A stretch of DNA of 64,000 nucleotides from Escherichia phage vB_EcoA_4HA11. The position numbers and the translations under genes were made by a program. Positions 1-64,000 of the stretch are shown here, piece by piece. The notes under the pieces are model-generated. The model saw nothing but the letters and a program-made list of their open reading frames with translations, ran no database searches and had not been told where the DNA came from. The first letter of the stretch is position 1, and the number at the start of each line of letters is the position of its first letter. The stretch lies in sequence record MN445184, one strand, 5' to 3'.

Positions 1-224
1 TGACATGGGCGCGGCTTACACCAGCATCCCAAGGTCTTTCCATCTAATTCAAGGAGTTCATCTTCGGTGATATCCCCTTCAATCAGGCGCACATACAAGT
101 CGTCTTCAAACAACTCAATACAGTTTCCCCGCCCGTGGTCTTTGACCTCGAACGGGTTTCCCCATTTGCCAGGACGGCCAATGTAGACGTCGTGTGGTTC
201 CTTCTTGAAGTGGACGACTTTCAT
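1..224 (-). CDS. DUF4326-like protein, N-terminal part (3' end of gene lies beyond the left window edge)
   Basis: ATG at 224..222, frame open to position 1; translation MKVVHFKKEPHDVYIGRPGKWGNPF...LGCWCKPRPCH carries the GNPF and CWC-x-P-x-x-CH signature of this family. Confidence 0.5.
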   Translation of the reverse strand, partial: MKVVHFKKEPHDVYIGRPGKWGNPFEVKDHGRGNCIELFEDDLYVRLIEGDITEDELLELDGKTLGCWCKPRPC

Positions 225-379
225 ATGATTGTATCAGCTAACCAGTATGCTGCCCAAACGCTTACACCACCGTACATAAAACCATAGATAATTTCTCCAG
301 AGTTTATGTGGCGTAAACACATATTCACAGAACAAATTGTGATTAAAATCAAAAATACCAAACAAATAGTAGCCATCAT
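221..379 (-). CDS. small hydrophobic protein (52 aa), below ORF-track cutoff
   Basis: ATG 379..377 overlaps the upstream stop (ATGA) and its own stop overlaps the next start; translation MMATICLVFLILITICSV... is membrane-like. Confidence 0.3.
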   Translation of the reverse strand: MMATICLVFLILITICSVNMCLRHINSGEIIYGFMYGGVSVWAAYWLADTII

Positions 380-690
380 GACATATCCTCATAATTAGAT
401 AGATTGATCAAGAAGGACAGGTTCCGGTCATATATGAGGTCAATGGCCTTGCGGCTACCCACAGCCTCACATGTCCAATAACTGTAATTCCCTGCGATCT
501 TCAATGCTAGTCGGACGACATGACGCCTCATATTGTACTGAGCCAACTGATATCGGGCGCGTGTCTTCTTGCGCCAGCATTGATTCTCCGCTTTGTACTT
601 GTAGAGGATCATCAGGCGAACGGCTTTGTACAGGCGCTTTTCAGCGCCCTTGGATTTCTTTGATACACGAATCAGGCTACCCATGATCAA
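376..690 (-). CDS. hypothetical basic protein
   Basis: 104-aa ORF, 4-bp overlap with the SbcC-like gene, same strand as neighbours. Confidence 0.4.
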   Translation of the reverse strand: MIMGSLIRVSKKSKGAEKRLYKAVRLMILYKYKAENQCWRKKTRARYQLAQYNMRRHVVRLALKIAGNYSYWTCEAVGSRKAIDLIYDRNLSFLINLSNYEDMS

Positions 691-3020
691 TCCTTCTTAA
701 TCACTTCGGTCATGCCATTACGCAGACCATAACGAATGTTATGTTGGAAATATTCTTGGAACTCCTGTTCACGCTGACTGATGACAAACAGATTGTTCCC
801 ACCAAATTTATGTTTCAGCATCTCAACCGATTCTTGTACGCCACGCTCGCTCATGTTCTCAAGGATTTCATCTAACACAAACAGGTTACATTGCACCGAC
901 GCCTTGAGGTTGGCCACGTCCCGTAGGGCTAATGTCACAGCCAGATTGAGTCGGCTGCGTTGTCCTGTAGACAGGGAGAATATGCTTTGCCCTTTACGAC
1001 CTGCAGCGCTCATGGTGATTTCAAATGTATCATCAACAGCAATATCCAAGAACATATTGAGTGCTTCAAGATACTCGTTTATTTTACTATTGAGGAAAGG
1101 CAAATACAGGCTGATAATTCGAGCCTTGGTCTGATCATCTTTTAGGAAGAACAGAAGATGGTTCAGGTCTTGCAATTTCTCATCCAACTCTACGCGCCGC
1201 GCATTCAGATCTTCCATTAATGCCGTGATGCGAGCGATCTCTCCTTCCAGGGCTTCAGTTGGTGTCGGCTTAACCGCCAATTTACGCTCTAAATCGGCAA
1301 TGGATGCCTCTAGAGGGGCACGGCGTGATTTCAGGCTGGTGAGTTTATCAGCCGTGTCGTTGATACTCTTAGAGAGCTGCTCACGCGCTTGACGGATTGA
1401 CGTCGTGATATCTTCGTAACGGGTGTCTACGGCCTTGAGGACGTCGTTAATTTTGGACTGTTGTTCCCGCTGTAAAGATGTTTTCTCAACAGCAGCGACA
1501 TCATAGAATCCTTGGATGTCGCGTTTTAATGTAGCGATCGCCGATTCCGCTTCTCGGATTTCATTGCGCAAAGCATCCAGTTCTTTGTCAATAACCGAAA
1601 TCTGAGAAGATAATTCTGAATCTCTGACATTGTAATTCTCAATCAGGGAATTCACTTCTTCTAGGGCTGTATCAACCTGAAGAATCTTGTCAGTCAGTTC
1701 ACTGATTTGTGGATAATATTGACTTTCAATGCGTGATTTGGTATCGTCCGACACTAATTGCGTACACGTAGGGCAAGTGCCCATATCGTGGAAACGTTTG
1801 ATGGCAGATTCATGTCCTTCCATTTCTGTTACGAATTTGATACGGAAGTTCTCACCCTGCTGACGCCGCGCTAATGCTTTGTTCAGTTCATCCAGGTTAG
1901 CATTCCGTTGGCTGACCAGATCATTTTTACGTTCCGCGACTACCGCCATTCTCTCCCGAATTTCTTGTAATGAACGTTCGCCATCAGACACCTCGATACG
2001 TTCATAGTCTTCAGCCTTGGTATCAGCATCATCCTGAACTGCTTGGATTTTGGCCGCATACTCTTCATTGATGGAATCGATATCCACCTTCATTTCAGCG
2101 TTCAGGCGATTACGGACTTCTGATAATTCAGTTTCTAATTTAGAATCTTGGGCACGGAATTCCGTCAGTTCGTCTTGAGAAGCACCAATATCTGAATTCA
2201 AACTATTCAGACGTTCCTTCTCTTGGACAAGGATATCAGCAGATTGTTGCTGGATCATCGCATTGGAATTATTGATCTGTTCCAACTGCGCTTGCTGGCC
2301 TTTTAAATTTACATCATGAAAGGCGTAATCATTGGTGACCGTCGTGAGTTCATTCGTTACTGTCTTGATAGATGCTTTTACATCTTCATTCATCAGACTG
2401 AAGAACCCCAAATCCCAGATTGTCTCTACCATAGCGCGACGGTCGGCAGTGTACATTTCCGTGAATGGGATGAACTTCTCTTTGCCCAGAACCAGGGAGT
2501 TCTCAAACATCTTCTGGTCCACGCCAATCAGGTTCACAATATATTTGTTCATGTCGGCTTTGGCCGCATCATTCACGACCTTCTTCCACTCACCGTCTAC
2601 CATCTGATAGACTTCTACGAAATCAGGTTTGATACCACGACGGACTTTCCATTCACTTCCTCGAGTGGAGAACTCAACTTCACCCACGCATTCCTTTTTG
2701 TTTTGGGAATTGACTAATCCGGCTTTCTTTTCTTTCTTGCTGTATGTGTCATTATACAGAACGAAGAACAGCAGCCAGACAAGCATGGTGGATTTACCAG
2801 CGCCATTGTCATCGGATGTAACCAAGGTTGCCGAATTGCGTTGGTAATCAATTTCCATGAATTCATTACCGATAGAACGGAAGTTTTTAGCGCGACCGCG
2901 ATGGAAAGTCAGTTTGTGGGTAATTTCCCCACGGATTTCAAATGGTGCTTCAACAGAAACAGGAGTGTCCGCTTCTTTCAGAAGGGAACCGAATTTAGAC
3001 AGTAGATCTACATTGCTCAT
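687..3020 (-). CDS. gp46: SbcC/Rad50-like recombination nuclease ATPase subunit (T4 gp46-like)
   Basis: 777 aa; Walker A NGAGKST near N-terminus, long coiled-coil middle, C-terminal ABC signature region; directly downstream of an SbcD-like gene as in T4 47-46. Confidence 0.85.
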   Translation of the reverse strand: MSNVDLLSKFGSLLKEADTPVSVEAPFEIRGEITHKLTFHRGRAKNFRSIGNEFMEIDYQRNSATLVTSDDNGAGKSTMLVWLLFFVLYNDTYSKKEKKAGLVNSQNKKECVGEVEFSTRGSEWKVRRGIKPDFVEVYQMVDGEWKKVVNDAAKADMNKYIVNLIGVDQKMFENSLVLGKEKFIPFTEMYTADRRAMVETIWDLGFFSLMNEDVKASIKTVTNELTTVTNDYAFHDVNLKGQQAQLEQINNSNAMIQQQSADILVQEKERLNSLNSDIGASQDELTEFRAQDSKLETELSEVRNRLNAEMKVDIDSINEEYAAKIQAVQDDADTKAEDYERIEVSDGERSLQEIRERMAVVAERKNDLVSQRNANLDELNKALARRQQGENFRIKFVTEMEGHESAIKRFHDMGTCPTCTQLVSDDTKSRIESQYYPQISELTDKILQVDTALEEVNSLIENYNVRDSELSSQISVIDKELDALRNEIREAESAIATLKRDIQGFYDVAAVEKTSLQREQQSKINDVLKAVDTRYEDITTSIRQAREQLSKSINDTADKLTSLKSRRAPLEASIADLERKLAVKPTPTEALEGEIARITALMEDLNARRVELDEKLQDLNHLLFFLKDDQTKARIISLYLPFLNSKINEYLEALNMFLDIAVDDTFEITMSAAGRKGQSIFSLSTGQRSRLNLAVTLALRDVANLKASVQCNLFVLDEILENMSERGVQESVEMLKHKFGGNNLFVISQREQEFQEYFQHNIRYGLRNGMTEVIKKD

Positions 3021-3022
3021 TA

Positions 3023-4138
3023 TTATGCATCCAATGTGTTCAGGCGTTGTTGGGCAGCATTATAGAATTGTTCTGCTAATTTGCAAACATTTTCAGGGCG
3101 CTGGATATTATTGGCGGCGCGGATATCTTTCTTCAAGACTTCCACCGCATCAGTAGCCACCATCTCTTCAGTGACTTCTACCTTCTCGGAAGCAACAGTA
3201 ATCGTCCGATCGATGAAGTTGTAATCGATGCATTTACAGCGCTTCAATGCGTCACAGAACTTTTCATAATGCTTGGCATTGTCACGGTTCTGTACAATCA
3301 CCTTAACGATTTGCCCTTCAATACCCAAAACATTGTTTAACCAATCGGGGTCGATCCAATTACCTTCAGTATCAGAAGACATTTGGGTGTAGTCGTATTC
3401 CACGAACCGGAACAACGTTTGTTGTTCGTTGTTGGGGATAAACAATTCCCCGCCATTCATGTCGTCTACATAGAATCCTCGGTTCGTCCCGTCTTTGTGG
3501 TCTTCCCAGGTAAGGTGATAAGGAGTCCCAATATACTGAATGTTACCTTCCATCGAACGGGTATGGAAATGTCCGGTATCCACGCGCTCGAATTTCGAAA
3601 GGAGCGCCAAGTCGATCTGACCTTTATCACATACAGAGGACTGGTACATTTTGAACCCTGCCAACTCCAGATGCGCAAAACAGTACTTGGCGTCTGTATC
3701 TTGTATCGCTTTAATGGACGCATCATAGTTCTCTTTGTTAATCCACGGCAGTAGGAGGGTCTTGACACCTTCAATCATTACTTCAGTTGGTTCGCTGTAA
3801 TAATGATAAACATCCGGTGCCAATTCATTAAGATAAGAAGGCCAGTTAATACGATTGGACTCTTCTAACGTGATATCATGGTTGCCGACGATGCCATTCC
3901 ATTTAATACCTGCTTTGCGCAGCGCTGGCGTCAATTCATCTTTCAACCAATCTTTATCGCGACCATACATGAATTTGCGAACATCAAACGTATCACCAAA
4001 TTGCCAAACTTCTTTAATATCGGCGTCAACCAATTCTGGAATAAAATAATTGATGAGATAATTCTTTATGAATTCTCGAACGTAACGGGAACCATTACGG
4101 CTCCCAATATGTAAATCGCCAATTTTAGCAATCGCCAT
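3023..4138 (-). CDS. gp47: SbcD/Mre11-like nuclease subunit (T4 gp47-like)
   Basis: 371 aa; calcineurin-like phosphoesterase motifs (GDLHIG, GNHD, GHFH); paired with SbcC-like gene. Confidence 0.85.
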   Translation of the reverse strand: MAIAKIGDLHIGSRNGSRYVREFIKNYLINYFIPELVDADIKEVWQFGDTFDVRKFMYGRDKDWLKDELTPALRKAGIKWNGIVGNHDITLEESNRINWPSYLNELAPDVYHYYSEPTEVMIEGVKTLLLPWINKENYDASIKAIQDTDAKYCFAHLELAGFKMYQSSVCDKGQIDLALLSKFERVDTGHFHTRSMEGNIQYIGTPYHLTWEDHKDGTNRGFYVDDMNGGELFIPNNEQQTLFRFVEYDYTQMSSDTEGNWIDPDWLNNVLGIEGQIVKVIVQNRDNAKHYEKFCDALKRCKCIDYNFIDRTITVASEKVEVTEEMVATDAVEVLKKDIRAANNIQRPENVCKLAEQFYNAAQQRLNTLDA

Positions 4139-4931
4139 TATTTTGTTGCTCCCGTTCTAATGCTCGTTTCTTTGCTTCTTCCCAATCTGGTTCCATAGAA
4201 CATATTTCGTCTTCCAGATTGAATTGAGTAGAGCCGAAGTCATAGTCTGAATTATCTTCGGCGTCGGCGGTAATGGTATTTTCACTCTTTGTGAGACATT
4301 GAAGTATACCGCGAGGAATTTTCTTATTCTTTTCCTCTTCTTTGATGGCGATTTGCTTTTGGCGTTCCTTTTCGCGCTGGGCTTCTTTCTTAGTTTCAAA
4401 ATTTCCGATACGCTCACGAAAGTCCATTGTTATACCAGTGCTGTCTACGAATGTCTGTTGCTGGAAGTCTGGGTCATCTGATAATGCAGCGAAACCACCT
4501 GCTTCTTCAAATGAACGCAACTTGATATAATTGTGTTCTTCTTCACTGGTGAGTTTCTTGGCGAATGAACGATCGGCGCACATCGTTACCCAAGAGAAGA
4601 AATTGATTTTTCCTTTCTTGCCGATATGACTGACGTCAAATGTATGGAGGTAACGAAGGATGTTGACAACGGCCTCACTGACCATGTCTTCGCGGTATGG
4701 ATAATCACGATAGTTGTAGCGCATACTCATGTTCTTAATAATCATCTGAACATTCATGGCCACATAATTGGGGATTCTTGGTAGGGGTGTTCCTTCGGCC
4801 AAAGCCTTTTTGCGAGCCGGAATCCAATCTCTCAATATTCCAACAACACGGTCATTATCTTCGTCTGTGAAATATTTGGTGACGTTATCACCCCTGTCTA
4901 CAAAATTCATACCCATCGTGATAATCCTCAA
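4125..4931 (-). CDS. gp55: late-transcription sigma factor, gp55-like, with extra charged C-terminal tail
   Basis: Central region (RDW..., MRYNYRDYP..., RYLHTFD, FAKKL) parallels T4 gp55; sits next to 47/46 as in T4. Track start is TTG; in-frame ATGs at 4916 and 4910 with GAGGA upstream are likelier. Confidence 0.55.
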   Translation of the reverse strand: MRIITMGMNFVDRGDNVTKYFTDEDNDRVVGILRDWIPARKKALAEGTPLPRIPNYVAMNVQMIIKNMSMRYNYRDYPYREDMVSEAVVNILRYLHTFDVSHIGKKGKINFFSWVTMCADRSFAKKLTSEEEHNYIKLRSFEEAGGFAALSDDPDFQQQTFVDSTGITMDFRERIGNFETKKEAQREKERQKQIAIKEEEKNKKIPRGILQCLTKSENTITADAEDNSDYDFGSTQFNLEDEICSMEPDWEEAKKRALEREQQNNGDC

Positions 4932-5470
4932 ATACCAATGAATTCATTGAAAGAACCAACGACTTTCTTGACCGAGAAACGGTTATTTTCAAGAACCATT
5001 GAACTATCTTCTTTGGCTCTAACGCTCCACTGATCCGCAATTTCGTTGCCCATCGTTCCTGCATGACCTTTCACCCATTTTAATTCAAGTTCACAAATTG
5101 AACAAACTTTGTCATAATAATCGAACAACTCGAGCAGAAGTTCTGTGTTCTTAGGCGGCATTCCTTCATATTCCCATTTACGACGCCACTCCAAAACGCT
5201 ATTGATAACATATTGGCTGTCGGATATAATGCGGGCTGGGGGAATGCAGCGTTCACCACAATTAGAGAATTTCCATAGGATCTTCATTGCGTTTATAACC
5301 CCGAGTAACTCAGCTATATTGTTCGTTGACGGCGGGGGTAAATACCCATAAAACACTTTCCATTGCTCTCCAGTGATTGGACTGATGGCAAATGCCCAAC
5401 CAGCGGCTCGTGTCTTCTGAGGGGACGATGCCCCGTCAGTGTATATTTCAATCATGTATAAGTATCCCAA
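4928..5470 (-). CDS. rnhA: ribonuclease HI
   Basis: Motifs YTDGAS, NNIAEL, SDSQYV, WVKGHAG..NE.AD match bacterial RNase HI; likely ATG at 5455. Confidence 0.85.
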   Translation of the reverse strand: MGYLYMIEIYTDGASSPQKTRAAGWAFAISPITGEQWKVFYGYLPPPSTNNIAELLGVINAMKILWKFSNCGERCIPPARIISDSQYVINSVLEWRRKWEYEGMPPKNTELLLELFDYYDKVCSICELELKWVKGHAGTMGNEIADQWSVRAKEDSSMVLENNRFSVKKVVGSFNEFIGI

Positions 5471-5497
5471 ACTGGTTTTATCGATGAGGAACGAATC

Positions 5498-6265
5498 ATG
5501 TCAGAACGCGCATATCGTTTCAGTCTGACCGCCCCAGAAATTGAGCGTTTGCTCTTGTCCATAAACGACTCCATCCAAAAGCTGGACATCGTATATGACT
5601 ACACGGCGGGTGGGACTGAAGGTCAGGTCGCAGCTGCGTCAGCTGTCAAAAACATGTGGCTAAAACTTAATGAGATGGTCACAGGTGAAGGTCTTAAAGA
5701 CGCAATCAATGCAGCTAACGACAGCAACGTATTCACCGATTATTATAAGTCTATTTTAGATCGCGAAACTTGGAAATTTATTGGTTCTCCGGCAGATTTA
5801 TTAGCAAGGGACGATATAGACACTTCCAATTTTGAAGGCGGTGAAGTAATCCTCCTACAAAAGAACGCTTCGGGCAACCCAGAATTCCAATACTGGAAAA
5901 GAACTCCTGTGGCAGGAGGTGATCCAATATTTGGTTGGGAATCTGTTTATGAAGGAAACTCCAACGACTCTTCTATTGATATTCCGGTTGTTGGGACCAG
6001 CATACTGAAGACAATCCCAAAAGCATTGTTTCATATGGTCGAATTCCGAGTACACGCTCGAGAGTCTACCCTCGGTCATTGGCAGGACACTGATGGCAAA
6101 ATCGGTTATCGTGGTGAAGATCTGATTTATAGCCTGTATAATCATGTTCAAACCAAACCGATCGCAAATATATCTTTCAGCCAAGATGTGGACAATATGA
6201 TTATCACGATAACGACACTTGAACCAAATATCAAGTGCCATTTATCGTTTATTGCGGGTTATTAA
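5498..6265 (+). CDS. hypothetical protein (plus-strand gene in a minus-strand block)
   Basis: 255-aa ORF with GAGGAA SD 7 nt upstream of ATG. Confidence 0.5.
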   Translation: MSERAYRFSLTAPEIERLLLSINDSIQKLDIVYDYTAGGTEGQVAAASAVKNMWLKLNEMVTGEGLKDAINAANDSNVFTDYYKSILDRETWKFIGSPADLLARDDIDTSNFEGGEVILLQKNASGNPEFQYWKRTPVAGGDPIFGWESVYEGNSNDSSIDIPVVGTSILKTIPKALFHMVEFRVHARESTLGHWQDTDGKIGYRGEDLIYSLYNHVQTKPIANISFSQDVDNMIITITTLEPNIKCHLSFIAGY

Positions 6266-7983
6266 ACCTCAAACACTGCATCGGTGAACCAGGTTGGGAA
6301 GAATTCTGGGTTGCGCATCATAAGAGATTCAAAAGATGAATCAATGATGTATGTCGCAGCCCAGTCATCAACACCCCTGACCGAACGCCCACACATTTGA
6401 ACAATGCGCAGTACTGCATTGCGGAAATATGCCGACGGATCCACTGAATTGATATGTGCTATCAGTGGATCGCCCAGATAATCATAAGGGACTTTGATCA
6501 GTATTTGGAAACGGCTGTAATCCCCTTTGAAATCATAACCTTCTTCCATAGCCGGACTGGCAATGACGCATGGGGACTTTGTTCTAAAAGCATTTTCCAT
6601 AATATCCATCAACGCCTTTCGGGTACGCGGAACATGGATAAAATTCTGATATTTGCTGAATTTTTGTATTGCCAAGGCGCGATCATAACTCACTGTATGG
6701 ATAATGCCGGACTGACCTGGGTGGAACGCGATTATTTCATCAATATATTCCGTCAACCTTTTCATTTCATAGTCGCCCATATTGTTAGTCATCTTCACTA
6801 TGGGCATATAGTTGACTTTTCTGTTTTCAATTGGGATAGGATTGCCGATCTGAATGGAATGATAATCCCCCTGTCGAATACCCAATGAACGAGCATACGA
6901 ATCTATACCACAGATCGTTGCTGACATATGAACGTGATAATCGGCTTTTCGGAATAACCCGAATTCACTTACATCAGAAGGCATAACGGGTTTAAACCGA
7001 ATAAAGTCATCTCCCTTTTCCTGTACGATAAAGGTGCTGGCCTTTGTCTGAGACATAATACCACAATAATCACTCAAGTTATGCAAGACATCTATAATGT
7101 CTGCGAGTTTCATCACTTGGCTTTCACTCAGGCGGTCATCTTCAACCAATTCTTCAAGAACTTCCAACAAAGACTCCACTTTAAGATGGAGGTCTTCAAA
7201 CATCGAATGCATTTCACCAGACAAAGAATACAACTTGCCCAAGACATAGTCCTTGGTGCGTTCTACGATATCGGCAATGATAGAGACTATCTCCTTCCCT
7301 TCGGGGATAGTTCGCAGTCCGTCCACAGCCTTTGTATTGTATTCCATTATCGTGTGCTCTAGGAGCGTAGAGGGCATCTTATGACACTCGTCTAAGATCA
7401 GCATATCGGAACGGTTTTCAGGCTTCATACAGATGGTGGTGCACATCTCAATCATCATAGCTGCATTAGTGCAACGCAATGACGAAATATCAGTCCATAA
7501 ATTGCGCGCCTGTACATAAGGACAACGGCGTTTGCTACAATGCCCGTCGCGGCATGCTATACGGCATTGGACAGCGTTGTAATACACATCTGGGTGTACG
7601 TGGCAACGATAGTTCTTCTTGCCTTTCAGGATGTCTATCGCCACCGCCTTTTCAGCAGCATACTGATCTTGTAGACCTTTGGTAGGCGTACTGATAGACG
7701 TGCGGAATTGTCCATAAGGATCGGCCTGTAAAACCAAATGACGAATCACTTTATGAATTGTTGTCCCAATCAAAGATTTCCCCACGCCAGTTGGGGCTTC
7801 AATGATTACGTGTTTGACCTTTTTGTTGATAAGCGCATCTATGGCTTCGACGATGCATTCCATCTGGCCTGGGTTCGCTTTGTCATATGGGAATTCATCT
7901 TTGGTAAGGCGTTGTATTTCTTCCACAGGAACCTTACGGCCTATGGCGTCAATCGCCTTTCGGTGTTGATTAAATGCTGTCAC
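6262..7983 (-). CDS. DinG/Rad3-family ATP-dependent DNA helicase with Fe-S cluster cysteines
   Basis: Walker A APTGVGKS, DEAH-type box LILDECH, Cys cluster CRIACRDGHCSKRRCPY; GTG start preceded by AGGAGG. Confidence 0.7.
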   Translation of the reverse strand: MTAFNQHRKAIDAIGRKVPVEEIQRLTKDEFPYDKANPGQMECIVEAIDALINKKVKHVIIEAPTGVGKSLIGTTIHKVIRHLVLQADPYGQFRTSISTPTKGLQDQYAAEKAVAIDILKGKKNYRCHVHPDVYYNAVQCRIACRDGHCSKRRCPYVQARNLWTDISSLRCTNAAMMIEMCTTICMKPENRSDMLILDECHKMPSTLLEHTIMEYNTKAVDGLRTIPEGKEIVSIIADIVERTKDYVLGKLYSLSGEMHSMFEDLHLKVESLLEVLEELVEDDRLSESQVMKLADIIDVLHNLSDYCGIMSQTKASTFIVQEKGDDFIRFKPVMPSDVSEFGLFRKADYHVHMSATICGIDSYARSLGIRQGDYHSIQIGNPIPIENRKVNYMPIVKMTNNMGDYEMKRLTEYIDEIIAFHPGQSGIIHTVSYDRALAIQKFSKYQNFIHVPRTRKALMDIMENAFRTKSPCVIASPAMEEGYDFKGDYSRFQILIKVPYDYLGDPLIAHINSVDPSAYFRNAVLRIVQMCGRSVRGVDDWAATYIIDSSFESLMMRNPEFFPTWFTDAVFEV

Positions 7984-8118
7984 GTTGTTCCTCCTTTGGA
8001 TTCTGTTATAGTTTACCCGAATCCCAACAACGAAAAAGCCGAGGCATTAACCTCGGCTTCTCCTTTTAGCCTTGCGCCGCTGCACTGCAGACATGCGCTG
8101 GGCCGACGCCTGGTGTGA

Positions 8119-8433
8119 TTACTGGCCGTTGGCAGCAGCTTTCAGACCTTCACCGACTTTGAATTTAACTACATTTTTCGCTTCGATCTGGATCTGTTGT
8201 CCGTTCAGCGGGTTGCGGCCAGTGCGCGCTTCCTGATGTTTAACTTCGAACGCGCCGAAGCCTACGAATTGGACAGATTGGCCAGCCGCGACTGCAGTTT
8301 TCACGCCATTGATAAAAGATGCAACGATTTTCTCAGCTTCGCCTTTGGTCATACCCTGGGTTTGAGCGATGTGGGCGATAAAATCAGTACGGTTCATTCG
8401 GATTACTCCAGTTGGTTGTTTACGATGTTTCAC
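8119..8433 (-). CDS. HU/IHF-family DNA-binding protein
   Basis: MNRTDFIAHIAQ...GFGAFEV...RTGRNPLNGQ matches the HU fold signature; probable true start ATG 8397 with GGAG SD (92 aa). Confidence 0.85.
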   Translation of the reverse strand: MKHRKQPTGVIRMNRTDFIAHIAQTQGMTKGEAEKIVASFINGVKTAVAAGQSVQFVGFGAFEVKHQEARTGRNPLNGQQIQIEAKNVVKFKVGEGLKAAANGQ

Positions 8434-8480
8434 TACAAGAGGACTACAGCTTACCTAACAAATATTATTGAATAAAGCGT

Positions 8481-9275
8481 TTATTTGCCGACGTTCAGCA
8501 TTTTACCTGAGCCGGATCCGTCAACGATTAGAGTACATTTCCCACTGTTGGCGCAAGATTGCAACACCATGTTATATTCGTGTTGTAAATATTCAGGTGT
8601 CAGAGATGTCGTCAGTTTCTGATTCGCCTTGGCTTCTTGGTCGCGAATTTCAACGTTCTTTCTTGCTGTATCCAAACGTTTGTCGGCCATGACATTATCA
8701 CGGATAGATTGCTCAATCGAAGGATCTGTCAGCGCCTTTTTCACCAACACACGTGTGATTGTGAACATGCCAGGCGCAGCAGTTTCCAATTGCTGCTGGG
8801 TGCGTTCCTTGATCATCTTTTCTAACTCAGCCCGTTGGGTGTGAATTGTCATAGAATCCAAAGAGGAAACGGCGTCCATCGTTGAGGATGCTGCGGCGGT
8901 TTTAACCAGGTTGAATCCCACCGCTATCGTGCCGTCACCGAGTTCAGCGCTCTGACCTGCAAATTTGGTATGGAACCAAGGAACCTTCGCGACGTTCGGT
9001 GTGTAATAAACGTCCACATCCAGATCTTCCAAGGTCAGGTTGTCTTTGGCCTTTGGCGTCATTTTCGTCAGACTCACGACGGCTTCTTTAGTCGTATAGA
9101 CATCTACACTTGAAACGAAACTGGTGTAGATACCTGCGGTTACAGGGTTCATGTCCACTTCACCCCATTGGGTTCGAACACCGACGTTTCCTTCATCGAT
9201 AACACCGCCGCAGCCCGAAAGAAGGCTTGCCGCTAGGACCATAATTGCGCCAAATACCAGTTTCTTGAACATCAA
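8481..9275 (-). CDS. lipoprotein, possibly SPFH/band-7-like
   Basis: Signal peptide plus lipobox MFKKLVFGAIMVLAASLLSGC; ATG at 9272; domain assignment is tentative. Confidence 0.55.
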   Translation of the reverse strand: MMFKKLVFGAIMVLAASLLSGCGGVIDEGNVGVRTQWGEVDMNPVTAGIYTSFVSSVDVYTTKEAVVSLTKMTPKAKDNLTLEDLDVDVYYTPNVAKVPWFHTKFAGQSAELGDGTIAVGFNLVKTAAASSTMDAVSSLDSMTIHTQRAELEKMIKERTQQQLETAAPGMFTITRVLVKKALTDPSIEQSIRDNVMADKRLDTARKNVEIRDQEAKANQKLTTSLTPEYLQHEYNMVLQSCANSGKCTLIVDGSGSGKMLNVGK

Positions 9276-9490
9276 TGTACTCCTTCAAAAATGTAAATAT
9301 AAGCACCCAATGTGAGTGCAGTTATTGTAACCGAAGAAATCAGCAGTAGGAAAGTTACTCTCACCCGTTTGCGCCAACGTTTACTTCGGTAGATTTTAGT
9401 CTCTTTCAAGTATTTGAAAAAGAAAAATAAAATGAATGTTGAAATTACGAATATGAACAGATAACGGATTAACCCGATCATATTTCCCAC
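9272..9490 (-). CDS. small membrane protein
   Basis: 72-aa ORF with two hydrophobic segments; stop overlaps the start of the lipoprotein gene. Confidence 0.4.
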   Translation of the reverse strand: MGNMIGLIRYLFIFVISTFILFFFFKYLKETKIYRSKRWRKRVRVTFLLLISSVTITALTLGAYIYIFEGVH

Positions 9491-9798
9491 CCTGTGCTAC
9501 GCAGATGATCAAAATAATCGTTGAGTTCGTCAATATCTTCGATATCAACCCAACGATCATCCAGTCCCATATCATTTAGATCTTCTTCAGTCAGATCATG
9601 TTGATAAATCTGAATGCCCGAAACATTACAATAATCCGGCTTGATATTGTTGTTGAACTGGAACAAATCATAATCAGCCAGAGTATTCTTCAGGCGCTGC
9701 GCTTCTTCAAATGTTGGAACCTCAACATGAAAAGCGATCCCAGGAACCTGGGGAATATGCCAAACACGAAATTTAAGTTCAAATGGTTTATTCGACAT
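9478..9798 (-). CDS. hypothetical acidic protein
   Basis: 106-aa ORF, Asp/Glu-rich C-terminus. Confidence 0.4.
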   Translation of the reverse strand: MSNKPFELKFRVWHIPQVPGIAFHVEVPTFEEAQRLKNTLADYDLFQFNNNIKPDYCNVSGIQIYQHDLTEEDLNDMGLDDRWVDIEDIDELNDYFDHLRSTGWEI

Positions 9799-10117
9799 GG
9801 GGTTCTCCCTGAGACAGTATGGTTTTCATCTGTTCACGCGTGATAATTGTTTCAACAAGATTCTCGTCAATCATCATTTCGTTTAACAGTTCACAACCCA
9901 GCACGTGTGGTCGTGCCATATACGGCATGGCGTTGAGTTTTTCTTCTATGTCAAGAACGCGCTTGACGGTCAGACCCATAGAAGAAAAGGGAACAGGATA
10001 AAAGAATGAAATAATCTGGTTATCCATCCCGTTTGAAAATCTTACCAACAATACATCACACCATACGCCGGACATATTACACCTCCAGACGGTTACAATG
10101 AGAAAGCGCGTTATCAA
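9788..10117 (-). CDS. hypothetical protein
   Basis: 109-aa ORF in operon-like tandem array. Confidence 0.4.
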   Translation of the reverse strand: MITRFLIVTVWRCNMSGVWCDVLLVRFSNGMDNQIISFFYPVPFSSMGLTVKRVLDIEEKLNAMPYMARPHVLGCELLNEMMIDENLVETIITREQMKTILSQGEPHVE

Positions 10118-10745
10118 TCTGTTCCCGAGACAGATATTCCAACGGGTTGCGAGAATACGCTTCTAACAGCAGCAGTTGGAGCACAGCGCGATTACGAGTT
10201 TCACTCTCCATCATGATACCGTTCATATGTGGTGAACGGGCTGTCCATACAACATACTGACCTAAATCGTCGTTGGCAGTCAGGCTAATGCGAAACTGAT
10301 TGCACAATTTGTCGATTAACACATAATCATGTGTGAACGTCCCTTCAGTTTTCCAGCTTGATTTCTTCACCTGAAGAGCTTCACCACGAGTTCTGAATTC
10401 TAACGTCACTCCATGAGTTTCATTGTCGAAATGAACAACTCTCTGAGTTTCATTTATTAGAGTCCGGTTCATATTATATGCGAAGAAACGGGCGTCGATC
10501 TCCCTATTGCTCATGGAATTAAAATCGATCGGCCAAAATCGTGCACGCATAATCGCGCCTTCTGGCAATACAATTAGTCCATTTTCACGGGAGACATAGC
10601 AAAGACGTTTAACTGCAGGGTCAGGATGTTCCACACAATAAACGGAAATTCCAGTGGGAAGGATAGCGTGGGCGACAACACCAGATCTTTCAAAATATAA
10701 ATTACCCTGGTCAGCCCCGATGATAATACGGCTCTTGTTGTTCAT
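10077..10745 (-). CDS. hypothetical protein
   Basis: 222-aa ORF. Confidence 0.45.
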   Translation of the reverse strand: MNNKSRIIIGADQGNLYFERSGVVAHAILPTGISVYCVEHPDPAVKRLCYVSRENGLIVLPEGAIMRARFWPIDFNSMSNREIDARFFAYNMNRTLINETQRVVHFDNETHGVTLEFRTRGEALQVKKSSWKTEGTFTHDYVLIDKLCNQFRISLTANDDLGQYVVWTARSPHMNGIMMESETRNRAVLQLLLLEAYSRNPLEYLSREQIDNALSHCNRLEV

Positions 10746-10801
10746 AATATAGATCTCTCAAATAAAGGCGGTTTAATAATAACCGCCCTTGTATTATAGA
10801 A

Positions 10802-11605
10802 TTATTTTATATCACCGACATACATGTTCAAACTTTCATCCCATTCTAAACGAACACGAATAGTGCCAGAATCGTTTGGGAAAGACAATTTGTCGCACAT
10901 ATGACGATTTGCATATGTTCCGCTCTTATTAACAGGATAATCTTTACCTTCACCGATTGCGAATCGTTTGAAGTTCCGACTCACCATCATATTGATGTTA
11001 GTCCACTGCAATTGTTCCCGTAGGGTTTTGCACAATATAATCTTCCCATTAGACCGGAAAGACACGAATAAATCATTTGGTGAAGAAAATCGTCTTTCTT
11101 GCGGACATAACTGCCTGATTGAAATAAATTCAGATTCTTCTTTATTCTCAACCGGAGACTTCACGGGTTCTTCTTTTCGTTTTTCTGCATATTGCTCAAC
11201 AGCCTTTTGGCTGACAGGCGGCAGATCAATAGAAGGGGAGATGACTGCTGGCTTAATGACTGGTGAAGTACGAGCAGCAACAAGTTTTTCCTGAGCTTCC
11301 AGAATTCTCTCTTGGCGAGATTTTGGTCGAGTATCAACCTTGGAGCTGAAATCACAAACCGTAACCCAGTCACCCTGGTCGTTGCGCTTGGCAACCAGAG
11401 TTAATTTGTAAATGATGCCCTGTAGCTTGCTTTCACGCATAGTGTCTGCAAACCAGAAAGCACACCCTTGCTCAAATTTTTCAGCGAAGACCACGCGACC
11501 ACCATCATGGATCAGAATAACCTTTGCTTTGCTAGGTGCGAACATTTTATTCTTTTCAACGATCGCCTCAGCGATCTTTTTGGTAATGATCATCACGAAA
11601 TACAC
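10802..11605 (-). CDS. hypothetical two-domain protein with Pro/Lys/Glu-rich linker
   Basis: 267-aa ORF. Confidence 0.45.
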   Translation of the reverse strand: MYFVMIITKKIAEAIVEKNKMFAPSKAKVILIHDGGRVVFAEKFEQGCAFWFADTMRESKLQGIIYKLTLVAKRNDQGDWVTVCDFSSKVDTRPKSRQERILEAQEKLVAARTSPVIKPAVISPSIDLPPVSQKAVEQYAEKRKEEPVKSPVENKEESEFISIRQLCPQERRFSSPNDLFVSFRSNGKIILCKTLREQLQWTNINMMVSRNFKRFAIGEGKDYPVNKSGTYANRHMCDKLSFPNDSGTIRVRLEWDESLNMYVGDIK

Positions 11606-11642
11606 CTTTCAGTTCAATGGGGAATAAAATTTTAACCTGAAA

Positions 11643-11963
11643 CTATCTTTGATTTCCAACGAAATTAGTTGCAATTTCACGGCACATAGTCAAATCTTTA
11701 ATAGTCTGTTTGCTGTTGTCTGCAGCAGATTCCATCATGGGTAAATCAAGCGCATTCTCTATCTGGTCCACACTATAGAGATCAAGGCGTTTCAATTCAC
11801 CTTCATAATCAGATAAAAGGATTGATGTGTCCTTATCATCCGGATGAAATTGTTGATATGTAGACAACCAAGCAGCACAAATATTCAACTTACTGGCCTG
11901 AGCTGCCAATACTTGGGAAGACATGAAAGCGTACAGGAATAACAATAAGATTTTGATTTTCAT
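11643..11963 (-). CDS. secreted hypothetical protein
   Basis: N-terminal signal peptide MKIKILLLFLYAFMSSQVLAAQA. Confidence 0.45.
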   Translation of the reverse strand: MKIKILLLFLYAFMSSQVLAAQASKLNICAAWLSTYQQFHPDDKDTSILLSDYEGELKRLDLYSVDQIENALDLPMMESAADNSKQTIKDLTMCREIATNFVGNQR

Positions 11964-12814
11964 CTTTCGTTCTCCTTCATCATATTATCGCAGTCAATTC
12001 TTGTTTGCTTGAGTTCACGCGAAAGCCTTGGGTCGTCTAGATTGACAGACAAATTAGTGGAAAGATCTTTCAAACCATTCTGAACACGGTCTTCATAATA
12101 ATGATCATTTTCCACTAGCCATGCTCTCAGGCCAAGGGCGCGAGTCCGCCATTCCTTTTTCAAACGTTGATCTGATTCTTGATCAGCACTATATTCAAAT
12201 ACTCGGATACATTGGTTGCCATCATTGATGAGATCCAGCTGACGTCGGCCAACCTGCACACCTTTTTGTAATGCTGGAGAAGGAAGAGAACGGCACTGTC
12301 TTACGGTCATTCGTCCTTGTGTGCCCATACGACCAGTCATAATAAGATCGCCAGCCTCCATGCCTCCTCGGTTAAATTCTTTGTCGTTCATATATCCTTT
12401 CAGGTTGAACGCGCCTTGCTTATATCGATTAAACTCAATACCAGCATTTACAACGGCATCTGTGACATTACCTGTGGCCCAGAGTTCAGCAAAGTTCTCT
12501 ATGGAACCAGTTTTGTCTATAGCGACGGCTTGGGAGAACCCAGCACAGTAGGAAAGATCAGACCACAGTTTTTCACCCGTGGAATTCAGCTTGGCGGTGG
12601 CAGGAAGTGCCAGACCAGCCAGCACAACCCCGATGATTAAACGTTTCATGGTGATTCTCCTTATTTCATTGGATAAAATGATAGGGCTGTCACCATGTTG
12701 AGTAAAGGGTTTCAATAAACTATCGTATTCAGAAACGGGTATCGCTGACCGTTCTGTATCGCACACCCTGAAACTGTTTAGCGAGTTTAACAAATTCCAT
12801 CGCTGGCAAATCAA
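11960..12814 (-). CDS. secreted hypothetical protein; probable true start ATG 12649
   Basis: Signal peptide MKRLIIGVVLAGLALPATA begins at internal Met (12649) with GGAGA SD; the track's N-terminal extension is probably not translated. Confidence 0.5.
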   Translation of the reverse strand: MICQRWNLLNSLNSFRVCDTERSAIPVSEYDSLLKPFTQHGDSPIILSNEIRRITMKRLIIGVVLAGLALPATAKLNSTGEKLWSDLSYCAGFSQAVAIDKTGSIENFAELWATGNVTDAVVNAGIEFNRYKQGAFNLKGYMNDKEFNRGGMEAGDLIMTGRMGTQGRMTVRQCRSLPSPALQKGVQVGRRQLDLINDGNQCIRVFEYSADQESDQRLKKEWRTRALGLRAWLVENDHYYEDRVQNGLKDLSTNLSVNLDDPRLSRELKQTRIDCDNMMKENER

Positions 12815-13178
12815 CTTTGTAGACCTTCATGCGCTGTTTGCCGTCCATGTTCAACGCAGCGACAAATCGGTGAGAACCGTCAACAACGTAATTGTCAGAA
12901 GATACCCAAACTCGACCCATAGGTTTCTTATTTCTGATCTGCTTCATGATCTTCCAGACCTTCATTTTATTGATTTCGTTCTGGGTAAGACGAAGCATTT
13001 TGATGGGCACTTGCGCAGCATCTATAGACACGCCGTTGTCTTCAAGATATTTGTGAAAATCTTCTTGTTTGTCGGCATCGATTTGCGGCATAGAAGAACG
13101 AGAAAGCCCGAGGTTCCCAACAGGGATCCTCAGGCCATTTATGATATTCATCCAGTCAATAAAGGATGTAAGGAACAT
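12729..13178 (-). CDS. ParB-like nuclease domain protein
   Basis: Motif YVVDGSHRFVAAL resembles the ParB/Srx DGxHR...AA core. Confidence 0.4.
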   Translation of the reverse strand: MFLTSFIDWMNIINGLRIPVGNLGLSRSSMPQIDADKQEDFHKYLEDNGVSIDAAQVPIKMLRLTQNEINKMKVWKIMKQIRNKKPMGRVWVSSDNYVVDGSHRFVAALNMDGKQRMKVYKVDLPAMEFVKLAKQFQGVRYRTVSDTRF

Positions 13179-13371
13179 GACACACCTCGGGATATAGGGT
13201 TATCCCTTAGTTAGTTCATCCACCTATCTTTTCTTCTCGATTCTTGTCGTTCCCTCCGCTTATGTTCAAACCGGAATAACAGATAGAAGAAATTACCACC
13301 CAATACGAAGATGACTCCGATTATCACCAGGATACCCTTTACAATTTCCCAAATTAATTCATTATCCAAAG

Positions 13372-13656
13372 TTACACCTCATCTTTATTAATTCCATCGA
13401 TTAAGACACGAGCGGAATCAAAATCTTCCCCGCTAGTATTCAGCATCTTAGTCAAATCATCAATTTCGTGAACTGGGCCAAGATCAGATTCTCGCAAAAT
13501 GAAACCCAGAATCCCATTCAACGCGGAAGTGATATCTCCCTTGTCGATATCATTTTTGATCACCATAAGTTTTACAACAGAATTAGTCTGACGGGAATCC
13601 AGATTTAATTTGTTTGACACCATGATGTTCAATTTGTTACGGATTATTCTTTGCAT
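13372..13656 (-). CDS. hypothetical protein
   Basis: 94-aa ORF. Confidence 0.4.
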   Translation of the reverse strand: MQRIIRNKLNIMVSNKLNLDSRQTNSVVKLMVIKNDIDKGDITSALNGILGFILRESDLGPVHEIDDLTKMLNTSGEDFDSARVLIDGINKDEV

Positions 13657-13668
13657 AATATAGCCTCT

Positions 13669-14172
13669 TCAAAATTGGAATGTTTGTTTCATAACGTTCA
13701 CCATGTAGGATGGATCTACTGGTGTTCTGTTATACGTGATCTTGCCCATGCCATTCAGACGTTCGACAATGCGCTCGGCATTCTCTTCTACTGCTGCCTG
13801 GGTCGGTTGGTAATCGTTCAAATAGATCGCGAGTTCCTGTCGATTGTCGGACGTCACCTGATTGCGGAGCGAAGGATAGTTGACAACATACCCACGAGAA
13901 ATCAGTTCGGCAACAAGCTGATCGTAACGCTCGATCAAATAAATGAGTTTGTCGCGGAAGAACAGCACATGACCTTCGTTGAGTTTGTACTGCTTTGGAG
14001 CGCCCTTGAGATTACGGCGTTTTCCATTCACCACGTTGAGGACAACAGGCGCAAGTTCTTTATACTCGGCAAGGAGGTGTTGGTCGCAAAGAGATTCAAC
14101 GGGAATAACATTGATGCGAGTCATGGTATAGTTCCTGCATTTCAAATCGACGGGGTAATCATACCCCGCCAT
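13669..14172 (-). CDS. denV: pyrimidine-dimer DNA glycosylase (endonuclease V, DenV)
   Basis: MTRINVIPVESLCDQHLLAEYKELAPV... closely parallels T4 endonuclease V N-terminus ([27 protein letters not shown]); likely start ATG 14124. Confidence 0.85.
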   Translation of the reverse strand: MAGYDYPVDLKCRNYTMTRINVIPVESLCDQHLLAEYKELAPVVLNVVNGKRRNLKGAPKQYKLNEGHVLFFRDKLIYLIERYDQLVAELISRGYVVNYPSLRNQVTSDNRQELAIYLNDYQPTQAAVEENAERIVERLNGMGKITYNRTPVDPSYMVNVMKQTFQF

Positions 14173-14183
14173 AATTTATAGAA

Positions 14184-14423
14184 TTAATTGATATGCTTCA
14201 AAAGAGCGAAAAGAATATTCGCCTTGGCTTTAACCTTACCGACGACACCCGTTTCGGCATCAACCTCTTCAGCAACCCATACTTTTCCTTTCTTGCTAAT
14301 GATAACATCTCGGCGCGAAGCATAGACTTCCTTGGTCATGTACACACGGCGGAATCCTTTAGCGCGGAGCAAGCCCCAATTGCGGTCTATTTCTACTGCC
14401 GTTTCTACTTTCTTGTTTGACAT
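14184..14423 (-). CDS. hypothetical basic protein
   Basis: 79-aa ORF. Confidence 0.4.
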   Translation of the reverse strand: MSNKKVETAVEIDRNWGLLRAKGFRRVYMTKEVYASRRDVIISKKGKVWVAEEVDAETGVVGKVKAKANILFALLKHIN

Positions 14424-14553
14424 GTTATAATCAACCTATTCAATTTCTGACCAACCCCACGTTAGCCAGTTATTGAATAATACGGCAAATGTTTATTCAA
14501 GTAAAGCCCTTGAAAGTAAAAATCCCCAATAATATTGGGGATTTCATGGATTA

Positions 14554-14871
14554 TTATTTGCAGAGAACAACGACGAGTTCAGCTAACTCTCCGAGGGTAG
14601 GATCATCTCCATGTTTACCCACCCACTCGTCACTAATTTCTACATCGTACTCTTCTTCGATTTCCATGACCAGCTCAATCATGTCAAGATCGTCACCACC
14701 GAGGTCATTCTTAACCCGTAACGGCGCTAATGCATCGATATTATCATCAATGTTATCAAACTTTTCCTTGTGATCCCCGTTGCGCCAAGTTTCCATGTTC
14801 AGGTTGTCACAAGCGTACTGAGCCAGAACACGCATTACTTCAACATAAGTTGGTTTGTTTGACATAAGCAT
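14554..14871 (-). CDS. acyl-carrier-protein-like protein with Asp replacing the phosphopantetheinylated Ser
   Basis: DLGGDDLDMIELVMEIEEEYDVEISDE aligns with E. coli ACP [27 protein letters not shown]; Ser position is Asp (codon 14691..14689). Confidence 0.6.
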   Translation of the reverse strand: MLMSNKPTYVEVMRVLAQYACDNLNMETWRNGDHKEKFDNIDDNIDALAPLRVKNDLGGDDLDMIELVMEIEEEYDVEISDEWVGKHGDDPTLGELAELVVVLCK

Positions 14872-14877
14872 ATCTCA

Positions 14878-14905
14878 AAATGAAGGCGGGTTTCCCCGCC
14901 AGTTG
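14878..14905 (-). terminator. rho-independent terminator-like hairpin downstream of the vWA gene
   Basis: GGCGGG-GAAA-CCCGCC on minus strand followed by UUCAUUUU. Confidence 0.45.
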
Positions 14906-14908
14906 AAT

Positions 14909-17323
14909 TTAGATTTTGACTTCTTTTTCAGCCAGTTCGGCAGTGACGGTGTATTTCACCCCATCAACTTCCACATCCATAGTGGATTCTTCCAAATCCA
15001 GGTCGGTAAACCAACCATGGCCTGCAACAATCCCATAAACTACCTTGGACAGCGTTTTGTTCAGGGCGCGGACTTCGTTGATAGCTGCTTTTGCTGCGTC
15101 TCCGATCCAACTTTCGATCAGCTTTTTCTGAGTCTCTTCCGGTACGCTGGTGATCATCGGTGATTTAACGAATGCATTGTATTCAGCCAGGGCATTAGCG
15201 ATCAGCTGATCAGCGACATTCAGTTTTTTACCGTCCGTCTGTTTTTTGATAACAGACGCGATGCTCGGCAGTGAAGATGCGCCTTTGATTTTCACATTCA
15301 ATTCACGACTCATATAGACATCGGTTGATTCTACAGAAGAAGTCTTCGGTGAAAATCCATAGTCGCGAATGCCGTTTGCTGACAGGAAATCAGCCGCTTC
15401 TTTGCCATATTTTGAAGCCAGACCAGTAGCGTTGCCTTTACCAACCAGTTCATCACGGTAGAATTTCAGAACTTTTTGCTTTGCCTTCAATGCTTCACGG
15501 CGCACATTGTCTGCAAAGAATTCAGCAGCACTGATATTCTTTGTCATGGCGCGGTTAACCATTGGGACACTTTCCAGATTTACAATGAAGACTTCCGGCC
15601 CACCAAACACATGAACACCCATGGCAGTCAAATCCTGTGCCACCTTAGCCCGAACAATCGGAGAATCTGCAGTGATAGGCATTGTTTTCAGGTTGATGAT
15701 ACCATCCTTGACAATAGTGTAATTGCGATAACGCCAGGTTCCCAGCTCTTCAGGAAGTTCATATTTCTTCTGTACAAACTCAGGCACAACAACCGTTCCG
15801 TGTTGAACTGTCTGCACACTGATGTTAGGACGTTCTGAATTGTAGACCAAATTGCTGATCGGGACAATCCCTTTATCATCTGCTGGATTGAATTCGGGGG
15901 TCCAATCTTCGTGCTCGGCCAGTTTGAGCGCCAGGGCTTTACGCTCTTCTTTAGAAGTCGCATTCGCAATCTCTTCGGCCAACTTGTCTTCGGTGTCATC
16001 AACTTTCTGTACAGTACCGCGCCCAATGCTCTTGTAAGAGAATAGCGGATGCTTGGTGACGATAGAGACATCGGCTTCGGCCAGGTAGGTCAAAACATCA
16101 ACAATGGTCGTTGCATCTTCAGCCGGAACCATATTATAATCGATGCCATCAACTCCTCGCAGAGATTCGTCTACGATAGCCTGAGTCAGATCGACTTTGA
16201 TGTTGGAATAGTCCTGCTTGGTGAAACAGTTGCTGTACTGTTTGATGAAGTGGACGTCACCCGTCTTCTTCAGCGCGGCCCAGACCAGATCGGCGTCCAT
16301 GGTATACACGCCGTAAAATGCCAGCACGTATGCCGCTTGGATGTCTGCCAGATTATCCAGCTGGTCGATCATGTTGGGGTTTACAACCCACAGCTGAGAA
16401 ACGCTTTCAGGGATGCTGACGTGGCCAATAGGGTGCTCTTCATCAGGATGCACAGCTAAAACAGTCGCCACGCCATTTTCAACATAAATGGCATGGGTAT
16501 AAACCAGAGGAACATCGACTACAACTTTCGGTGAAGAAGTTTTCAGCACGTTTTCCAATTCGGTCTGATATTCATTCTGGCCTTCGGCGAATACGTGGGT
16601 CGCACCAGAACGTTCTGCCATTAGCGCCAGCAGTTCGCGATTACAATACCAACCGTATTCGATGAAGGTAATGTTATCAAACGCTTTGGGCAGTACTTCA
16701 GCGGCATCCAGGATTTCATTAGAACGCCAGCAGTTGTCATATCCGTCGGTCATGAATGCCAGGTTGTTAACATAACCAGGTTTATTCAGGCTAATGGCAG
16801 TTTCCGCAGCCAGTTTCAGCGGCTCAACAAAACCAGTACAACCAGAAGGCTTCAGGAAACGGTCAATTAGATTATTGATCTCACTGAGGTCGGTTGCACT
16901 GTTAATCTGACGTCCGGCAAATACCGTTCCGAAATCACCGCGAGATGAAAAGTAAAGGATGCTCACAGTATCTTCCGGTTTCACCAGGGAAGGCAGGTTC
17001 TCCTTCAGATGCTTACGGACTTCTGGAAGTGAACGATACATGGAACCGGAGATATCCACAACGATTACATGGTTAGACGGCGCGACGGTCGCAACCGCAT
17101 TCTTAAATGTTAATGATTCAATCATCGTTTTGACCTTTTTGGGCTTTGGAGTGTGTTTGGAGTTCGCGTCGGCGTTCTCCAGCATAGTTTCAATGAAATC
17201 CCGGTTGTTTTCCATTTGGGCGACCAGAACATCACTGGGACGGAATGAATTGTCAAGACAATCAAGTCCGGCGCGTTTTAATTTGTTGTCGGTCATCAGG
17301 CTCTCGTGAGTTATATTTCCCAA
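14909..17323 (-). CDS. von Willebrand factor A (vWA) domain protein
   Basis: MIDAS-like VVVDISGSMY motif, downstream ...FMTDGYDN; track start is TTG, likelier ATG 17296 with GAGAG SD. Confidence 0.65.
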   Translation of the reverse strand: MGNITHESLMTDNKLKRAGLDCLDNSFRPSDVLVAQMENNRDFIETMLENADANSKHTPKPKKVKTMIESLTFKNAVATVAPSNHVIVVDISGSMYRSLPEVRKHLKENLPSLVKPEDTVSILYFSSRGDFGTVFAGRQINSATDLSEINNLIDRFLKPSGCTGFVEPLKLAAETAISLNKPGYVNNLAFMTDGYDNCWRSNEILDAAEVLPKAFDNITFIEYGWYCNRELLALMAERSGATHVFAEGQNEYQTELENVLKTSSPKVVVDVPLVYTHAIYVENGVATVLAVHPDEEHPIGHVSIPESVSQLWVVNPNMIDQLDNLADIQAAYVLAFYGVYTMDADLVWAALKKTGDVHFIKQYSNCFTKQDYSNIKVDLTQAIVDESLRGVDGIDYNMVPAEDATTIVDVLTYLAEADVSIVTKHPLFSYKSIGRGTVQKVDDTEDKLAEEIANATSKEERKALALKLAEHEDWTPEFNPADDKGIVPISNLVYNSERPNISVQTVQHGTVVVPEFVQKKYELPEELGTWRYRNYTIVKDGIINLKTMPITADSPIVRAKVAQDLTAMGVHVFGGPEVFIVNLESVPMVNRAMTKNISAAEFFADNVRREALKAKQKVLKFYRDELVGKGNATGLASKYGKEAADFLSANGIRDYGFSPKTSSVESTDVYMSRELNVKIKGASSLPSIASVIKKQTDGKKLNVADQLIANALAEYNAFVKSPMITSVPEETQKKLIESWIGDAAKAAINEVRALNKTLSKVVYGIVAGHGWFTDLDLEESTMDVEVDGVKYTVTAELAEKEVKI

Positions 17324-17379
17324 CTATTTCAACATGGGACTATTATATTACGACAGGCGGTATTGATGCCAATTAATAT

Positions 17380-17420
17380 AATAAAAATGCCCGATTGAAT
17401 ATAACCGGGCATTATATTAT
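17380..17420 (-). terminator. rho-independent terminator
   Basis: ATGCCCG...CGGGCAT stem (17387..17393 / 17406..17412) followed on minus strand by UUUUAUUAUAUU. Confidence 0.5.
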
Positions 17421-17446
17421 TGACAGGTTGAAATATTATTCAGAGC

Positions 17447-18319
17447 TTATTTAAAGGAGTCTACAATGGATTTGAAAATATAATCTTTGGAGCGTTGTTG
17501 TACCGGGAGTTCTCCATACGGAACCATGCAAGGGTGTTGCTTGGTCTGAGGGTCTTTGACTGGGCCATACACCCATCCCTCAGCCTCCTTCTCCGCCATC
17601 CAGCTCTCATGCGATTCGCTGGGCTTACGATCACCAGTGAGATGGAAGATAACACCTTTGCAAGCGCTCTCACGCTGCCAGGCCGGAGATTGTTCCCAAG
17701 GCAGTTGAGAGTCGTCACCAACAGACTTGCAGTATGCGCGGTTGGCTTCATGACAAATCTTGGCGATGCGCAGAACCAATGGCGAATAAGTGAGATCGAG
17801 TTTGGAGTTGGCGCGCAGGAAATCACTAACAGCCTTACGAGATTTGGCGTTGTGAGAGTCAACAACAAGTTCCATGTCATCCGGCCCACAAACGAAAGAC
17901 GCCAAGAAGCGCTCGCCATTTTCCGCTCTGAACATCACGTCCTGAATCATCACATTGAAGCCGAGGTGATAGGCCGGGCAGAGGGCGCTACGTTCAACAG
18001 CGTATTGATCGATCCGGATCTCTGCCGTTTCCGTGGCTTTGGCCAACAGATCTTGTTCAACAAGCGCCCGGTACGCCTCCAGCTGCCACAGCTGGTCGAA
18101 GGTGTTATTGTAGGAAATCTCTTTGCCCAGGGCTTCATCGAAGTTGGCCGGGTCTATGGATGTGCTGGGCTTGGTGCCGTGAACGACGAAGCCGTTATCC
18201 ATCTTGAAATGACAAGTGATAGCCCGGTGACCGCCGACTTCGCGGTCTTCGTAAATCACCTCAGCGATATGTGACTTCAGGACTTCAGGAGTGAGTTTGA
18301 TGCCAGTACGAGTTGTCAT
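17447..18319 (-). CDS. two-domain protein: N-terminal phage Gp49-like domain, C-terminal RyR-like domain
   Basis: N-term ITCHFKMDNGFVVHG...NFDEALGKEI...LEAYRAL; C-term HESWMAEKEAEGWVYGPVKD...PCMVPYGEL resembles RyR-domain signature. Confidence 0.5.
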   Translation of the reverse strand: MTTRTGIKLTPEVLKSHIAEVIYEDREVGGHRAITCHFKMDNGFVVHGTKPSTSIDPANFDEALGKEISYNNTFDQLWQLEAYRALVEQDLLAKATETAEIRIDQYAVERSALCPAYHLGFNVMIQDVMFRAENGERFLASFVCGPDDMELVVDSHNAKSRKAVSDFLRANSKLDLTYSPLVLRIAKICHEANRAYCKSVGDDSQLPWEQSPAWQRESACKGVIFHLTGDRKPSESHESWMAEKEAEGWVYGPVKDPQTKQHPCMVPYGELPVQQRSKDYIFKSIVDSFK

Positions 18320-18327
18320 GTGTTATC

Positions 18328-18702
18328 CTATGATATTTGTTTACAGACCTCCACTACTTTACGGCACATGACGATATCGAACAAGCCGATATGGCAATCG
18401 CGCTTCTTGATCCCCAGATTATGAGCCAGCCAGCTGTAAGCATCACTCCTGCTCCTCTGCCCACTTTTCCAGATAGGGTCAAACGACCTATGAGCTTCCT
18501 GCTTAGCAGCACGGAGAGCGGCATTCGCCATCCTTCCCAGAGGTTGTCTACCATCCCCATGGGTATGGCAACCCACACGAGCGTCGCATGGCGAGCATCC
18601 CCAGAACTTCAGTTTGTGTAGATCTGGGCGATGAGGGTAGAGTACATCACCACTGACGTATTTGGCAGGAAGACCGCAATAATCACAAATAACTTGTTTC
18701 AT
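18328..18702 (-). CDS. zinc-ribbon protein (DUF3268-like)
   Basis: CDYCG...CSPCDARVGCHTHGD cysteine pattern. Confidence 0.45.
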   Translation of the reverse strand: MKQVICDYCGLPAKYVSGDVLYPHRPDLHKLKFWGCSPCDARVGCHTHGDGRQPLGRMANAALRAAKQEAHRSFDPIWKSGQRSRSDAYSWLAHNLGIKKRDCHIGLFDIVMCRKVVEVCKQIS

Positions 18703-18714
18703 ATTCTTTACCTA

Positions 18715-18745
18715 AAAGAAACCCCGCACACGGCGGGGTTGCTCA
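18715..18745 (-). terminator. rho-independent terminator
   Basis: CCCCGC-CGUGU-GCGGGG hairpin followed by UUUCUUUU on minus strand, directly abutting the next gene's RBS. Confidence 0.5.
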
Positions 18746-18761
18746 GGCCGGAGCCGACAGA

Positions 18762-19133
18762 TTATTTCAGGAGTTTTTCCAGTTCTTCAACAGAGAGACC
18801 TTCCAGTTCCTGCTGTTTCTTACGCTGGATCAGTTCCATGATCGCCTGGTTATTCGCTTTACGTTCGGCGGCGGTTGCGCTTTCGTCACGTTCTTTCAGT
18901 TTAACACCGATGATCGCTTTCACGATATCGAAACGCAGTTGTAACTGAGAGTCGACTGCGCTTTTCACGCCGATGAAATCTTCTTCATCGCTGGCGGCTT
19001 CCTTCACCTGACGGCTGAGGTCTTTCGCCAGTTCGTTTAGGGCATTCAGGTTCAGATCCCAAACCTGCTCAACAGACAGCAGACCTTTGTTAGAGTTGAA
19101 ACGCAGTTTTAAACGGGTTGCTTGATCAAACAT
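18762..19133 (-). CDS. hypothetical coiled-coil protein
   Basis: 123-aa ORF. Confidence 0.45.
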   Translation of the reverse strand: MFDQATRLKLRFNSNKGLLSVEQVWDLNLNALNELAKDLSRQVKEAASDEEDFIGVKSAVDSQLQLRFDIVKAIIGVKLKERDESATAAERKANNQAIMELIQRKKQQELEGLSVEELEKLLK

Positions 19134-19170
19134 TTCATTGTTCCTTATTACGAATTTGTGGTCAAATCAA

Positions 19171-21189
19171 TTAGAAAATGACTTTTACAGTACGGTTAAA
19201 CGCGCCGGACACTTTGACGAACACGTGGTTGCGTTGCGTCGTCGAGAATCCCAGACCGGACAGTTGGTTTTCATTCGGCTGGACTTTCATTTTACTACCC
19301 AACATTTCAAAAACCTTACGATGTTTATCCAGTTCCGGCTTCAGATATTCGTTGTAGAAACCACGAGTACCTTCAGGATTAGCACAGCCTTCAAGAATGA
19401 AGAACACGTGCTTGTTGCCTGTCTGCTCGCCATCCCAATGGTTTGGTGAATTCAGGACCAGCTGTACTTTCTGGAAGGTCGCAGTCTTGATACCCCAAAC
19501 TTCTTTAGACTTATCAACATTAGCCAGTTCGGACTTAATGCCAACAACTTGTTTGTCTTTAACAGTCAGGATGACTGCAGTGATACGCCCCTGATCTTTC
19601 AGGCCAGGATGGCTGAAACGATGCGTTGCGCCTTTGTATTCTACTTCGACTTCAAACCCTTCGTCGATTTTTTCACGTTGATTGTAGTTGTGGATTTCGA
19701 AACGGTATTCACCATCGCGCAGCTTGCTTTCATCTGTAAAGATGATATTTTCCACCGGGGCGCGGTTTGGATCAATACCATCCATACCGTTCATATCGAT
19801 ATCCAGATGGGCACCTGTCATAGAGCGGCGATCACGGAAGTAAACGTGCTCCATGTTGTTGAACATATGCAGATCGAGGTCGTCGTTGTTGTGCCACGCC
19901 AAGGAAACGCGCAGATACCCGTCAACTTTACCACCAGCAGCCTTTACACGTTCTTTAATGGAATCGGTCACTTCACCGTTGTAAGACCAGGAGAAACCGT
20001 TGTTCCACTTGAACAGGTTAGGCGCATCTGGGTTCGCCGGAGCAACCAGGGACATCAGGTTGCTAGTATGAGAATTCTCTACAAGCACTTCCATTGAATG
20101 CGCTTTTGGCAGAACATTGCTCAGGAAATCATCAACGCTGATCTCTTCAACTTTTTCCAGGGATTTGGTCGGAGTTTTCACTTCGGCGGCCAGCTGTGCA
20201 AACGGATCCATCGCTTTCTGAGCGGCCAGATCTGCGAACAGAACGTTGTTGATTGTCAGATCATCGTAAACCGCATAACGACGCGCCAGTGAGTCTTCCA
20301 AACCCAGAGCAATAACTTCTTTCTGAGCGTTTTCGATCATGGATTTTGAAACCAGCGCTGTCGGACGTTTGTAGTTCGCCGGAGCAACTTTGGATTCAAA
20401 CGATTTAACAGCCTTTTCCAGTTCCACGCCTTCGCTGATATCTGTCAGCAGAGTGCCGATAACTGTGTTGCGGATGCCGTGTGGAACATGATTGTTTGAA
20501 CGGTATCCAGTATGCCACGCCCACAGAGAACGGGCTGATTCGGGGACTTGTTCATATGCCTTTTTGGTTTCAACAAATCCCTTCACTGCTGCTTTGTGTT
20601 CTGCGCCGCGATACAGAGAATTCTGGTCAATCAGTTCCAGAACGATTTCAGCTGATTCCAGAGTAATTTCACGCAGACCGCGTTCAAACAATTCAATAGC
20701 CTGGCGAATTTCACCTTTTTTCGAAGCGATTGCGTCCGGACGCAGAACATAGCTACCAAGTAATTGGGTATGGAAATGATTGTAAGTACGGATTTTGCCA
20801 TCTTCACCAGATTCGTGATTGTGAGACAGGCCGACTTTGGCAGAATCGTTAAAATAAACATCGACGATTGCGTGTTGTTTGACATACGCGGAAAGAGCCG
20901 CAGCCACCACGTCATATTCATTACCCAGATCAATGTTGTCCCAGATAGAAATTACGTTCAGTTCTGAATCGATGGTGACAACACCGCCGATGTTACGGAT
21001 GAATTGTTTACAGCAGGTGCAATCGTGTTCAGTACGTTCGCGGTACAGCGGGTTAGTACCAGCAGGGAAAGATGCCAGATACAGATCCCAAAGAGCATCT
21101 TTATCGATATTGGTCATGAACAGACCAGTTGCGGACATCGCCAGCACGTTGTTATTAACTGCCGTTGCGAAGGGTTTGAATTCTGCCAT
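19171..21189 (-). CDS. large hypothetical protein (672 aa)
   Basis: Long uninterrupted ORF; no motif I can assign by eye. Confidence 0.55.
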   Translation of the reverse strand: MAEFKPFATAVNNNVLAMSATGLFMTNIDKDALWDLYLASFPAGTNPLYRERTEHDCTCCKQFIRNIGGVVTIDSELNVISIWDNIDLGNEYDVVAAALSAYVKQHAIVDVYFNDSAKVGLSHNHESGEDGKIRTYNHFHTQLLGSYVLRPDAIASKKGEIRQAIELFERGLREITLESAEIVLELIDQNSLYRGAEHKAAVKGFVETKKAYEQVPESARSLWAWHTGYRSNNHVPHGIRNTVIGTLLTDISEGVELEKAVKSFESKVAPANYKRPTALVSKSMIENAQKEVIALGLEDSLARRYAVYDDLTINNVLFADLAAQKAMDPFAQLAAEVKTPTKSLEKVEEISVDDFLSNVLPKAHSMEVLVENSHTSNLMSLVAPANPDAPNLFKWNNGFSWSYNGEVTDSIKERVKAAGGKVDGYLRVSLAWHNNDDLDLHMFNNMEHVYFRDRRSMTGAHLDIDMNGMDGIDPNRAPVENIIFTDESKLRDGEYRFEIHNYNQREKIDEGFEVEVEYKGATHRFSHPGLKDQGRITAVILTVKDKQVVGIKSELANVDKSKEVWGIKTATFQKVQLVLNSPNHWDGEQTGNKHVFFILEGCANPEGTRGFYNEYLKPELDKHRKVFEMLGSKMKVQPNENQLSGLGFSTTQRNHVFVKVSGAFNRTVKVIF

Positions 21190-21285
21190 GGTATAGTCTT
21201 CCTGTTTCAGTTCAAAGTGAGCGCCCTTATCGGGGCGCGTCGTTAAAGTGAGGTCAATATACGCTGAAAAGATTTATTGAAAAGT

Positions 21286-21693
21286 TTAAACGGGAATCAT
21301 GTTTACTCGAATACTTCTGAACCGTTTCCCGTCATAACTGGTGTAACCAACAACCGTAACTGATCTTGTTCCCTTTGGATAACCCTTTGGAGTACTCACA
21401 ACGCGCACAGGGCGCTTGCTTTCTTTATCGTATTTCGAAATCAATTTCAAAAGATGTTTATCGATCTGGCTTAAACTATCACCATACACGGTATATTGAT
21501 ATTGCTCGCAATTACCCAACAAAATGATAAATTTATAAATTTTGTCGACCAAAGATCGACATTTTGGATCATCATAATGATGCCGACAGACTTGACATTC
21601 ATATTTCCCAGTATTCATGTTGAACAATTTTGTCGCCCGACTTGAACACGCTGGGCATACTTTCCATGAACGATGATGTTTTACGGGTTTCAT
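21286..21693 (-). CDS. zinc-ribbon hypothetical protein
   Basis: CPACS...CQVCRHH cysteine pairs. Confidence 0.4.
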   Translation of the reverse strand: MKPVKHHRSWKVCPACSSRATKLFNMNTGKYECQVCRHHYDDPKCRSLVDKIYKFIILLGNCEQYQYTVYGDSLSQIDKHLLKLISKYDKESKRPVRVVSTPKGYPKGTRSVTVVGYTSYDGKRFRSIRVNMIPV

Positions 21694-22916
21694 TTTTTCA
21701 TCTTCTCTAACAGATTAATAGAACGAACGGGAGTCTTCTGTAATGGCTGATTAACTTCACCACCATTATACCCCACCTTTCCTCGAGGTTTCTCCCCGCG
21801 CATCACCGCCTCAACGCAGCGGGTATATTTCTGAAGTTCACAGAACATGTTCTCCAACTGCATAACATTCATGCAACGGTCTTCCGGTTCTTCTGCCGAC
21901 CAAAATTCATTACGTTTATACCCGTACTGAGCGAACAATTGATCTTGATGATCACGAACCCAGAATATGCATTCTTCATGCGTCATGCCGTCCTTGTCCA
22001 AAAATAACAGATCGATACCAGCACGGCAACCTGGACCAGCGATAGTGAAGTGGTTTTCACTGAATGGATATTCATCGATGTATGTAAAATCAACCCAAAT
22101 CTGGTATGCCAAGAATGGTCCAAGCCCCTCAATGTCGTCATACATCGCCTGGTAAACAGAGTCGGGACGGCTAAATTCCCTGAGGCGATCAAAGTAATGA
22201 GGGTGTTTGTTGACGAATGCCTTCAAAGAGCGGATGACTCGCATCGGCATGTATGGTTCCCAGCCTTCTATTTTGTATTCACCAGGATTATCTTCGGCCA
22301 GCTTCTTGGCAACCTTGTAATCCATTTCATCTATAACACCGCCAACCCGATGGACTTTTACCTTCATGCCGCCAAAGCGTTGCTCCTTGTGGTTGACAAC
22401 TAGTTCAGGGAAAGCCAGGCATTGTTTCAGACCGCCTGTATTAAACGCATTGGTGAAAACTTTGCCACCTTTAGATTCGAATTCCTGAAGAACATCTCGA
22501 CACCATTCAAGATTTATGTTTCCGAATTCTTCGATCGTCCATGGACCACCCAAAGCCTGTATAGGTTCCCACATGTTGTACATTCGGAACAATACACAGT
22601 TGAACATTTTGTCAGATAGCGTGAGATCCTGATCGAGGATGATATTATTGATCAAATTTCGAGACTGCCTATCGTGCTCTCTCCGCACGTTACAAAACTT
22701 GACTTGGCGTAATACCGGATTATCCGTCCATGGCGCTGGAAGGCATTGCACGTCCTTCTTGACATGTATCGCATAACGATCCCTCATCCATTCATATGCC
22801 AGCTGGCGGTGGAATGAACTTAACATAGGATGGGCTGATTTGATTTTGGTTTCACGGACACCGCAATATGGGATGTCATGTGGTTTATCTTTCATGGTAT
22901 CCTCTCTAGAATACAA
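21690..22916 (-). CDS. hypothetical protein (408 aa), possibly enzymatic
   Basis: Long ORF, 4-bp overlap with downstream gene. Confidence 0.5.
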   Translation of the reverse strand: MYSREDTMKDKPHDIPYCGVRETKIKSAHPMLSSFHRQLAYEWMRDRYAIHVKKDVQCLPAPWTDNPVLRQVKFCNVRREHDRQSRNLINNIILDQDLTLSDKMFNCVLFRMYNMWEPIQALGGPWTIEEFGNINLEWCRDVLQEFESKGGKVFTNAFNTGGLKQCLAFPELVVNHKEQRFGGMKVKVHRVGGVIDEMDYKVAKKLAEDNPGEYKIEGWEPYMPMRVIRSLKAFVNKHPHYFDRLREFSRPDSVYQAMYDDIEGLGPFLAYQIWVDFTYIDEYPFSENHFTIAGPGCRAGIDLLFLDKDGMTHEECIFWVRDHQDQLFAQYGYKRNEFWSAEEPEDRCMNVMQLENMFCELQKYTRCVEAVMRGEKPRGKVGYNGGEVNQPLQKTPVRSINLLEKMKK

Positions 22917-22964
22917 AAACAGAGGCCATTATAGCCTCTGTTGTTTAGTGAATAACGGATTATA

Positions 22965-23915
22965 TTAATCGAAGCGAGAGAGGTGTGTCACAGTGTTTTG
23001 AACAGGTGCGCACGCGTATACACGAACATTAGCACCCCACACCCCACACAGCTTAGGCATATTGGTATCGTTAATGATATACGCTGGCACATAACTTTCA
23101 ATTTGGCCGTTAACATCTACGGGTCGAGAAGATTTTTCAACTGCCATAGAAAGAATTACTTCCAACGTTTTTGGAGATACCAACGCCACGCCGTTCATAT
23201 CATCAACAAATACCTGACCTTCTTCAATTGCCATGCTGGCAACGATGTCATTGATCTGACGGGAAGGGGTATTCGTCAGCATATCAGAGAAATCAGGCTC
23301 TTTGAACACAGCCATGTTTTTCAGGAATTTTCCTTTCGGATATTCTTTGCCATTCCACATCACAGTCTCATTCACTTTGATGCATGCCTGAGGGAATTCA
23401 CCTTCAACGCGTAACTGGCCATCTGGGAAACCGCGTGAATAATAATATTCCAGTGCCGGACCGACTTCATCTTCTGAGCGAATAAATTTGCTCATGTTAG
23501 AGGCAAACACACGTTGTAAACATTCATCACCATTAAAACCAGCGATATGGGCCACGCCGTCATTAACAGTTGTGATATCACCCTGAGCGTCCATGATGGC
23601 TTTCAGGATTTTATCCATATCAACATCATCGGTGTCTTCTTTTGGAGTTGCCACCAGCTCAAGTTTGATGTCATGATCGAAATAAGCCGCTTCCAGTAAT
23701 TCGCGGGTCTCTTCCAGAACCAGTTTGGCCTGATTGCGAATTTTACCGAAGTCAGGGGCTGTAATATATCCAGCCGCATTACCAAAAGCCAAATTCAATC
23801 TCACGTTTTTATTAAATGTAGTTGTCATAATATAGCGACTCCAGTTATTCGCTTTTTGCCCGACTTGGGCGAATAGTGTATTTTGGAACCAATTTCCACT
23901 CAGAAACTTGGTCAT
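22965..23915 (-). CDS. hypothetical protein
   Basis: 316-aa ORF; true start may be the internal Met at about 23828. Confidence 0.45.
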   Translation of the reverse strand: MTKFLSGNWFQNTLFAQVGQKANNWSRYIMTTTFNKNVRLNLAFGNAAGYITAPDFGKIRNQAKLVLEETRELLEAAYFDHDIKLELVATPKEDTDDVDMDKILKAIMDAQGDITTVNDGVAHIAGFNGDECLQRVFASNMSKFIRSEDEVGPALEYYYSRGFPDGQLRVEGEFPQACIKVNETVMWNGKEYPKGKFLKNMAVFKEPDFSDMLTNTPSRQINDIVASMAIEEGQVFVDDMNGVALVSPKTLEVILSMAVEKSSRPVDVNGQIESYVPAYIINDTNMPKLCGVWGANVRVYACAPVQNTVTHLSRFD

Positions 23916-24309
23916 GTTTTACAACTTTGATCCGAGACATGTCAGCCACTTCGGTTATTTGTTCCGGATGCAAGATCTTAACCATATTCCATTGCTCCAG
24001 AAGCCGTATAATCCGATTCATACGCAGGACATCTTCACGCGTAAAGCCGTTATAGTGCCCATCTAGCATGAACAAATGCTTGAAATGCACGATGTGATAT
24101 CTGCCAAATTTATGCAGGATATGACACGTTTGATACAAGGTGTTAGGCTCTTGACGAGTGTTAACCCCTATCCGACTCAGCGTTTCCTTGATACCCAGGA
24201 AAATCCCTGGTTTGTCTTGGTTCAATTGAACTTCAACCATACAGTCAACAATGCTGGCCTCATCGTTGACAGCTGAAAGTTTTAAGATGTCCAGCGTATT
24301 ACGCGCCAT
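23845..24309 (-). CDS. regA: RegA translational repressor
   Basis: LYQTCHILHKFGRYHIVHFKHLFMLDG and EWKLVPKYTI match T4 RegA; probable start ATG 24240 (131 aa). Confidence 0.8.
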   Translation of the reverse strand: MARNTLDILKLSAVNDEASIVDCMVEVQLNQDKPGIFLGIKETLSRIGVNTRQEPNTLYQTCHILHKFGRYHIVHFKHLFMLDGHYNGFTREDVLRMNRIIRLLEQWNMVKILHPEQITEVADMSRIKVVKHDQVSEWKLVPKYTIRPSRAKSE

Positions 24310-24338
24310 GACTCATACCCCTTTAACAATTATTTGAA

Positions 24339-24761
24339 TTACTTAGCCTTGCGCGGTTTGGCTTTTTCGTTGCTGTTGGAACGTTCGACCTTCGCCTTGA
24401 TTTCAGCCAGGACTTCTTTCGGCAGGAATCGAACATATTCTGAAGCCTTTTCAGGACTGATGTAATAATACTCAGAAATCAATTTCACATCAGGATCCAT
24501 AGCTCCCTTCTTAGACCACTTGTCATAGCGACGTTTTGCCGGAATGCTATGAAACGCCAGGTTCCATTGCATCCAAGGAGTAATGGCATGGAAGCGGTTC
24601 ATTTGTTCGGCAACCACAAGCGTGTCTTTACTCTGAGCAAGGCCGCGCCGAGTCATGAAAGGATCAAAAGCCTTTCTGATTTCGGGGTCTTCGGTCATCA
24701 ACAGATTCTCTTTGGTGCTATTCAACGCACCGAGGTAATCGAACAGTGACGGAGCGGCCAT
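24339..24761 (-). CDS. gp62: clamp loader small subunit (gp62-like)
   Basis: AKRRYDKWSKK parallels T4 gp62 RGKRYGKWAK; follows gp44 as in T4. Confidence 0.6.
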   Translation of the reverse strand: MAAPSLFDYLGALNSTKENLLMTEDPEIRKAFDPFMTRRGLAQSKDTLVVAEQMNRFHAITPWMQWNLAFHSIPAKRRYDKWSKKGAMDPDVKLISEYYYISPEKASEYVRFLPKEVLAEIKAKVERSNSNEKAKPRKAK

Positions 24762-24765
24762 AATA

Positions 24766-25755
24766 TTACTTCCATTTGATGTTGAGCATGACGTTAGTCA
24801 AGAAGTAAACGCCGTGCAACCAGACGTCGCCGACGGAACGATGTTCGATCTGAGACTGACCACAGACGCATACCAGATCAGGGATTGACTCGTTTTGAAT
24901 CAAAGGAGTCTTTTCCTTGTTCTGGGGAACGCAGAAATGGAAGAAACGGGAATAAAAATCTTCAGTGATGTAGTTTTGGTTGTCGGTCACCCACTGCTTC
25001 ATCCCAGCCCAATCATTGGTTTTTAGGAAATCCACCAACGCTTGGAATTCCCCTGCTTTAACCTGTGCCAGAGCGCGTTCATCGATTTTACCAAACGTGG
25101 TGGCATTATCCTGAAGAGTTCCCATAATTTTGCGATTATCTGGGAAATATGATTTCACAATGGAAGCAATTACACCAGCTTCATACGGAATGCCTTCCTC
25201 TGTCAGGATAGTTGCGCAACGACGCATGAATTGAAGTTTAACTTCATCTGCTTCCTTTTCAGACCAGATAAAATCAATTTCGCGACAGCGGGAACGCAGA
25301 GGTTCGTTAACGCGCTGTTTCGCATTAGTCGTCAGGATGAAGGAGCAGTTTTTGGAGACTTTCTCTACGATGCCTTTCAGGGATTCCTGTGCCGCCATAG
25401 AAAGTCGCTCAACTTCATCAAGGATAACGACTTTACGGCCACCGAAAACACTGACGCCAGTTGCGTATTGAATAACACGGTCACGGATGACATCAATGCT
25501 GTTATCCAGTGACGCATTGATCATCAACGGTTTGATACAACCGATTTCGTTGCAAACAGCCAGAGCAGAAGTAGTCTTGCCCGTACCAGGCTGAGGGGAA
25601 TAGAACAGCATTGAGGGGATGTTTCCATTGCCTGATGTAACATAGCCATGGATTTTTGCACGGACGTCTGAAGGGAGGACGATCTCATCCAGATTGTCAG
25701 GGCGATATTTGTTTTCCCACGCGTATTGATCTGTGACGATAGTGATGTTAGACAT
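24766..25755 (-). CDS. gp44: clamp loader large subunit, RFC-like AAA+ ATPase (gp44-like)
   Basis: Walker A PQPGTGKTT, Walker B VVILDEVE; SD AAAGAGG upstream of ATG. Confidence 0.85.
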   Translation of the reverse strand: MSNITIVTDQYAWENKYRPDNLDEIVLPSDVRAKIHGYVTSGNGNIPSMLFYSPQPGTGKTTSALAVCNEIGCIKPLMINASLDNSIDVIRDRVIQYATGVSVFGGRKVVILDEVERLSMAAQESLKGIVEKVSKNCSFILTTNAKQRVNEPLRSRCREIDFIWSEKEADEVKLQFMRRCATILTEEGIPYEAGVIASIVKSYFPDNRKIMGTLQDNATTFGKIDERALAQVKAGEFQALVDFLKTNDWAGMKQWVTDNQNYITEDFYSRFFHFCVPQNKEKTPLIQNESIPDLVCVCGQSQIEHRSVGDVWLHGVYFLTNVMLNIKWK

Positions 25756-25785
25756 TGCAGCCTCTTTAGATAAAACGTTTCAAAG

Positions 25786-25803
25786 GGCGGGGAAACCCCC
25801 GCC
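25786..25803 (-). promoter_or_regulatory. intercistronic hairpin between gp45 and gp44 genes
   Basis: GGCGGGG-loop-CCCCGCC stem about 20 nt upstream of the gp44 SD; weak U-tract. Confidence 0.35.
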
Positions 25804-25833
25804 ACCGATAATAAAGCGCCGAATCGTTATTGA

Positions 25834-26517
25834 TTAATCCAGCTGCATGCCGACGTAATAGTTGATGGTGCCGTCTGCGGATTGGAAGTTAACCAGTTGC
25901 ATTTCGGCACAGGCGCGGATCACGTAGTTGCCTTCGATCATTTTCAGGTTGACCACATCAACAGGCATAGCAAAATCACCCAGAGTTGTTTCACCCAACT
26001 CAACAGTGTAATCGTTGGAATTGTCGATAGTAGTGGTCGTGCCCACCAGACGAGTTTTACCGCCGCTGGCAACCAGACGTACAGTTTTGTGGCCCAGAGT
26101 AGAACAGGCGCGAGTCAGCTCTTTCATTTTTTCAGGAGTGACTGTTGCTTCAAATTCTACAGACGGAAGATCGATGCTGTCTGCCGGAACGACAGTCAGT
26201 TCTTTAGCGGAACGCCAGAATTGCAGTTGGGAGTTTTCACCTTTCAGCAAAATGTGGTCTTCCGACATTTCAATTTTACCGCCTTTAAAACTCGGCAGAC
26301 GCTGGATTGCCAGCAATTTGGTCAGATCCAGAATCGGGAATTCGAACGGGAAGTCTTCGTCAATGTCGGCAATAGCGATAACTGTACTGGAATCGTTAAC
26401 AGTGCGCAACTTTTTACCAGGTGCCAGAACGATAGAGGGGCAGATGGTTTCAAAGTTAGCCAGCAGTTGTAAAGTGCGTTCGGAGAGAGTGATCTCTTGC
26501 ATTAGTTGTATCCTCAA
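25834..26517 (-). CDS. gp45: sliding clamp (gp45-like)
   Basis: Length and N-terminal pattern (ITLSERTLQLLANFETI) parallel T4 gp45; track start is TTG, likelier ATG 26502 with GAGGA SD. Confidence 0.75.
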   Translation of the reverse strand: MRIQLMQEITLSERTLQLLANFETICPSIVLAPGKKLRTVNDSSTVIAIADIDEDFPFEFPILDLTKLLAIQRLPSFKGGKIEMSEDHILLKGENSQLQFWRSAKELTVVPADSIDLPSVEFEATVTPEKMKELTRACSTLGHKTVRLVASGGKTRLVGTTTTIDNSNDYTVELGETTLGDFAMPVDVVNLKMIEGNYVIRACAEMQLVNFQSADGTINYYVGMQLD

Positions 26518-26608
26518 AATATAGTGGGGTTCAAGTCATATTTGACGCAAATTAGTATCGCGTGTTTGTAGTTATAGAACAAGTGATAAATTGCCCTACG
26601 CGCGATAA

Positions 26609-26630
26609 ATAAATGCCTGACGGCATTTAT
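26609..26630. promoter_or_regulatory. perfect 9-4-9 palindrome ATAAATGCC-TGAC-GGCATTTAT in divergent intergenic region
   Basis: Read directly from sequence; sits in the 323-bp AT-rich gap between divergent genes. Confidence 0.35.
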
Positions 26631-26693
26631 AATATTCTGTTTTAATAAAACCTTTCTTTATCAGTCTACTCGCTTCGCTCGTGATAATACTCG

Positions 26694-26722
26694 TTGCTCG
26701 CAAAGCTCACAACTCGTATATT
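26694..26722 (+). promoter_or_regulatory. candidate sigma70-type promoter (TTGCTC-17-TATATT)
   Basis: Hexamers with 17-bp spacer about 120 bp upstream of the plus-strand gene at 26841. Confidence 0.25.
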
Positions 26723-26840
26723 ACGCACGGATTGTTCAACAAGAAAGCGATTTTTATTCAACAATTAAAATATTTTATTTGGTCTAAACAGAGCATGACA
26801 TTATTATGTAGCCAAGTTTGCTAACACGCGAGAAATACAT

Positions 26841-27206
26841 ATGAAGCAATTTGTTGGTTTATACGCAGTAGGGGAAGACCAAGAAGCAATTCTTTCCATA
26901 TCAGAACAACGTTCGTCATTAAAAGGCGTTTATTTACAAAGCCTTTTCTGTACATCGGGGTTTGTTGTGACACCGATGATGGTGATACCATTACTCCCAA
27001 ATAACAAAGGTCTGTATGTTGGCATTATTCAACAAGGCCAGGCGCGGGAAGTGAAAGTTGTTCCACTGCTGGCATCTAATGAAGAATTGTTTTCTCAGAT
27101 TCTTGAGCCGAAAGTGCTACAACAATGTATTGGCACGATCGACTGTTTATTTGGTTCCAACAAAGAAGGCGAGGCAACCCCCGCCTATGTGAACCAAGAT
27201 CTTTGA
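26841..27206 (+). CDS. hypothetical protein (plus strand)
   Basis: 121-aa ORF with ATG start after divergent intergenic region. Confidence 0.45.
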   Translation: MKQFVGLYAVGEDQEAILSISEQRSSLKGVYLQSLFCTSGFVVTPMMVIPLLPNNKGLYVGIIQQGQAREVKVVPLLASNEELFSQILEPKVLQQCIGTIDCLFGSNKEGEATPAYVNQDL

Positions 27207-27211
27207 AATAG

Positions 27212-28714
27212 TTAGAGCGCCACTTTTTTCATTTTAACAGGGTGGCGCTCCATAAGATAAAATTTATATCTCTCATGAGAATGCCTGAGAGCATGGTTGT
27301 AGGAACCGTTGTAGCGCAGGTTGTCTACCAGGTCCCAGATTCGCGCAACATCCTTAGAGGAATGCTGACGCATCAAACGCCCCAATGTCTGTATAACACG
27401 GATATAAGATTTGCTGGGATGGGCCAATATCAGATGATGGAGTTTTTTGATAGATACGCCCTGTTGCATAGTACCATATGATGCCAACAGTGTTATATCT
27501 TCCCCTTCTTCCATAGCAGCCTGAATCTGTTTACGAACTTCTGTCTTGACTTCCCCGTTGATGACGAATACGTTTTTCTTGACTGCCGATAGCATTTCAT
27601 AAACCAACATCATGTGTGCATCGATACGTTCGAACATGACCGCCACGTTCCCTTTCAAAGACAGAGCCATTCGGGCTATCAATTCATTGCGGCGTTCGTT
27701 AGCAATGAGAAATTCTATTTCCTTTTGATACTCAGCACCGTGCATTTCAATACAGTCTGCCATAGGATGTATGACTTCAATCATATTAACATTGATGTCT
27801 GCCGCATATCCTAGATCGATTAAATCGCGCGCTGTAATAATTTTATGATATGCGCCAAAGTGAGCAACGACTTGTAACCCTGCGACCTTTGTATTCGCCA
27901 GGGTTCCGGTTACTCCCAAACGTTGATCAGCGTTAATACAGTTGTTCAAGATGTAAGACAATTTATCTGATTTTGATGTATGTACTTCGTCGACGACGAT
28001 ATCTCCAAATTGATGGAACCACTCTTTGGGTTGGTTCTGGATACCTTGCCAAGTTGAAATAACTATGGGTTTGAAAATCTCTTTCGTTGCCCCTTCGTAT
28101 ATTGTCTGGACGTTCATCAATGGCTTCCATTCTGTCCCGTGGCTATATTCTTCGAAGTTGTCATACAACTGAGTCACCAAATGAATGGATGGTACAACGA
28201 TTAACGTCCTCAGATTACTTTCGAGGGCATCTCTGCGTTGCCTGTAGTAACGCGCCATGATGTACAAAATAAAGGATTTACCAGCACTCGTGGCAGCTTC
28301 GAGGACACATCTACTTTGCCGTATTGCTGTGGCAATAGAATCAAATTGATATTCGCGGACAAACGCTTTTTGATATTGTTTGTTTTCGTCTCGGTACACT
28401 GCATTCAATGTATCGATGAACGCATGAATTTCTTCATCCGGAATATCTTGAATATATTTTAAGGCCGGATCTAATTTGATGGTGTAACCGTTCATCTTAC
28501 AGAATTTGAACACCTCAAATAACAGGCCGATGTCGATAAGCCCAGAACTCTTTGTGAACAGCCGCACTACGCCGTCCCATTTACTGAACGGATTCGGTTG
28601 GAAATTAGGATCTTCAAATTTGAAGTAATCGTTGAGTTCTTCACGGATATAATCCTCGGTAAGGATCCGCATTCTAACTTCGTTCACTTTGACTATTTGG
28701 ATCTCAGACATCAC
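27212..28714 (-). CDS. uvsW: UvsW-like SF2 RNA-DNA/DNA helicase
   Basis: Walker A AATSAGKS, DEVH box VVDEVHTS, C-terminal HHLILAHPSKSYIRVIQTLGR..VARIWDLVD parallels T4 UvsW. Confidence 0.8.
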   Translation of the reverse strand: MMSEIQIVKVNEVRMRILTEDYIREELNDYFKFEDPNFQPNPFSKWDGVVRLFTKSSGLIDIGLLFEVFKFCKMNGYTIKLDPALKYIQDIPDEEIHAFIDTLNAVYRDENKQYQKAFVREYQFDSIATAIRQSRCVLEAATSAGKSFILYIMARYYRQRRDALESNLRTLIVVPSIHLVTQLYDNFEEYSHGTEWKPLMNVQTIYEGATKEIFKPIVISTWQGIQNQPKEWFHQFGDIVVDEVHTSKSDKLSYILNNCINADQRLGVTGTLANTKVAGLQVVAHFGAYHKIITARDLIDLGYAADINVNMIEVIHPMADCIEMHGAEYQKEIEFLIANERRNELIARMALSLKGNVAVMFERIDAHMMLVYEMLSAVKKNVFVINGEVKTEVRKQIQAAMEEGEDITLLASYGTMQQGVSIKKLHHLILAHPSKSYIRVIQTLGRLMRQHSSKDVARIWDLVDNLRYNGSYNHALRHSHERYKFYLMERHPVKMKKVAL

Positions 28715-28740
28715 TAATTTCCCCCAATATTATGGAGTAT

Positions 28741-29514
28741 TTAGCGATCCGCCCAGATTCCGTTCTGTTCTTTATCCATTTTGTGATACAGACGGACACG
28801 GTCAAACATTTTAGAAATAACGTCTTTGCGATCGAATTCGATTATGGTGGGAACAAGGGCATTTTCGTTGGATATAATATTGATTAAACGCTCTATCTTG
28901 ACATTAAACATTTGTTGAAACATGACGGAGTATAGACACAATTGAATACTATAATCTTCTATCATGCTTCGAGTTTTTAGGGTGTTAGATGTTTTGAAAT
29001 CGATTATGCTTGGAATTCCTTCGTAAACCCCGATGAGGTCAACACGACCAGCAAGACCCAGGACTTCGCTATATAATGGAATCTCTTGTGCATATATCTT
29101 GCTCATTTTGTTAAGGTAGGGGAAAACCTGTTTGAACATAAACACGTATTCCCCTGCAGCTTCCAGAACTTCCTTCATTGGTCTGTTTTTGAGATACAAC
29201 TCACAAGCCAAATGAAGTTTTTCCCCACGGTCTGCGCAACGATGTGTTTCTATATCAGCAGCTTCATGCCCCAACTTGTCCCGCCAGGCTTCTAACCATG
29301 TGTGGTCACCAGTACGCCCTAACATGGTCGTCACTGAAGTCAGTTTGACTCCAGTGGGAGAAACATAGTGACGACCATTTTCGGTAGTTACGCAAGTCAA
29401 TTCCTTAAAAGGCAAGGAATATTGCTGAAATGTATGATGACGATTTTCAAAGTCATTAAGTTTGCGCAAAGCCTGTAGAGAAACCATTACATCCCATCCA
29501 AATATTTTCGCCAA
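28741..29514 (-). CDS. possible PD-(D/E)xK nuclease-fold protein
   Basis: GRVDLIGV...IIDFKTS resembles a D...(D/E)xK core; sits between uvsW and uvsY-like genes. Confidence 0.35.
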   Translation of the reverse strand: MAKIFGWDVMVSLQALRKLNDFENRHHTFQQYSLPFKELTCVTTENGRHYVSPTGVKLTSVTTMLGRTGDHTWLEAWRDKLGHEAADIETHRCADRGEKLHLACELYLKNRPMKEVLEAAGEYVFMFKQVFPYLNKMSKIYAQEIPLYSEVLGLAGRVDLIGVYEGIPSIIDFKTSNTLKTRSMIEDYSIQLCLYSVMFQQMFNVKIERLINIISNENALVPTIIEFDRKDVISKMFDRVRLYHKMDKEQNGIWADR

Positions 29515-29942
29515 TCAATAGCATTCTTCACTTCATATCCGAGTTTGTTCAAACGATCTAAGCAACTTTCGATGAACTTGACTTTGGCTTTCTGCTCTTG
29601 AAGCATGCTAGACAATTCGATATAATCATCATCTGCTTTTACCCAAACATCTATATCAGATTTCAGGGGTCGAACTTTTAATGGGCGTTCAACATAAACG
29701 TTGGGCGGCAATTCCCCTGCATAAAATCGGCGTAAATAGAGATCTATTTGGCGAAATTTGCCAGTTAGATACTCCAGATATCTTCCTTCACGAATATAAT
29801 GGCGTTGCACAGTCATCCACGAACGACCAATTTTCAATGACATTTGGTCTAAGTTCATGTCTTCAGGATTTACCGAAATAAGAGGTTCCAATTCTGCCAT
29901 TATATCTTCGGTTTTCATCGTTTCAAGTTTTGTTTCGCTCAT
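29487..29942 (-). CDS. UvsY-like recombination mediator (tentative)
   Basis: Size and position next to uvsW as in T4; only weak sequence parallel. Confidence 0.4.
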   Translation of the reverse strand: MSETKLETMKTEDIMAELEPLISVNPEDMNLDQMSLKIGRSWMTVQRHYIREGRYLEYLTGKFRQIDLYLRRFYAGELPPNVYVERPLKVRPLKSDIDVWVKADDDYIELSSMLQEQKAKVKFIESCLDRLNKLGYEVKNAIDWRKYLDGM

Positions 29943-29980
29943 GATTTATTCCCTGCTGTTTCAACTCTCTGTATTATAAC

Positions 29981-30478
29981 TTATTGTTTATCAATTTCGC
30001 GGGTGACGCGAGTCGGAGTCAGTTTCAAATATTTGAACGTGACAGTCGTGACCAGTTGGGGAACCGCAGCATCCACATCCACCAATACGTTGTCCAAAGC
30101 TGTGGGACGGGCTTCTTCCAACAACAATTGTAGACCAACAGGGCGATTCATGTTATCAAGAAGGTCGATGGTGATGTCACGGCTAACAGCTAAATCAGAT
30201 CCAGCATTAGACGCAATCCAATTGTAAATCTGTTCCCAGTTGTACCAACTCTCATCGATAACGAACGTAAATACGATGGGGTCATACGTGAGACGTTCTG
30301 AAGGTATGGAGTTGAGCACATCGCCAGGGGATGGTCCCTCGATACCTTCAGAATACACTCCAGGAATACTGAAGTCATGTATTGAACGAGTAAGCAATAT
30401 CAGGTCTCCGATAGTTAAGCGCCATTTATCGGAAGCCGCGAAATTAGGATTTTCGTTTTTGAATTGTACACCTGTCAT
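29981..30478 (-). CDS. hypothetical protein
   Basis: 165-aa ORF with ATG start. Confidence 0.45.
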   Translation of the reverse strand: MTGVQFKNENPNFAASDKWRLTIGDLILLTRSIHDFSIPGVYSEGIEGPSPGDVLNSIPSERLTYDPIVFTFVIDESWYNWEQIYNWIASNAGSDLAVSRDITIDLLDNMNRPVGLQLLLEEARPTALDNVLVDVDAAVPQLVTTVTFKYLKLTPTRVTREIDKQ

Positions 30479-30541
30479 GTTAGCACCTTTGCTGTGGAGA
30501 ACGTTTTAGTGTTCCTGATACGCGGATTCAGAAAATGGATC

Positions 30542-31162
30542 ATGACGATGATAATGGTGCTTGCACTCACAAGTTGCCGTATCTTTGTCACGTCCGTCAT
30601 TTCTGTAACCGACCTCTGGGATCCTGAAATCAGAACCATACCTGTTAACATCTCAGCCGACATTGATAAATGCAATAAAAATATTCTGAATCAAGTAGTA
30701 TCTGATTTTCAGAACTTCCAGACTCTTCAAGCTGTTGGTTGTTTTGATGATAACAACCAGTCACTGAGACCATACTGGAAAACCACGATTCCCCTATTGA
30801 GGAAAGGTGACGAAGGAAAGATCCCATATCTATCCGCAAGTATTTATTACTCTCAGAATAATAGCATCATAGCGACTTTCAATCCTTCTTTCTTTGACAA
30901 ACTCAGAAGGAATACTCAAGCAAGGGACGTCGAAATCACCAGAGACGTTGCAATATCATTTCAGATAGTTAATAACACCAAATCTCCGATTCGAATTGCC
31001 ACTCAGGGTGTTTTCGTTAATGGATCTGCTGTGGGTAATGAAATGAACATCTATGAAATAAGACCAGGCGGTAAAGTATGGATTCGAATGAGTGATGTTG
31101 GGGTGAACTCCCTGGTGATGGAAGGTATCGAACCAGTGGGAGTTCTCCCCGCTAGACATTGA
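30542..31162 (+). CDS. putative lipoprotein (plus strand, divergent from neighbour)
   Basis: Lipobox-like LTSC after hydrophobic MTMIMVLA; track ORF begins at TTG 30464 which would give a longer signal with RGFRKW n-region. Confidence 0.4.
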   Translation: MTMIMVLALTSCRIFVTSVISVTDLWDPEIRTIPVNISADIDKCNKNILNQVVSDFQNFQTLQAVGCFDDNNQSLRPYWKTTIPLLRKGDEGKIPYLSASIYYSQNNSIIATFNPSFFDKLRRNTQARDVEITRDVAISFQIVNNTKSPIRIATQGVFVNGSAVGNEMNIYEIRPGGKVWIRMSDVGVNSLVMEGIEPVGVLPARH

Positions 31163-31891
31163 TTATTTCAGGGACTCTTTTAATTCTGGAGTCCCTATTT
31201 TATCAATAACGCCTCCAGCACAGAGATCTTTAGCCCATTCTCCAAGAACATTCGCAAAAGAGAAGTTTAGACATTCTTTGATCATACTTTCAATATGAGC
31301 AAGTTCTGCAGCTATCCCATCGGTGATATCGTTTATAACTCCATTGACGGCGGTTATTGCCTCATTGATATGTCCTGTTACTTCAGCAGCCAATTGCTGT
31401 AGTTTTGCCATCCCTTCTGAGGCACCTTCCATAATCATGTCATACAATTCCGATATCTTGTTTGTTACGGTCTGTAGAGCACCTTCCATAGCATTCAGCC
31501 ATTGGCGTCCTAAATCCTGAACAACACCAAAAGCCTTGTTGATCAAATCACAATTGTTTGGCTCTCGTGATATACCCTTCAGACCTGATTTGTATGACAC
31601 GGAAGTACCGATGCGAGAATACGCGTCATTGATACTTTGGTCTCCATATGTGTTCAGTGTCGTTATCCCCGTGTTGGCGGCGCTATACATGGTGGTGGCT
31701 GCTGTGAGTTTTTCTGGTGTTAGTCCACCAGCAACCATAGCCGCCTGCATCTCCGGAGTCGCGTTGGCAGTTATCAATGGTATATTGGTACTACCACTGG
31801 TGATTAAATCCTGTGAGGGACCGGAGAGGGACGGAAGCGGGTTGCTAAATGCATTACCAGAGGAAAGGACATCGTAGATTTGTGCGTTCAT
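31163..31891 (-). CDS. hypothetical protein, probably structural
   Basis: 242-aa ORF, Ala/Gly/Thr-rich. Confidence 0.45.
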   Translation of the reverse strand: MNAQIYDVLSSGNAFSNPLPSLSGPSQDLITSGSTNIPLITANATPEMQAAMVAGGLTPEKLTAATTMYSAANTGITTLNTYGDQSINDAYSRIGTSVSYKSGLKGISREPNNCDLINKAFGVVQDLGRQWLNAMEGALQTVTNKISELYDMIMEGASEGMAKLQQLAAEVTGHINEAITAVNGVINDITDGIAAELAHIESMIKECLNFSFANVLGEWAKDLCAGGVIDKIGTPELKESLK

Positions 31892-31922
31892 AAAATACCC
31901 CCAATTTTGGGGGTATTTATAA

Positions 31923-32183
31923 TCATGGAAGATGATAGATAAAATTCTCGCAGAACTTTTTGGTGTATTTCTTTAGAAATATAAATTTAGGTTCGCGTGG
32001 TGTATTTTTCAGATCATTTAGTGTGATATAACTGATTCGCGCCAGAAAGTACATGGTAAAAGCGACACAAAGAATCAAAATTAATTGCAGCATAGCTAAC
32101 TCCATATGGGTGTGAAGGCAAACATATTTATAACAATCGTTTGGTTTTGGGTTTGCCCATGAGAGTGATATTGACATTGACAC
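31923..32183 (-). CDS. small membrane protein
   Basis: 86-aa ORF with hydrophobic core LQLILILCVAFTMYFLA. Confidence 0.35.
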   Translation of the reverse strand: MSMSISLSWANPKPNDCYKYVCLHTHMELAMLQLILILCVAFTMYFLARISYITLNDLKNTPREPKFIFLKKYTKKFCENFIYHLP

Positions 32184-32595
32184 CTGCTTTTTTCATACGG
32201 GTAATCATGTCTTGCGTCCCAGTAGACGAACCATCCCATAATGCAATTCCAAAGACCTCAAGACCTTTTTGTTTGGCCAGGGTTGTAGCTTTGTCTAACA
32301 TATCTTTGTTACGTTGGTTTCCTGCGCCTTTCCCATATATCGTGTGATAATTCTTAGGGATCTCCATTGGTGTAACATGAACATAATTGATTTCACACCA
32401 ATCACGAGATATCAAGTCCACACCAACCGCTTCACCTTCTATAAAAGTTTCGATCTCGTGGGGATCTAACAGTTCATCCAGTTTGGCGAAGATTTTATCC
32501 CGCTCGGTTATTGAGCGGGAACCTGTAATGAGCACGACATATTTCTTCATAGAACTCACAGCGCCCCAAGATTGCTGATGACGTACAGGCTGCAC
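32128..32595 (-). CDS. SLOG/DUF2493-like Rossmann-fold protein
   Basis: MKKYVVLITGSR...GEAVGVD...YGKGAGNQRN..ML pattern; likely start ATG 32550. Confidence 0.5.
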   Translation of the reverse strand: MQPVRHQQSWGAVSSMKKYVVLITGSRSITERDKIFAKLDELLDPHEIETFIEGEAVGVDLISRDWCEINYVHVTPMEIPKNYHTIYGKGAGNQRNKDMLDKATTLAKQKGLEVFGIALWDGSSTGTQDMITRMKKAGVNVNITLMGKPKTKRLL

Positions 32596-32873
32596 AAGGG
32601 AGTCCCTGATGAACGAGGTTCTATGCTCATTCCCGAGAGGCGGATCAGTTCCAGCAAACCGTCGGTGGTCTGATACGCACGAGTCGAACCGTTTGGACGA
32701 TATAGCTCCAACTCGGTTCGCCCTTCCTTTAATGCGTTACGGATGCGTGTGAATACGCTGTGGGCTTGATATTTTTGACGTAGAATATCTAAACGGGTGA
32801 TGAGATTTCGACTGCGGCTGCGACGTCCCGTTGACGAAACAACTAATTTCATTTCTGGTGTTTTACAAGCCAT
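32556..32873 (-). CDS. hypothetical protein
   Basis: 105-aa ORF. Confidence 0.4.
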   Translation of the reverse strand: MACKTPEMKLVVSSTGRRSRSRNLITRLDILRQKYQAHSVFTRIRNALKEGRTELELYRPNGSTRAYQTTDGLLELIRLSGMSIEPRSSGTPLCSLYVISNLGAL

Positions 32874-32941
32874 GTTATAGTCCTCTATTTGTAGGGGTTG
32901 GGTATGATTTTAACATACCCGTTCAAATGGTTTAGAACAAA

Positions 32942-33406
32942 TTACAGATCTTGGCACTGATCGCAATATTCGTCGTATGTGAATGTCTCATCACACAGGC
33001 CGTCACGCATCATATCGGCCTTGGCTTCGCCAAACATTTTCAGGGTGATAACGTTGCCGTCTAAATCTTTACGAAGTTCGTTCGGCTTGGTTTCTATGAA
33101 GTCGAACACCACAAAGAACCCTTCGGTGACATATTTGATGGTTTTGTTGCTCAGCTTACGGATGCCACCATTCTTTTTGAAGATAGAGGTGCGGAGGTTT
33201 TCGAATTCGGCCAGATTGTCATCGTGATTCTTGATGGCGTTCAGCATTGCGTCAAGGTCGATTTCAGGACGAAGCATTTTGACCTGATCTTCGCGGTCAT
33301 AAGAAGTGAAAGATTCTATGTTGGTGATGCCCAGAGCGTTTTTAACAAACGCGTCAAATTTGGTGAAATTGTTGAATGCCCAGACGGAGATTTTTACGGT
33401 TGTCAT
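32942..33406 (-). CDS. hypothetical protein
   Basis: 154-aa ORF with ATG start. Confidence 0.45.
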   Translation of the reverse strand: MTTVKISVWAFNNFTKFDAFVKNALGITNIESFTSYDREDQVKMLRPEIDLDAMLNAIKNHDDNLAEFENLRTSIFKKNGGIRKLSNKTIKYVTEGFFVVFDFIETKPNELRKDLDGNVITLKMFGEAKADMMRDGLCDETFTYDEYCDQCQDL

Positions 33407-33460
33407 GATGTAGTTCCTTCATTTCAGAGTCAGTGTTGTGCTGCTTATGGAATGAAGTAT

Positions 33461-33489
33461 ACGGGGTTTATTGAAGAAGTAAACCCCGT
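33461..33489. terminator. 10-bp stem hairpin ACGGGGTTTA...TAAACCCCGT
   Basis: Perfect inverted repeat with 9-nt loop in intergenic gap. Confidence 0.4.
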
Positions 33490-33509
33490 TTATTGAATAA
33501 ATTTTAAAT

Positions 33510-33764
33510 TTATTTGAAGCGATCAGGAAGAGTGTCGTGAACCTCAGCGCTCAGCACCAGGAACTTGCCGTCTTTAGTAGGGAAGCAGTAGTCTTTCTTG
33601 ATGTGGCGCATGTGTTCAGCCGTAGCCGCTACACAGTCGTTAGTCACGTCGGTCTTCTCACCTACCCACATACTGGTTTTGGTATTCAATGTACCTTGGA
33701 AGATAGTGCCCGTCAATGGGCTTGCTCCAATCTTTTTGATTCTCATAATTTCTCCCAAGTCCAT
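33510..33764 (-). CDS. hypothetical protein
   Basis: 84-aa ORF. Confidence 0.4.
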   Translation of the reverse strand: MDLGEIMRIKKIGASPLTGTIFQGTLNTKTSMWVGEKTDVTNDCVAATAEHMRHIKKDYCFPTKDGKFLVLSAEVHDTLPDRFK

Positions 33765-34117
33765 GTTTGCGCCTTGGCTTTTCCGACTACTGGAACGTTA
33801 CGGTGCATGTTTCTGAAGCTGCCTGTCTGATAAAAACAGATCCTGATGCGTTCATTTTCGGTATGCTGTGCCCAAACATGATGACCGTCTGGGTATGGGT
33901 CGTGACCAGCGCTACCTCCTTGTAGGGCTGTTTTGGTAACGACATAATGCCCTTGCATGTAACCGAAGAATCCCTCAGGGGTGATATAACCAGAGTCCGT
34001 TTGCCAATCTCCCTTGCAATTAGAATACAAGAAATGCTTTGGCACCTGAGTTTCAACGGTCATTTCTTCTGTGAGGACGAACACATCGCCGACTTGAAGC
34101 AGTGGTAAATTGTTCAT
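33743..34117 (-). CDS. hypothetical protein
   Basis: 124-aa ORF. Confidence 0.4.
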   Translation of the reverse strand: MNNLPLLQVGDVFVLTEEMTVETQVPKHFLYSNCKGDWQTDSGYITPEGFFGYMQGHYVVTKTALQGGSAGHDPYPDGHHVWAQHTENERIRICFYQTGSFRNMHRNVPVVGKAKAQTWTWEKL

Positions 34118-34125
34118 AGTGGACC

Positions 34126-34566
34126 TCAGTTAATACGGAACAAATGTGGATAGCCACCAGGATGACCCTGGCCAGTAACGAACACGTCGAATTTTGAACC
34201 CTTGATCAGGCCAGGCAGATTGCCGGAGTCCAGCAATTCACGGATCTGCTCCATCGCCAACATCCAGGTTTTGGCAGGTTCGGCTTCTGCTTCTCCTCGA
34301 TTGAGTACGAGTTCACCTTCGGAATAGAACTTCCCGCTGTCCTTCATATAGTACAACGTGATATGAATGTACTGAGGGGACGGAACTAAACGCCAACCGT
34401 CGTCGATCAGATCTTGGCGATCATTGTCCAGTGACTGATAATCAATATCACCAGATGGCAAACCATAGCTGCGCATGTAGCGGAACTTCTCAACACGATC
34501 TTTCACGTCGGAGATGAAGAACTCTTTCGTGGCAGGGCTGATGAATATGTATTTTCCTTTTGACAT
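34126..34566 (-). CDS. hypothetical protein
   Basis: 146-aa ORF. Confidence 0.4.
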   Translation of the reverse strand: MSKGKYIFISPATKEFFISDVKDRVEKFRYMRSYGLPSGDIDYQSLDNDRQDLIDDGWRLVPSPQYIHITLYYMKDSGKFYSEGELVLNRGEAEAEPAKTWMLAMEQIRELLDSGNLPGLIKGSKFDVFVTGQGHPGGYPHLFRIN

Positions 34567-34626
34567 GATGTAGTTCTCTCAGTGATAGACCATATCATAA
34601 TAGCACTGAGGACTGATAAAGAAAAA

Positions 34627-35274
34627 CTACATGAAATCTTTTACCCATTCAGGGTCTTCCATAGGAACCCAATTTTCGTATTTGAACATTTTGTACATGT
34701 TATAGAACACTCGAATATTATTCCCGTCGTTCATCCGGTTACAAAATCGTTCATGCCCCCAACCTTCATTCTTCCATAATTGATAGAATTGGTCAGCCAT
34801 AGCCCAAACGTGTTGGCATTTAGTTGCCCTTGGACGCTTCCATATCCTGATTTCATTCTGCCATTTGATCTGGGCTTGCCGTGATGTTTCCGAAAATCCA
34901 ATTGGTTTGTTCTTTCCTCTTGTTACGTTAGACAAATGCGCCTTTGCTTCTTCGCTGAGTGGCCCAGTCCTTCCAAAATAAACGAGGGAACCATCTTTCT
35001 TAACATGGAAACGATTTAAACAAAGAGGATTGGTGTGAACGGATTCGATCAATTGCGCTTCAACTTGGAGGGCTTCCTCTCCATCCCGACATAGCATTAT
35101 CACTTCATGGGTGAAGTAATCTGGTCCATGTTGTGATATAAGGGATTGGACAACTTTCGAGGACGTAAAATATTTTACCCAAAGTTCTTTGGGGTGACAG
35201 TTCTTTGCGTGACGACATCCATAATAGATGTGTCCATCTTTTGATTCTATTTTGTAAACGTATGGTTGGTTCAT
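34627..35274 (-). mobile_element. GIY-YIG-type homing-endonuclease-like gene (Seg-like)
   Basis: N-terminus PYVYKIESKDGHIYYG matches the GIY...YIG spacing; freestanding gene between terminator and downstream genes. Confidence 0.55.
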
Positions 35275-35311
35275 AATTCCCCCTTTCAGGACATTATAAC
35301 CCCATACTTCT

Positions 35312-35340
35312 GAAATAAAAACCCCGCCGAAGCGGGGTTT
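35312..35340 (-). terminator. rho-independent terminator after the major capsid gene
   Basis: CCCCGC-UUCG-GCGGGG (35322..35337) followed by UUUUUAUUU on minus strand. Confidence 0.65.
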
Positions 35341-35355
35341 GTAAGTCGTTGTTAA

Positions 35356-36678
35356 TTAAAACAAACTTTTGATTAAGCCCTTCCTGAAATACGGGTTGCT
35401 GTCTTGAGCAATACCGTCAGCAGTCACGTAAACCTGCGGGTCTTGGTTAGCCGGAATCTGTACGAACGGGTTAGCACAGATGCCGTAACGGGTTTTGAAC
35501 GCCATACGCGGAGCGAAGGTGGTTTCACCCTGGGTGCGGTACATTTCCAGCGGCACATACGGCGCGAAGAAGATACCGGCATCCAGCGCAGTTGCGCCTT
35601 TGTATGCCAGAGTGATATATTCTGCTACAGCATACGGGTCAACATAGACGCGCATACCGTTGGACAGAACACCAGCGAAGGTCTGGCCAGTCGGGTCAAC
35701 AGCCAGTTTAGTGTTTTCCTGCAGAACCGGAGCATAGTCCAGCATGCCAGACATCGCCAGAGCGGATGCCACGTTCGGAGAACACAGAACACGGTTGCCT
35801 TTACCACGACGGGTGTCAACACCGATACCGTTCGCTTCAACTTCCAGCATGAAAGTCAGGAACTTCCATTTTTCCAGCGCCCAACGACCAGAGATGTCCT
35901 GCGCGATATCAACAACACCGTTGGTGCCGAATTTTTTGAAGCGAACAGCACTGAAGTTCATGGTGCGGATGAATTCACGGTTCATTTCCGCCTGAATTTC
36001 AGTTACCATCACGTCAGACAGGATATTATCCACGTCTTCGCCGTGAATTGCCATCATGTCCTGACGCAGTTCATGGCTGTAATCAGCATACAGGCCGCGA
36101 GACTTGGCAGTAACGGTCGCTTTCTGAACAGTAATACCAACACGCGCCCAAGGGTTGGTGGTAGTACCCAGCAGTTCAGCGTCACTTGACGGCATACCTT
36201 TACCGATAGTGGTCACGACAGAGCCGGAACCTTCGATTTCAGCCTGACTAAAGCCTGACGGGTCGCCAGCCTGTACAGTACCATCACCGGAATAGCCGGA
36301 ATCGGCTTCCTGCATGAACAGTTCTTTACGAGACTGTGCGGTGTTGGAACTGTCACCAACACCCTGGCGAGCGCGCAGTGCAAAGATCTGACCGTCAGGA
36401 CCAGACAGCGGCTGAACACCGAAGAAGTCCATCGCGATGTTGATCGGCGCCAGACGTTTTGCCATGTCGATCAGAACTGGCTGCCATTTACCGACAGTGC
36501 TGTTCACAGAACCAGGTGCGTCAGATTCGCCCAGGTTTTTTGCGTTCCATTCAGCCTGGTTCTGCATCAGACGGATGGTTACGTTTTCGGCAGACAGAGG
36601 TTGAATAGCTTCAGATTCTTTTTGGAGAACTGGCAGCCACTGTTTGCGCATTTCTTCGGTTACAAGTTTCTTAGTCAT
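35356..36678 (-). CDS. gp23: major capsid protein (gp23-like)
   Basis: 440 aa, last gene of the 20-...-21-22-23 order; HK97-fold-sized; highly expressed-gene context with terminator. Confidence 0.75.
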   Translation of the reverse strand: MTKKLVTEEMRKQWLPVLQKESEAIQPLSAENVTIRLMQNQAEWNAKNLGESDAPGSVNSTVGKWQPVLIDMAKRLAPINIAMDFFGVQPLSGPDGQIFALRARQGVGDSSNTAQSRKELFMQEADSGYSGDGTVQAGDPSGFSQAEIEGSGSVVTTIGKGMPSSDAELLGTTTNPWARVGITVQKATVTAKSRGLYADYSHELRQDMMAIHGEDVDNILSDVMVTEIQAEMNREFIRTMNFSAVRFKKFGTNGVVDIAQDISGRWALEKWKFLTFMLEVEANGIGVDTRRGKGNRVLCSPNVASALAMSGMLDYAPVLQENTKLAVDPTGQTFAGVLSNGMRVYVDPYAVAEYITLAYKGATALDAGIFFAPYVPLEMYRTQGETTFAPRMAFKTRYGICANPFVQIPANQDPQVYVTADGIAQDSNPYFRKGLIKSLF

Positions 36679-36718
36679 GATGCTCGTTCCTTACATTGAT
36701 ATTCAGTTAAGTTGAAAT

Positions 36719-36726
36719 TACTTAGT
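36719..36726 (-). promoter_or_regulatory. late-promoter-like motif variant ACTAAGTA upstream of capsid gene
   Basis: One mismatch from the recurring ACTAAATA motif. Confidence 0.25.
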
Positions 36727-36769
36727 AGTTCAAAATCAAGCCCCCTTTCGAGGGCTGTGGCTGCTAAAA

Positions 36770-37609
36770 TTAGCCGTTCAGCAAAGCACTGATCTGGCGA
36801 CGGACGGCTTCGTTGACTTCTTTGCCAACTTCGTCTTTGTCATCATCGTCATCGTCATCATCGTCGGCTTCACCTTCTTTCTTCGGTTTTTTACCTTCTT
36901 TGATGTCTTTTTCAGACTTGTCGCCATCCGGCTTGCCTTTTTCATTGTCTTTGCCGACTTTATCAGAGAAGTCATCTTTGCCTTCTACCAGGTTACGGAA
37001 GGTGCGCACACGGGATTCAAATTCAGACTCGGTCTGGAATTCAATACCTTCCAGCAGGTTGACAACAGTGTCTTTCTTGGTGTCAACCATACCTTCACAA
37101 ATACGATCAATGACATCATTGCGCTGGCGTTTGGTTTCACTTTCTTTGAGCTGAGCCAATTCAGTATTGGCAATGCTGGCGCGTTTCTCTGCTTCAGCCA
37201 GGCGGTTGGTGAGAGCTGCAATCTGACCGTCTGGGTCAGTGGCGAAACTAACACCTGCTTCTTTCAGAACATTAGAGAAACCAGTGAGGAAGCGTTCAGC
37301 AGCTTCGGTTTTGATCTGAGCGTCAATGGCCGGAGCATTTTTGTTAGCCCATTCTTCAACAACCGCGTTGAGGAACGAATCAACTTTTTCCGCCAACTGA
37401 AGAGTGAAATTTTCTTTAAGGTCTGCGACTTCTTTCTGGTGGGCTTCTACCAGAGTCAGGCGCTCAACGTTACCAGCCGCTTCAGTTTCTTGAATAGCTT
37501 GCAGACGGGCGGCTTCAACTTTAGATTCCAGCAGACCAGATACTTTGTCCAAGAAATCGGTGCTGAGGCCATTAACGCCTTCAAACAGTTTTTGCAATTC
37601 AGGTTTCAT
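36770..37609 (-). CDS. gp22: prohead scaffolding/core protein (gp22-like)
   Basis: Coiled-coil-rich acidic protein with poly-Asp tract, between protease and capsid genes. Confidence 0.65.
   Translation of the reverse strand: MKPELQKLFEGVNGLSTDFLDKVSGLLESKVEAARLQAIQETEAAGNVERLTLVEAHQKEVADLKENFTLQLAEKVDSFLNAVVEEWANKNAPAIDAQIKTEAAERFLTGFSNVLKEAGVSFATDPDGQIAALTNRLAEAEKRASIANTELAQLKESETKRQRNDVIDRICEGMVDTKKDTVVNLLEGIEFQTESEFESRVRTFRNLVEGKDDFSDKVGKDNEKGKPDGDKSEKDIKEGKKPKKEGEADDDDDDDDDKDEVGKEVNEAVRRQISALLNG
36839..36865 (-). repeat. nine consecutive Asp codons (poly-Asp tract in scaffold protein)
   Basis: GTC/ATC triplet run on plus strand. Confidence 0.8.
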
Positions 37610-37637
37610 GATAGTTTCCTTCTGAACGATTTTTCAG

Positions 37638-37645
37638 TATTTAGT
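37638..37645 (-). promoter_or_regulatory. late-promoter-like motif ACTAAATA
   Basis: About 28 nt upstream of scaffold gene ATG. Confidence 0.35.
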
Positions 37646-37655
37646 GAGCTGAATT

Positions 37656-38324
37656 TCAGCCCAGATGATTCAATGCTGCATCAAGGCGGCGCAGGAAGTC
37701 GTCTTCTACTTGAATATTGGTTTTCACCAACTGGTCTACAACTTTCCCTTTAACATCACGAGGCATCCAAATACCCGAAGCCTCATCAAGCTGCCATTCA
37801 ACAGATTCACTCACAGCCTTAACATAACAAACTTGTCCAGAAGGACGGTCGACTGCATCAACAGCGGTGAGCATAAAGCCAGGTTGAACGTCGTCATAAC
37901 CGTTTACCGACTTGGTCTCACCCAGACCACGTGTAGACACGGCCAGATTGAAGTCTGCTTCAGCCAATGCACGTATGATTTGGCCTTTTGGTGTATTTAA
38001 AATTCGCGCCCGACCGATGGCATTAGTGCCTTCCCAGAGAAGGGATTCGGTTTTGAGCGCTGCTTCCACCAGATTAGGGAAAGGATAGTCAGGATGTGTG
38101 ACTTCACCGATTGCGCGACGATCTTGGATATACTCTTTGTCGTATGCTTCGACAGCAGGAATACCCACTTTCTGCAGATCATAGTTACGCCCGTTACGGT
38201 TGACTTGGTTACACATCACAAACGGACCTTCGATGAACATGGCCTTCCCACCAGTTGAGGTTGTGACCTCACCGATTTGAAGATCCTTCCCTATCGCTGT
38301 GATCTCACGCAACAGTTTCATCAT
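37656..38324 (-). CDS. gp21: prohead core protease (gp21-like)
   Basis: MCNQVNRNGRNY, GEVTHP, STRGLG, VQPGF parallel T4 gp21 motifs. Confidence 0.85.
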   Translation of the reverse strand: MMKLLREITAIGKDLQIGEVTTSTGGKAMFIEGPFVMCNQVNRNGRNYDLQKVGIPAVEAYDKEYIQDRRAIGEVTHPDYPFPNLVEAALKTESLLWEGTNAIGRARILNTPKGQIIRALAEADFNLAVSTRGLGETKSVNGYDDVQPGFMLTAVDAVDRPSGQVCYVKAVSESVEWQLDEASGIWMPRDVKGKVVDQLVKTNIQVEDDFLRRLDAALNHLG

Positions 38325-38331
38325 AAACTCC

Positions 38332-38649
38332 TTACTTGTTCTTACTCAGTCCCATCATTTTGCGGAACTTCATAGCCTTTTTCTTGCGGCGCTCGATTTT
38401 ACGTTGATAGCCCATTCCCATACGCTTTTTAGAGCGGAGGGCTTTGCGGTTGCCGATCTTGCGAACACGACGTTCGCTGGCGTCCATAACTTCACAACGT
38501 GAACCATCAGCCGACAATTTGAACCCAGGGGCACATTTCAAGCGGCGGCGGCGTTTACCACGAGCGTTCACTTTATCGATGACTCGCTGCTCGTCCATAC
38601 GAGAGGCCAGGAAATCAGCGAACGTGGCGATCTCTGTGATTTCCATCAT
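38332..38649 (-). CDS. basic prohead core/internal protein (gp68-like position)
   Basis: Arg/Lys-rich 105-aa protein between portal and protease genes. Confidence 0.45.
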   Translation of the reverse strand: MMEITEIATFADFLASRMDEQRVIDKVNARGKRRRRLKCAPGFKLSADGSRCEVMDASERRVRKIGNRKALRSKKRMGMGYQRKIERRKKKAMKFRKMMGLSKNK

Positions 38650-38657
38650 GCATCTCC

Positions 38658-38828
38658 TTACTGGCCGTTGTTGTTTGAATTCATATCAGCTGCGATAGAA
38701 TCCAGAACATATGCTGTGCCTTGGTTTAATAGTTCTTGACTACGTGCATCAAGTTCCATGTTGCATTCTGCAACAGCAGTTTCAGTGTCACCGTCAATTA
38801 CTGCACGAACGATATCAATTGCGCTCAT
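38658..38828 (-). CDS. small acidic protein (56 aa; gp67-like position), below ORF-track cutoff
   Basis: ATG 38828..38826 MSAIDIVRAVIDGDTE...; stop followed by GGAGATGC and the next ATG. Confidence 0.35.
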   Translation of the reverse strand: MSAIDIVRAVIDGDTETAVAECNMELDARSQELLNQGTAYVLDSIAADMNSNNNGQ

Positions 38829-38855
38829 GATTTTGATCTCCGAATTAATTTTCTA

Positions 38856-38863
38856 TATTTAGT
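38856..38863 (-). promoter_or_regulatory. late-promoter-like motif ACTAAATA
   Basis: About 28 nt upstream of small ORF ATG, just past portal stop. Confidence 0.35.
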
Positions 38864-38869
38864 TGAACT

Positions 38870-40552
38870 TTAAATACTATCGTCTGTTGAACCAGAGAAT
38901 GGGATAGTCTCAGGTTTAAACTTCAACGGACTAACATCTGAACCGCTATAATTGCCAGTTTCATCTGCTTGAACCTTCGGATAGAGACCTTTCTTCTTCT
39001 CTTCCGCGATCTTCGTTTGTTGTTCTTTAACTTCTTCATCAGACATACGCAATACATTTCTCATGACGTAGTCTATGGAGAAAATGGAACCAACAAATGG
39101 CTCAACAGTGTTCAATGAAGCCAGACGATCATTCAAGATAGCGTTTTCTTGTTGTTCACGAATGTAACTATCGGATGTGAATTCAAACTTTATAAACGGT
39201 TTGATCTTCTCATTCCAATCCTTTTCATCCGTAACGCCTTTCAAAATTAACTGGCGGCGCAAGAATTCCATAAAGAAATGGGAGTAACGACGACGTAACC
39301 CAGCACAGAACTTGCTGAAACGCAGCTCTTCCTGTGTAATCTCCGCGAGGTTGGAACCCCCAATGTTAATAGATCCTTCCTCTTGGAGGCGGCTCTTAGG
39401 GATCATTAGAGCATCATAGAGTTTTTCACGGAAATAGTTCACGTGATCCATTTCGCCCAATTGATTCCCACCCCCAACAGTCGCAATCTCTGTAGCATTC
39501 TGACCTTCGCGGCGCGGCAACCAATAATCCTCTGCAATACCCATAAGATGGGCATTACCTGTTATCTTACCAGTGGTGCGGTCATATGCGTTGCGGTTTT
39601 TGAATTTACCCATCATCATGGTCATGTATTCTTCAGCAGATTTCTTACCGAGAGTACCGACGTCAAGATAGAATGCGCGTTTCTCAGGGGCGCGAGTGAT
39701 GGCATAAATTACAGTCGCATCTTCAGTCGTAACCAGGTTGTTCAACGGACGGATAGCAGGATTTAAAAGGCCTGGGACAATACCATTGGCCAATGGCTCT
39801 TCACCACTATCGATGTAAACAATGCTTTCGTCATCGAATACGAGTTCTTGTTGTGAAGGTTGGAAGTTTTGAGAAGTACCTGATTGACCAGTGAATTGGT
39901 TTCGATTATAATTCGGATTGTAATAGTATTTCAGCGTTACAGATTCGATCGCTTCTATACCACCTTCACGCATTGCCTTTTCAACGATGTACACAGGACG
40001 AATACAACGAGAATCCAGCATGACCAATTTCTTGATCCCGCCCTTCTTATTCGTTGGGTCAACAATCACATGATACGCTTGTCGACCATCTACATACCAT
40101 TTCCGAATCTTTTGATACGCCGTATTTTCAAAATCCATCAAATGAATCACTTCTTTGAAACATTCGGTGATAGATTCTTTGACTGATTCAGAAATACCAT
40201 CAACTTTGTCAAGATTGACTGTCACCGGAGTTTCGTCTTCCTCACATGTGACAACGTCATTAACAATGATGTCCACAGCTTTGCGGATTTCTGGCTGCTG
40301 GGCCATGGACTGATATTCTTCCACAACTGTTTTAACGCTGAGAAGTTCACTCTCAACGCCAACATAGTTGTAGGTGTTTGCACCGCCCTGAAGGATTATA
40401 GAACCGTCTTGAGCATCGTCCAGAGCAACAACTGTCGCCTTGGTGAGCAACAATTCATCTTGTTTTTGGGCTAACTTATCGGTGTCGACTTTGGCATTGA
40501 CTAAACCGCCGCCACCAAACAAACCGAAGAACCCCATGCCGTATCCAGCCAT
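38870..40552 (-). CDS. gp20: portal protein (gp20-like)
   Basis: DATVIYAITRAPEKRAFYLDVG...AEDYWLPRREGQNATEI... closely parallels T4 gp20 ([22 protein letters not shown]...TEDYWLQRRDGKAVTEV). Confidence 0.9.
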   Translation of the reverse strand: MAGYGMGFFGLFGGGGLVNAKVDTDKLAQKQDELLLTKATVVALDDAQDGSIILQGGANTYNYVGVESELLSVKTVVEEYQSMAQQPEIRKAVDIIVNDVVTCEEDETPVTVNLDKVDGISESVKESITECFKEVIHLMDFENTAYQKIRKWYVDGRQAYHVIVDPTNKKGGIKKLVMLDSRCIRPVYIVEKAMREGGIEAIESVTLKYYYNPNYNRNQFTGQSGTSQNFQPSQQELVFDDESIVYIDSGEEPLANGIVPGLLNPAIRPLNNLVTTEDATVIYAITRAPEKRAFYLDVGTLGKKSAEEYMTMMMGKFKNRNAYDRTTGKITGNAHLMGIAEDYWLPRREGQNATEIATVGGGNQLGEMDHVNYFREKLYDALMIPKSRLQEEGSINIGGSNLAEITQEELRFSKFCAGLRRRYSHFFMEFLRRQLILKGVTDEKDWNEKIKPFIKFEFTSDSYIREQQENAILNDRLASLNTVEPFVGSIFSIDYVMRNVLRMSDEEVKEQQTKIAEEKKKGLYPKVQADETGNYSGSDVSPLKFKPETIPFSGSTDDSI

Positions 40553-40576
40553 GATCTAAGTCCTCAACGTTTTCTT

Positions 40577-40605
40577 GTAATTAGTGAGGGGGAATAACAT
40601 TCCCC
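40577..40605 (-). promoter_or_regulatory. hairpin GGGGGAAT-GUU-AUUCCCCC followed by ACTAATTA motif variant upstream of portal gene
   Basis: 8-bp stem 40587..40605 plus motif 40577..40584. Confidence 0.35.
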
Positions 40606-40619
40606 CAGCACCGAGGACA

Positions 40620-41153
40620 TTACAATGACTTGTCAGAAACGGCTTGGAAATAACGCAAGTCGACAGTGAACTGTGTGTAAGAGTCCATTGCCGACATATC
40701 GAGTTCCAGTTGGCCGAGGTTTTGAGGCCAGCCGCCCTGTAAAGTCCATGTCTTAGTCACGTTGTCATTCGCGTCCAGAAGTTCCATGATGATATCACGG
40801 AAATAATCATCTGGATTCGCGCTGGCGCGGTTGTTTTCACTACCGTTGATGAATTGCTGCCACACTTCAAAAGCATTGTATGGAGCGTTGTTCACCACGT
40901 TAATGAACGTCACAGGAAGCGCTTCGAAACGACGATCCCCTGGGAACGGAAGTTCACGACCACCCCAGGGCACCAGAATTTCGCCCAGCTGACCTGTTGG
41001 GGTGTTGGTGGTTACAGCCAGCAAGGACACGTCACGAATTGTGTCGGAACCAGCAACAAAAGAAGGAAAGTTTACAGTCACACGCCAGCGGTGTTGGCGT
41101 TGTACGCCGCCCCCTCGTGACATGGCTGCGCGAAACTCATTGACTGTCGCCAT
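40620..41153 (-). CDS. gp19: tail tube protein (gp19-like)
   Basis: 177 aa, between sheath and portal genes as in T4. Confidence 0.65.
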   Translation of the reverse strand: MATVNEFRAAMSRGGGVQRQHRWRVTVNFPSFVAGSDTIRDVSLLAVTTNTPTGQLGEILVPWGGRELPFPGDRRFEALPVTFINVVNNAPYNAFEVWQQFINGSENNRASANPDDYFRDIIMELLDANDNVTKTWTLQGGWPQNLGQLELDMSAMDSYTQFTVDLRYFQAVSDKSL

Positions 41154-41183
41154 TTTTATATCTCCAAATAAGAGTACACAATT

Positions 41184-41642
41184 CTAATTAGTCGTCAATC
41201 TTTTAATCTTCATGGAAGAAAAATCAAATCCGTGGTCAACATTGCTTAAAACGGGTTCGATTTCACACAATTCCCAACGGGGATCTATGAGAGAAACAAG
41301 ACCAATGTGTTCACCTGTGGATGTCAATTTTGCTGCAGTTTTACCCAGCATATGACTTCCATCATTACCGCCTTTATTCATGTTGTAACCCATCTCATAA
41401 GAATTATATTGAGAGATGAGTTGCTTCTCTAATTCCCATTTATGGACTTCATCGGTCTGAGCAATTACAACGAAAGTAAATCCAGATGTTCCATACTTAC
41501 GCATGGCATCATACAATTCACTTTGGACTCCATGATGAAAAGCATTCGCAAAATGCTGATCATATCTTCGTTGTGGGTCATTGGTCACACCGATGTAGAC
41601 CTTTCCATTAGTTATCGTTTCAATTTTGTATGCGTATATCAT
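41184..41642 (-). mobile_element. GIY-YIG homing endonuclease (I-TevI-like catalytic domain)
   Basis: IYAYKIETITNGKVYIGVTNDPQRRYDQH...E...GYNMNKGG parallels I-TevI GIYQIKN..NNKVYVGSA...RWKRH...GYNI; inserted between sheath and tube genes. Confidence 0.75.
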
Positions 41643-41664
41643 TCAATAACTCAAATCAATAAGA

Positions 41665-41692
41665 CAAAGGAAAACCCCGCCGAAGCGGGGTT
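41665..41692 (-). terminator. rho-independent terminator after the tail sheath gene
   Basis: CCCCGC-UUCG-GCGGGG (41675..41690) then UUUUCCUUUGUCUUAUUG. Confidence 0.6.
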
Positions 41693-41698
41693 GGTCAT

Positions 41699-43627
41699 TT
41701 ATGAAGCAGCAACGATGCCGCCACCGGATTCGATTTCGCTGAACTCCATATCTGGTCGAACTGCAGCAAAATCCAAATAAATCCAGTTAATGCTGTACTC
41801 AGGCTTCAACCAAATACCAGCAACCATTTGGTTTGCCGCAATGATATCAGCAGTGTTGTTGTCTTCATCACATTTGACTTTACCATCGTAAATCGCGCCC
41901 ATATTTGCCAGCTGGCGAATATATGGACGAACCGCATTGCTGAACAGACCACGTGTAAACGCGTCATTGTTCTCACCAAGATAGTATTTGGCGATTGCGG
42001 CGATGTTCTGCTCAGCCATGATGAACAGGCCACGAACGTTGATACGGTCAAACGCCGACGGGCGGGTCAGGCCAGTTTTGTCACCATACAGGACGATGCC
42101 TTCATTGGAGAAGGTTACGATGCTGTTGATCTGGTTGCGGTACAACACAGCACGTTCATCAGAAGATGCAGACCACGCCATTCGATTATAGTTGTTGTAT
42201 TTACCACGGTTGTGGAACGCCGGAGATTTGTAGATACCCGCGATTTCAATGCTTCGCGCCCAAACACCTGCGGTGCCACCACAAGCCGGAATCCAACGCA
42301 TTTTGTCGTTGTACTTGTCGTACACATATGCCCAGTTATCATCCATGAAGAAATAAGAAGAGTCGCGAACAAGGCTTTCACGCCAAGCAACGACATCATC
42401 CATTTCACGACCACGGTTGCCAACAACCGTATCACGGAGCGGGGATACGAAAGATACGGTATCTTTTCGCTCAGTAGATAAGTCGATCAATGCTTGTTGC
42501 TCAATCAGTTCTTCACAGTACGCAAATACTGGCTTCGCATCATATGCTTCAGCATTGTTCAAGACTTGGATAGCTGCCACGCGGTTGATGTTATAATCGT
42601 CTACGCCGCCTTCTAATTCAACGACACCTGCAACCAGTTCGCTCGCGAAGGTATACACCCAATTTGAAGTATCGTTGATCACGTCTTTGAAGTACGCATT
42701 CGCGCCATCGGATTTTTTAGAACCCTGGGTGTTCTGCATCAGTTCGTATTTTTCAATGATGGAACCAGAAGCGCCAACAGTAGTGATTACGGCTGTTGCA
42801 GTCAGTCCTTTATCATCAGGAACGATAGCTGTAACGGCCTGAGGACCGATAGCTTTATGGGTCACGATGACAGTGTTGGACTTCACGACAACAGAAGAAT
42901 AAACACTTGTCAGGGAAGTTAGCGCTGTACCGATTTTGGTTGCCAAAGTGGCTGGAGTATCAGTATCCAGATATGCGATATCTTCACCTGCCACACTGAT
43001 GGTGCCAGCAGCAGTAGCCGTACCAGAAACGGAGATACGGTCAACCTGACCGACTGCGCCAGCAGAGTCGGTAATGCGGCCAACTTTGTCTACGACAACT
43101 ACATGGAATTCACCAGACTGAGGTGCGTATGCAAAGTTATTACGGAATTCCCAAGTCGAGAACCCAGCAGCATCACAAACATTGATAGCAATATCATTAC
43201 CCAGGGAACCTGGATAACGACCAGTCCAAGTGATGGACGCCGAAGGACTTGCTGTTTCAAAATCCAGTTTGTTTTTGATCGCAATCGCTGTCTGACCTTT
43301 GGTAACAGAGTTCTTGGCTAGAGGACCAACAACACGGGTCACCCATGCCATAGAGCTGTAAGACAAAAAGTCCGCGATTACGAGAAAATCGGTCGCAGTA
43401 CTGTCGTTGGGTTTGAAGAATTTCTTCACCAAACCTGTCTCACCACCAGTCACCAGCACTGGAAGTTCAACTTCACCCCATTGAAATTTGCCGACGGTCG
43501 CGCCCTGAACAACAACGGACGGAGACGTCTGAAGCGTGGCATCACGCTCAGTCCACTGAACGGACGGCGCAACGCTGAAGCTTTGAGTTGCCATAATATC
43601 ATTCCTTCTCGGTAGAGTTTCGCTCAA
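41699..43627 (-). CDS. gp18: tail sheath protein (gp18-like)
   Basis: About 630-640 aa between terminase and tube genes; track start is TTG, likelier ATG 43594 with AAGGAA SD. Confidence 0.8.
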   Translation of the reverse strand: MSETLPRRNDIMATQSFSVAPSVQWTERDATLQTSPSVVVQGATVGKFQWGEVELPVLVTGGETGLVKKFFKPNDSTATDFLVIADFLSYSSMAWVTRVVGPLAKNSVTKGQTAIAIKNKLDFETASPSASITWTGRYPGSLGNDIAINVCDAAGFSTWEFRNNFAYAPQSGEFHVVVVDKVGRITDSAGAVGQVDRISVSGTATAAGTISVAGEDIAYLDTDTPATLATKIGTALTSLTSVYSSVVVKSNTVIVTHKAIGPQAVTAIVPDDKGLTATAVITTVGASGSIIEKYELMQNTQGSKKSDGANAYFKDVINDTSNWVYTFASELVAGVVELEGGVDDYNINRVAAIQVLNNAEAYDAKPVFAYCEELIEQQALIDLSTERKDTVSFVSPLRDTVVGNRGREMDDVVAWRESLVRDSSYFFMDDNWAYVYDKYNDKMRWIPACGGTAGVWARSIEIAGIYKSPAFHNRGKYNNYNRMAWSASSDERAVLYRNQINSIVTFSNEGIVLYGDKTGLTRPSAFDRINVRGLFIMAEQNIAAIAKYYLGENNDAFTRGLFSNAVRPYIRQLANMGAIYDGKVKCDEDNNTADIIAANQMVAGIWLKPEYSINWIYLDFAAVRPDMEFSEIESGGGIVAAS

Positions 43628-43636
43628 TTTGAAAGA

Positions 43637-43644
43637 TATTTAGT
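43637..43644 (-). promoter_or_regulatory. late-promoter-like motif ACTAAATA
   Basis: About 43 nt upstream of sheath ATG. Confidence 0.35.
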
Positions 43645-43646
43645 GA

Positions 43647-45857
43647 TCAATTCTTAAACCACTCATCCATGGTCATCCCTGACATTTCGTTGAAAACTTG
43701 AATACCCCCGAAACCAGGCAAATGCTCAGTTTCGGATGGGGTGTCTCCAACGACTAAACCGCCAAATGGGAATACCTGCTGAGATTCAGTTGAAGACATT
43801 CGGTTTCTCATGTCCTGAGAAATACTTGTAGATGTCAAATCACTGAACCATTCTTGTTTTACCGCCCATGAATATAAGACCAACGGCATGACACAGTCAT
43901 CGTGACAACCGTCATCGGCTTCATACCGAGCGCCTTTGAACACAAATGTACTGAGTTCATCTATCGTGTCCTGGTCTTCTATCACCAACATTTCTTTCTC
44001 AATGAGCGCTTTCAGGTTAGCACAACCGATAGATCGGACTTTTCTGTTGGTATTGATACCAGGTTCCGGTTTACGCCCACCAATCCGTTTCCCCGTCCCT
44101 TTGTTATCTGTTGATGTGAATATGATTTCTGGATATTCTATCTCTTGATAAAGAATTGTAATAACCTGACCGCCGACGTCGTTGTTTGTTTCAACAAGGA
44201 CAGGACATTCCCCGTATTCGGTGCACATATCAGCTATCGTGTATGCATACATCATAGGAGGTATCGTATTATTCCTGTACTTGGCTGCTATGACATGCGG
44301 ATATTCAGTTATATCCAGAATTGTTAAGACGGAATAATCTCCTTCCACCCCCTTCCCAGTGTCCGCAATCCCAAAGTAGAGACGTTGTGGGTCGTATTCC
44401 TTATAAATCTTGGTGAATTCATTAGGTTCCCGATACAACTTGGACGTCATTTTATCTAAGCATTTGGCCGGAATCAATGAACCCACGGAACCACGGAACT
44501 TAATGCCAAATTCTTGATCGAAACGAGCATCCCCCAGACGGGCACGTTGTTTGGTTTCCCAATCTGGATCTTTGGTATATGCCGGAACCTTATACCATGG
44601 GACTTCAGTTAGGTGGAAGTCGTTGTATTGTGGATGGCGCGGATCTGCTTTGGTGACAATATCATAGAACAACCCTCGCTGGCCTTTCGGAGTACTTGTC
44701 AAAATACAGCGTGATGTATCGGCAGATGCAATGGCTGGGAAAGTTGATTCCCAAAATTCAAAGTCGTTTTCGATAAACGCGACTTCGTCAACGTACAAGA
44801 GCGATACAGAACGACCACGGATGGAGTCCGAAGACGTGGCATAAGCGTATATCTTAGAACCATTTTCAAACTCTATCAGGGTAGAACCAAACTTCTCACA
44901 ACCCTGCTGAAGGAAGAATGGAAGGTCTTGGTATGCCTTTCTGATACGGTCAAGAATTTCTATCGCTTGTTTCTCTTTGTTTGCCAGTACTGCGATTTCC
45001 TTATCAGAATGGAACATCGCATACCAAAGAAGAAACGCCGCCACCACGGTCGTGTTATGACTGAGAAAGCCATTCGTGTAATAACGTTGATCACTAGATT
45101 TGACCTGCAGATCGTACATATGGTGATATTCACCAGTCTGCCAAATCTCACGGATTTCTTCTGGACCTTCTGTCGTCATGATGTATGACCCAGCATTCAG
45201 GTCTTTGGCAAATGTCTCCTTCATGTCCGGAGTGAAGAACATATGTTCATCGGCCACGTTAATTCGCCTTCCGGTAACTGTGACAATAACGAATTCCGCA
45301 TATTTCTTCGTCTTATGCGCTGCGATAACCGGAACCCAGCCACTATCGGATTGTACAAAGTAACGTTTGCCGAAGCGGCTGTCCACGAACTTGTCATGGT
45401 TGCCAATGGTATTCAGCGGCACAGCGTGGTTGACGTCCTCGAATCGGCTGTGAAGCTCCCCTATGGTCAGGAGCAACTCCTCTTGGCTGAGAGTATCGTA
45501 AACTGTGACAAGCGTGTCGCCTTTTACACATTTTCCAGACTGACGAGCCTGGATGACCGCATTGAATCGATAGTCCTGAAAGTCATGGAACAACTGTTTC
45601 TGATAATCATGCATATCGAAAAGGATAAAGCCTTTATCGATCGTGGTTATCTTGTAATAGTTGGCGGCGAAGTAGTGTGCATCCATAGAACATTCAACGA
45701 ATTCGTCTTCTTGTTCATCTGTCAGCATTAACTCGACTCGAGGAGCACGCACAGAAGGTTTGCGCATAAACGTTTGGTCCATACGCAATTTCACATCGTC
45801 TATTTTGAACCCCGTTTTAATTGGGGCATATTCTATATCACGCTTCTGATACGCCAT
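43647..45857 (-). CDS. gp17: terminase large subunit (gp17-like) interrupted by an intein
   Basis: Extein flanks ARQSGK / TTVVAAFLLWYAMF match T4 gp17 P-loop SRQLGKTTVVAIFLAHF; nuclease-domain region downstream. Confidence 0.9.
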   Translation of the reverse strand: MAYQKRDIEYAPIKTGFKIDDVKLRMDQTFMRKPSVRAPRVELMLTDEQEDEFVECSMDAHYFAANYYKITTIDKGFILFDMHDYQKQLFHDFQDYRFNAVIQARQSGKCVKGDTLVTVYDTLSQEELLLTIGELHSRFEDVNHAVPLNTIGNHDKFVDSRFGKRYFVQSDSGWVPVIAAHKTKKYAEFVIVTVTGRRINVADEHMFFTPDMKETFAKDLNAGSYIMTTEGPEEIREIWQTGEYHHMYDLQVKSSDQRYYTNGFLSHNTTVVAAFLLWYAMFHSDKEIAVLANKEKQAIEILDRIRKAYQDLPFFLQQGCEKFGSTLIEFENGSKIYAYATSSDSIRGRSVSLLYVDEVAFIENDFEFWESTFPAIASADTSRCILTSTPKGQRGLFYDIVTKADPRHPQYNDFHLTEVPWYKVPAYTKDPDWETKQRARLGDARFDQEFGIKFRGSVGSLIPAKCLDKMTSKLYREPNEFTKIYKEYDPQRLYFGIADTGKGVEGDYSVLTILDITEYPHVIAAKYRNNTIPPMMYAYTIADMCTEYGECPVLVETNNDVGGQVITILYQEIEYPEIIFTSTDNKGTGKRIGGRKPEPGINTNRKVRSIGCANLKALIEKEMLVIEDQDTIDELSTFVFKGARYEADDGCHDDCVMPLVLYSWAVKQEWFSDLTSTSISQDMRNRMSSTESQQVFPFGGLVVGDTPSETEHLPGFGGIQVFNEMSGMTMDEWFKN
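45054..45530 (-). mobile_element. mini-intein (159 aa) within terminase large subunit
   Basis: Insert begins CVKGDTLVTV, ends GFLSHN, followed by Thr; splits the Walker A motif between GK and T. Confidence 0.75.
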
Positions 45858-46524
45858 CGTCTTCTTCCTTCACATCAACTGTTTCACCATCAATGATTTC
45901 ATCTTCTGGTTGTTGTGCGGCCTTTGCTTGTGCTCTTTCTTCAGCGCGACGGCGGGCATCTTCAATCGTCTTCAATAAATCGCGAGAAGATCGCGCCTTT
46001 TTCCCAACCGATACTGTTGTTGTTCCGTCTGGTGAAGTTGTAACATCCACTGTCGTGTCATCAACAGGTGGTTCTTTATCACCTGTTACTGCCTTGATGG
46101 TTTTCTGGTTTTCCATCAAGTCTTTATTCAGACCGCGCATGAGTTCACCCAATTCACGGAAAACAGAAAATGCTCGCGGAGCTTCTGTGGATGCAGCCAA
46201 TTTAGCGGCTTGTCCCATCATGAACATTGTGGCTTCTTGCATGGCATATGTTGTGTCGCGTATCCGTTTGTAATCCGTTGTAGCATCAGTGTCCGCAAAC
46301 TCAGGTACTTTGGATTCCTTGGAAGCAATATCCTCCAATGAAGGAGGTTCAGGAATCGGCTGATACCCTTCCGGACGTTCACCAAACCATTCACCTGTAT
46401 TTTCATCGAAGTCAATACCTGGACGAGGGGCGACAGCCTCCATCGCCTCCTTCCCAACTTCGTCTCGGGCGGTCACTGCATCAAGTGTGGCGAGTAACCT
46501 TTCTGACATATTGCTCATGATCAA
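45838..46524 (-). CDS. terminase small subunit (gp16-like, by position)
   Basis: Immediately upstream of and overlapping the large subunit; likely ATG 46518 with GGAGG SD. Confidence 0.5.
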   Translation of the reverse strand: MIMSNMSERLLATLDAVTARDEVGKEAMEAVAPRPGIDFDENTGEWFGERPEGYQPIPEPPSLEDIASKESKVPEFADTDATTDYKRIRDTTYAMQEATMFMMGQAAKLAASTEAPRAFSVFRELGELMRGLNKDLMENQKTIKAVTGDKEPPVDDTTVDVTTSPDGTTTVSVGKKARSSRDLLKTIEDARRRAEERAQAKAAQQPEDEIIDGETVDVKEEDDGVSEA

Positions 46525-47219
46525 TCCTCCGGATGATGTATGCCGTCTTTATCAACTCGGAACCACTCAGGAAGTTCCGACCATGGCATGTTCAAATCAT
46601 TAGACATTTCAATAATTATCTCTTTGATGACGTTTGGATCCCCACCGCCCGAACCATCATCAACCCAATAATCTTCTCCATAGATGTGACCATGTAATTG
46701 AAAATTGAATGAACAATCTATGTGTGGTGATTCTGTTGCGTCCCCTTCCCAGTTGTCAGAAATCGTGTGATTTACCAACATTATCTTCACGTTCTGATCT
46801 TGAGATAAAGTATCGTTGTCCTTTATCTGACAGTCAACAGAAGGAGTGAACACAGAATAAATTTGTTCTAATACTTGCAACATTTCGACCAATTTTTTAG
46901 TTCTGATATTGTATTCAAAATCTATAATGATCGGAATGCGTTGTTTGGACCGTGCCGTAGCGGTCGATATTTGGTTGTGGTATGACTTCGTCACCTGTTT
47001 ATTGATTTCGAACTGACCAAAGGACATTGTTGCAAATGGCAGCATATTGGCTGGCACGTTCCTGTTGAGGTCATTACGGCGGCCAATGGCCATATGCAGC
47101 GGAATTTCCATCAAGCCACGTTCGGTTTTGACTTTTAAATCTGACATGATAGCGTTGAACACATGTATGTATTTCAACAATGATTCATGATAGAAATATT
47201 TTTCAAATGGTCTGGCCAT
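46521..47219 (-). CDS. neck/tail-completion protein (gp15-like by synteny)
   Basis: 232-aa ORF upstream of terminase genes. Confidence 0.4.
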   Translation of the reverse strand: MARPFEKYFYHESLLKYIHVFNAIMSDLKVKTERGLMEIPLHMAIGRRNDLNRNVPANMLPFATMSFGQFEINKQVTKSYHNQISTATARSKQRIPIIIDFEYNIRTKKLVEMLQVLEQIYSVFTPSVDCQIKDNDTLSQDQNVKIMLVNHTISDNWEGDATESPHIDCSFNFQLHGHIYGEDYWVDDGSGGGDPNVIKEIIIEMSNDLNMPWSELPEWFRVDKDGIHHPED

Positions 47220-47221
47220 GA

Positions 47222-47863
47222 TTATTCCCCGAAGTCGATCTTCATTTTATTGGGCGAAAGATCTTTCTCTATTTCGTCCGCAAATTGGTTATCCGTTTGC
47301 AGGCTGGCGTCTTTGTACACACCGTCTCCTTCCAGATCCTGCAATCGTTTATCAATATCGTCTATTTCAGATACACCTGTATCGAAATCTTCGTTACCGT
47401 ATTGGAACAACGTACATGGTAGGGAATATGTGTACCATTTCCCAAATTGCATGAATTCTTCATCGTTATTCGGGTTATTCACTTTAAATATTTTGTTAGC
47501 CATAGGCAGATATATCAAATCACCTTCTTGAGGCATTTGTTCAAGGCCTGGACCATTACCAATAACTTCTGAAAAACGACGACGAGCAATAGTGAATGTC
47601 ACTTCATCTTGTAATTGGATACCGCCGAACTTTTCCCACATCTGTGTGTTGAAGCCTTGATAATCCTGCATGTACACTTCGATGTCAAACGCTTGGTCGA
47701 ATTTGTGTTCGGCCTCGTTTAAAATTGGGTATTTTTCAACAATAGAACGTGGAATATACTTGACATCAATCCCACGCAATTGTATCATCTCGACCACCAA
47801 GTCATCAATTAATTTTTGAGTCCCTTGGTGTGCAGTGTAATTGAAGTATCGAGAAGTAGCCAT
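47222..47863 (-). CDS. neck protein (gp14-like by synteny)
   Basis: 213-aa ORF; ACTAAATA motif 25 nt upstream. Confidence 0.4.
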   Translation of the reverse strand: MATSRYFNYTAHQGTQKLIDDLVVEMIQLRGIDVKYIPRSIVEKYPILNEAEHKFDQAFDIEVYMQDYQGFNTQMWEKFGGIQLQDEVTFTIARRRFSEVIGNGPGLEQMPQEGDLIYLPMANKIFKVNNPNNDEEFMQFGKWYTYSLPCTLFQYGNEDFDTGVSEIDDIDKRLQDLEGDGVYKDASLQTDNQFADEIEKDLSPNKMKIDFGE

Positions 47864-47887
47864 AATATTTTCCTCAAGATTTAAATA

Positions 47888-47895
47888 TATTTAGT
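47888..47895 (-). promoter_or_regulatory. late-promoter-like motif ACTAAATA
   Basis: 25 nt upstream of ATG 47863. Confidence 0.35.
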
Positions 47896-47921
47896 TGAAT
47901 TTGTTTTTAAGGTGAATCAAT

Positions 47922-48632
47922 ATGATCGTCCTGACAGAAGGAATTGCTTCTAAAAGAATCAAATCATATGCTTCTTCTAGAGGTGGAATATTTCACGGAT
48001 TTGTCGGTGGTAAATTTGTCACCAACCAAACTAAGTGTATTTTGTCTTGCGAATTTGGTCATGAATGGAACTCAGCAACTTATGCGAATTTGATAAATAA
48101 AGGAAGTTGGTGTCCTTCGTGTCGTGGAAACAAGAAGATCTCAAATGAAGAAGCTAAAATCAGGATATCGGAGTACGCCGTAAGCAACGGTGGTAAATTC
48201 ATAAATTTCATTGGCGGGAAGTACAAAGACAACGTGACAATTTGTGTCATGGAATGTTCTGAAACACACAGGTGGGAATCCAGGTACGGTAATTTAGTCA
48301 ACAGCCGAAGTTGGTGTCCGTATTGCGCAGAATCGGGTTACAATTATTCTAAGGAAGGTTTCTTATATATTCTAGTCAACGACGAAGGTTGTATGAAAGT
48401 GGGAATAACCAACTCACCTAAGAAACGCATAAATTGTTTAAGAAGCAGCACCCCGTTTGACTTCAACGTTCTAGAAATATTCAATTCAACCGACGGATTA
48501 TTTGTTTCCAGGTTGGAAAGAATTGCCCATAGAATGTGTAAGAGCGCGGGATATAAGGATTTTGACGGTGCTACCGAATGGTTTGTATATGACGGGTCAG
48601 TCGTAGATTTTATCAGAAATATTTTGAAGTAG
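47922..48632 (+). mobile_element. T5orf172/GIY-YIG-superfamily endonuclease-like gene with two N-terminal zinc-finger repeats
   Basis: Two repeats of C..C..H.W...WCP.C; C-terminal GFLYILVNDEGCMKVGIT...ATEWF; plus strand inside minus-strand structural block; AAGGTG SD. Confidence 0.55.
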
Positions 48633-48659
48633 CCATGACTTTACCCTCAATTTTGAAGG

Positions 48660-48667
48660 TATTTAGT
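48660..48667 (-). promoter_or_regulatory. extra copy of ACTAAATA motif on the 3' side of the plus-strand insertion
   Basis: Same 8-mer; no minus-strand start codon within 50 nt. Confidence 0.2.
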
Positions 48668-48697
48668 CAATCATTAATTCTTTTGAGGAATTGATAA

Positions 48698-48910
48698 ATG
48701 AAGGTTGAAGATATTAAAGAAACTCGTGACGGAAGGCGTGTGAGAATTATCTGTGTAGATGCTAAAATCGCCGATGGTTCATATAACATTGTGGGTCTTA
48801 TCAAAGGCGAAAAGGGAAATGATTTTATTGAATGGTGGGACGAAAAGAACGTGGTTGATGGTTATATTCTAGCAAATTCAGATCCTTCCGGACGCGACAT
48901 CAAGTTATAA
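48698..48910 (+). CDS. small hypothetical protein co-oriented with the endonuclease-like gene
   Basis: 70-aa ORF with GAGGAA SD. Confidence 0.4.
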   Translation: MKVEDIKETRDGRRVRIICVDAKIADGSYNIVGLIKGEKGNDFIEWWDEKNVVDGYILANSDPSGRDIKL

Positions 48911-48937
48911 AAAGAAAGGCGGGTTATCCCGCCTTCT
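48911..48937. terminator. bidirectional terminator hairpin
   Basis: AAGGCGGG-TTAT-CCCGCCTT stem between convergent genes. Confidence 0.55.
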
Positions 48938-48938
48938 C

Positions 48939-49748
48939 TTATCCCATCATGAAATCAATGGGGTATTGCTGACCAGTACGCAATTCTTCCTCCAACCGCT
49001 CTATCTCGGTCTCGGCCTCACTGAACATACTATCACCATCCAGTTCGATACCACCAGGGAGACGGATGCCTCTTGCCTTCTTAAGCACCTCTGCCCAACG
49101 GCGCTTGACCAATGCAGTCGCATACGCTTTCAACCACATATCATTCCATGCTTCAGCGTTTTCTTCCGATTCGGGGTCGATATTTTGATAACAACGAAAA
49201 GCCAGGGTTTCATCAACAATGGCAGCAAACTGCGGGTAAAGGCGTCGCTGGAACTTCTTGTACACAAAATTACGGCGAACATTTAAGACGCTTGTGATAT
49301 CCGACAGGCGTTGTTGCATGGAAACATAATCAATGAGACGAATAGAAACCAGCGCTGCTTTGGGGACAAGCATTGCTTGAGCCATTTGCCATTGAGGAGT
49401 TGCCCAGTTTCCGATTGACTCAATAGGAGGTCCAGGGATAACTTCAATCACATCGTCAATATCATCGGGAAATTCTATATACCCCTTGTCAATATCTTCT
49501 TGTTTAACTTGGTACAGGAAGAACGCATCTTGGCTACCATCACGATGATATTCCCAAAATTTCTGCAGAGCATCATCGACTGCATCTTCGACTTGTGAAC
49601 TGTCAAGGTTAATTTGGATCACAGGAGCGCCCAATTTACGCAAGACATAATTCATAAAAGATTTTTTGTCTCGAATCTTATTGACGGCCATTGTTATTCC
49701 CCTTTTGCTGCAAATCAGATACAGTAATCCGCAGTGTGCGAACATCAT
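48939..49748 (-). CDS. neck/head-completion protein (gp13-like by synteny)
   Basis: Likely start ATG 49691 with AAGGGG SD. Confidence 0.4.
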   Translation of the reverse strand: MMFAHCGLLYLICSKRGITMAVNKIRDKKSFMNYVLRKLGAPVIQINLDSSQVEDAVDDALQKFWEYHRDGSQDAFFLYQVKQEDIDKGYIEFPDDIDDVIEVIPGPPIESIGNWATPQWQMAQAMLVPKAALVSIRLIDYVSMQQRLSDITSVLNVRRNFVYKKFQRRLYPQFAAIVDETLAFRCYQNIDPESEENAEAWNDMWLKAYATALVKRRWAEVLKKARGIRLPGGIELDGDSMFSEAETEIERLEEELRTGQQYPIDFMMG

Positions 49749-50019
49749 CTGAAAGACTGCTGCTATTGAGTTTTAACTCAGCCATGTTTTGTTTGACATA
49801 TGCGAGGTCAGTATTCATGATCGCCATACGTTCACTCATGTCATTCACTTTCTGAAGAACTTGATCCATCTTGTTGGAATCTCGTTCCAATACATTCACG
49901 CGCGTTTCCATCCCGCCCATGAACCAAAGGAACGATGCTGCCGAGACCAATGCAGAAGCCACGACAGCGGTTAAGATACCACGGATGTCAAGCCCCGTTC
50001 TTTCAGCTTGCGTCGCCAT
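49678..50019 (-). CDS. membrane-anchored coiled-coil protein
   Basis: AGGAGG SD; N-terminal TM segment ILTAVVASALVSAASFLWF then coiled coil. Confidence 0.45.
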   Translation of the reverse strand: MATQAERTGLDIRGILTAVVASALVSAASFLWFMGGMETRVNVLERDSNKMDQVLQKVNDMSERMAIMNTDLAYVKQNMAELKLNSSSLSDDVRTLRITVSDLQQKGNNNGRQ

Positions 50020-50290
50020 TCTGACCTCCTTCGGGGATTTCGATCCCCAACTTTTCGGCCATCATTTTGATTGTCGCCTCCAGATTAGATATCTGGTTTG
50101 ATTGTTCAACAATGGTGGCTTCACGGGTTTCATTGCGTTGACGGGCTTGCAATGCAGCCATGCCAGCGGCGTGATCGGTGCAAATAATCGCGCCAGGGCA
50201 AGAACTGCTTCTCAACATGGATGCGTGCCCCTGTACTTTCACTCCACGCATATCTTTATCCTCTATTGGTTTGGTGGGCTTTACGCCCAC
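50003..50290 (-). CDS. small hypothetical protein
   Basis: Track start is GTG; likelier ATG 50251 with GAGGA SD. Confidence 0.35.
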   Translation of the reverse strand: MGVKPTKPIEDKDMRGVKVQGHASMLRSSSCPGAIICTDHAAGMAALQARQRNETREATIVEQSNQISNLEATIKMMAEKLGIEIPEGGQNGDAS

Positions 50291-50303
50291 CTTTCAACAT
50301 TAT

Positions 50304-53300
50304 TTATGCCAGAGCAATAAGACGGAAGTCTTTGAATGATGGAGGAGCAACGCGGTTCCCCCGTACAAGCGCTCGGACTTTCAGGCCAACAAACGGGTTA
50401 TTGCTCGCCACAGTCTTGTCATACTCATATTCAAAGAATGTGGAACCGTCGTTAACCAGAGGCGAAGTTGGGGTGACGTCTTCCCAAGCCACACTATCCA
50501 TCTCTTGCCCTGCTCGTAGAAGTTTCACCTGCACCTTCATCGAAGACTGAGATGGGAGCATTGCACCAAAGAACAACTTCACAGTAGAACACGGATTATC
50601 AAATCCGATGTCCTTTGTCACGTATTTGAAGACATCTTCAAATGGATCCACACCGTATGAGTTGAAGATTACGCTCAGGTCATCGCCATCAATCATTGGA
50701 GCAGTGTACACGTTGTTTTCACTACGCGTCATGGTGGCTCGGATTTGGAAATCCCCGACCTGACGATAGATACCTTCAGTCGGCAATGCCACGTCAGTGT
50801 CAGTTTCAAACTCAGCCCAATCAGACATAGAATTTGAAGTGGCATCGCGATAACGGTATTCCAATTTCAGAATTGAACCTTCCAGAGCCGAATTGGTAAC
50901 GCTGGCATAGAACATATCAACCAGATAATTGCCCAAGAAAGAAGCATTATCTCCACCGATTTGTCCATTGCTGTCTGCTGCCGTACCGACGTCAATCTTG
51001 AATGAAGTATAGCTCGCATCTGTCACAGTAAACGTTTTGTTAAGTTGTTCAGGAGTAAAGCCACAACCGCCTGTCAATTCAGAAAGAGTGACATTGTTCC
51101 CAGCAACCAAACCATGACCAGGTGCAAACACAGTCACAACAGAAGACCCGCTTACGCAGTTCAGAGTGTTCAATCCCAACGGACGTTGTTTTGGCCCGAG
51201 CTTCGGATCAAATGTTACAACGTTCTGTCCCGCAGCGAAGTTACAACGATATATGCGGAATTTCATATCAGCCATTTGGTTTGGAGACCATGTAGAACCG
51301 TTTGAAGAAGTGAAGAACACCCCTGTATACGGTTGTTTGGCGATATATTCGTTGGACAGAAGGTTTTTCTTGCCCATTTCCGCGATATACGCGTTGTAAT
51401 CCTGAGTATTCGCCAACAAAACGATAGCAAACTCAGTCGATGCTTGCAGATACACCGGATAATCAAAGGTGAACTTCGTACCGCCGGAAGAGTCTGTAGA
51501 GATCGTCACTTCAGACGGGTTCAAAGTTTTACGAGTAATGACTGTATGAGAAGGTAAGCCATTCTCCATCTCGCGAATTTCCAGAGTGATCGGAACATCA
51601 CGTGACTTGGTAGAGAAGAATACTTCCACGCCTTCAATATACTCGCCGCCATTCTTAGTCGCTACCATAAACGATTGGGCAATCGGATCACGCCATTGGT
51701 CGACCACAACTTCAGAAGTGCTGGTTTCGGTGCGAGTACTAGCAGTGTAACCCAGGACACGAGTGTTGACAAAGGTCTTTTGAATACCTTGTTTCTTACC
51801 GAAAGATTTATGAACAATTTCTGCATTGGTCAGTGTATCATCCGCAGATTTACTGTCAACAGGGCTATCCGTTAAGCGGAACACGTTATCGCCTGTGTTG
51901 AACTTGATTGTATCGTTCTGTGGAACGCGGAATATACCTTTAACAGCACCATTGGCATCAGTGGTGATTGGGTCACCGAAATTACCACCATTCGGTTTGC
52001 AATACAGATTGACGTCACGACCAGAGAAGAACGCATACATACGAGTGAAAGGTCGCAGCCCAGATGCGTCGAAAGAAATATCGATCTCGCGCATGTATGG
52101 GATAACTTGCGTCTCCACAATCTGTTCACCAGTCATGGTCGTGGTTGTTTTGTCCGTGTATGTATATGTGGTGACATCACGGGCAGAAACAGTCGTGCGG
52201 TAACGATATCCCCACCACACACCACCAGCGCCATGCGGTTCCCAAACACGATCAGAAACAGAAACAGTACGCCATGTTCCGTACACTGAACCTTCTTGTA
52301 CAGTACCACGGGTGTTGATCGTTTCATTGATAATACGCGGCGCAACATAATAGTTTTCGAACCAGTAGTCTGTGGTCGGGTTAATCTTCAAGAAACCTTC
52401 CCAATTGAATACTGCATACGGGTTAACGTTGATCGTCGTCGTCGCATATTCTTGGTTCACTGAGATTTCAGGCGTGTAATTACAAACCACCATCCCATCC
52501 ATCACTTTGTTCCAGCCAACAGGAGTCATGTCAACAACGTTCTGTTGTACAAACGGGCGTAGACGTCCGTTTTCGGTATCGATAGAACCCATCCAATCTT
52601 CAGACAAGTCATCAATCAACCGGAAGTCTTTGAACGGATCAGCTGCAATACCATTTTTGAAACGGGGATTGCCCGTGATGGGGTCGAACACTTGCTGTGT
52701 CATCGCTGAAGATTCCAACTGTGACAGAGAGGTATAGTATTCAACATTGGAAATACGGGTTTCCAGTTTACCGATATCGCGCATCGTATAACGACGATTG
52801 TCAATAGTGCGAATTTGGATATCATCAATATTCGGCGTATACGGTGGGATCAACAATTCATACAAACGCATGGCGTTCGCTGGGATTGCTGGAGAAGCCA
52901 GATTGTTCGAACTGATGCCACGAGCCACACCAAACACACCGTTATCTGCCAGATAAATCGCGTCAATACGCGGCAGATAATATTCTGTGTCCAGAATAAC
53001 TGCAGTGTTTGGACGAACCATATCTGTGTCAGAAGTTCCGTTGGTGATTTTCGGACGGAAATCCAAACTATCTGCCAGGCCGTACACCGCGCCTGATGTA
53101 GAAGATGTATAATTCGGGATATCTTTATAATCCATCGAAGTATACGAATCAGCAGAGAAGAAATCACCGGAACTGTGGGCGAAGTATTGATACACCACTG
53201 TATACGTCCCTGAGATTGCTCCAGCGCTGGATAACAAGTTAGACTTGTAATACCCTGCATCACGCTGTCCGCCATCTAGGACGAAGCTGGAGGTCACGTC

Positions 53301-55142
53301 TGCGCCAGTATCGTTTTTGACCGACACCAATTTCCAACCATCGTGATTCGCCAAAGGGCGGCTAGTCTGCGAGGTGAACGTCACTGTTTCAGTTGTTTCA
53401 GTGATGGTCTTCGTTTTGATTGTGGCCGTGGTACGAATCATCAGCGCCAGCAAATTGATTGACTGGTTAGCATTACCACTGCCCAGAGAAATCTGCAACG
53501 CCGAACCGACCGGAGAACCAGTCAAAGACAAAGAACCAGAGATATCGAACTGCGCTTCGGAACCATCAGATTTCGCTGCAGAGTACAACGAAAATTCTGG
53601 GGAAAAACTATATCCCAATGGAGCAGAAATAGAACCCGCGCCGCTGTTGTCCAACGTCACTTTATACGTTCTGAGAACAGTGTAGTTGATATCCACGGAG
53701 CCAGTTGGTGCTAAAGTCTTGACACCGAATACCGGAAGAGAGAAGATCAGATCTATCATAGAACTCTGGTTAAACTGATTGGATTCCAGTTCAGCAGAGA
53801 ACATGGTGATACCGCTTTCTTCGTAAGACACTTTGGTGATAGTGGATGCATCGCCAGTAACGACCAGGTCGCGCATATACAGACGAAATTCTGTTGAATT
53901 ACGTTCAGCTGATATACAAAGTGCTGTAGCCTGGGTAACGCCTGAAGCATTCAGTAATTTGTATCGAACGGTGCGGGATATCACTGGCACACCTTTAGAA
54001 TTCTTAGTGACCAGATAATTGCCTGTGGCCACCGCAACAGGGGTGTTGTTCAGGACATCGGTATCCCGCGCCTTATCAACGATCACCAACTCTTCCCCGA
54101 CGTTTTCGATACGGCGACCGCGAACATAGGAAATACCTGGTTTCATTACAGACACGAATTTACTTTCGTCGCCGCCATCAGCAGCATTGAATACACCACC
54201 ATTGTTATTGACTTTCAGGTGTTCGCGGATGTCGATCTGGTGCGTTGAAACGTTGTAATCGCCGTTGGTTTCATACGTCCGTTGGGCCAACGTGTCTTCC
54301 AGAATATTATAGGTGGACTGAGTCACCATAGACTGGATTTTACCATCACGAACTTTGGCCAGTTCAACAAAGTCTTCAACCACAGCATCATAATCAAATC
54401 GAGATAAGACCAGATCTATTCGAAGACGATGAGCGCCTGGGGCTTTGGAGTTAATCGTTCCCTGAGCATTTGAATAAAGGGATTCATCTTCTGTTTCAGT
54501 GACAATGGTTTCGGTGACTTTAAATCCGATGCGGTGGGAAGTGATGTTAGAAGTTTTGTCAACGATAAGAGTTGCGTCATCAACGTCTAGGAACATCCCA
54601 CGAATGAAGTAAACGCCTTTCGTCATACGAGCGACGATAGAACCAGTCACTGCAGCTGCGATACCATAACCAATACGAATGAAATTATCATTCACGTCGT
54701 AAGTCTGGAAATACAGATTATCGTTAACATGGAATCCGTCAGCATTACCCGCTTCAGTCATCTCAAGGATAGCCAGCATCGTATCAGGAGCAGACAGATC
54801 ACGTTCAAGAGACAACACACGCGCTTTGGCATTATTGTCCTTCCCCAAAACGTAGAGTTCAGAAATACCTTCCAGATCAGTGAATTCAGTACCACCAGCC
54901 AAAGTGAATTTCAAAGAAACTGCGGCATTGGTGATCGTCAGACCGCCAGGGATAACCATAGAACCATCTTTGAACAAATGGTTGCCTAATTTTTCAATTT
55001 GATCCTGAAGAATAGTCTGCATCTGGTTCAGTTCGCGAGTCTGAACCTTGATAGGCATCGGACGAAAAAGAATCCGTGAAAAACGTTTCCCAGGATTCCA
55101 GTCATCCCAATACGGGCGACGGTTTAAATTTGTAGATTGCAT
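50304..55142 (-). CDS. very large virion structural protein (1612 aa), function unassigned
   Basis: Single uninterrupted ORF with ATG start, own ACTAAATA motif and upstream terminator; Gly/Thr/Ser/Asn-rich. Confidence 0.7.
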   Translation of the reverse strand: MQSTNLNRRPYWDDWNPGKRFSRILFRPMPIKVQTRELNQMQTILQDQIEKLGNHLFKDGSMVIPGGLTITNAAVSLKFTLAGGTEFTDLEGISELYVLGKDNNAKARVLSLERDLSAPDTMLAILEMTEAGNADGFHVNDNLYFQTYDVNDNFIRIGYGIAAAVTGSIVARMTKGVYFIRGMFLDVDDATLIVDKTSNITSHRIGFKVTETIVTETEDESLYSNAQGTINSKAPGAHRLRIDLVLSRFDYDAVVEDFVELAKVRDGKIQSMVTQSTYNILEDTLAQRTYETNGDYNVSTHQIDIREHLKVNNNGGVFNAADGGDESKFVSVMKPGISYVRGRRIENVGEELVIVDKARDTDVLNNTPVAVATGNYLVTKNSKGVPVISRTVRYKLLNASGVTQATALCISAERNSTEFRLYMRDLVVTGDASTITKVSYEESGITMFSAELESNQFNQSSMIDLIFSLPVFGVKTLAPTGSVDINYTVLRTYKVTLDNSGAGSISAPLGYSFSPEFSLYSAAKSDGSEAQFDISGSLSLTGSPVGSALQISLGSGNANQSINLLALMIRTTATIKTKTITETTETVTFTSQTSRPLANHDGWKLVSVKNDTGADVTSSFVLDGGQRDAGYYKSNLLSSAGAISGTYTVVYQYFAHSSGDFFSADSYTSMDYKDIPNYTSSTSGAVYGLADSLDFRPKITNGTSDTDMVRPNTAVILDTEYYLPRIDAIYLADNGVFGVARGISSNNLASPAIPANAMRLYELLIPPYTPNIDDIQIRTIDNRRYTMRDIGKLETRISNVEYYTSLSQLESSAMTQQVFDPITGNPRFKNGIAADPFKDFRLIDDLSEDWMGSIDTENGRLRPFVQQNVVDMTPVGWNKVMDGMVVCNYTPEISVNQEYATTTINVNPYAVFNWEGFLKINPTTDYWFENYYVAPRIINETINTRGTVQEGSVYGTWRTVSVSDRVWEPHGAGGVWWGYRYRTTVSARDVTTYTYTDKTTTTMTGEQIVETQVIPYMREIDISFDASGLRPFTRMYAFFSGRDVNLYCKPNGGNFGDPITTDANGAVKGIFRVPQNDTIKFNTGDNVFRLTDSPVDSKSADDTLTNAEIVHKSFGKKQGIQKTFVNTRVLGYTASTRTETSTSEVVVDQWRDPIAQSFMVATKNGGEYIEGVEVFFSTKSRDVPITLEIREMENGLPSHTVITRKTLNPSEVTISTDSSGGTKFTFDYPVYLQASTEFAIVLLANTQDYNAYIAEMGKKNLLSNEYIAKQPYTGVFFTSSNGSTWSPNQMADMKFRIYRCNFAAGQNVVTFDPKLGPKQRPLGLNTLNCVSGSSVVTVFAPGHGLVAGNNVTLSELTGGCGFTPEQLNKTFTVTDASYTSFKIDVGTAADSNGQIGGDNASFLGNYLVDMFYASVTNSALEGSILKLEYRYRDATSNSMSDWAEFETDTDVALPTEGIYRQVGDFQIRATMTRSENNVYTAPMIDGDDLSVIFNSYGVDPFEDVFKYVTKDIGFDNPCSTVKLFFGAMLPSQSSMKVQVKLLRAGQEMDSVAWEDVTPTSPLVNDGSTFFEYEYDKTVASNNPFVGLKVRALVRGNRVAPPSFKDFRLIALA

Positions 55143-55174
55143 TTTGATGCTCCATAGAGTGCCATTTATAGAGA

Positions 55175-55182
55175 TATTTAGT
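55175..55182 (-). promoter_or_regulatory. late-promoter-like motif ACTAAATA
   Basis: About 33 nt upstream of ATG 55142, just downstream of a terminator. Confidence 0.35.
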
Positions 55183-55204
55183 ATACAGCCAACAAACAGG
55201 ATAG

Positions 55205-55233
55205 AAATAAAACCCCCGCCGAAGCGGGGTTTT
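55205..55233 (-). terminator. rho-independent terminator after the 770-aa tailspike gene
   Basis: CCCCGC-UUCG-GCGGGG (55214..55229) then UUUUAUUUCU. Confidence 0.65.
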
Positions 55234-55235
55234 TA

Positions 55236-57548
55236 CTATGATCCTATAATTTTATAGGTTAGAGAAGTATTACCATCAACTGGATCAGCATCTATTCCTG
55301 TCGGTCTTGACGCTGTCTTAACCATGACACCAGCGATAGTTTGTCCAGCTGTTGCACCTACATACTTAGAACAATTTACAGAATAGAATAATTGCCTGTA
55401 TTCAATATTACCCTGAATCTCACTTAGTACAACATAGGCCGCACCAGAATCCACTGGGCAGTTAGTATGTATGTTTACTTTTTCCGTGGTGGAGACTCTA
55501 AACATATGGCCGCCATCTGTAGATATACCAGCAAGCCCAATTAATGATAATGTCCCACCGGTTTTGATAAGGAAGCTACTACCAGAATTTGCCTTCAAGC
55601 TACCAGTACCTTCAAAATTAACCATCGGCAACTCCGTGTTAGAGGTAATGGCTATCTCACCTGGGTTAAGATAAACTCTTTTGCACTTGAATAGCTGGCA
55701 TAACTTTGAAATATTAAGTAGCTCTCTTATAGGTTTGGTTCCGTTAAATCCCCAGTTGTAGTTATTACCATTTACAGGATCTATGTATAGAGTGTCTGCT
55801 TTTACACCAACAACATCTTTGATATAGAAAATGTCACCAACTTCCCCAAATTGGAATTGACTTCCCATATTTGTACAGTCGAGTACCAATGTAGGGTAGT
55901 TACCAGTACCTCTAACGAGTTTTAAACCACCTACTGGCATTTGTCCTCTGACAACATTTCGAGCAGTTTCTGGGCAGTTTTTAAGGAAGTACATACTATC
56001 TAGATCAGGGTCTTGTCCGGAAAGACCTACCCCTGACAACGTAACATCTGAACTGGTATTGATCAGGTAGAAACTATGTTTTTTCTTCCCACCAGATGAT
56101 TCAATGTGGGGTTTATCAACCATAAATAAACCGTAGGAATCAGTATCCCGGCCAGCGTGAACAAAGTCGAATGATGCTTGTTCGATGATTGGGCTATTAA
56201 ACTTAACCTCTGAACCTGCAAACTGAGTGATGGCAACATCACCTACCTCAGTAAACCCTGCTGGTTTATACACCGCTTGTTCTAGCTCACCATTGGTATT
56301 ACCAAGGCGGGAAATGTAAGCATTGTTTACAGTAGCACCGCCATTAGAGTCAATGAACACTGCGCCCTGAGTTTTATACAGGATGCGTAGATTTTCATGA
56401 ACAGAACCCCATGATGCTGACTGCAACAATCCTACTCTTGGCAGTCTTGCTGTTGTAATATCGCTCCCTGTATTCTCCCCAATAGATAACCCTTTTGTAG
56501 TGCAACCTGCCCCACCTATCCATTTAACACCAACCTTTACACCTGGTGCTGTAATCAGGTTAAGGTTACTAATATCAATTTTTCTGGCACATGTTACAGC
56601 GTACCCATTATCAATATCTAACCCAGTAGGATAATAATCTACATCTTTATTGAGTTTGTATGAACCATCGGGTTGTTTACGGTACACCATTAAGCTGATT
56701 GCTGCTGTATTCTTATCTACTGGGTCATAAAACAATCCTTGCTTACACTCACGAGTAAAAAAGTTTGGTGCTGGCATTTCAATTGAAACACCTGGGGGTA
56801 TGTATAGCGTCTCTGTGAAACGGTATAACTTGGTCAGGTTAATTTTTACTGCTACTTTCTCCATGTACGAGTTTACAGCCGCAGCATCAGGAAGTGTTTC
56901 AGGAACGTTGTTTATGTCTGAAAGCATTTCTTTTAATTTTGAAGTATCGTCAGCTATTCCGTCGCCTACCGCATTGTACTGTTCAGGTGTGCGTACAGTT
57001 AATACATTATTTAGCGTCCCGTGCGGATGAACTCCAATCAACGAGCCATTGCCGTTTGCCAGTTGTGTTCTCAAAGAAGCATCACCAACACTAACCCACG
57101 CGCCAAGACCAATACCACCAGTTGATGCAGGAGTTGAACCGGCAGGGACAGCTTTAGGTAATGCTCCATCCCAGCGATACTTACCATCTGTATAAGTGAG
57201 TAATTCATTTTTAACGTTAAGCGTAGAACCAGAATCAAACGAACCAGGTAAGGTTACGTATTCTTCACGAGATACAGCTAATGCGCCTAAGTCTACAGAA
57301 CCTGCTGAATGTACAAGTACAGCAGCAGTATTAAGACTGACGGCAGTAGTACCAGAAGCAATACCAGCAGGTAAGGAATAAGCTCTTTGCGTTTCCTTGT
57401 CATAGATAACTTTATACCCCCCTAAATCTACACCAACCGAAAAGTAAACAATCTCAGATTGCTTAACCCCAAAGTGTCTAGCTACTGCTTGTTTGTTGGT
57501 TAGGATTCCAGTTGAACCCTTACCACCTTGACTAAACATCTCGTTCAT
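55236..57548 (-). CDS. tailspike protein (770 aa)
   Basis: N-terminal module shared with the 698-aa tailspike; C-terminal region Gly/Asn/Thr-rich beta-helix-like; AAAGAGG SD. Confidence 0.7.
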   Translation of the reverse strand: MNEMFSQGGKGSTGILTNKQAVARHFGVKQSEIVYFSVGVDLGGYKVIYDKETQRAYSLPAGIASGTTAVSLNTAAVLVHSAGSVDLGALAVSREEYVTLPGSFDSGSTLNVKNELLTYTDGKYRWDGALPKAVPAGSTPASTGGIGLGAWVSVGDASLRTQLANGNGSLIGVHPHGTLNNVLTVRTPEQYNAVGDGIADDTSKLKEMLSDINNVPETLPDAAAVNSYMEKVAVKINLTKLYRFTETLYIPPGVSIEMPAPNFFTRECKQGLFYDPVDKNTAAISLMVYRKQPDGSYKLNKDVDYYPTGLDIDNGYAVTCARKIDISNLNLITAPGVKVGVKWIGGAGCTTKGLSIGENTGSDITTARLPRVGLLQSASWGSVHENLRILYKTQGAVFIDSNGGATVNNAYISRLGNTNGELEQAVYKPAGFTEVGDVAITQFAGSEVKFNSPIIEQASFDFVHAGRDTDSYGLFMVDKPHIESSGGKKKHSFYLINTSSDVTLSGVGLSGQDPDLDSMYFLKNCPETARNVVRGQMPVGGLKLVRGTGNYPTLVLDCTNMGSQFQFGEVGDIFYIKDVVGVKADTLYIDPVNGNNYNWGFNGTKPIRELLNISKLCQLFKCKRVYLNPGEIAITSNTELPMVNFEGTGSLKANSGSSFLIKTGGTLSLIGLAGISTDGGHMFRVSTTEKVNIHTNCPVDSGAAYVVLSEIQGNIEYRQLFYSVNCSKYVGATAGQTIAGVMVKTASRPTGIDADPVDGNTSLTYKIIGS
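57069..57548 (-). repeat. N-terminal tailspike module, paralogous copy A
   Basis: About 160 codons similar at protein and DNA level to 62098..62577. Confidence 0.7.
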
Positions 57549-57574
57549 ACATACCTCTTTGTTTTTCTAGTAAG

Positions 57575-57590
57575 CCCCTCCTAAGAGGGG
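57575..57590. promoter_or_regulatory. hairpin CCCCTC-CTAA-GAGGGG in the 51-nt gap between two tailspike genes
   Basis: T-run follows on plus strand only. Confidence 0.35.
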
Positions 57591-57599
57591 TGTATTTTT

Positions 57600-60380
57600 T
57601 TAAATAGAAGAATCCAATATACGGTAACTAATTAACTTAGTAGGGTCTACCGGATTAATCAGATTGTAGTATCGTGAGGCTACATAATCGTTCTCGGAAG
57701 AGAACATACCAACATACACTTTAGCGCCCACCCCAGAACAAGCATCCCCACCAGCATTGCTATCTGAGAAGAACGTTAATGGGGAAGTTAATCCGAATAT
57801 AGAATTAAATGGTACGGCTAAATAAGCGCCTCGGAATGACCGTCTGATTCTCTTACCCGTCTGAATATTAAGAATACTCCACCAGAAATATCCTGGTTTA
57901 GCACCAATAGCTATATGATATGGTACACCACTTTGTAGTTTAAGGTCGTTAGGTAAATCCCCAGATAAAATTTGGGTTGTACCATCGCCCCCCAATAGCA
58001 AAGCAATTGTTTGTTTTCCAGAAGCGTCTATAACTAATTGAAGATGAAGACTGTTGGATGTATCACTAAACCCTGAACCAATGGCCATGAAGTTAAATAC
58101 TTCAGCTCCAGATATGGTGGGTACTACAACAGCAGCCATGGTAATACCTTCTGGACCTGCTGTTCTTGAATACAGTAATTTATCTTTGTTGGCTTGTGAT
58201 AGTCTCAGACCATTTACTTGCCCTACAGAAGATGGGACACTTACATAAACAGGTGTAGTGCTAACACCATCAAATGTAGGGGTCTCGTTCATGGTTTGCA
58301 AACCAGTCTTGGAATAATTAACCAATCCGTTAATGCTCAGGTCGGAATTGGTGGGGTTGATAATATTGTTATCACCAATAAAGTTAATGCCCATATAACC
58401 AGTCTCAACCACACCATTAATGGTGACACTACAATCATTAGACAGGAACTGAAAATTGCCTGCACTAGAGTTAGCACCTGAACCACTATTCGCGGCATAA
58501 TTGAGTCCTACGAATCCGTTGATAACTGCATCACTTTTGTTAAATACGATGTTGTAGAAAGTGTTGTTAGCATTGATGCCGTTACGATTGGTGTTCAATC
58601 CGTTCATGGAAATTGAATATGAATCGCTAATCTCAATGCCATTCCCGCCACAATCTTGTACCTCAATACCATTAATAACCATATTCTGGCTGTTATTAAT
58701 AGTAATGCCTGGAAACTGTCCTACTGTACCATAAGGTTGCCAGTTAGCCCAAATGAATTTACCGCCAATAATACGACCATTACCACAACCATCAAGAACT
58801 AGACATTGTTTACCGCAGGTATTAACCTGGATATTTGTCCAAGTCCAATCAGTAGTAGCACAACGGACACCCACCTGATTGATGTGGTTGACTAAAAGAG
58901 AATCTGTAGTAACACTAAAGTTACCACTATCAATATTTAACCCATATTCATCAAAACCTGCTATATGGACCTTAGAAATACACAAGTCCCGTCTTGGGTC
59001 TGCGGTAGTGTGGAACGGATAATCGGCTGAGAGACCTGAAGGAGTTTCTACATAGATACCTGTTGTGCCCGCAGTAAATGACGTGCCTTGTTGTGCACCT
59101 GTGCCATATACCCCAAAGGCGTCTAATACAATAAGGGAGCATGTATCTTTTATGGTAATACAATTCCCAGTAGCAGAAGGCAACTGATGCAACCTTGAGT
59201 AATGTAATCCAGACCCATAAATAGACGACGTATTATATTTTAACTGGATATTGCTAACGTAATGTACACCAGTTAATTGTGTGGCCTTACCACTATCCAC
59301 ACAAGATTGTACTGGAATAGTATCATCATTAGAACCACCCAAAGCACCAAACATGAATGGGTTAACTCTATCAGCATTAACACGTAACCATGCTGCGCCG
59401 CCAACAGTTTTGATCACAGTACCGTTATTATCAGTCTTTCCTGTACCATCAATTAACGCACGGAATACCCCTCCACCAAGAAGAGTACCCGCAGTGTGTT
59501 GCTTAAGAATAATGCGTTGTCCATCCATAGTGGGTTCAGTATTCCTGAGATCAGCAACAGAATGGCATTCTCCAATATACTTGGCACCATCATTGCGCCC
59601 CAGAGTGTTTATCACATTAATAAATGAATCTTCTAAAGGCAACAAATCAACCTGCACATCACCTGGGTTGTAATTCAATTTCCCAGCAGATACAGAAGAA
59701 ATGACAGAACCATCAGGAATGGTTGGTAAACCATAACTGGTTTGCGTCGCTATATCATAAACAACTTTCTTCCCATCCAACAAAGATATGGTGTCCGTAC
59801 TAACGATGACTTCAGAGTCTTTTACATTAGCAGAACGGGCGATTTCTTGAATACTTCGGTCAAACGCCGGACTGATATTCGGTTGTTTAACAGACATTTC
59901 AGCGACTACCCAAACGCCTGCAGTCAGTGCAGTTTGCAAAGACACTTTCCCTGTCGTGCTGTTATAGGAATATTCAATTTCGGGTGTTTTGTACTCGCCA
60001 CCGATATAAAGAGATTGGACACCATAGGATGTGAAATCAGGAGTGAACTCGGTTTCACCCCCTACGGCTTGAAATTTGTATATGCGGATACCTTTGGCTG
60101 TATCTTCTGGCGAAAGAATTTTATCGAATAAGCAATACACAACATCGCCTTTGGACAATGCGCGCCCGAGATTCAACGTATTTCCTTCGATTTCAAAGTT
60201 GTCTAAGGGAACTTGCATACCACCGTTGATTGTGACTACGCCAGTGACAGGATAGAACGGCAAGGAAAGGAAAGTTTCTCCACCAACATTTGATTTATAC
60301 GTGAAAGGAATCTGGTGGGGAGCTGTGATTACGCCGCCGAATAATTCTTCTACATTTCTGGTCATTTGAAAATACCCCAT
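57600..60380 (-). CDS. tailspike protein (926 aa)
   Basis: Long ORF with repetitive beta-helix-like Gly/Asn-rich C-terminal half; alternative in-frame ATG at 60365. Confidence 0.7.
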   Translation of the reverse strand: MGYFQMTRNVEELFGGVITAPHQIPFTYKSNVGGETFLSLPFYPVTGVVTINGGMQVPLDNFEIEGNTLNLGRALSKGDVVYCLFDKILSPEDTAKGIRIYKFQAVGGETEFTPDFTSYGVQSLYIGGEYKTPEIEYSYNSTTGKVSLQTALTAGVWVVAEMSVKQPNISPAFDRSIQEIARSANVKDSEVIVSTDTISLLDGKKVVYDIATQTSYGLPTIPDGSVISSVSAGKLNYNPGDVQVDLLPLEDSFINVINTLGRNDGAKYIGECHSVADLRNTEPTMDGQRIILKQHTAGTLLGGGVFRALIDGTGKTDNNGTVIKTVGGAAWLRVNADRVNPFMFGALGGSNDDTIPVQSCVDSGKATQLTGVHYVSNIQLKYNTSSIYGSGLHYSRLHQLPSATGNCITIKDTCSLIVLDAFGVYGTGAQQGTSFTAGTTGIYVETPSGLSADYPFHTTADPRRDLCISKVHIAGFDEYGLNIDSGNFSVTTDSLLVNHINQVGVRCATTDWTWTNIQVNTCGKQCLVLDGCGNGRIIGGKFIWANWQPYGTVGQFPGITINNSQNMVINGIEVQDCGGNGIEISDSYSISMNGLNTNRNGINANNTFYNIVFNKSDAVINGFVGLNYAANSGSGANSSAGNFQFLSNDCSVTINGVVETGYMGINFIGDNNIINPTNSDLSINGLVNYSKTGLQTMNETPTFDGVSTTPVYVSVPSSVGQVNGLRLSQANKDKLLYSRTAGPEGITMAAVVVPTISGAEVFNFMAIGSGFSDTSNSLHLQLVIDASGKQTIALLLGGDGTTQILSGDLPNDLKLQSGVPYHIAIGAKPGYFWWSILNIQTGKRIRRSFRGAYLAVPFNSIFGLTSPLTFFSDSNAGGDACSGVGAKVYVGMFSSENDYVASRYYNLINPVDPTKLISYRILDSSI

Positions 60381-60403
60381 AAGGATTTGCCAATATGGGG
60401 TAT
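60372..60403 (-). promoter_or_regulatory. 10-bp inverted repeat ATACCCCATA...TATGGGGTAT overlapping the ACTAAATA motif and first ATG
   Basis: Arms 60372..60381 and 60394..60403. Confidence 0.4.
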
Positions 60404-60408
60404 TTAGT
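60401..60408 (-). promoter_or_regulatory. late-promoter-like motif ACTAAATA
   Basis: Upstream of the 926-aa tailspike gene. Confidence 0.35.
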
Positions 60409-60439
60409 CTGAACTAATAAAATTTATGAACAAAGGTAT

Positions 60440-60470
60440 AATAAGAACCCCGCCAAAGCGGGGTTTTTGC
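60440..60470. terminator. terminator hairpin CCCCGC-loop-GCGGGG
   Basis: Stem 60448..60463, T-run on plus side, U-rich on minus side. Confidence 0.55.
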
Positions 60471-60480
60471 TCAAGATAAA

Positions 60481-62577
60481 TTAAAGTGTGTATGTTACAT
60501 AACTTCCATCTGGTTTTTTAGCAAGCAACCTCAATGCTCCGTCACTTCCGAAGAAGAATCCTATAGATGAATTATGTTCCAGAGCGCTCTCTGGTAATTG
60601 TAAAGGGGCAGCAGGTATACTCATATGCTTAAAGCCTAAGCGGTTAAGCTGAAACTCACCTACACGTACACCCTCCTGAATTGCCGAAAGCTTGACAATA
60701 CTTGCCTCACCCCCTGGTGTAGCAACCTGGCAATCTGCCGTCATAAGCAAAGATGGGTTTGTAGTACCACCCATAGCAGGTTGCATTGCAAGTGTCATTT
60801 GGTTGGCACTATGCTGAACATTGATATTACCTCCCTGAATATCGCTTATATAGGTACATAGTAATTTCTTAGTACCGGAACCAGCACAGGAAACATTACT
60901 TACTTCTGAAGACGGAGCGTATATAGCGTAACCTTGTGTAGTATATGCATGGATGTTAATACCACGAAGTCTACTACCTCCCTCACAGGTAAGCTGATTT
61001 AGGTTAGTTAAATCCTTATTCGCACCTACTACAGTAATGTTAGTAATATCATTGTTAGTACCCCTATCGAAGACGCCTTCCTTATGGGCCTCATAAGTAA
61101 CAACATTATCAATAATATTTTTCTGACCATCCCACCAAGCACCAATCCCCATACAATCACGAGTAATAATATTACGGATGATATGTTGAGTAGGTAGGTG
61201 GAACCATGGATACTCTGCGAGTGAGTAGTCATCCACACGTTCAGTTGGCGACCCTGTGTCAGCATTAACATCAATACCATCATAGTAACACTGGATTGTA
61301 GTTATATTGTCGAACACTAAACGGTAGTTCCTGGCTGAACGACCTCCAATTTCGTTCTGATAGGTTTTAATACCTGATTCTCCAACACGGTATGAGATTA
61401 AATCCCTTACTCCACCATCATGGTCTGTACCACCATCATTGCGAATGAACAGTACAGCGGAACCAGAGCCATATTTTATCTCACCCCCAACAACCCAGTT
61501 GCCAGTACCCCATGCAGTTGTATGATGGTTCTCAAATGTAATGCCCGATTCCAAAGCAATAAAATTGCGTGGATTCTTAACAAGAATCCTATTACATAAA
61601 GTAAATAGATAACCACCAAATGTAGCTTCTGGGTTCTCTACGATGATATTATCGCCGCTCATTATTCGCAAAGTAGCACCAGCAACCTGATTTTTTACAT
61701 TATCAGGAAGGTCGTCCCAAATATCTAAATCGTTAATATTTGGCTTATATCCAACATCCAAACGCTGCTGAACAGATGCCAGAACTTGTGTTGGGTCTGT
61801 AACCCAATTACCGTTTGCATCGAATCGGTAAACAGTATACGGCGTAGTTTTAGTATGCATGTGCGGTTTCTTAATTACTGAACCCGCACCCAAACCATTC
61901 CAAACCAACATACCATCGCCAATGAATTTTCCTTTGCATTCAATGATTAAAACTTTACCGCTAAAATCTACATTCTCATCTGCAGTAAAAGTGTAGTCAA
62001 CATCAATAAGCAATCCATCTACGGCTGCTGTCGCTGCATCCTGTAATGTAGAATAATCAGATAACTTTACTGAATATTTGAATTTCTTATTAGCTTCCTG
62101 CCTAAATGCAGCATCACCAACACTAACCCAAGCACCTAAACCAACGCCACCAGTTGATGCTGGAGTTGAACCAGCAGGAACAACTTTAGGTAATGCACCA
62201 TCCCATCGATATTTTTCATCATCGTGAACAAGAAGTTCATTTTTCACATTAATAGTATGGCCGAAATTAAAAGAACCAGGTAAAGTCACATATTCTTCGC
62301 GGCTTACTGCTAATTCCCCGAGATCAACAGAGCCAGAAGAATGAGTAAGGATGGCTTGTTCGTTCAGACTTATCGCAGTCGTTCCTGAAACAATACCTGA
62401 AGGAAGAGAATAAGCCCGTTGGGTAGACTCATCATAAATTACTTTAAATCCGCTGAGATCAATACCGACAGTGAAATAAATGACTTCGTCTTCTTTGACA
62501 CCGAAATTTCGAGCGATAGATTGTTTGTTAACTTCTATGGAAGTGGAGCCGCGTGGTTGATTGAATTGAGAAATCAT
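60481..62577 (-). CDS. tailspike protein (698 aa)
   Basis: N-terminal module shared with the 770-aa tailspike; remainder divergent. Confidence 0.7.
   Translation of the reverse strand: [698 protein letters not shown]
62098..62577 (-). repeat. N-terminal tailspike module, paralogous copy B
   Basis: Similar to 57069..57548. Confidence 0.7.
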
Positions 62578-62581
62578 GATA

Positions 62582-62613
62582 ATACCCCATAAAGGATGAC
62601 CAATATGGGGTAT
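62582..62613 (-). promoter_or_regulatory. 10-bp inverted repeat ATACCCCATA...TATGGGGTAT overlapping ACTAAATA motif
   Basis: Arms 62582..62591 and 62604..62613; GGGG of the 3' arm is the only SD-like element before ATG 62577. Confidence 0.4.
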
Positions 62614-62618
62614 TTAGT
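62611..62618 (-). promoter_or_regulatory. late-promoter-like motif ACTAAATA
   Basis: Upstream of the 698-aa tailspike gene. Confidence 0.35.
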
Positions 62619-62651
62619 CTGAATTAACAAAATTTTATAAACATGGATATA

Positions 62652-62680
62652 ATAAGAACCCCGCCGAAGCGGGGTTTTTA
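62652..62680. terminator. terminator hairpin CCCCGC-UUCG-GCGGGG
   Basis: Stem 62659..62674; sequence nearly identical to the one at 55205..55233. Confidence 0.6.
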
Positions 62681-64000
62681 CTATGATGTAAATTTCATTG
62701 CATCCCATGTTGTACCATTATGTCGATACCCGAAAATATTTGATGCCCCAGCAATAACATCATATCTGTCACCAGACGCATTACCAAAAGGCCTGTCAGG
62801 AACAGAAGTTGTGTCAGTTGCTAAAATGCCTTTAAACCACCATCCATTCTGGGTGTTTGGTTTGTATTTGTAAAATTGTTTAACATATGGTTGAGTTGGC
62901 GAGTCAACATTAATTTGCCCATGAATACCAGCGTATCCGTATAAAGGTTCACTGGTATTCACATCACTGTATACATCAATGTTGAAGTAGTAATCCTGTA
63001 CGGATAGTGGAGCTATCCCAAGCGCTGGATGCATCCATCTATCTGTTTTAATATCAGCAGTGAATTGCACAACACCAACAGTCACTCCTGCTGCTTGTTG
63101 CAATAAACCCAGGACACCACCAAACTGACATTTTGTCATATTCCATTTAATATGCATTTCATCAAGGTGAACAAGATAATCGTTGGCAAATTTATTGGTA
63201 AACCTTATGGCTGTGTTGTCTGATAATTGAGGTGAACCGTTGGTCCCGCAAGAGACAAAAGAGTCATTGCTGTTGAAAGTAGCACCTGTTTTTTGTTTAC
63301 CCAAGCGAACACACCCCCAAAAACCTGAGAAAGTGTTATTTTCACTAACAACTTCTTTGAAATAGTCCAGGTCATAAGCAACGTTTGCAGCTTTTTGTTC
63401 AGTTGTCCAATCTGCGGCTCTGTTTTTTTGCAATATGTTATTATTTGCAGAGTAAATAATTGCATTAATAGTGGTTGGGTCAGATGACAAAACAGACGGC
63501 TGCTGTGTTGTGAATGCCGCAGTATTAGGATACCCGATAACTTGCTTTTCTGATCGTAGCGTTACAGTATTACCAATAAATCTGGCAACAGTTGTAACGT
63601 TAGGTACGGTATCCAGAACCAAAGCACTACCTGCGTCCTCACAGACGTTATTTGTGAAGGTGACTATAGATGTCGATGTAGCACCGTCGTTAGCCTTCAG
63701 GAATGGGTAGCGAGCTTTTTTGGTGATGCATCCATCAACGATCCCATTACCATGACACTCAAATACCGTACACATGTCTGACATGGTTGGCTGGATACAT
63801 TTAACGTTATTTATAACGTAGCCATCGGAATGAATTCTTATTGATGAGTGGTCTATTAGGTTACTGTTTCCAGTCACAGCGTCAGCAACGCGATAGAAGT
63901 TGCAATTCTCTACACGCGTATTGTAGCTGTTGAACGCTGCCTGAGCTTCCTGGAATACCATTACGTTTGCACCAGGAGCATTCTTGACGTTAACTCCAGA
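62681..64000 (-). CDS. tailspike protein, C-terminal part (5' end probably beyond right window edge)
   Basis: Frame open to window end; Asn/Thr/Gly-rich beta-helix-like sequence. Confidence 0.6.
   Translation of the reverse strand, partial: SGVNVKNAPGANVMVFQEAQAAFNSYNTRVENCNFYRVADAVTGNSNLIDHSSIRIHSDGYVINNVKCIQPTMSDMCTVFECHGNGIVDGCITKKARYPFLKANDGATSTSIVTFTNNVCEDAGSALVLDTVPNVTTVARFIGNTVTLRSEKQVIGYPNTAAFTTQQPSVLSSDPTTINAIIYSANNNILQKNRAADWTTEQKAANVAYDLDYFKEVVSENNTFSGFWGCVRLGKQKTGATFNSNDSFVSCGTNGSPQLSDNTAIRFTNKFANDYLVHLDEMHIKWNMTKCQFGGVLGLLQQAAGVTVGVVQFTADIKTDRWMHPALGIAPLSVQDYYFNIDVYSDVNTSEPLYGYAGIHGQINVDSPTQPYVKQFYKYKPNTQNGWWFKGILATDTTSVPDRPFGNASGDRYDVIAGASNIFGYRHNGTTWDAMKFTS

What the first reader, a model, noticed from the sequence alone, without database searches (positions are those of the whole stretch)
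47922..48910. Opposite-strand insertion in the neck gene block: zinc-finger plus T5orf172-type endonuclease-like gene with a companion small ORF
Two plus-strand genes with good SDs interrupt a uniformly minus-strand morphogenesis operon. The first has two tandem ~60-aa zinc-finger repeats (C..C..H.W....WCP.C) and a C-terminal GFLYILVNDEGCMKVGIT...EWF segment typical of the T5orf172 branch of the GIY-YIG superfamily. ACTAAATA motif copies lie on both sides (47888 and 48660), and a bidirectional terminator at 48911..48937 closes the cassette.
Basis: partly seen in the sequence, partly recalled or inferred. Interest (0 to 1): 0.6.

Follow-up and report, generated by a model that had tools for sequence, protein, structure and literature searches.

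The report
Homing endonuclease cassette inside neck gene
One of the two plus-strand genes is a selfish "homing" nuclease gene present in about a fifth of related phages, and it sits inside the start of an essential neck gene by bringing its own replacement promoter and first codons for that gene; the other small gene is an ordinary resident of the phage family.

Summary
The window comes from a Kuttervirus phage (Ackermannviridae, 98.9% identical to EP75).

- **What is mobile.** Only ORF1 (47922-48632) is mobile. It occurs in 48 of 272 Ackermannviridae records. In 223 records the gp14/ORF2 junction is uninterrupted.
- **What is resident.** ORF2 (48698-48910) and the hairpin at 48915-48936 are present in every record, so they are resident features, not companions of ORF1.
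- **What ORF1 encodes.** It has two CapR-type zinc-finger domains followed by a T5orf172 (GIY-YIG superfamily) nuclease domain. This is the free-standing homing endonuclease class described in vibriophage ICP1.
- **The real cassette.** It is a 773-bp unit, about 47843-48615. Besides the nuclease gene it carries a recoded copy of gp14 codons 1 to about 8, a new ribosome-binding site and a new CTAAATA late promoter.
- **The relic.** The native gp14 promoter, ribosome-binding site and first seven codons are stranded at 48616-48667 and supply ORF1's stop codon.
- **Evidence of transfer.** The cassette is 92-100% identical between genera whose flanks are only 65-79% identical. Divergent alleles show dN/dS of about 0.1.

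Cleavage of empty gp14 alleles near codons 5-9 is inferred, not shown. I rate this a new variant of a known kind, of moderate interest.

The parts
47222..47863 (-). gp14 neck / head-closure gene, the gene the element sits in
   Evidence: Pfam T4_neck-protein 1.1e-26 and phrog_679 Hc2 1.9e-74.
47822..47863 (-). Recoded 5' end of gp14 (nt 1-42). Nucleotides 1 to about 24 (47840-47863) travel with the element in every genus.
   Evidence: There are 9 differences from CBA120 in 42 nt, all silent except K5R, while the rest of gp14 is 98-99% identical. ATG GCT ACT TCT CGA TAC TTC AA is shared by the filled sites in Kuttervirus alleles A and B, Limestonevirus and metagenomic contig L005; the filled Agtrevirus pSal-SNUABM-02 has CGT for CGA (one base).
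47864..47921 (.). 58-bp leader brought by the element. Minus strand: GAGGAA ribosome-binding site (47870-47875) and CTAAATA late promoter (47888-47894) for gp14. Plus strand: TTTAAATA (47880-47887) and AAGGTG (47909-47914) ahead of ORF1.
   Evidence: Found only in endonuclease-positive records: 40 records, 36 of them 100% identical, from Salmonella, Escherichia and Dickeya phages. The motif context matches the other late genes.
47922..48632 (+). ORF1, a free-standing homing endonuclease gene of 236 aa. CapR zinc finger 1 is about 47943-48122, CapR zinc finger 2 about 48150-48329, and the T5orf172 nuclease domain about 48357-48614.
   Evidence: - Family matches.
- Invariant residues Y149, K159, G161, R169, H203, E219.
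- AF2 model pLDDT 88.
- dN/dS 0.09-0.13 for the A-A, A-D and A-B pairs from the window.
47843..47884 (.). Left copy of the imperfect 42-nt direct repeat (the new gp14 start plus leader)
   Evidence: the repeat finder family D1: 71% identical to 48616-48657, spacing 773 nt.
48616..48667 (-). Relic of the native gp14 expression signals. It holds codons 1-7 (48616-48636, now a 7-codon ORF MATSKYF ending in TGA at 48613-48615), the GAGGG ribosome-binding site (48644-48648) and the native CTAAATA late promoter (48660-48666). The antisense of the relic supplies ORF1's last codons and its TAG stop (48630-48632).
   Evidence: 100% identical to the functional gp14 start region of the empty-site phage CBA120. 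The relic is backbone-specific in LIMEstone1, pSal-SNUABM-02 and L005.
48698..48910 (+). ORF2, a resident 70-aa gene of the Ackermannviridae. It is not part of the mobile element.
   Evidence: - Present in all 272 records.
- phrog_4466, function unknown.
- 32 homologue clusters; every named source is an Ackermannviridae phage.
- pN 0.14-0.31 with saturated pS.
48915..48936 (-). Resident hairpin terminator where gp13 and ORF2 converge
   Evidence: 9-pair stem followed by CTTTTTAT, scored on the minus strand only. 100% conserved in the empty-site phage CBA120.
47760..47788 (+). Candidate sigma-70-type promoter, antisense inside gp14, that could drive ORF1 and ORF2. Speculative.
   Evidence: TTGACA-17-TATCAT, 11 of 12 matches. 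The hexamers are conserved across genera, but they lie in conserved coding sequence, so this is inconclusive.

Best explanation
ORF1 is a free-standing homing endonuclease gene of the CapR-zinc-finger / T5orf172 (GIY-YIG superfamily) class. It lives inside the first codons of the essential neck gene gp14 of Ackermannviridae phages.

**The mobile unit.** It is about 773 bp (window about 47843-48615). Reading along the plus strand it consists of:
- the reverse complement of a recoded gp14 start (codons 1 to about 8, TCA AAA TAT changed to TCT CGA TAC);
- a new ribosome-binding site and a new CTAAATA late promoter for gp14;
- the ribosome-binding site and ORF of the endonuclease.

**Why gp14 still works.** The element brings its own promoter and 5' coding end, so gp14 stays intact without any intron or intein. 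The native promoter, ribosome-binding site and first 7 codons are left as a relic just downstream of the endonuclease gene.

**Proposed mechanism (inferred).** In a mixed infection the two zinc-finger modules bind the native gp14 leader and 5' region of an endonuclease-less phage. The GIY-YIG-type domain cuts near gp14 nt 15-25. Recombinational repair then copies the cassette from the carrier genome. The homology arms are the gp14 body on one side and the relic plus ORF2 on the other.

**Immunity of the carrier (inferred).** The carrier is immune because the site is split by the insert and the working copy is recoded.

**Resident features.** ORF2 and the hairpin are resident family genes that happen to lie next to the insertion site.
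For: **Shown**
1. Presence/absence at one site: 48 of 272 records are filled and 223 have an uninterrupted junction. Empty and filled phages have 98-100% identical flanks for the window against CBA120, and mostly 95-100% for pSal-SNUABM-02 against CAU_YEP3, except the first 45 nt of gp14 (91%) and ORF2 (68-83%).
2. All six empty sites examined keep one native leader: gaCTAAATAccttcaaaattGAGGGta..ATG GCY ACT TCW AAA TAT. Filled sites of alleles A, B and D share one foreign leader and a recoded gp14 start, plus a backbone-specific relic; allele C has its own leader, and alleles B and C keep only the relic promoter. The tool finds an imperfect 42-nt direct repeat with 773-nt spacing.
3. Horizontal transfer: between the window and LIMEstone1 the flanks are 65-79% identical, but the leader is 100% and ORF1 92-95% identical. 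Allele B (SS9) lies in 98-100% identical flanks yet is only 68-73% identical, with dS about 1.9.
4. Purifying selection: dN/dS is 0.09-0.13 for the pairs comparing the window allele with other A, D and B alleles.
6. No intron signal: Rfam finds nothing but a sub-threshold sRNA hit at the hairpin.

**From the literature**
- T5orf172 nuclease activity was demonstrated for ICP1 Odn, and the E180A mutant is dead (PMC8263062).
- The CapR domain binds DNA through its cysteines (PMC8096241).
- CapR plus T5orf172 homing endonuclease genes cluster at essential phage genes (PMC10448857).

**Inferred**
- The cut-site position is deduced from where recipient-type sequence resumes: by nt 6 of the relic (the recipient-specific GCC) on one side and by about nt 25-45 of gp14 on the other.
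Against: - No cleavage, homing or expression data exist for this protein.
- Only 18% of records carry the gene, which is low for an efficient driver.
- In Limestonevirus it looks fixed in the records that carry the locus contiguously. All 15 Dickeya records have a Cys135-to-Tyr change in a zinc ligand, so that lineage's copy may be decaying.
- The 58-bp leader is 100% identical in 36 records even where the ORF body is saturated at silent sites. Simple homing does not explain this.
- The promoter that drives ORF1 is not identified.
Confidence: 0.8

Rival explanations
1. ORF1 and ORF2 with the hairpin form one two-gene opposite-strand cassette inserted between the neck genes.
For: - Both genes are on the plus strand, adjacent, and followed by a hairpin.
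- From my own knowledge of the T4 gene map, not checked here, genes 13 and 14 are adjacent in T4, so relative to T4 both genes would be extra.
Against: - ORF2 and the hairpin are present in all 272 Ackermannviridae records, but ORF1 in only 48.
- In CBA120, ORF2 and the hairpin are 100% identical to the window while ORF1 is missing.
- Between genera ORF1 is 92-95% identical but ORF2 only 67%.
Confidence: 0.03
2. ORF1 is a domesticated DNA-binding regulator, comparable to the satellite repressor CapR or to I-TevI autorepression. On this reading it acts on the adjacent late promoter(s) of gp14 and is no longer a mobile nuclease.
For: - CapR domains are sequence-specific DNA binders, and PLE CapR represses a phage promoter.
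- The gene sits directly against two late promoters.
- The 58-bp leader is unusually invariant.
- The gene is under purifying selection.
Against: - The nuclease-motif Tyr, Arg and Glu are invariant across alleles that are saturated at silent sites.
- The gene is dispensable, being absent from 82% of relatives.
- It has moved between genera together with a recoded target, which a regulator has no reason to do.
- A dual role is not excluded.
Confidence: 0.1
3. ORF1 is a nuclease weapon against something other than sibling phages, for example a satellite or host element as with ICP1 Odn. On this reading its position at gp14 is incidental.
For: T5orf172 nucleases have been co-opted against satellites (PMC8263062; PMC10448857).
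Against: - Its DNA-binding modules are the generic CapR type of homing endonucleases, not a captured replication-initiator domain.
- Four allele types all occupy exactly the same site, and in alleles A, B and D the same gp14 codons are recoded. This is the signature of self-targeting immunity.
Confidence: 0.05
4. The gene is intron- or intein-encoded within gp14, and the relic is a true first exon.
For: The relic keeps a promoter, a ribosome-binding site, an ATG and 7 in-frame gp14 codons.
Against: - No group I or II intron model matches.
- The endonuclease is on the opposite strand.
- The working gp14 has its own complete promoter, ribosome-binding site, ATG and full N-terminus.
- Alleles B and C have deleted the relic ATG and ribosome-binding site without harm to gp14.
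Confidence: 0.01

Closest known systems
ICP1 vibriophage CapR-domain / T5orf172 homing endonucleases (Gp174, Gp165, Gp121, Gp53, Gp130) and their relatives surveyed by Barth, Dunham & Seed 2023 (PMC10448857; PMC8096241)
   Same: - Same architecture: one or more N-terminal CapR zinc-finger DNA-binding repeats followed by a C-terminal T5orf172 domain.
- Free-standing and next to essential structural or packaging genes.
- The number of repeats varies between alleles; here 2 in alleles A, B and D and 3 in allele C.
   Different: - Different phage family. Ackermannviridae, Kuttervirus and CBA120 do not occur in the main text of that survey.
- Sequence identity to the non-Ackermannviridae relatives recovered is at most 43%.
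- That paper does not mention a replacement promoter or 5' end of the target gene; 'start codon' and 'recoded' each have 0 occurrences.
ICP1 Odn (Gp88), a T5orf172 nuclease (PMC8263062)
   Same: - Same catalytic domain family.
- It provides the only biochemical proof that T5orf172 domains cut DNA, with a catalytic Glu that corresponds to E219 here.
   Different: Odn uses a RepA_N DNA-binding domain and targets a satellite origin of replication. It is not a homing element.
T4 Seg-type free-standing GIY-YIG endonucleases and 'intronless homing' (my own knowledge: Belle et al. 2002; Edgell, Gibb & Belfort 2010)
   Same: - Free-standing nuclease gene in a T4-like morphogenesis or replication cluster.
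- Presumed to cut a neighbouring conserved gene of a competitor phage.
- Spreads with short co-conversion of flanking markers.
   Different: - Domain order is reversed: in Seg and I-TevI the nuclease is N-terminal.
- The nuclease belongs to a different GIY-YIG clade.
- To my knowledge, Seg genes sit between genes and leave no duplicated gene end.
Fungal mitochondrial mobile endonuclease ORFs that carry a replacement gene end (Allomyces macrogynus atp6; Glomus atp6, atp9, cox2, nad3; PMC3630166)
   Same: - The endonuclease ORF travels with a foreign, diverged copy of the terminal part of its target gene. That copy becomes the expressed one.
- The native end is left downstream as an unexpressed relic.
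- The native relic matches close relatives, while the inserted end is foreign.
   Different: - Here the replaced part is the 5' end, and it includes the promoter and ribosome-binding site; in the fungal cases it is the 3' end.
- The endonuclease is on the opposite strand and is not fused in frame.
- The host is a phage, and only about 8 codons are replaced.
I-TevI (GIY-YIG domain with a zinc finger, plus autorepression at its own late promoter)
   Same: - Modular GIY-YIG nuclease with a zinc-finger-containing DNA-binding region.
- It is a precedent for a homing endonuclease binding a late promoter.
   Different: I-TevI is intron-encoded, has the opposite domain order, and shows no detectable sequence similarity.

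Membership tests
T5orf172 / GIY-YIG nuclease superfamily | Profile match above the curated threshold | tested here: met
   PF10544 scores 31.2 bits (cut-off 20) over residues 146-231. PF13455 MUG113 scores 38.6 bits (cut-off 22.3).
T5orf172 / GIY-YIG nuclease superfamily | Conserved catalytic-motif residues: Tyr of the first strand, Arg in helix 1, and the distal Glu | tested here: met
   Y149, R169 and E219 are invariant in 11 sequences down to 27% identity, as are K159, G161, N164 and H203.
T5orf172 / GIY-YIG nuclease superfamily | GIY-YIG alpha/beta fold | tested here: met
   [not shown]
T5orf172 / GIY-YIG nuclease superfamily | DNA cleavage activity | not testable with these tools
   Shown only for the relative Odn (PMC8263062).
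CapR-homology zinc-finger DNA-binding domain | Profile match and four zinc-ligand cysteines per repeat | tested here: met
   PF21817 scores 50.2 bits (cut-off 24.2) in 2 stretches. C39/C43...C64/C67 and C108/C112...C132/C135 are conserved.
Free-standing homing endonuclease gene | Presence/absence polymorphism at one precise site among close relatives | tested here: met
   48 records are filled and 223 empty out of 272. Flanks are 98-100% identical between filled and empty phages.
Free-standing homing endonuclease gene | Not inside an intron or intein; has its own translation signals | tested here: met
   No intron model matches. The gene has its own ribosome-binding site and ATG, lies on the opposite strand, and gp14 is complete.
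Free-standing homing endonuclease gene | Carrier allele differs from the empty allele at the presumed target (immunity) | tested here: met
   The native site is split by the insert. The working copy is recoded at nt 12, 13, 14 and 18 and further on, identically in four backbones and with one base different (CGT) in pSal-SNUABM-02. That this region is the recognition site is an inference.
Free-standing homing endonuclease gene | Horizontal spread independent of the backbone | tested here: met
   The cassette is 92-100% identical while flanks are 65-79% identical between Kuttervirus and Limestonevirus. It is also found in an Agtrevirus and in a metagenomic backbone.
Free-standing homing endonuclease gene | Endonuclease cuts the empty allele and drives super-Mendelian inheritance | not testable with these tools
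   Needs in vitro cleavage assays and mixed-infection crosses.
Gene-end-replacing mobile endonuclease ORFs (fungal mitochondrial mORF type) | A foreign copy of the target gene's terminal segment is in use, and the native segment is retained as a relic beyond the endonuclease ORF | tested here: met
   The imperfect direct repeat 47843-47884 / 48616-48657 is 71% identical. The relic is identical to the native CBA120 sequence, and the new copy is shared across genera. It is a mirror image of the fungal cases, because the 5' end and the promoter are replaced.

The most novel reading that the evidence does not exclude
This would be the first phage example I could find of a homing endonuclease gene occupying the coding sequence of an essential gene with no intron or intein. 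It does so by carrying a portable late promoter, ribosome-binding site and recoded first codons for that gene. That would make it the 5'-end mirror image of the fungal mitochondrial elements that replace 3' gene ends.

On this reading:
- the junction of the relic marks the cleavage site, predicted within gp14 nt 15-25;
- the stranded native late promoter still fires late, reading antisense through the endonuclease gene into gp14. That would shut the selfish gene off late in infection and back up gp14 expression.
Probability: 0.4. Interest if true: 0.55.

Novelty: new variant of a known kind. Interest (0 to 1): 0.42.

Why it matters
- **Corrects the literature.** The locus has been described as a two-gene insertion of hypothetical proteins. 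The LIMEstone1 genome paper left ORF152 out of its 14 homing endonucleases.
- **Adds a phage family.** The Ackermannviridae include many biocontrol and therapy candidates for Salmonella, E. coli O157 and Dickeya. This result adds them to the lineages invaded by CapR/T5orf172 homing endonucleases.
- **Shows how the element tolerates an essential gene.** The junction anatomy shows how a selfish nuclease gene can sit inside an essential gene by bringing that gene's promoter and first codons.
- **Makes a sharp prediction.** It places the cut site within about 10 nt, and natural filled/empty pairs that infect the same host (EP75 or PhaxI against CBA120) are available for crosses.
- **Practical consequence.** Such elements bias marker inheritance in phage cocktails.

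Tried and rejected
- **Paralogues in the window.** tblastn with ORF1 and ORF2 found none.
- **Other opposite-strand ORFs in the window.** Six plus-strand ORFs tested as possible further endonucleases: none; only one DUF7424 match.
- **Intron or ribozyme.** Nothing above threshold.
- **Defence-system and NCBIfam libraries.** Only noise-level hits.
- **Sequence search of solved structures with the family profile.** No relative found.
- **Exact-pattern scan of IMG/VR for the new leader.** Only four contigs, whose lengths match already-seen isolates (EP75, Mutine, LIMEstone1, barely).
- **Distant relative P0005 (43% identity).** It lies in an unrelated phage context and shows no flanking gene-end duplication, so the architecture is not general to the family.
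- **Sigma-70-like promoter at 47760-47788.** Its conservation is confounded by gp14 coding constraint.
- **Deletion rather than insertion.** Rejected. The six empty sites examined carry one intact native leader, not a recombinant of the two repeat copies, and the cassette is far more similar across genera than the backbones are.
Full report
**Context.** The window is a T4-like morphogenesis region of an Ackermannviridae phage. A 3-kb stretch around the finding is 98.9% identical to Escherichia phage EP75 and 98.4% to PhaxI, both in genus Kuttervirus.

The minus strand carries, from low to high coordinates:
- large terminase, 43647-45857;
- small terminase, 45838-46524;
- gp15 tail-sheath stabiliser, 46521-47219;
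- gp14 neck / head-closure protein, 47222-47863;
- gp13 adaptor, 48939-49748.

Two plus-strand ORFs lie between gp14 and gp13: ORF1 (47922-48632, 236 aa) and ORF2 (48698-48910, 70 aa).

**Observation check.**
- ORF1 has two tandem repeats of about 60 aa (residues 8-67 and 77-135) with the pattern C..C..H.W...WCPxC.
- Pfam calls both repeats CapR homology domains: 50.2 bits against a cut-off of 24.2, in two stretches.
- Pfam calls the C-terminus T5orf172 (31.2 bits, cut-off 20) and MUG113.
- PHROGs places ORF1 in an 'endonuclease' family at 3.6e-60.
- GC skew flips sign over 47800-49000.
- CTAAATA occurs 11 times in the window, which is not more than chance (13 of 100 shuffles reach 11). However, 10 of the 11 are on the minus strand. 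Nine of those lie 25-45 nt upstream of a ribosome-binding site and ATG of a minus-strand gene. It is therefore the late-promoter box of this phage, the counterpart of TATAAATA in T4. The LIMEstone1 record annotates the same position as a putative late promoter on both strands.
- The hairpin at 48915-48936 is real, but it scores as a terminator only for the minus strand.

**What is inserted and what is resident.** I queried 47864-48938 against 50,697 phage records and 272 matched.
- Only 48 records cover the ORF1 part. All the others match only 48616-48938, that is ORF2 plus the hairpin.
- The reciprocal query used the uninterrupted gp14-to-ORF2 junction of CBA120. It is contiguous in 223 of the same 272 records and split into two places in 48 (320 places in total).
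- The uninterrupted junction was confirmed by direct inspection in CBA120 (Kuttervirus), UPM 2146 (Taipeivirus), P46FS4 (Agtrevirus), phiDP10.3 and ZQ1 (other Aglimvirinae) and Yersinia phage CAU_YEP3; each of these (in CBA120 unannotated but 100% identical) also carries ORF2.
- ORF2 protein is conserved across these lineages, with saturated silent sites. It has 32 homologue clusters, all about 70 aa, and every cluster that a source names comes from an Ackermannviridae phage.

So ORF2 and the hairpin are resident, and only ORF1 is variable. [quoted passage not shown]

**Anatomy of the junctions.** In all six empty sites examined the gp14 start region is the same:

gaCTAAATAccttcaaaattGAGGGta.... 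ATG GCY ACT TCW AAA TAT TTY AAC

In filled sites of three allele types, the working gp14 has a different leader and start:

caaattcaaCTAAATAtatttaaatcttGAGGAaaatatt ATG GCT ACT TCT CGA TAC TTC AA

These filled sites are:
- allele A: the window, LIMEstone1 and pSal-SNUABM-02;
- allele B: SS9;
- allele D: metagenomic contig L005.

Further points on the junctions:
- The new leader and start are essentially identical in the window, LIMEstone1 and SS9, with one to a few base differences in pSal-SNUABM-02 and L005, whatever the backbone.
- The 58-bp leader is found in 40 records, all of them endonuclease-positive, and 36 are 100% identical.
- In alleles A and D, directly after the 3' end of ORF1 lies a backbone-specific copy of the native signals: the native promoter, ribosome-binding site and first 15-21 nt of gp14.
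- In alleles B and C the relic start codon and ribosome-binding site are deleted, and only the native promoter remains.
- In the window this relic is 48616-48667 and is 100% identical to the functional sequence of CBA120.
- The relic now forms a 7-codon ORF (MATSKYF, stop). Its antisense supplies ORF1's last codons and its TAG stop. This is why the C-terminal tails differ between alleles: NILK, KNF, NEFLK and NTFEGI (L005 allele).
- The repeat finder recovers this independently, as an imperfect 42-nt direct repeat at 47843-47884 and 48616-48657, 71% identical with a spacing of 773 nt.
- The window and CBA120 differ at 9 positions in gp14 nt 1-42. All are silent except K5R. The remainder of gp14 is 98-99% identical.

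The mobile unit is therefore about 47843-48615. It begins inside gp14 and includes a replacement promoter, ribosome-binding site and first codons for gp14.

**Evidence of mobility and function.**
- The window and LIMEstone1 belong to different subfamilies (Cvivirinae and Aglimvirinae). Their flanks are 65-79% identical. Their leader is 100% identical and ORF1 92-95% identical.
- The Agtrevirus pSal-SNUABM-02 carries a cassette 97-100% identical to LIMEstone1. Its gp14 and gp13 are mostly 95-100% identical to the empty Yersinia phage CAU_YEP3, though its ORF2 region is not.
- Within Kuttervirus, allele B (SS9 type) sits in flanks 98-100% identical to the window. Its ORF is only 68-73% identical, at 65% protein identity and dS about 1.9.
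- Allele C (FrontPhageNews type, 309 aa) has a third zinc-finger repeat and its own diverged leader, joined to an allele-B-like C-terminal two-thirds.
- Allele D (76% protein identity) occupies the same site in a metagenomic backbone.
- dN/dS is 0.09-0.13 between the window allele and other A, D and B alleles, and rises to 0.38-0.44 in the B/C chimera comparison and the near-identical LIME/pSal02 pair.
- No group I or II intron model matches the region.

**The protein.**
- In an alignment reaching down to 27% identity, the zinc-ligand cysteines and Y149, K159, G161, N164, R169, E199, H203, E219 and W220 are invariant. Y149, R169 and E219 correspond to the GIY-YIG Tyr, Arg and Glu.
- The AlphaFold model is confident: pLDDT 88.1. 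Its pTM of 0.46 is what one would expect from three domains on flexible linkers.
- More than 200 predicted phage protein structures match at E of 0.001 or better; the named ones are labelled CapR-homology, T5 Orf172, GIY-YIG, zinc-ribbon/treble-clef or homing endonuclease.
- No solved structure of the family exists.

**Mechanism, shown and inferred.**

Shown:
- the polymorphism;
- the exact junctions;
- the duplicated and recoded gp14 start;
- the transfer between genera;
- the selective constraint;
- the domain family.

Taken from the literature:
- T5orf172 domains cut DNA, and the conserved Glu is required (Odn, PMC8263062).
- CapR domains bind DNA through their cysteines (PMC8096241).
- CapR plus T5orf172 genes are free-standing homing endonucleases clustered at essential phage genes (PMC10448857).

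Inferred:
- In mixed infections the protein recognises the native gp14 leader and 5' region, cuts near gp14 nt 15-25, and is copied in by recombinational repair.
- The cut-site estimate comes from where recipient-type sequence resumes. On the relic side recipient-specific bases are visible by nt 6 (GCC in LIMEstone1 and pSal-SNUABM-02 against GCT in the window), and the junction itself lies at nt 15-21. On the gp14 side the resumption lies between nt 24 and 30 in LIMEstone1 and by nt 42 in the window.
- Such short conversion tracts on both sides point to a break at the junction.
- The relic gives homology immediately at the break.
- The carrier is protected because the site is split and the working copy is recoded.
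- gp13 transcription ends at the hairpin, so gp14 needs its own late promoter. That would explain why the element has to carry one.

**Open points.**
- The promoter for ORF1 is unknown. One candidate is a TTTAAATA box on the plus strand of the palindromic leader (47880-47887). The other is a strong sigma-70-like site antisense inside gp14 (47760-47788, 11 of 12 matches). The conservation of the second cannot be separated from coding constraint.
- The relic late promoter is retained in all four alleles. It would read antisense through ORF1, and whether it fires is untested.
- The 100% identity of the leader between alleles A and B, whose bodies are saturated at silent sites, is unexplained. Recombination between carriers or strong constraint on a dense bidirectional control region are both possible.
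- All 15 Dickeya phage records share a Cys135-to-Tyr change in the second zinc finger. This is compatible with decay where the element is fixed.

**Comparison and novelty.**
- The protein class is known, and several GenBank records already label it 'endonuclease' or 'GIY-YIG'.
- My searches did not find the following described anywhere:
  - this locus treated as a mobile element of the Ackermannviridae;
  - the separation of ORF1 from ORF2;
  - a cassette that carries the promoter and 5' end of its target gene.
- The nearest precedent for the last feature is the mirror-image case in fungal mitochondria. There, mobile endonuclease ORFs bring a foreign 3' end of atp6, atp9, cox2 or nad3 and leave the native end as a relic (PMC3630166).

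I rate it a new variant of a known kind, of moderate interest.

Noticed in passing
window 45054-45530 (minus strand), inside the large terminase gene 43647-45857: A 159-aa mini-intein is inserted in the Walker A P-loop of the large terminase: ...ARQSGK|CVKGDTLV...FLSHN|TTVVAAF. The Pfam Intein_splicing match is below its threshold (29.3 against 35.8 bits). The CBA120 terminase gene has the same length.
   Followed up: partly
[not shown]
   Followed up: partly
L002 2934-2936 (LIMEstone1 ORF152 codon 135), and 14 other Dickeya phage records: All 15 Dickeya phage records carry TAC (Tyr) in place of the last zinc-ligand Cys of the second CapR finger. All 12 allele-A Kuttervirus and Agtrevirus records differ from the Dickeya sequence at 2 of the 71 bases (97.2%), and in the two read directly (the window and pSal-SNUABM-02) codon 135 is Cys. 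The element may be decaying where it is fixed.
   Followed up: partly
window 47864-47921: The 58-bp leader is 100% identical in 36 of 40 records from three genera. That includes allele-B phages whose endonuclease body is only about 70% identical (dS about 1.9). The sharp switch lies near ORF1 codon 7. The cause is unexplained; it could be recombination between carriers or a densely constrained bidirectional control region.
   Followed up: partly
window 48621-48628 and 48650-48657 (minus strand: TTCAAAAT): The native gp14 leader and 5' coding region contains the 8-mer TTCAAAAT twice, 29 nt apart. It is conserved in four of the six empty sites examined; ZQ1 and CAU_YEP3 have TTCTAAAT in the coding copy. 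Both copies are absent from the element's replacement leader and start. They could be binding sites for the two zinc-finger modules, but this is untested and could be chance.
   Followed up: no
window 47760-47788 (+), antisense inside gp14: A near-consensus sigma-70-type promoter, TTGACA-17-TATCAT, points toward ORF1 and ORF2. In empty-site phages it would lie about 100 nt upstream of ORF2. The insertion may therefore have placed the endonuclease gene first in a small early operon.
   Followed up: partly
L004 2187-3116 (Salmonella phage FrontPhageNews and 7 other records): Allele C is a chimera. It has a distinct leader, a distinct recoded gp14 start (MGTSKYFNYTN) and an extra, third CapR repeat, joined to a C-terminal two-thirds that is nearly identical to allele B. 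This is an example of the repeat shuffling reported for ICP1 endonucleases.
   Followed up: partly
KM209270.1 (L010) and KM209271.1, Dickeya phage phiDP10.3: The two contigs deposited for this phage carry an empty gp14/ORF2 junction (at a contig start) and an endonuclease-bearing junction (near a contig end) respectively. This suggests a mixed phage population or an assembly break at this locus.
   Followed up: no
L002 1-443 (LIMEstone1 ORF148, F-LimIX): In LIMEstone1 another free-standing endonuclease gene lies between the two terminase subunit genes, a position that is uninterrupted in the window. The packaging and neck block is a hot spot for such elements in this family.
   Followed up: no

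What the first reader, a model, noticed from the sequence alone, without database searches (positions are those of the whole stretch)
60372..60403. Ten-bp inverted repeat overlapping promoter motif, SD-like GGGG and first ATG of two tailspike genes
Upstream of the 926-aa and 698-aa tailspike genes the same element ATACCCCATA-(12 nt)-TATGGGGTAT is found (second copy 62582..62613). Its distal arm overlaps the ACTAAATA motif by 3 nt. Its proximal arm contains the only SD-like purine run (GGGG) and, for the 926-aa gene, the first in-frame ATG. It could be an operator or an RNA hairpin controlling tailspike translation or stoichiometry.
Basis: seen in the sequence. Interest (0 to 1): 0.5.

Follow-up and report, generated by a model that had tools for sequence, protein, structure and literature searches.

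The report
Late-promoter hairpin masking tailspike ribosome sites
The repeat is real: it most likely forms an RNA hairpin joining the phage's late-promoter box to the ribosome-binding site of two tailspike genes, the trick phage T4 uses for its lysozyme gene, so that probably only transcripts started at each gene's own late promoter are translated.

Summary
ATACCCCATA-N12-TATGGGGTAT occurs exactly at both stated places, against 0 expected by chance. The perfect repeat is in fact 12 bp (TSP2) and 11 bp (TSP3).

The window is a Kuttervirus (Ackermannviridae, SFP10-like) and the genes lie on the minus strand. Each repeat sits in an 84%-identical cassette: intrinsic terminator, ACTAAATA box, inverted repeat, ATG.

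- **5' arm:** it begins inside the TAAATA box, which resembles the T4 late promoter.
- **3' arm:** it carries the GGGG Shine-Dalgarno sequence.
- **Start codon:** the ATG inside the repeat is not the real TSP2 start.

The design is not specific to tailspikes. About 12 of ~32 TAAATA sites in SFP10 and in Dickeya phage LIMEstone1 have it. Box-side and SD-side segments fit their own partner far better than partners from other sites (p<5e-5). Stems change less than loops between the two genera (8% vs 29%). T4 genes e and 49 show the same layout.

By T4 gp55 geometry, late transcripts should start about 6 nt after the box and so lack the 5' arm. Only read-through RNA would then have its SD masked. 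That step is inferred, not shown.

Verdict: a new member, and an expanded use, of a known T4-type translational gate. An operator is unlikely. Interest is modest.

The parts
60446..60465 (-). Intrinsic terminator after TSP3 (AACCCCGCTTTGGCGGGGTT + CTTATTATAC). First element of the TSP2 cassette.
   Evidence: Terminator scan; sequence.
60401..60408 (-). ACTAAATA box. Putative gp55-type late promoter -10 element (TAAATA = 60401-60406).
   Evidence: 8 copies, all on the coding strand, against 1.8 expected. The orthologous box is annotated 'putative late promoter' in the LIMEstone1 record. gp55, gp33 and gp45 homologues are present in SFP10.
60394..60405 (-). 5' (distal) arm AAATACCCCATA of the TSP2 hairpin. 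It overlaps the promoter box by 5 nt.
   Evidence: 12-bp perfect inverted repeat (I19). The RNA fold pairs all of it.
60394..60396 (-). Predicted late transcription start. The last A of the box is taken as -6, so +1 is about 60395.
   Evidence: Inferred from the T4 gp55 open-complex numbering, with A at -12, -9 and -8 and a bubble from -12 to +2. Positions 1-4 after the box are C/T-rich and positions 6-8 are A-rich across 26 sites. Not measured.
60382..60393 (-). 12-nt loop (TTGGCAAATCCT). It varies between relatives.
60370..60381 (-). 3' (proximal) arm TATGGGGTATTT. It contains the Shine-Dalgarno GGGG (60375-60378) and a non-start ATG (60378-60380).
57600..60365 (-). TSP2 gene, 921 aa. The real start is the ATG at 60363-60365.
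   Evidence: S115 annotation. LIMEstone1 has an in-frame stop after the ATG inside the repeat. PHROG tail fibre / tail spike hits.
62657..62676 (-). Intrinsic terminator after TSP4. First element of the TSP3 cassette.
62611..62618 (-). ACTAAATA late-promoter box of TSP3.
62604..62614 (-). 5' arm AATACCCCATA of the TSP3 hairpin. Predicted +1 is about 62605.
62581..62591 (-). 3' arm TATGGGGTATT of the TSP3 hairpin. SD GGGG is at 62585-62588.
60481..62577 (-). TSP3 gene, 698 aa. Contains Tail_spike_N and P22 tailspike domains.
31893..31918 (-). Another member of the same class in the window: ATAAATA box, then AAATACCCCCAA-AA-TTGGGGGTATTT, then ATG of a 242-aa ORF.
   Evidence: I18.
55150..55182 (-). 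Weaker member upstream of VriC: ACTAAATA box, with CTCTATA...TATGGAG pairing that includes one U.G.
   Evidence: -6.9 kcal/mol.

Best explanation
[quoted passage not shown] The 5' arm (AAATACCCCATA) consists of the last bases of the gp55-type -10 box (TAAATA) plus the 5-7 nt between box and start site. The 3' arm (TATGGGGTATTT) is the Shine-Dalgarno sequence plus its flank.

RNA that enters from upstream contains both arms. This is read-through of the imperfect terminator 45 nt upstream, or any earlier long transcript. Such RNA folds (-14 to -18 kcal/mol for the isolated stem) and its SD is buried. RNA initiated at the gene's own late promoter starts about 6 nt after the box. It therefore lacks all but 2-3 nt of the 5' arm, leaves the SD free, and is translated.

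Each tailspike gene would thus be a self-contained unit (terminator, promoter, gate, CDS), with translation tied to its own late promoter.

Shown here: the structure, its anchoring to box and SD, its selection, its generality in Ackermannviridae, and its identity of layout with T4 genes e and 49.

Inferred: the start site, the existence of read-through RNA, and the translational effect.
For: 1. Exact inverted repeat at both sites, with 0 expected by chance. It is 12 and 11 bp perfect.
2. Folding. With the 5' arm included, the MFE is -18.7 and -21.3 kcal/mol (z -3.2 and -3.9) and GGGG is fully paired. Starting from the predicted +1, it is only -3.8 and -5.2 kcal/mol (z>0) and the SD is open.
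3. The box behaves as a late promoter. ACTAAATA occurs 8 times on the coding strand against 1.8 expected. SFP10, 97-99% identical to the window, encodes gp55, gp33 and gp45 homologues. The LIMEstone1 record annotates the same boxes as putative late promoters.
4. Generality and specificity. For 26 SFP10 sites, the duplex energy of the box-side segment with its own SD-side segment is -8.4 kcal/mol, against -4.8 with other sites' segments (permutation p<5e-5). An ORF-based rerun gave the same result in SFP10 and in LIMEstone1, with 12 of 32 and 12 of 31 sites at or below -9 kcal/mol. In all strong cases the 5' arm starts at position 0-2 of TAAATA, or position 4 in one weaker case. The 3' arm ends just before the ATG or over it.
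5. Selection. Across 12 orthologous SFP10/LIMEstone1 leaders, 17 of 215 stem positions changed against 33 of 112 loop positions (Fisher p=1e-6). Two changes are compensatory: CAA/TTG to CAT/ATG, and CTCCA/TGGGG to TCCCA/TGGGA. Several changes convert between Watson-Crick and G.U pairs. The TSP2 arms are identical across Kuttervirus, relatives with 65% protein identity, and LIMEstone1 (43% protein identity), while the loop varies.
6. Positive control run through the same procedure. T4 gene e reads TAAATAccttcta..ttaggaggtatt-ATG. T4 gene 49 reads TAAATAccctta..taagggtttatt-ATG. The Kuttervirus endolysin uses the same arm sequences as T4 e. The T4 mechanism is documented experimentally (PMC3014915).
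7. Start-site geometry. T4 gp55 reads A at -12, -9 and -8, and the bubble runs from -12 to +2 (PMC7892883). In SFP10 the composition switches from pyrimidines to A at positions 5-8 after the box.
Against: - No transcript 5' ends, RNA-seq or translation data were found for any Ackermannviridae in the searchable literature, so the start site is inferred from T4.
- Each tailspike cassette is preceded by an intrinsic terminator, and the upstream genes are themselves late. The early-versus-late logic of T4 gene e therefore does not obviously apply here, and read-through may be small.
- Within TSP2 orthologues the arms never vary. Their conservation could come from promoter and SD constraints alone. 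The covariation evidence comes from other genes and from comparisons between sites.
- Unbiased typing of stem mismatches gives mostly G.U, but also two A.C cases near stem ends.
- The predicted bias towards promoters with a co-directional upstream gene goes the right way but is not significant. Strong hairpins are found at 9 of 19 such sites, against 1 of 5 at divergent promoters (hand count).
Confidence: 0.6

Rival explanations
1. The hairpin is part of the late mRNA itself. Transcription would start at or before the 5' arm. The stem would then stabilise the 5' end, or throttle translation of all tailspike mRNA to set stoichiometry.
For: The stem is stable and conserved. TSP2, TSP3 and TSP4 all carry it. 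No start site has been measured.
Against: The 5' arm includes 4-5 nt of the TAAATA box itself. A gp55-type -10 element lies at -11 to -6 and the bubble runs from -12 to +2, so a start upstream of the arm is geometrically implausible unless a different, unrecognised promoter is used. T4 genes e and 49 have the same layout, and mapped late 5' ends there lie inside the structure.
Confidence: 0.1
2. The hairpin acts on transcription rather than translation. It would be a second, weak terminator or a 3'-end stabiliser for RNA coming from the upstream gene, insulating the cassettes.
For: The 3' arm is followed by a U-rich stretch (UAUUUUC) because it complements AAATA. The outcome, insulation from upstream transcription, would look the same as in the best explanation.
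Against: The terminator scan does not flag it. The loop is 12 nt. With the full stem formed, the tail is UCAAAUG (TSP2) or AUCAUG (TSP3). A canonical terminator already sits 45 nt upstream. In several other members the 3' arm covers the AUG, or has no U-tract after it.
Confidence: 0.08
3. The repeat is a DNA operator. A dimeric phage or host protein would bind the palindrome that overlaps the late promoter and repress or activate tailspike transcription.
For: The half-sites are 10-12 bp and perfect, with centres 22-24 bp apart (about two helical turns), and they overlap the -10 box. The arms are invariant across genera in TSP2 orthologues.
Against: The same box-to-SD pairing recurs at about 12 sites per genome with different arm sequences (CCCCATA, CCCCTAG, CCTTCGC, TCCTCAC, CCCATAAC, GATCT) and spacers of 2 to 26 nt. 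Pairing is kept through compensatory and G.U changes. One arm is always the SD, which a DNA operator has no reason to track.
Confidence: 0.07
4. The pairing has no function. A C-rich stretch preferred after the late-promoter box happens to complement a G-rich SD, and the two tailspike copies are identical simply because the intergenic cassette was duplicated.
For: C is the commonest base at positions 1-4 after TAAATA. The two cassettes are 84% identical over 109 columns, so they are one duplication, not two independent events.
Against: Own partners pair much better than partners from other sites, which have the same composition (p<5e-5). Pairing extends beyond the C and G runs: ATA/TAT on both sides, CATA/TATG, TAG/CTA, CAA/TTG. 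Stems are more conserved than loops and tails. Compensatory changes occur.
Confidence: 0.07

Closest known systems
Phage T4 gene e (lysozyme) leader: a late promoter embedded in a hairpin that sequesters the RBS (McPheeters et al. 1986; reviewed in PMC3014915)
   Same: The TAAATA box forms the start of the 5' arm. The 3' arm is the SD followed by TATT, immediately before the ATG. Stability is similar: -13.5 kcal/mol duplex for T4 e against -14 to -16 here. The Kuttervirus endolysin even uses the same arm sequences, AATACCTTC / GGAGGTATT.
   Different: T4 e lies in an early region, so its gate separates early from late translation. The tailspike genes follow other late genes and a terminator. 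T4 e has a second late box in the loop and the tailspike cassettes do not. The loop here is longer, at 12 nt.
T4 gene 49 (endonuclease VII), soc, and I-TevI in the td intron; Aeh1 mobE
   Same: The SD and/or AUG is sequestered in long transcripts, with a late promoter within or next to the 5' strand. T4 gene 49 shows the identical box-anchored layout. Ackermannviridae counterparts exist: the RuvC-like resolvase (AAATACCCAT..ATGGGTATTT) and the LIMEstone1 intron endonuclease I-LimII (ATACTCTTT..AAGGAGTAT).
   Different: These are nucleases or accessory genes, not receptor-binding proteins. In soc the box lies in the loop rather than in the arm.
T4 late promoters in general (TATAAATA; gp55, gp33, gp45)
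   Same: There is a -10-like box only, with no -35 element. The box sits 20-45 nt upstream of late-gene starts. The phage encodes all three factors.
   Different: The commonest box here is (A)CTAAATA, with C where T4 has the flipped A at -12. The segment after the box is C-rich, whereas T4's is AT-rich. Box-anchored hairpins occur at about 38% of sites, against 1-2 of 18-35 sites in 110 kb of T4.

Membership tests
T4-type late-promoter-embedded, RBS-sequestering leader hairpin (genes e, 49, soc, I-TevI) | The 3' strand of the helix covers the Shine-Dalgarno sequence and/or the start codon. | tested here: met
   GGGG lies inside the 3' arm and is paired in the MFE and centroid structures.
T4-type late-promoter-embedded, RBS-sequestering leader hairpin (genes e, 49, soc, I-TevI) | A gp55-type late promoter box lies in the DNA that encodes the 5' strand or loop, so late transcripts lack the 5' strand. 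| tested here: met
   TAAATA overlaps the 5' arm by 4-5 nt. The layout is the same as T4 e and 49 when run through the same script. The position of the start site itself is inferred, not measured.
T4-type late-promoter-embedded, RBS-sequestering leader hairpin (genes e, 49, soc, I-TevI) | The phage has the gp55 / gp33 / gp45 late transcription machinery. | tested here: met
   SFP_0097 is a late sigma factor, SFP_0064 a late promoter accessory protein, and SFP_0126 the sliding clamp, in a genome 97-99% identical to the window. These are database annotations and were not re-derived here.
T4-type late-promoter-embedded, RBS-sequestering leader hairpin (genes e, 49, soc, I-TevI) | The helix is maintained by selection (conservation or covariation). 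| tested here: met
   Own-partner versus other-partner test, p<5e-5. Stem versus loop substitutions, 8% against 29%. Compensatory and G.U changes occur in other members. There is no variation within the TSP2 arms themselves.
T4-type late-promoter-embedded, RBS-sequestering leader hairpin (genes e, 49, soc, I-TevI) | Longer transcripts from upstream promoters actually cross the element. | not testable with these tools
   The upstream gene is co-directional and the terminator has an interrupted U-tract. No RNA data were found.
T4-type late-promoter-embedded, RBS-sequestering leader hairpin (genes e, 49, soc, I-TevI) | Translation is blocked on long transcripts and allowed on late-promoter transcripts. 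| not testable with these tools
   This needs reporter, toeprint or ribosome-profiling experiments.
Intrinsic (rho-independent) terminator | A GC-rich stem, a loop of 3-8 nt, and a U-tract directly after the stem. | tested here: not met
   The scan does not list it, although it finds the true terminators at 60446-60465 and 62657-62676. The loop is 12 nt and the tail is UCAAAUG or AUCAUG.
Palindromic operator for a dimeric DNA-binding protein | All sites share the same half-site sequence and spacing. | tested here: not met
   Arms and spacers differ among about 12 sites per genome. A factor specific to the TSP2/TSP3 pair cannot be excluded from sequence alone.
Curated RNA families (Rfam 15) | A match at the gathering score. 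| tested here: not met
   Only weak, sub-threshold hits driven by the terminators were found.

The most novel reading that the evidence does not exclude
Ackermannviridae may have turned the occasional T4 trick into a genome-wide rule, with about 40% of late promoters built into SD-masking hairpins. In the tailspike cluster, near-identical terminator-promoter-hairpin cassettes would make each tailspike gene an autonomous module that is equally expressed and can be swapped by recombination. Read-through RNA would add nothing to downstream genes. The 1:1:1:1 composition of the branched receptor-binding complex would then be fixed at the RNA level, and new tailspike genes could be acquired together with their expression unit.
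Probability: 0.3. Interest if true: 0.55.

Novelty: new member of a known kind. Interest (0 to 1): 0.35.

Why it matters
**Unexplained conserved sequence.** It accounts for a strikingly conserved non-coding element upstream of the host-range genes of a phage family that is widely used for biocontrol and engineering. The cassette is found in 276 phage records from Salmonella, Klebsiella, Escherichia, Dickeya and other hosts.

**Late promoter of the family.** It gives the family a concrete late-promoter and leader model: (A/C/T)TAAATA, then 4-5 pyrimidines, then A. The CBA120 genome paper (PMC3184105) said the late recognition sequence of ViI-like phages was not yet identified.

**Annotation.** It corrects the TSP2 start used in some RefSeq records.

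**Engineering.** People who swap or add tailspike genes should move the whole cassette of terminator, box, hairpin and SD. Placing a tailspike gene behind another promoter with the 5' arm intact may silence it.

**Biology.** It shows that the T4 e/49-type gate is much more widely used outside T4 than the few classic examples suggest.

Tried and rejected
- **Operator reading.** Rejected as the general explanation because arms and spacers vary between sites while pairing is preserved.
- **By-product of a C-rich promoter flank and a G-rich SD.** Rejected by the own-partner versus other-partner permutation test.
- **Terminator reading.** The scan does not flag the repeat. A similar-looking 12-bp perfect repeat at 14520-14544 proved to be an ordinary terminator after an ORF and is unrelated.
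- **Rfam.** No family matched.
- **G.U versus A.C asymmetry as proof of RNA-level pairing.** By eye, all mismatches were U.G. An unbiased search allowing one mismatch of any type gave 4-5 G.U-type and 2 A.C-type mismatches in strong stems, plus T.T and A.A in weak ones. This is suggestive only.
- **Upstream gene orientation.** Strong hairpins were found at 9 of 19 promoters with a co-directional upstream gene and at 1 of 5 divergent promoters. This is the predicted direction but is not significant.
- **Covariation within TSP2 orthologues.** None is available because the arms are invariant.
- **Literature.** Searches for a mapped late start site or transcriptome in Ackermannviridae, or for any earlier description of this hairpin, found nothing.
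- **First alignment of the TSP2 leader with LIMEstone1.** It picked the wrong one of two adjacent TAAATA boxes. This was corrected.
- **T4 prevalence.** It was computed on 110 of 169 kb only.
Full report
**1. The observation**

A search for ATACCCCATA-N12-TATGGGGTAT, allowing up to 3 mismatches, finds exactly two sites: 60372-60403 and 62582-62613. Both are perfect, and 100 shuffles gave none.

Both genes are on the minus strand. Read in that sense, each site has this order:
- an intrinsic terminator;
- about 35 nt of spacer;
- ACTAAATA;
- the repeat;
- 7-9 nt;
- the ATG.

The perfect repeat extends to 12 bp at the first site (AAATACCCCATA / TATGGGGTATTT, I19) and to 11 bp at the second. It therefore overlaps the box by 4-5 nt rather than 3. 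The two cassettes are 84% identical over 109 aligned columns, so they represent one duplicated unit.

**2. Where this is**

The region is 100% identical to Salmonella Kuttervirus phages (SFP10, STP-4, S115; family Ackermannviridae). The genes read TSP4 > TSP3 (698 aa) > TSP2 > TSP1 > VriC. TSP3 carries the Tail_spike_N and P22 tailspike domains. TSP2 matches tail fibre and tail spike PHROGs.

The 926-aa ORF begins at an ATG inside the repeat. Three things argue that this ATG is not the start:
- S115 starts TSP2 at the next ATG, giving 921 aa.
- In Dickeya phage LIMEstone1 the ATG inside the repeat is followed by an in-frame TAA before the conserved M-S/T-R-N start.
- In the TSP3 copy it is out of frame.

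The ATG in TATGGGG is there because it pairs with CAT in the 5' arm.

**3. The box**

ACTAAATA occurs 8 times in the window, always on the coding strand, against 1.8 expected. Each copy lies 20-45 nt upstream of a start codon.

It resembles the T4 late promoter TATAAATA. SFP10 encodes homologues of the late sigma factor gp55, the co-activator gp33 and the clamp gp45. The LIMEstone1 GenBank record annotates the same TAAATA boxes, including those before its tailspike genes, as putative late promoters (PMC3296691). The CBA120 paper stated that the late recognition sequence of this family had not been identified (PMC3184105).

**4. The repeat belongs to a class**

Listing every TAAATA upstream of an annotated SFP10 start shows the same design at many genes.

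| Gene | Pairing |
|---|---|
| TSP4 | AATACCCCTAGATG..CATTTAGGGGTATT |
| Endolysin | AAATACCTTCGCA..TGCGGAGGTATTT |
| RuvC-like resolvase | AAATACCCATAAC..GTTATGGGTATTT (covers an ATG) |
| SFP_0174 | ATACCCCATAC..GTGTGGGGTAT |
| SFP_0191 | AATATCCTCAC..GTGAGGATATT |
| SFP_0133 | AAATACCCCCA..TGGGGGTATTT |

SFP_0170, SFP_0154 and, more weakly, VriC and others also show it. In every strong case the 5' arm begins at position 0-2 of TAAATA (position 4 in one weaker case), and the 3' arm ends just before the ATG or over it.

I tested whether this is only C-rich sequence meeting G-rich sequence. I compared the duplex energy of each box-side segment with its own SD-side segment and with those of the other sites.
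- Own partner -8.4 kcal/mol against -4.8 for other partners; permutation p<5e-5.
- An ORF-based rerun gave the same result in SFP10 (-8.0 vs -4.9) and in LIMEstone1 (-7.9 vs -4.9). In these, 12 of 32 and 12 of 31 sites were at or below -9 kcal/mol.

**5. Conservation**

The TSP2 arms are identical in Kuttervirus, in relatives with 65% protein identity, and in LIMEstone1 (43% protein identity), while the loop changes. The promoter-hairpin-start segment is found in 276 phage records across eight host genera.

Over 12 orthologous SFP10/LIMEstone1 leaders:
- stem positions changed at 17 of 215;
- loop positions at 33 of 112 (Fisher p=1e-6);
- the tail between stem and ATG at 16 of 92 (p=0.025).

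Two orthologue pairs show compensatory double changes: CAA/TTG to CAT/ATG, and CTCCA/TGGGG to TCCCA/TGGGA. Others move between Watson-Crick and G.U pairs.

A caveat applies. Stem positions are also promoter-proximal or SD positions, so part of their conservation has other causes. G.U pairs dominate the internal mismatches, but two A.C cases occur near stem ends. The argument for RNA-level pairing on the sense strand is therefore suggestive, not proven.

**6. The known precedent, checked with the same script**

T4 gene e reads TAAATAccttctaTAAATActtaggaggtatt-ATG. T4 gene 49 reads TAAATAcccttatctatttaaggtaagggtttatt-ATG. In both, the 5' arm starts in the box and the 3' arm is the SD plus TATT.

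In T4, longer early transcripts form the helix and lysozyme synthesis is reduced about 100-fold. Transcripts from the late promoters lack the 5' strand and are translated. Genes soc, 49 and I-TevI behave likewise (PMC3014915).

The Kuttervirus endolysin uses the same arm sequences as T4 e. The RuvC-like resolvase parallels gene 49. The LIMEstone1 intron endonuclease I-LimII (ATACTCTTT..AAGGAGTAT) parallels I-TevI.

**7. Where late transcription should start**

T4 late promoters are an 8-bp box about one helical turn upstream of the start (PMC2988020). In the gp55 open complex the flipped adenines are at -12, -9 and -8, and the bubble spans -12 to +2 (PMC7892883). TATAAATA is therefore at -13 to -6, and +1 is the sixth base after the box.

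Applied here, +1 falls at about 60395 and about 62605. That is inside the last three bases of the 5' arm. In line with this, positions 1-4 after the box are pyrimidine-rich and positions 6-8 are A-rich across 26 SFP10 sites.

RNA that includes the 5' arm folds to -18.7 and -21.3 kcal/mol (z -3.2 and -3.9) with GGGG paired. RNA starting at the predicted +1 folds to only -3.8 and -5.2 kcal/mol, no better than shuffles.

This step is an inference from T4. No Ackermannviridae start-site or transcriptome data were found.

**8. Mechanism proposed**

The hairpin masks the SD on any RNA that enters from upstream. The gene's own late-promoter RNA escapes because it begins inside the 5' arm.

For genes embedded among early genes (endolysin, resolvase and others), this gives late-only translation, as in T4.

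For the tailspike cluster the upstream genes are also late, and a terminator with an interrupted U-tract precedes each cassette. The likely effect there is insulation. Read-through RNA would not add to translation of downstream tailspike genes, so each gene's output follows its own near-identical promoter and leader. This last point, and any link to the equimolar branched tailspike complex, is speculation.

**9. Rivals**

- **Hairpin inside the late mRNA.** This conflicts with the box being part of the stem.
- **Terminator.** The scan does not support this role.
- **Common operator.** This conflicts with variable arms and spacers.
- **Pure by-product of base composition.** reject this.
- **A protein specific to the TSP2/TSP3 pair.** This cannot be excluded from sequence alone.

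**10. Comparison and novelty**

The element meets every sequence-level criterion of the T4 e/49 class. The functional criteria (read-through RNA, a translational block) could not be tested.

What is new is its presence on the tailspike (host-range) genes and its frequency. About 38% of TAAATA sites in two Ackermannviridae subfamilies have it, against 1-2 of 18-35 sites in 110 kb of T4. There is also a C-rich rather than AT-rich segment after the box.

The same layout appears in unrelated IMG/VR contigs, before a head-tail adaptor gene and before a RusA-like resolvase gene.

I found no paper describing it in Ackermannviridae. I rate it a new member, with expanded use, of a known kind. Interest is 0.35.

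Noticed in passing
window 60363-60380 (minus strand): RefSeq SFP10 (SFP_0161) and several other records start TSP2 at the ATG inside the repeat, giving 926 aa. The S115 annotation, the in-frame TAA in LIMEstone1 and the SD spacing all favour the ATG at 60365, giving 921 aa. This looks like an annotation error that has propagated between records.
   Followed up: yes
window 47896-48615 (plus-strand ORF 47922-48632): The window has a 720-bp insertion relative to SFP10 between the two neck genes. It carries a 236-aa plus-strand ORF with CapR, MUG113 and T5orf172 (GIY-YIG-type) domains, behind its own TAAATA box. It leaves a 7-codon remnant start (ATGGCTACTTCAAAATATTTCTGA), still preceded by its late-promoter hairpin near 48630-48667. 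The neck gene now uses a second box at 47888-47895. LIMEstone1 has the same arrangement. This looks like a mobile nuclease gene that duplicated the target gene's start.
   Followed up: partly
window 62624-62653 (plus strand); weaker counterpart near 60414-60441: A near-consensus sigma-70 promoter (TTAACA-18-TATAAT, 11 of 12 matches) lies between the terminator and the late box. It points antisense into the 3' end of TSP4. Its TATAAT is the complement of the terminator's U-tract region. Function is unknown and it may be fortuitous.
   Followed up: no
window 57549-57599 (TSP2-TSP1 junction): TSP1 has no TAAATA box or masking hairpin. The 51-nt spacer has a CCCCTC-TTAG-GAGGGG hairpin that scores as a terminator only on the plus strand, followed by AAAGAGGT and the ATG. 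TSP1 is therefore probably co-transcribed with TSP2. In S115, TSP1 is frameshifted.
   Followed up: partly
L030, L070, L077, L092 (IMG/VR marine contigs); L121: The same box-anchored hairpin (TATAAATACCCCTAG-loop-CTAGGGGTATTTTTTATG) precedes a head-tail adaptor (gp13-like, phrog_211) gene in several metagenomic viral contigs. The loops vary and the stems are constant. A similar hairpin precedes a RusA-like resolvase gene in L121. The design is spread beyond Ackermannviridae and T4.
   Followed up: partly
SFP10 record 56755 (endolysin) and 45643 (RuvC-like resolvase); LIMEstone1 139325 (I-LimII): The functional counterparts of the classic T4 examples (lysozyme e, endonuclease VII, intron endonuclease I-TevI) carry the same kind of gate in Ackermannviridae. 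The endolysin arms are the same as those of T4 gene e, although the enzymes and genome contexts differ.
   Followed up: partly
window 13220-13653, 21282-21767, 34119-35312: There are three further segments where the window does not align with SFP10 by BLAST (indels or replaced sequence). They were not examined.
   Followed up: no
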